18,375 bases of DNA, from positions 57,699 through 76,073 of the forward strand of contig JAAOMT010000731.1 of NCBI GenBank assembly GCA_016748015.1. Direction: 5' to 3'. Each line of letters opens with the position of its first letter. Position 1 is the stretch's first letter. This DNA is from Geosiphon pyriformis uo1. Lineage: Eukaryota; Fungi; Glomeromycota. The position numbers and the translations under genes are program-made. Positions 1-18,375 of this stretch are shown one piece after another. The notes beneath the pieces are model-generated. The model saw nothing but the letters and a program-made list of their open reading frames with translations. It did not search any database and had not been told where the DNA came from.

Positions 1-226
1 CCATGTACTTTTTTTTCTAATTTAAGTAGTTATGCTAGTGTTTATGTAGATGTATAGTATTGTTTTGTCTGGCTTAAGTGGTTGGTCACATGTAGCCAAT
101 ACATGAGTTATGTTTAGTTACAATTACTTAATTTGATTCTGTATGTTAGATAGTAATTGGATTTCATTTGTCAATTATTAATTAAAAAAATACATATAAC
201 CAATTATCTGGCCAATTAAAATAATA

Positions 227-851
227 TTATACAATTATGTTAATTAAAATTTTTTTAACTGTATCTGTAAAAAACAGACAATTTATTCTTAATTCAAAAT
301 TAATAACATAACTCTTTTTAATCTTAACAAAAAAGCAACTTTACTTAAAATTTTAACAAAAAAGCTATAAACAATATCAAATATAAAACTATTTTTATTT
401 AACAAACTTTTATAATCTATTTTAGCTTAAAGTTTCAAATTAAATATTCATATCTACTTTTTATGACCAATAACCAAATCCTAAATAAACTCAATTAATT
501 TAGACATAATAAGCTTAGTATTTTTAAAAAAAGCCTTAGTTTTTATCAACCAATTCTCAAAAACAAATCTTTTGCACAAATTATATACAAATTAATATTA
601 GAAACACATATAATTAATAACTAAAAAACTATAAATAAAGTCAAATTTGCATTAATTAAAAATTACTAAATAATAGAATGTTTATTCAATAGATTCTAAT
701 AAACAAAAAAATTTGAGCTGTAAACAAAACTATAATTTAAAAACTTTACTTTATTACAATACACATACAATATACTTGAATAACTGTAATTGTATAAGTG
801 CTTTTTAACTACTATTGGCAATCTTTTATGTAAAGTCTTTATTAAATACAT
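227..851 (-). pseudogene. 3' end of a degenerate non-LTR (LINE-type) retrotransposon ORF2, including an eroded C-terminal Cys/His zinc finger
   Basis: With the LTR element and one TSD copy removed, the minus-strand frame continues from the right flank: ...VWHPNFYMAVEYINKVTITLYM|YLIKTLHKRLPIVVKKHLYNYSY. After a frameshift it reads SILYVYCNKVKFLNYSFVY, which fits CxxC..E..H..C once TGT>TAT and CAT>TAT changes are reversed. The relic frame ends at TAA 229-227. The ancestral reading is inferred. Confidence 0.7.
848..851 (+). repeat. Left 4-bp target-site duplication (ACAT)
   Basis: ACAT lies immediately before the LTR TG and again immediately after the 3' LTR CA (10846-10849). The 5-bp flanks (TACAT vs ACATA) do not match. 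Confidence 0.9.
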
Positions 852-1070
852 TGTTATCAGACGAAATTAGAGATATTATTTAGCATGAAATTATCTTATA
901 ATTCCTATCATCAATTAGCATATATTATCGTTTTAAATGATCACTTATTATATTAGCAAAAATGTCCGAAATTATCATTTAATTAATAACCCAAATTGTA
1001 CACAACACCAATGTAACCTAATTGCAATGATCAATCATGCAATACCCCGAACTATATAATATTCAAAAAG

Positions 1071-1160
1071 TTTGCCGAAATTTGTAGAAATTTGCCAAAA
1101 TAATTGATAGTTTACCGAAATATCTAATAGTTTGCCGAAATAACTTATAGTTTGCCAAAA
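1071..1160 (+). promoter_or_regulatory. Phased U3 repeat: TTTRCCRAAA x5 at a 20-bp period (candidate enhancer)
   Basis: Copies start at 1071, 1091, 1111, 1131 and 1151. The array recurs at 10085-10174 and lies about 70 bp upstream of a TATA-like box. Function is inferred. Confidence 0.6.
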
Positions 1161-1232
1161 TATATCTTTAATTCAGCAAAATTGTAGAAAATAGCAAAGT
1201 TCGAGTTCATAGAATAGTGTTACGACAAGTTG

Positions 1233-1240
1233 TATAAAAG
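1233..1240 (+). promoter_or_regulatory. Candidate LTR TATA box (TATAAAAG)
   Basis: Consensus TATAWAWR downstream of the repeat array and ~80 bp upstream of AATAAA. It overlaps the inverted repeat AAAAGAAG-AG-CTTCTTTT (1236-1253). Confidence 0.55.
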
Positions 1241-1833
1241 AAGAGCTTCTTTTTTCAAGAAAATGTATCTTACTTTAGATTTATCACTTAGAACCATTTC
1301 TATACACACAAAAAGAAATAAATACCAAATAATTTGAAAAACCAAATTCTTTAATTATTGCCCTTGAAAAATCCCCAAAAACCAACTAACATTTCGAAAT
1401 TGATTAACTACCAATTTCAGTAAACTGTTAGTGACTCCAGGCCTGGATAGAAAACGTTTCTCTTGATAAAATCCTATTTCTTTTACACTTCTTTTATTCT
1501 TCTTTCTTTTCTTATTGCAATCATTAGGGTAGCCTACAGACGAGATTCCTGTAGAAGAGTTAACTTTTACAGCAAAGTAACTACACATTTTTAGTGAGCT
1601 TCTAGACAAGCAATTCCTGGGAAAGAGTTGATGTTTACTACAACATAACTACATAAAGTAACTGGCACGGAATTGGCCATTCCACTCATAAGCCTAGCAA
1701 GTTCAAATTATAGGAGATAATTTGAAGATAAATTCAGTTACTGGAGGTTCAACCACATCCAGAAAACGTGAATTCACAGCAAATAAGTATCAACAACATT
1801 ACAGAAAAGAGACCAAAAACCTCTGGTAACATT

Positions 1834-1851
1834 TGGTGCTTTCCCACGGAA
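1834..1851 (+). other. Primer-binding site, 18-nt tRNA type (TGGTGCTTTCCCACGGAA)
   Basis: Begins 2 nt after the LTR end with TGG, the complement of CCA. Its reverse complement parses as a tRNA 3' end: UU-CCGUG-GGAAAGC-A-CCA, with C at the invariant position 61. The isoacceptor cannot be identified from this window. Confidence 0.85.
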
Positions 1852-1883
1852 ATAACACAGCAAAAAAAAAAACAAAATTCAAA

Positions 1884-3701
1884 GTGGCGACCACACCAGA
1901 CACAACAACTCTAGAGTATTACCAATCAATTTACACCCACTGCAAGCAAAGATTCAACATCCCAGACGGAATTGAAGTTGTCAAGAAATCAGTATACCAA
2001 TACATTGAAAACTGCATCAACAATTATCTTTTTGAAAATTATAATATCTCAAAAGTTAAAAACAACTTTTACAATAATTTAGTACACTATTCACAGTTGA
2101 GAACTAAAGACCTTAATAGTGAAACACTTGCCACTTACTTTTACAAACTTAATTTTAACATTATCAAATACTGTGAAAAAACATATCCAGTGCAGTCTCA
2201 ATACACCATTGATTTTGAATTGAAAACAGAAACAAGCAACAAAGGCAAAAACAAATTAAAGCAATATTCAAGAACCACCTCAAATACTCCAACACTACTG
2301 AAAACAACTGCCAAACATTTACAAACACCTAAACAAGGAACGAGTTCAAAACTTCTACTTACTATCACATCTTTTCTAGCTTCGCTTGCACAAGCACAAA
2401 CACCTAATTCACTCTTGAATCGATTTGCAAGACCAGAAGATTTTACATCACTCAGAAGTTCCACCAAACAACAAGAACCCCTTCAAACTAGTTCCAATCT
2501 CCTTGATTTTCTAGCTGAAAATCAAAGTGAACACTCTGAGACAATAGCAAATGAAGAAAACAACTCTGAAATAACCGAAAAAGAATCAATAGACAGTGAA
2601 AACAAAGAAAACGAAATGACAACATACATCGCAAAAATCCCTGAATTCAATGGAGAAGATATTGAGACCAGTTCCCAAGAATGGCTTGACCAAGTTACTA
2701 AAGCTGGAGATGCAAATGGATGGAACACTGCCAGAATGTTAAGAACAATTCCCTACTTTCTCAAAAAAACAGTAGAAGAATGGTTTGAAAACCTTGCCAC
2801 CCCATTTAATGATTGGAATGCTTTCAAAGCAGCCTTCCTTGAACAGTTCACTGACAATAATACCTCTATCACTCTTCGCAATCATTTTCGAAATACCAAA
2901 CAAGAACTCTCCAAATCTGTTATGACTTATATTGGGAAATTCAACAAACTTCTCAGATGGATTTGCTAACTCGAGACAAATGATTATTATTCCAATGCTC
3001 AAATCTTGGATCAATTTATTGCTGGTCTAAAAGATAAACTAATTAAAAAGGTTCGCCCACATGCGCCAGAAGATTTAAACTCTGCAATACAGCATGCGAA
3101 AAGATACAAAATGGCCATAGAAGAAGCCAATCATACAAAACTTGTAAATTTGGCAATTGGAGAAACCAGCTCAGCAGCTGAGGAAAAAATTGACCAACTC
3201 ACAAAGAAGGTTGAAAACTATTTTACCAACCAGCAACAACAATCCCAAAGATATCAACCACCCCAAAGACGAAATCAAAATAACTTTGCACCACTTTCCA
3301 ATAACCAGCCCCAAAATTGCCATTACTGTGGGATCTCTGGCCACTGGAAAAGAGATTGCAGAAAGCTGCAACGAGACCAACAAAATAGGGGTAATCAACG
3401 TTACTCTCCACCACAGCAATCTTATTATCAACCATTATCACCAGCTTACTATCCACCAAGACCCCAATACCAGAATAACTATTATCAGCGCACCCCACAA
3501 CCAATTCAACAGCAATACCAACAACCACCCACACAACATTATCAAGTTCCTGCTTGAAGACTGATTACACAAAATTAATTCACACCACAAAATCGATACC
3601 AAGTAAACAACAGTAGAATCAGTTCGAACAATCAATTGGTTCCCCAAAATACCACTCAATCAAGACCCAACCATTACCACACTTAACCCAGTTATTTAAA
3701 A
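1884..3701 (+). pseudogene. gag: Gag: N-terminal extension, capsid-like domain (~2616-3150), CCHC knuckle (3318-3359) and Q/P/Y/N-rich tail
   Basis: IPEFNGED...QEWLDQV...NGW...EEWF...FKAAFLEQF...Q...SV..YI..F...DQFIAGL is a retrotransposon capsid signature. CHYCGISGHWKRDC is CX2CX4HX4C. In-frame stops at 2967, 3555, 3576 and 3684. Same frame as the protease. Confidence 0.9.
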
Positions 3702-3911
3702 ATGCCGGAAGAACAGAATTTTCACCATACTGTACTCTCGGAAGGTAGAGCTGTAGCACAACAACAACGAAACCCTTCTCATAACCACACCACTATTCTA
3801 CCAGCCCGAATTACTGAAAACACCAATCTCTTTGACATCTTTCCTTTTGAATTTGAAGCAAATGAATCACCATTCTTGCTTAGCAATGCAGTGGCTAATG
3901 AGCAAAAAGCC

Positions 3912-4260
3912 ATCACTGCAATGTACACAGAAGCTGAAGTAGAAGGAAAGCCAATTTGCTTGATTCTAGACAGTGGATCTGCCGGAAGCATTATTACCTA
4001 CCAGTTAATGCAACAGTTGAAAAGAAATGTCGACCGACCAGCTCAAACAGTAATCATTACTGCCGATGGCATGAAAAAGACACCAGTGGGAGAAATTAAC
4101 AATTTTCCATTCACTCTTGATGGAATTACCATTCCAGTCAAAGTTCTTGTAATGGACGCACCCCAGTATCAAGCTCTCGTCGGAAATAATTGGCTTCAAA
4201 AAGCCAATGCTAATCTGAATTGGGAAACACAAGAGTTAACAATCTCCTACCAAGGACAAC
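3912..4260 (+). pseudogene. pol: Retropepsin aspartic protease domain
   Basis: LILDSGSAGSII (DSG at 3969-3977), flap-like IITADG, and ALVGNNWL. Confidence 0.92.
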
Positions 4261-4479
4261 ATGCCCGGGTACCTGCCATTTGTGGTACATTCAACAAATG
4301 CTCTGAAAAAGTCCCGGCTTTTGAATTTAAACCAAAAAAAGAAAAACCAATAATCAAAACATTCATGGCTCTTGAATCAACGTCCAATTGGGCCGATGAA
4401 ACAGAACAAGAACATTTCATCCCACACACTAAACCCGAAACTTTTGGATGGAATATACCCTACTTAAAACCCGAACCAA

Positions 4480-5200
4480 GAAAACAACGCCCCTATATTC
4501 CCCTTAAATGTAAGGACTGCCACAAGAAACTATCGTCAATGGGAGCCTGCATTTCACCTGAAGAAAAATATGAGAATCACACTTGTTATTACTGCAAGGC
4601 TTGCCACAGAGAGTGATGGGGCCATCTAATAAAAAAGAGCGGAAAATGGAACAACACCCCTTGTTTGACTTGTGGAGATATGCTACCAGAAGAATGCAAT
4701 TGGATTGATGTAGCAATGAGAGGAGGCGTCTGCAATCAGACCTGCCAATATGCCTTATCAATTTCAGAAAAAGTAAAAAGAAGAACATCCTTTAATGCAG
4801 CATACAACAGTGCTCTCAACAAACTTTATCACTACCCTCATGATGCCAAGATGATTTTCGACTTAGCAATAGCATTAATTAATGGAGCTACCAAAGAAGA
4901 TGTTTGTTAGATGAAGGAAGCAGAATACATTGAATACACTATGGAATTAGCTGGATTCAATTACGAAGATGAAGTAGAAGTCTATCACCAAATTGCAAGT
5001 CACACCTACCTGACCCAAGAAGCTCAAATTCAATGATTAGAGCAAATGAACATTAGGCTATGTGAAGAATACATTATGCCTTGCGATGAACAATAGTGTC
5101 CTGAATGCTATGCTCTTAGTATCCCCTTGCCCAGCAAAAATGATGAGAATGAAATTGAATTTGGAGAACCTGAAGAAATGGAAGAAATTGAAACAACACC
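4480..5200 (+). pseudogene. Unassigned Cys-rich polyprotein insert between PR and dUTPase
   Basis: Same frame as gag-PR when read through stops at 4614, 4908, 5034 and 5094. Cys clusters: CKDC...CYYCKAC, CLTC...CNQTC, CEEY...C...CPEC. Confidence 0.7.
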
Positions 5201-5229
5201 CATCTACCTTATCAAAAATCAGTCTGCCT

Positions 5230-5782
5230 TACAACTTAAATACTTCAACAACAATGGANNNNNNNNNNNNNNNNNNNNNNNNNNNNNNNNNNNNNNNNNN
5301 NNNNNNNNNNNNNNNNNNNNNNNNNNNNNNNNNNNNNNNNNNNNNNNNNNNNNNNNNNNNNNNNNNNNNNNNNNNNNNNNNNNNNNNNNNNNNNNNNNNN
5401 NNNNNNNNNNNNNNNNNNNNNNNNNNNNNNNNNNNNNNNNNNNNNNNNNNNNNNNNNNNNNNNNNNNNNNNNNNNNNNNNNNNNNNNNNNNNNNNNNNNN
5501 NNNNNNNNNNNNNNNNNNNNNNNNNNNNNNNNNNNNNNNNNNNNNNNNNNNNNNNNNNNNNNNNNNNNNNNNNNNNNNNNNNNNNNNNNNNNNNNNNNNN
5601 NNNNNNNNNNNNNNNNNNNNNNNNNNNNNNNNNNNNNNNNNNNNNNNNNNNNNNNNNNNNNNNNNNNNNNNNNNNNNNNNNNNNNNNTACTCTTAATCAA
5701 CATTTCGGGTTTGCAACTAGTCAATCAAAGAGAACAATTAGGAAAAAGTGATAGAGGAACCCAAGGTTTTGGTTCAACTGGA
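5230..5782 (+). pseudogene. dut: dUTPase domain of the polyprotein (core hidden in an assembly gap)
   Basis: [15 protein letters not shown]; [10 protein letters not shown] (5753-5782) matches motif 5 (RGxxGFGSTG) of trimeric dUTPases. Motifs 1-4 would lie in the N gap at 5259-5687 and cannot be seen. Confidence 0.8.
5259..5687. other. Assembly gap (429 N)
   Basis: Run of N. The apparent frame change between gag-PR and RT falls inside it and cannot be interpreted. Confidence 0.99.
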
Positions 5783-6289
5783 CAATTCATAGTTCCAGTT
5801 AATATAGCTCTTAACACACAGAATGAATCCCACCAGATTCTCAGACTTCCACAACCAATTACCATCTCACCCTTTGGAGAACATCCGGAAATTTACACTT
5901 GCACAAAGCCAACAACCACACAACAAATTTTTGAGTCCAATGAACAAATCTGCTTGGAACATAATATTTCAATCCCAAACATTTATATTCCAGAAGGAAC
6001 AAAGAAAGTCCGAGTTACTTTTTACAACCCCAATAATTACCCCATAATTTTATTAAATAATTTAGAAATTGGAGTTATTCACAGTAATATATTTCAAAAA
6101 GAATTACCCCAAACAGTCCCCGATTTCTCTGAAATTATTGGACATTCCCTACCGAAAATCAACCCAAACCCCAGCTCTAAAAACTACCATGTTGTCATGA
6201 AAAAACTATCTCGAATCAACATGGGACAACTTGAACTACAACAACAGACTCAGCTCAAAGAACTAATTGCGGAATTTGCTGATATCTTT

Positions 6290-7030
6290 GCTGAAAACAA
6301 CAATGACTTAGAAAGAACTGATTTGGTTCAACACCAAATCTATACAGGAAATGCCAAACCCAAGCGACAACAAGCCTACCGAGTTGCTCCAGAAAGTCAC
6401 CAATTTATCCAAGAAGAAGTACAATGGATGCTTAACAATGGGCTTATTCAACCATCAATGAGCCCATGGGCCTCACCTGTAGTTCTAGTTAAAAAGAAAA
6501 ATGGAAAGATACGATTTTGTGTTGATTACCAACAACTCAACAGTATCACTATTGGGGATGCCTACTCTCTTCCCTGAATTGATGACATGTTGGATGCCCT
6601 TGGAAAGTCCAAATACTTTTCAACATTAGATTTAGAGAGTGAATACTAGCAAGTTGCTATGGATCCCAAAAACCACTCCAAAACAGCATTCACCACTCAA
6701 GGAGGAAATTATGAGTTCAATGTAATGTCTTTTGGATTATGCAATGCACCAGCAACATTCCAAAGACTCATGGATGTTGTTTACAAAGGCCTCCTTTGGA
6801 AATCAGTAGTAGTTTATCTTGATAACACTGATGTTTATTCACCATCTTTTGAGCTACATTTAATTCACCTGCGAGAAGTTTTTCAACGATTACGGAAAGC
6901 AGGATTGAAACTGAACATTGAAAAATGCTACTTCGGAAAAACAAGTTTAGCTTTTCTTAGTCACATTGTTAGCAAAGATAGAATTAAACCAGATCCCGGA
7001 AAAATCAGTACTGTCAAAAACTTCAAGACT
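6290..7030 (+). pseudogene. pol: Reverse transcriptase (Ty3/Gypsy type), inactivated
   Basis: [62 protein letters not shown]. The catalytic YLDD reads YLDN (6815-6826). Stops at 6575 and 6647. Confidence 0.97.
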
Positions 7031-7239
7031 CCACAAAATACAGAATTAAGAGGATTTATTGGATTAGCATCCTATTACCGAAAATTCATCAAAGAATTCT
7101 CAGAAATTGCAAAACCCCTCAACCAGCTCACTACAAAAAATGTCAAATACAAATGGACAAAAGAACACCAAAATGCCTTCGAGATACTCAAAGAAAAACT
7201 CACAACAGTCCCAATTCTCGCCTACCCAAACTTCAGCAA

Positions 7240-7621
7240 CCGATTCCAGTTAGTAACTGATGCTTCTTATACTGTCTTTGGTGCTATCCTATCACAGTTA
7301 GATGACAATAGAAATGAGCAAGTAATTGCTTATGCTAGTAGAACATTAAAGCCAGCCGAAAAGAACTACTCCGCAACAGAATTAGAAACCACAGCAGTAA
7401 TCTGGGCCCTACATCACTTCAACTTTTACCTCAGACCCAAAGAATTTGATATTATTACTAATAATATTGGACTTAAATGGCTTCAAAACAAAAACACCCA
7501 GCTGAATGCAAAACAAACCCGATGGACAGGATTTTTAGCTAATTATCAATACATCGTACACCACAAACCAGGAAAACTCCACACCAACGTTGATTGTCTC
7601 TCAAGGATGAGGCAAGATTAG
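7240..7621 (+). pseudogene. pol: RNase H domain
   Basis: LVTDAS...GAILSQ, VIAYASRTL..AEKNYSATELE..AVIWAL, IITNN (TDH position), HKPGKLHTNVDCLSR. Confidence 0.95.
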
Positions 7622-7675
7622 AAACAAAACCAATACCAATACCCAATTGAATTAACAGTATCAAAACAACAAACA

Positions 7676-9061
7676 ATGAACCCCAAAAACTACAACAATC
7701 TTAAACAATATTTGGAGACATTAACAATTCCAACAGATTGGTCCTCAGACGAAAAACATCAGTTACAACAACAAGCCAAACAATATTTTCTACACAACAA
7801 CATTATCTATCATCAAAATTTCAAAAACCCAACCAAACCACTCAGATTAATACAAGAACAGGAAAAAGAGACTATTTTATACAACATGCACTCGGATCCT
7901 TCATTAACACACTTCGGAAAAGATAACACCACCCAAAGAACACTAGAATACTACTTTTGGCCTCGAATAAGAAAAGACATTCACAAATATGTCGAATCTT
8001 GTGATAGTTGTCAAAGAAGAGGAGGAACTCGTTCTACAGAACCTTTAAATCCAATCAAAGTTAGACAGCCTTTTGACAGAGTTGGTATTGATTTAGTCGG
8101 ACCACTATCTATTACCACTTAAGGAAACCGTTATATTGCAGTAGCTGTAGACTATCTTACTAAATGGCCTGAAGCCAGAGCCATTCAACGAGCAGATGCA
8201 AAATCAGTGGCAAATTTTATCTATGAAAACATCATTTGTAGACATGGATGTCCAATTGAACTTTTATCCGATCAGGGAACACACTTTGTGAACAACCTGA
8301 TACAAAAAATTTGTGAACGATTCAATGTCAAAAGACCTCTGTCTTCGCCCTACCATCCACAAACAAACGGACTTGTGGAATGTTTTAACAGAACATTGTG
8401 TGAGTCATTAGCCAAAGTCTCAACCGATTTTGAGCAAGAATGGGATCTTTTTATTCCATCAGTGTTACTAGCATATAGAACATTAAAACAAGATACCACG
8501 AAACACACACCATTTGATTTAACTTATGGAAGGACGGCAACATTACCAATTAGTTTCACAGTGGAAACATACCCAACACAACTGATCGATAAAAACAATT
8601 TCCAAGAAACGCTTCAGTAAAGAGCCTATACTTTGCTTAATACATTGGAAGGAAAACGACGAATAGCAGCCACCCATATTGAACACTCCCAAGCTCAACA
8701 AAAAGAACAGCATAATGACAAATTGCCTTCAGTCACCAATAAATTCAAAATTGAAAACAAAGTTCTCTTACACAGAACTAAAGCTGAAAAACAATGGAGT
8801 GGAAAATTTGAAAATAAATGGGATGGACCATTCTTTATCCATGAAGTCCTAGACAATGGATCATACCAGCTAAGACTTGATGACAAAATCCTAGCAAAAG
8901 TTGCACATAGAGATCGTTTGAAATACTATCATTCCAGAAACAATCCTGAACCATTAATTCCACAAATTGGTACACATTCTCCTTTGGTCAGTCCCAAAGA
9001 TATTCCCCAAAACTTAGAACCAATAGTTGTCATTGAACAACCTTCCAACCTGAACACTTAA
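7676..9061 (+). pseudogene. pol: Integrase (HHCC, DDE, GPF module; no chromodomain)
   Basis: MH....THFG...YFWP...CDSCQR; GIDLVGPL; VDYLTKWPEA; SDQGTHF; SPYHPQTNGLVE.FNRTL; KWDGPF...HRDRLKYY. Stops at 8120 and 8618; ends at TAA 9059-9061. Confidence 0.96.
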
Positions 9062-9177
9062 TTTAATTTTACTAGTCATTCTCTTATAATTTAGAAACAA
9101 TCTCACAAAAACAAAAACAAAAATAACATAAAAACCCATACACCAAAAATAATTTTTATTTTTTTCAATTGCTTATA

Positions 9178-9897
9178 ATGACTATTCCTCAAAACATTCA
9201 ACAATTATTCCAAAAACTAATGTTAGCTTTAAAAACAATACCTGAATTATCTATTATTGTTACTGGAAACCACATTAATTATACCCAAACAGAAGTAGTT
9301 ACAAATTTAGCCTCAAACTCACGAAAATATCATCCATATAAAAAGAACATAAGAAGTTATACTGAAATTCACCTGCCAGAACTTTTAAAGCTTGCTTTAA
9401 GAGAAAACCTAATGCTCACTCCGATTAGTATTCCACCAAATGCTACAATTCAACAAAAACTTCAACTGTGTCTCAATGAGAAAAACACTGAATATTCTCC
9501 AATCTATAAATATTTTCACATTGGAAAAACACTCTACAAACGGAAACTGGAACTTACAACAGCAAACCTCACAAAAAAAGCTATTCAGAAACAACTCCAC
9601 AATGAATTCAAGACAACGGCTGGATCAACAAACAGTTGCTACAGGCTTAGAGCCGTTCTTAGACTTTATGACCTATTCCACACCTGTGAAAACATACTAC
9701 AAAACCTGATTTTTCAACCTTTGAAGATTCAATACATTGGAAAGCTCACAGAACTGAAATTTCAACAATTTTCAGACCAAATTTCTTCAATAATTTTGGA
9801 TTATTATCTGGAAAAAACAGACAGTACTTGGACTTCGACAGAACTCAGTCTTGAGGAGGAGGTTATGTTACCAGATAAAATTAGAGATATTATTTAG
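9178..9897 (+). CDS. Extra ORF in the env position; 239-aa soluble protein of unknown function
   Basis: ATG at 9178 with no stops, on the sense strand in a different frame from pol. It reads through the PPT (GAG GAG GAG = EEE) and stops 32 nt inside the 3' LTR. No obvious signal peptide or TM helix. Confidence 0.75.
   Translation: MTIPQNIQQLFQKLMLALKTIPELSIIVTGNHINYTQTEVVTNLASNSRKYHPYKKNIRSYTEIHLPELLKLALRENLMLTPISIPPNATIQQKLQLCLNEKNTEYSPIYKYFHIGKTLYKRKLELTTANLTKKAIQKQLHNEFKTTAGSTNSCYRLRAVLRLYDLFHTCENILQNLIFQPLKIQYIGKLTELKFQQFSDQISSIILDYYLEKTDSTWTSTELSLEEEVMLPDKIRDII
9853..9862 (+). other. Polypurine tract (GAGGAGGAGG)
   Basis: Purine run ending 3 nt before the TG of the 3' LTR. Confidence 0.88.
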
Positions 9898-10845
9898 CAT
9901 AAAATTATCTTATAATTCCTATTATCAATTAGCATATATTATTGTTTTAAATGATCACTTATTATATTAGCAAAAATGTCCGAAATTATCATTTTATTAA
10001 TAACCCAAATTGTACACAACACCAATGTAACCTAATTGCAATGATCAATCATGCAATACCCTGAACTATGTAACATTCAAAAAGTTCACCAAAATTTGTA
10101 GAAATTTGCCAAAATAATTGATAGTTTACTGAAATATCTAATAGTTTGCCGAAATAACTTATAGTTTGCCAAAATATATCTTTAATTCAGCAAAATTGTA
10201 GAAAATAGCAAAGTTCGAGTTCATAGAATAGTGTTACGACAAGTTGTATAAAAGAAGAGCTTCTTTTTTCAAGAAAATGTATCTTACTTTAGATTTATCA
10301 CTTAGAACCATTTCTATACACACAAAAAGAAATAAATACCAAATAATTTGAAAAACCAAATTCTTTAATTATTGCCCTTGAAAAATCCCCAAAAACCAAC
10401 TAACATTTCGAAATTGATTAACTACCAATTTCAGTAAACTGTTAGTGACTCCAGGCCTGGATAGAAAACGTTTCTCTTGATAAAATCCTATTTCTTTTAC
10501 ACTTCTTTTATTCTTCTTTCTTTTCTTATTGCAATCATTAGGGTAGCCTACAGACGAGATTCCTGTAGAAGAGTTGACTTTCACAGCAAAGTAACTACAC
10601 ATTTTTAGTGAGCTTCCAGATGAGCAATTCCTGGAAAAGAGTTGACATTTACTACAACGTAACTACATAAAGCAACTGGCATGGAATTGGCCATTCCACT
10701 CATAAGCTCAGCAAGTTTAAATTATAGGAGATAATTTGAAGATAAATTCAGTTACTGGAGATTCAACCACATCCAGAAAACGTGAATTCACAACAAATAA
10801 ATATCAACAACATTACAGAAAAGAGACCAAAAACCTCCGGTAACA
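9866..10845 (+). repeat. 3' LTR (980 bp)
   Basis: Direct repeat of 852-1831; runs TGTTACCAGA...TCCGGTAACA and is followed by ACAT. Confidence 0.97.
10331..10336 (+). terminator. Candidate polyadenylation signal AATAAA in the 3' LTR (copy at 1317-1322)
   Basis: Hexamer ~80 bp downstream of the TATA-like box. It is weak evidence in DNA this AT-rich. Confidence 0.35.
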
Positions 10846-10849
10846 ACAT
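10846..10849 (+). repeat. Right 4-bp target-site duplication (ACAT)
   Basis: Identical to 848-851. Confidence 0.9.
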
Positions 10850-11119
10850 ATATAAAGTAATAGTGACTTTGTTTATGTATTCAACAGCCATATAAAAATT
10901 AGGATGCCAAACTGAAACAGTATATTTCCAATTAATATTATTAACATACAAAAGATTCATAACATCAAAGTTCAATTTAACTTTTTATTGAAAATATTTT
11001 ATAGTATTATTTATAGTTCTAATAAAATAATAAATATTATTAGATATTATTTTATTATTAGCTATTAGAAAAAAATTTTTAATATTTACTAAAAAAACAA
11101 TTCTTAAAAAGATAGTTCA

Positions 11120-11510
11120 ATCTGCCAACTTATTAGCATGTTTATTGTTTAATACATTCAAATAACTTTTTATCTTGGTTTAATTTACAGAAATATTTTT
11201 ATTTTTGACCAAATTATTAATATAATAATGTTTTATTTAATATTTGTTGTAAAAATTAGATGTCACTAATTTTAATTTAGCTTAATATGTATTCAAAAAA
11301 GCCTAAATGTTAGAATAGTTGTAACTTTGAATAAAATTGAAACACACTTAAAAATTAGAGCAATAGTTTATATTTTAGCCAAAATCAAAGACAACAATTC
11401 ATTAATTTTAATATCTGTATACAAACTCAGATCAGAAAAATAAACAGTTATATTATTTATAACACCAAAAAACCAAAGTTTTTAATTAAACTATCAGTGT
11501 AAATTGAGAT
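11120..11510 (-). pseudogene. Relic RNase HI domain of the LINE ORF2
   Basis: ISIYTDSL (YTDGS), LAKI*TIALIF (AE..AI..AL), SNI*A (DSQA position), *TKIKSYLNVLNNKHANKLA (W.KVKGHSG..GNE.AD.LA). All four motifs occur in the correct order and spacing; most differences from the consensus are G>A/C>T changes. Confidence 0.8.
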
Positions 11511-12234
11511 TTTAAGCAAAAATACATTTCTTAAATTAGAACAAATAATATTAAAATTATATATATTAATTATACTTATCTTAAAAAAGTGGTTAGAAAC
11601 AGATAAAAAATTTTAGACTAAACTAAATCTATATAAACCAAGAGAAACTAAACTTTCAGATCCAATTATTTTTACTGACAAAAATTTTTTCAAAAAAAAT
11701 ATTCTTTATAACTATTCAAAAATTAGTTAGCAAAAATAACACCAAAGTATTTTAAAAATTTATAAATTCGAAAATAATCTATCTGATTCAAAATATTTAA
11801 AATAGAAATGTTATATTTAAAATAAAAAGCATTGAGTAAATTAATAAACAAAAATATATTGTGCAATAAAATTTTAGTAATATAAGCCAAAAAATTGTTT
11901 ATAGAATTGATTTTTAACTTGATAAAAAACTGAAAAAAATTTTGAGAAATTTAACTTAAGATCTGTAAATCCAATAATCTGTGTTTAAAAAGCTAGCTAA
12001 AAATATTTTTAGTATTAGCAAAATTTATTTTTTATTAAAAAACTTTAAATTATATAAAGATAAATAATATATAGCTTTGTTAAAAAAGTCTTTAAACAAA
12101 CTGGCTTTAGACTTTAATATTTTTTAGTTAAACAATCTTACTTATTATATATACTTTTACTAATAAAACTAAGCTGTATTTTGTGTTTAAAAATAGGCTA
12201 TAAAATAGCTGTCTCTTATACACAATGTTAATTG

Positions 12235-12500
12235 ACAATTTTTAATATTTTGTATATATGTTTAGTAATATTATTGTTAATTATTACTACAATACCAAAA
12301 CTTAGATAATAAAAGTTGACTTTCGAAGTAAAAACTTTAATTTCTTCAAATTTACTTATAATTTAAGAACAAATCTTATTTTTAGTTTTGTTTTTGTTAT
12401 AATAAATACAGAATTGCTTTTATCTTTATATTAGCAAATAATATTCTGTTGCTTAGCAGAATTGTTTATCTTTTTAATATTATATGTAGTAATTTTTCAA
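12235..12500 (-). pseudogene. Relic N-terminus of the LINE AP endonuclease
   Basis: *KITTYNIKKINNSAKQ (I.T.NVRG.N...K), IITKTKL (ET motif), FGIVVII (GVA motif). It begins directly after ORF1. Confidence 0.65.
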
Positions 12501-12519
12501 ATAAAACTGGTTATTAAAA

Positions 12520-14030
12520 AAAACAAAAACCTGAAACCAAACCAAAATTGTTTACTTTGGTTAAAAGTCTTAAAATCATATCCAATAATTTTTTTATATT
12601 ATTTTTTAATTTCAAAAAACTTGATAAATTTAAAAACACTGCTTCCATAACAGTTTTATTGTTAGAAACTATATCTGAATTCTTATTTATCATTATATTT
12701 ATTTTTTAATTTTGAAATAAAAAAGTTATTAATAACTAATATCCAAAATTAAACTGAAAAATTATTGGCTTAAGTGTATTTAACTTCTTAGTCAACTGAT
12801 TAATTTGCTTTATAAAACCAGCAAGACTGTCCTCAAAAACAGTAAACTTATTATTTATTTCTAATATAACTGGTAGAAAAAACTTTACTTTTATAGAAAA
12901 ACCAATTTTTGAAGACTTATTATACAAAAAAAATAAATAAATAAGAAACTACCAACAATTTTGCCCAAAAGACTTTACCAAAAAAAACTAAATGAATAAT
13001 AGAAGCTGAATATTTAGTGTAAATAGTGGTAAGCCTGCTTTTATCTGTTTTTAAAAGAATCTTATAAAAAAAACTACCTAAAAAGACTTTTTTACTATTA
13101 GTATAACTAATTAATATGTAATCTAATCTCTTATACTTAGTATATTTGGCCATATTTAAATAAAACTAATACAGATTGTATTTCTTAAAACTAGTATAGT
13201 ATTTATGATAGTTTTTAGTAAGTTAACAGAATTAAAACAAATTATTATATATTTGGTTTAAGCATATATAACAGAATGAAAATTAATTATACATGTTTTT
13301 CTATTTACAAATCCAATAAAGTCTTAAATATTATGTATATTTGTTTTTATTAACAGTATATAGAACAGTATTTTATTATAGTTTCTTGTGTTTCATGTTT
13401 TTTTGTTTATATCAGCTTTAGCAATTTTTATAGAATTTTTCTTAATTAGGATAGATTATTTTGCTATAATTAAATCAATATAATCAGATTGTTCAAATTC
13501 AATTATAGTTTTCTGTTATATTTTTACTAATTGTATTTTAATTGACACAATTATTTCAAATTCAAATAGCACAGCATATACAGTTTTAATTAATGTTCTA
13601 ATTGGTATTTTTTTAATTATTATAGTTTAATTTAAACATTTAGCAAATTTTCTGATTATTTACTAAGATATTTGCAGTTCTTGTTTTTCTATTGTTTATG
13701 CTAAGTTTAATTCGGAATAAATGATATATAAATAATTTTAACAAATTTTAAAGAAATAGAAATTTCTTCAAAATTATTGATTTCAGAAAACAAATTTCTA
13801 ATTATTTTTAACTTTTTTTAAAAAGACTTTTTTACTATAATATCTAAACTAATATTTAAAATAAAAGATTTTCTAACAGATATATTAACAAGATTTTTTA
13901 AAGAAAAAGACAGAATTACAGAAATATTTAAGAGAACATTATTTTTATCTTTACTTATAAACTTAATATTTTTTAAAGATATGTTTAATGTTTTTTTGGT
14001 CATTAATCTAAGTTTTTTAAATGTCTGGTT
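12520..14030 (-). pseudogene. Relic LINE ORF1 (RRM-like domains, CCHC knuckle, coiled coil)
   Basis: IIKKIPI...FEIIVSIKIQL...KTIIEFE is RRM-like. YTKYKRLDYILISY (13144-13103) has Tyr at positions 1, 4, 9 and 14, the CX2CX4HX4C spacing after TGT>TAT and CAC>TAC. Truncated by the gap at 14031-14050. Confidence 0.7.
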
Positions 14031-14522
14031 NNNNNNNNNNNNNNNNNNNNTTATTAAATTTAAATAAAAAATTATTAAATACTTAAATAAAATAAAAACA
14101 AATAGTTTTTTTAATTTATATTGCTTAATATAAGTTTAAATTATTAATTATATATAAAAAATATGTAAATAATATTTTTTTTACATATTTTAAGTTTTAA
14201 TTAAATTATATTTAATATTGGTTTAATTTTTTCTAATTTTAAAACTTATAATTATTTTTATTTTAAAATAATAAAACGAATTTTGTTCAATATTAAAATA
14301 TATAAAACAATAATAATTTTAATTAAAAATAATTTAATAAATATTACATAATACAATAATTATTAAAAAAATAATTATATTATAAAGTAAAAACTCTTGT
14401 AATTTAACAAAGATGGATTTGTTATCTAAATAGTAAATTTATACTAAATAATTAAAGATCTAAAATGTTATTAACATAAACCAAACATATATTAGGTCAC
14501 ATCTTCTCAAATCATAACAAAT

Positions 14523-16479
14523 ATGCAAAACACCATGGCTAGTGTTAACAAAATCAAACATTAATTAGAAATAGTTATGACCAAGTATAAAAAATATATA
14601 AAAAAGCTGAAAGAAAAAGATAAAAAACTGGGTAAAAAGAAAGTTAAGTTACATGACTTGAAAAAAAATTTGAGACAGAGAAAATACAAGAATAAAAACA
14701 AAAAAAATTGGTAAATAAAGATATCCAAGAGTTAAAAAAACAAAAAAAAAAGTTAAAAAAAGTTAAAAAAAAACTAGAGATAAAAAAGAATGAATAGAAG
14801 GAGGAGCTGCAAAAATAAGCAGAAAAACTATGTACAGCAATAGATAATACAGGTAACAAATTTGTAAATTCTACTTTTTCATTTATACAATCTATATTAC
14901 TATTTATTTATTTTGTAATTATATGTATTTTATAGAGAAATATTTATATCTAAGAAAATATTTGGTGTATAATACTTATTACTTTCTATTTTTTATGATT
15001 ATTTTAAAACATCTTATGAAGTATGCTAGACTTAACATGTCTAACAACACCTTATTATTTTTAGAACTTTTCTGTTATCTTTTCAATAAACCAATCACAT
15101 GTAGCAATTTTGAAAACTGTTTATCTTAAAGTTACTTCAAAAATTGCCAGTTGAACTCTATCTTTGCCAAACCTTAAGAATTATTTTGTACCTATATATT
15201 CAGAAGCTTTTTATAATATTTTTAAATTAAGTGCGATTATCAGTACTATTTTAAACAAGTTTTTCACAGAATGTGCCAGACAAAAATAACTAACTACAGA
15301 TAATATCAATAATCATATTTTGGACATGATTATATTTCTCAGCAAATATATTATAACTTTATTACTAAGCTAGAAATGTAATGGAAAAATACATAATATA
15401 AGTACTATTATATATAAAAGTATTTTGCATAATTTATTACAATGACTTGTTTATAATAATTGGTAAAAAAAAAGATGTTAAAAACAACTGAATAGTTATT
15501 TTAAATTTTAGAATCTACTTGCCTTTAATAACTTACTATTTATTCTAGCTTTTACAGCAAAAAATACACATTTGCAATTTTACTATTATTACATAAATAA
15601 TACAACAGACATAAAACCAAGACATCAGACAATTAGCAAACATTTGGTCCTTAACAGTTCAAATTAAACATACAATTATCAAATACTTAAGTACATAATC
15701 AATTTTTTTTGGATTTTTTGGACTTTGTGTTAAGATTAGTCATCACAGCTCTAATATTGAGGCTATTTAATGATATTCAATAGTCACATTGTGTTGTTAC
15801 AATACTCCTTGATAAGATCATTAAAAAAATAGACAAAACAAGCATTGTTGATTTAAGTTTCTATAAAAATTTTTACCAAAATACACTTTCTGGCTTAGAG
15901 CCAATTAAAATTCATAAGTATTTTCTTACAAATGACTTAATAATAGTACATTTGGCTTCAATTGGCTTTATATTATTTCCAAAATGTAAATATAAACTGT
16001 AAAATACTATATAGTATGTATTTATAATGCTAGAAAAACTTTATAAGATGAATGTTATTTATTAAGATATTTGCTAAAATAATGTTTTAAAACTTCTGAA
16101 TAATAGTTGAATGTTAATTGATTTTGAAAAAACTGCTCTCTTAGGAGCTTCAAGATACAATGATAATAGAATTTTGACTTATAATTAAACATATTTGTTA
16201 ATTATTGCTATTTACTTTACAAAGAGATCATTGGCCATTGGAGCTTCAGAATATAAATTAGAAAAAGACTTTTATAAGACTGCAAAAGATATATAGATGA
16301 TTGAAAATTTTTTCAAACATATTATAATTTACAATTATATTTCATTTTTTTCATTCATTTAACAGTTTAGGGAAAAATTAATAAACAAAAATTCTAATTG
16401 TTGACTGACTGCAAATAATGCTCTAAAAAATGAATGGTTTAATTTGCCAAAGAAGAAATTATATATAATACAAGCTTAG
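14523..16479 (+). pseudogene. Crinkler-like pseudogene: coiled coil, intron, possible REase-like domain and C-terminal protein kinase
   Basis: K/E-rich exon from ATG 14523/14535 and a GT..AG intron candidate at 14853-14935. Relic kinase motifs: VIY*DIC*NNVL (HRDIRWxNV, 16054-16089), *MLIDFE (16108-16128), HWPLEL, DI*MIEN (DxWxxG), NSNC*LTANNALKNEWF (P..R.TA..AL...WF). Confidence 0.7.
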
Positions 16480-17154
16480 ATTTTTAAATTACTGATGTAC
16501 AATTATGTTATACAAATTTTATTATTTGCTTAAATTAATCTTAATTTTTAAATTTGTTATGTTTATCTTTGTTTTTTTATATTTTTGGAATTAAAAAGTA
16601 TTTTATTTTTTTAGCTGTTAATGACTATATTTTTTATTTCGAATTTTTTAAATAATATATTATTTTTTGAATAAAAAATATGCAATGCTTATTTTAATTT
16701 GTAATAATTTTAAGTTTAAAATATTAATATTAATAATTTTATAAAAAAACAAAATTTGATTATGTTTTATTTGTATGTAACCAATTATCTAAATTAGTTA
16801 AAACAATATTATATTTTAAATAATATATATTTTGGCTAATTTATTATATATATTATTAATTAAAAATGTAAAAAAAAATTTATATTATTAATTAAACTTA
16901 AATAATTAAAAAATTGCAATTTTATTCTTTAATTTAATATTATTAAACTTGTTATTTTTGGTATAATTAAATTTATTTTATAAATTATGTTAACTTAAAA
17001 AACTTTTTTTTGTATATATATTATTTAAATAGAAAAATAACAAAATAACAAAATTAATTAATTTTTTATTTTTATGTTTAATAAGTATAATTCAACCACT
17101 ATTTAATATACAAAAACAAACTAAGTAAATATAANNNNNNNNNNNNNNNNNNNN

Positions 17155-17820
17155 TAATCTTGAAACTAAAAACACTGCTTAAAACCAAATTATCTTTAAT
17201 AATTTGTTTAAATACAGTAATCAAAAAGCTAATAAGCTTAACAATTAACCAAACCAATATAAAAAGTTTAGACAAATTAGATTTCAAAAAAAACAACTAA
17301 AAAAACACCAAAAAGTTATCAATAATTACAAAAAAAAACCAAAAGTTATTAGAAATAGAAACCTAAAAAAGCTTAAAAAAGCAAAAGCTTTGACATAAAA
17401 CTTAGCACTCACAAAATGTGCTGTAAACACCTTAGAAATCTTAAAACTCTTGAAAAAAAGAGATAAAAACATCTTATAGTTTACAGTCAGATAATTTATT
17501 TTTTAATACCTAAAATAACATTGACAATCAGAGATTTTCTACTAGATACAGCACTTTTTTAGTATATTAATCTTGATAACTACAGCATCTAAATCAACTT
17601 AAGATCCAAATATAACTAGTGCAAATTGAGAATAATAACCAGAATTAAGAGAATAAAAAATAAAACATGTTTAACTAATAATTTGGAAAATTATGTTACT
17701 GATTTCAAAAGCAGTACAGTCAAAGAGAAAGTTGACCAACTTGGTCTTAAACTTATTACAAGACAAAATAATTTTATTTTGATTTATCAAGAAAAGAATC
17801 TTAATATTATCCTTATTTAC
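17155..17820 (-). pseudogene. Second LINE ORF1 relic fragment
   Basis: KTKLVNF and FALVIFGS*VDLDAV are RRM-like. YFRY*KINYLTVNY (17517-17476) again has the Y1/4/9/14 spacing of an eroded CCHC knuckle. Confidence 0.6.
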
Positions 17821-18375
17821 TAATTTTTTTTAATAATAAAAAGTCTTTTAATTTACAATTAACTTGTATTTATCTAATAACATGTTTTTAAAAACAATAC
17901 TAAAATGTTTTAAAGAGTAAACTATCTTAAAATGATAAAAATATCCCAAAATTTTGGATATTAAAAAGTAGTAAAAACCACAAAATATGCTAAGCAAATT
18001 ATTGATTAAAAAAATCTGATTATTTAGAAAAATTTTCATAATATTTACCAAATAATTGTTCATAGAACAAATTTTTAATTTAACTGAATACTATAATAAG
18101 TTTATAAATATCTATTCTAAAACTTGCAATTTTAAAAAGTAGTGTTTAAATAATTGGCCAAAAATTTCAGTTGTATTAAAAAACCAAACTATTAAAGCTA
18201 TTTTGCTTTCTGCTTGTATCTGTTTAAAAAATTTTAATTTATACAGAAATAAATAGTATAAAGTTTGATTAAAAAAATTTCTGAGCAAATTGGTTTTAAA
18301 TCTAAATCTTTTTCTAATTATAATATTTCATTTTTAATATATACTTTTAAATATAAAATTGAATTGTGTTTAATA
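17821..18375 (-). pseudogene. Second LINE ORF2 relic fragment (post-RT region), running off the window edge
   Basis: Protein-level homology to ~11660-12180 inside this window: FKTNLLRNFFNQTLYYLFLYKLKFF vs SKASLFKDFFNKAIYYLSLYNLKFF, and VKLKICSMNNYL vs IKLKINSINNFL. Confidence 0.7.

Follow-up and report, generated by a model that had tools for sequence, protein, structure and literature searches.

The window, by which is meant the whole stretch of 18,375 nucleotides from the fungus Geosiphon pyriformis that was analysed here, contains a decayed Ty3/Gypsy element that is the host of a third gene, ORF3 (Table 1). The element is identified by its pair of LTRs, a target duplication of 4 bp (ACAT at 848-851 and again at 10846-10849), a primer-binding-site candidate, a PPT and the order protease, reverse transcriptase, RNase H and integrase. 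The two LTRs differ at 32 positions, 31 of which are transitions, and 15 of the 31 transitions occupy CpG sites, a bias that fits decay through methylation. Pfam matches in gag are to Retrotrans_gag (E=6e-9) and zf-CCHC (E=1e-4), and the closest solved structure to the reverse transcriptase is that of Ty3 (4ol8, E=5e-62). The stretch assigned to the end of the dUTPase has zero Pfam match of its own, with the remainder of the enzyme presumed to lie within the N gap at 5259-5687, and no chromodomain was matched by Pfam at the end of the integrase. The gag-pol of this copy carries 13 internal stops in 2267 codons, which amounts to one per 174.

Table 1 Features of the element within the window.
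Feature	Position	Strand	Basis
5' LTR (TGTTA...TAACA), 980 nt	852..1831	+	Pairwise LTR comparison
U3 tandem array, 20 nt x 4.8 copies, core TTT(G/A)CC(G/A)AAA	1069..1163	+	Sequence
gag: long N-terminal extension, capsid, CCHC knuckle, internal stops	1830..3557	+	Pfam
Primer-binding-site candidate, TGG 2 nt past the LTR	1834..1851	+	Sequence
Aspartic protease, then Cys-rich stretch	3687..4616	+	Asp_protease_2, E=6e-10
dUTPase, C-terminal end	5690..5785	+	Matches P0111, where PF00692 lies directly upstream
Reverse transcriptase and RNase H, end TAG 7619-7621	6200..7621	+	RVT_1, RT_RNaseH
Integrase: H2C2, rve, weak SH3/GPY-F end; own ATG	7677..9061	+	Pfam
AT-rich spacer, 116 nt, T-rich run before the ORF3 ATG	9062..9177	+	Sequence
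ORF3, 239-aa accessory protein (P0001)	9178..9897	+	ATG 9178, TAA 9895-9897
Predicted four-helix core of ORF3, residues 91-175	9448..9702	+	AlphaFold2, invariant residues, HHalign
Cis element: short inverted repeat, PPT (9853-9862), LTR start	9833..9876	+	blastn
3' LTR, 980 nt, start TGTTA at 9866	9866..10845	+	LTR comparison

Several further stretches of the element carry features of their own. In the region 1500-2616, the first in-frame ATG of gag (2616) is preceded by 262 open codons that reach back to the LTR end, and U5 has the look of coding sequence in decay, including a duplication at a spacing of 68 nt (1534-1585 and 1602-1653); the start of gag may lie inside the 5' LTR. Between the protease and the dUTPase (4400-5110) there is a Cys/His-rich region in which several CxxC pairs occur and to which Pfam matches nothing significantly, and the roughly 140 codons from the dUTPase end to the reverse transcriptase (5790-6200) are likewise without a Pfam match.

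ORF3 starts 116 nt past the integrase stop (9059-9061), in a frame that differs from that of pol. The first-pass annotation had reported 239 stop-free codons at this place, and indeed there is zero internal stop between the ATG and the TAA; the stop-to-stop frame extends over 256 codons, as against a maximum of 162 and a mean of 60 in 2000 composition shuffles. The frame crosses the PPT (GAGGAGGAGG, 9853-9862) and then 32 nt of the 3' LTR, just as had been claimed, and both the protein motifs quoted in that annotation and the TTTAG at 9090-9094 are present in the sequence. As a candidate acceptor this TTTAG has no alignable counterpart in the metagenomic loci L001 and L002 described below, and the spacer before ORF3 resembles neither of their spacers at the DNA level. 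The earlier caution that intactness alone is weak evidence is well founded: given one stop per 174 gag-pol codons, a frame of 239 codons has a 25% chance of being intact by itself, and for this reason the case for ORF3 rests on its relatives. In DNA run X1, contigs cover ORF3 as well as integrase. The description of the protein as basic applies to the window copy, with a pI of 9.2, and fails for the four full-length metagenomic relatives, with pI values of 5.2-5.9; residues 149-166 are the only part that is basic in all seven of the seven full-length rows, with 3-5 K/R against 0-1 D/E.

The protein family to which ORF3 belongs appears in many copies and in four lineages, in keeping with the expectation that a real gene would be conserved among copies. 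Out of 444 candidates 205 match ORF3, and 119 of the 120 listed are named, all of them from Geosiphon pyriformis and up to 92% identical. The Geosiphon proteins form two subfamilies, near 85% and 65% identity, and beyond them are two metagenomic lineages at 27-31% identity; an exhaustive search of 1.84 billion proteins recovered the full-length homologs P0143 (28%, E=2e-13) and P0145 (31%, E=3e-12). A profile of the distant members recovers only P0143, P0145 and P0166 among 4550 candidates, and the detectable family is therefore narrow. With P0145 as the query in the Atlas, a 98-member Mucoromycota cluster scores 0.94 with 176 shared features, which is below the recognition threshold and hints, weakly, that sequence searches miss part of the family in these fungi. 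A tree of 23 of the 55 aligned rows consists of star-like Geosiphon copies together with three deep lineages, where subfamily A is not one clade (47/73). No relatives were found in viral contigs, prokaryote genome contigs or phages; PHROGs yields only scattered unnamed families, the best at E=0.001 in one of eight, and there is zero match at cut-off between the ORF3 protein and any family of Pfam, PHROG or NCBIfam. A titin match (P0148) is spurious and is left out of the family counts, and a closterovirus coat protein (Atlas score 0.93 with both queries) shares 156-159 of 256 features, below the recognition threshold, and is a lead only.

Fundamental to the status of ORF3 as a gene is whether its protein has been under selection. 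Between the window and L001 the integrase is 62-65% identical with a dN/dS of 0.16-0.18, whereas ORF3 is 29% identical with a dN/dS of 0.30, and two further ORF3 pairs give 0.31 and 0.47; these values are rough because dS approaches saturation and the alignment of codons was guided by protein, yet in all three pairs ORF3 stays below the value of about 1 that had been named as telling against the gene. The conservation is also uneven, in that the majorities of the two subfamilies concur at 92 of 111 positions in the core but at 49 of 85 in the N-terminal part (p=1e-4), and conserved columns tend to be shared by two separate comparisons, that of the Geosiphon subfamilies and that of P0143 with P0145 (p=0.047). 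Excluding the tail, 31 positions are identical in all four lineages. The tail has been set aside in these tests since the motif ELSLEEE-x-MLP, derived from the PPT, is encoded by a cis block that is conserved as DNA and hence is no evidence of constraint on the protein. This block is the only blastn match of the ORF3 region, to L001 (82% over 44 nt) and to the locus L003 (90% over 39 nt). An inverted repeat directly before the PPT (9844-9855 in the window, 3095-3106 in L001) is conserved in DNA between lineages that share no other non-coding similarity, and is likely a plus-strand priming signal.

The alternative that ORF3 is passenger DNA, either a captured gene fragment or a frame open through low stop density and the PPT signal, draws on that same 25% chance of intactness in the window copy, on the fact that its most conserved part, the tail, is a cis DNA signal, and on protein databases that list only copies in which the ORF is kept. 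Set against it are full-length frames that persist open at 27-31% identity without DNA similarity except for the PPT block, the low dN/dS, the uneven conservation and shared conserved columns, and the outcome of the search for a captured host gene, which had been raised as a possible origin: no cellular homolog occurs among the matches listed (best 120 of 213; best 120 of 205), in the exhaustive search or in the profile search with distant members. The passenger reading is thus very improbable, and on these comparisons ORF3 is an old and maintained gene that evolves faster than pol.

The second aspect of ORF3 that recurs between lineages is its position. A metagenome scan gave three loci from 310 pattern matches, and in both of those with upstream context ORF3 comes after the integrase, the arrangement that had been put forward for checking in homologs, and has a frame that continues across the PPT into the LTR. 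In L001 the order is RT-RH, integrase, a 316-nt spacer, ORF3, PPT and LTR, and in L002 it is the integrase end, an extra 128-aa ORF and ORF3, with L003 containing only the tail of ORF3 and an LTR. Of 165 proteins, 15 are Geosiphon gene models that extend N-terminally beyond ORF3, and the extension carries integrase in 12 cases, from both subfamilies, and other element parts in the other three; a host segment ahead of ORF3 is found in 0 of these 15. The PPT-derived motif is present in 118 of the 122 proteins that extend to the tail. ORF3 accordingly has the attributes of a sense additional ORF (aORF-3S), in that it reads in the sense direction, lies after pol and before the 3' LTR, and is conserved across copies and families.

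A location and orientation of this sort are also those of env and of the sense aORFs (PMC7264820), and the window copy contains three N-x-S/T sequons, both of which would suit a protein that mediates transfer between cells in the manner of Env or a fusogen. The protein itself argues otherwise. None of the 55 aligned family members reaches a 19-residue hydropathy of at least 1.6, the criterion for a TM anchor, the highest value in the window copy being 1.33 (residues 10-28); P0001 has no furin site of the form R-x-[KR]-R; and Cys content is 0-3 in the six ORF3 rows counted. There is no env family among the Pfam matches of ORF3 members and no viral fold match in BFVD. The earlier statement that the protein is without a TM anchor and a furin site is hence upheld, while the proposed absence of a signal peptide was judged by hydropathy alone. 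The Env-like reading is extremely improbable and, going by these sequence features, largely refuted. What is supported is that ORF3 is a conserved, non-Env, soluble accessory gene fixed between integrase and 3' LTR, and the proposal of a soluble accessory ORF that is not an envelope is backed by position, relatives and the absence of a hydrophobic segment.

With an alignment of 55 sequences AlphaFold2 predicts a helical protein at a mean pLDDT of 56.7, with values of 67-91 over residues 81-160, and is confident only at helices 91-99, 108-128 and 133-148 and at the start of 153-175. Between helices 133-148 and 153-175 lies the invariant turn G149-x-T151-N152, R162 being conserved as well, and in the model the two helices may form a helix-turn-helix-like unit; residue 154 is R in four of four metagenomic rows and R, H or C in Geosiphon, the pattern of CpG decay. 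Foldseek returns 0 matches at E<=0.001 in the PDB and BFVD. With VIA-align the best Z is 5.8 and 0 of 48,161 entries reach Z>=8, a result that effectively tests residues 80-169 and does not imply a novel fold; the best rows include the CHD1 C-terminal and Orc6 domains (Z 5.5-5.8), while SigmaF (Z 5.4, rmsd 2.4, 57 residues) and, for a helix-turn-helix of the ParB/KorB type, the domain of KorB that binds DNA (rank 39, Z 4.5, 55 residues aligned at rmsd 2.4) are within noise.

The first-pass impression of a resemblance to DUF3102 or DUF1016_N divides into two outcomes. DUF3102 (PF11300) is absent from the 19 Pfam families matched by the 55 members at E<=2, whereas DUF1016_N (PF17761) finds weak independent support as the commonest Pfam match, in seven of the 55 members at E<=2 with a best value of 0.015, albeit far below the cut-off: P0001 scores 14.1 bits against a gathering score of 32.8 bits, and no DUF1016_N match arises with P0143, P0145 or P0149 searched singly. 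HHalign aligns ORF3 to DUF1016_N over a gapless 66-column core at a probability of 37-39%, above 180 of 180 shuffles and not significant, the template being six sequences from named records and the family having been chosen after the fact. The profile score is 22.1 and 22.8 for the lineages apart and 31.4 when pooled, in the same register, and the metagenomic profile alone shows weak anchoring of the same two motifs. The likeness comprises a Y-x-x-I-G-x-x-L helix, a G-containing turn, an R-L-Y-x-x-F helix and a K-L-T motif, which keep register across 66-105 columns; in contrast, ORF3 has only 15% identity, lacks a PD-(D/E)XK nuclease domain and sits in a eukaryotic retroelement, PF17761 being the N-terminal domain of YhcG. 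The shuffles are a lenient control because an implausible match to FtsQ also beat 40 of 40. FtsQ was itself a candidate (NCBIfam E=7e-5 in five of five Geosiphon rows and none of three metagenomic ones) and was rejected: it is absent from the fold lists, its score falls on pooling (30.4 and 18.4 apart, 26.4 together), the metagenomic profile finds nothing, and the matched region is presumably a beta-rich domain. True homology of ORF3 and DUF1016_N, on this profile evidence, has a probability a little under even. DUF1016_N is a domain that we take to be a helix-turn-helix; no literature linking DUF1016 to that motif was found.

What, then, is the function of such a protein? The reading that is tentatively preferred, which we consider possible at somewhat less than an even chance, is that the ORF3 product is a nuclear DNA-binding regulator that acts on its own LTR, switching on or keeping up transcription. 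As to expression, localisation, binding and effect, we infer that ORF3 would be made from a short subgenomic RNA, arising from an internal promoter or a splice and ending in the 3' LTR, that the protein would enter the nucleus and bind repeated sites, for example those of the 20-bp array in U3 that precedes a TATA-like box, and that it would activate or sustain LTR transcription in a host that likely methylates repeats. The mode could resemble that of the foamy virus activator Tas or of VANC, an anti-silencer that depends on tandem motifs. The invariant G149, T151, N152 and R162, together with Arg 154 and the basic segment 149-166, provide a hint of DNA binding. Also in favour of the regulator are the DUF1016_N score that rises on pooling, the KorB and SigmaF alignments, the U3 array, and the methylation and small RNAs directed at transposable elements in R. 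irregularis. Counted against the regulator are the lack of a significant structure or family match, the weak model, the choice of DUF1016_N after the fact, the acidic metagenomic proteins and an array that is not conserved as such in L001 and L003.

The array in question sits 70 nt upstream of the TATA-like box (TATAAAAG at 1233) and has a more decayed counterpart in the 3' LTR at about 10089-10176; it is a candidate set of factor-binding sites. Its core is near-palindromic (TTTGCCGAAA) and presumably resembles the sites of E2F/SBF-type cell-cycle factors. In L001 and L003 the array itself is not conserved and there are instead three spaced copies of TTGCCCTAG upstream of a TATA-like box, with a TTGCC count that is matched by 74 of 1000 shuffles and so is not significant. 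The enhancer repeats of LTRs are commonly sites for host factors, and the U3 repeats of the window and of L001/L003 could equally be of this kind. A more elaborate version of the regulator, in which a polycistronic 'complex' LTR retrotransposon carries an integrase ORF along with a helix-turn-helix activator or anti-silencer that came from a bacterial DUF1016_N-like domain, binds its own U3 array and aids LTR expansion, would be unlikely when taken as a whole.

The main rival to the regulator arises from the integrase being behind a stop and from the polycistronic-looking 3' half of the element. A stop codon at the end of RNase H is found at the equivalent place in the window (TAG 7619-7621, followed by the integrase ATG at 7677) and in L001 (TAA 772-774, ATG at 799), with an A/C-rich spacer between stop and ATG in both. 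Among 821 contigs of run X1 no single other letter comes to 8% at the stop, where depth is low, and one diverged contig of that run keeps the stop, with loose ends marking the spacer as divergent. From this arrangement the integrase is probably a separate ORF, an unusual layout that bears on how the genes of such elements are expressed, although the in-frame stop is also compatible with read-through. The extra ORF of L002 (425-811), which has no Pfam match, ends 26 nt before ORF3 and is absent from the window and L001; given its presence the 3' half looks polycistronic.

ORF3 might on these grounds act at the level of RNA, either exporting unspliced genomic RNA, as CERV and Rev do, or enabling the translation of downstream ORFs, as does the TAV of caulimoviruses on polycistronic RNA. 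The element would need such help, its integrase and 3' ORFs being behind stops; the layout of stop, A/C-rich spacer and ATG is shared by the window and L001, the spacer sequence itself diverging in run X1, the L002 ORF ends close before ORF3, and the basic helix could have RNA for a ligand, not only DNA. CERV offers a precedent (PMC10309623). On the other side, no RNA-binding fold or family is matched in Pfam, VIA or Foldseek, and the closterovirus coat match in the Atlas is weak. Moreover, since the RNase H stop is in frame with the integrase in both elements, plain read-through or splicing could deliver the integrase and a helper might be unneeded. A role in RNA export or translation is, overall, unlikely.

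Small helical bundles often act as adaptors, and ORF3 may instead be a protein adaptor, for example one that helps particles to assemble, enter the nucleus or target integration, or one that inhibits a silencing protein of the host. With this would agree the acidic character of the metagenomic members, the CHD1 C-terminal and Orc6 domains among the best VIA rows, the lack of a chromodomain match at the integrase end, and a rate of evolution faster than that of the integrase, which fits a host-facing role. The invariant residues and the Arg, however, cluster at the turn and the second helix, as for contact with nucleic acid, and the sequence analysis identifies no partner. An adaptor is judged unlikely, and the DNA-binding regulator continues as the preferred reading.

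The significance of a regulator of this type relates to its host. LTRs make up 41.2% of the G. pyriformis genome (PMC11952901), and in a relative, R. irregularis, CG methylation and small RNAs target transposable elements (10.1101/2021.03.30.436303). A conserved regulator encoded by the element is a concrete candidate for how the LTR expansion escaped silencing, and the 240-aa soluble protein and 95-bp U3 array are a candidate pair for such a system; in the more elaborate version of the regulator described above, if true, the ORF3 activator would have contributed to the expansion by which LTRs came to cover 41% of the genome. In the literature searched, which includes the accessible content of PMC5006619 and PMC13465315 and has supplements, Repbase/Dfam and most subscription papers outside its scope, neither the ORF3 protein family nor, for these fungi, an integrase in an ORF of its own was found described, and no fungal Gypsy element came to light with a self-activator that binds DNA in the way of Tas or VANC. 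Within that scope, ORF3 is a real accessory gene, old, under constraint and not an Env, whose protein family is undescribed and whose fungal Gypsy lineage has an unusual organisation.

A number of known systems bear comparison. ORFs placed after pol and before the 3' LTR already form a recognised class (PMC7264820, PMC2864245, PMC6431247), and the function of the accessory ORFs of LTR elements is mostly unknown (PMC7264820). The aORF-3S (PMC7264820) and the 'add. ORF' of fungal Gypsy elements (PMC2864245) share with ORF3 the same position, orientation, presence across family copies and unknown function, but the plant aORF-3S is env-like, in some cases with a TM segment (PMC7264820), whereas ORF3 has no TM segment and overlaps the PPT and LTR. 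The dUTPase-bearing Ty3/Gypsy elements (Metaviridae) such as PosPlaTy3-5 have the same gag-PR-dUTPase-RT-RH-IN order (PMC2864245), although, unlike in PosPlaTy3-5, the integrase of the window is separated from RNase H by a conserved stop, has an ATG of its own and is followed by a third gene. Foamy viruses differ in that no sequence or fold link to ORF3 was found and that the window element has no env. Their Tas/Bel1 gene is located 3', next to the LTR. Its product is an activator that binds the LTR and an internal promoter (PMC8670036, PMC4929722), a role that ORF3 may share. VANC21 and VANC6 of VANDAL (PMC6719617) are accessory proteins of a transposable element that act via short tandem motifs in a methylating host, for which the U3 array would be the candidate counterpart; VANDAL is, however, a plant DNA transposon, no homology of its proteins to ORF3 was found, and anti-silencing by ORF3 would be an analogy. 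Finally, CERV of the C. elegans element Cer1, to which no homology of ORF3 was found and for which gRNA export has been shown and the mRNA is spliced, is likewise a non-env accessory protein of a Gypsy-type element (PMC10309623).
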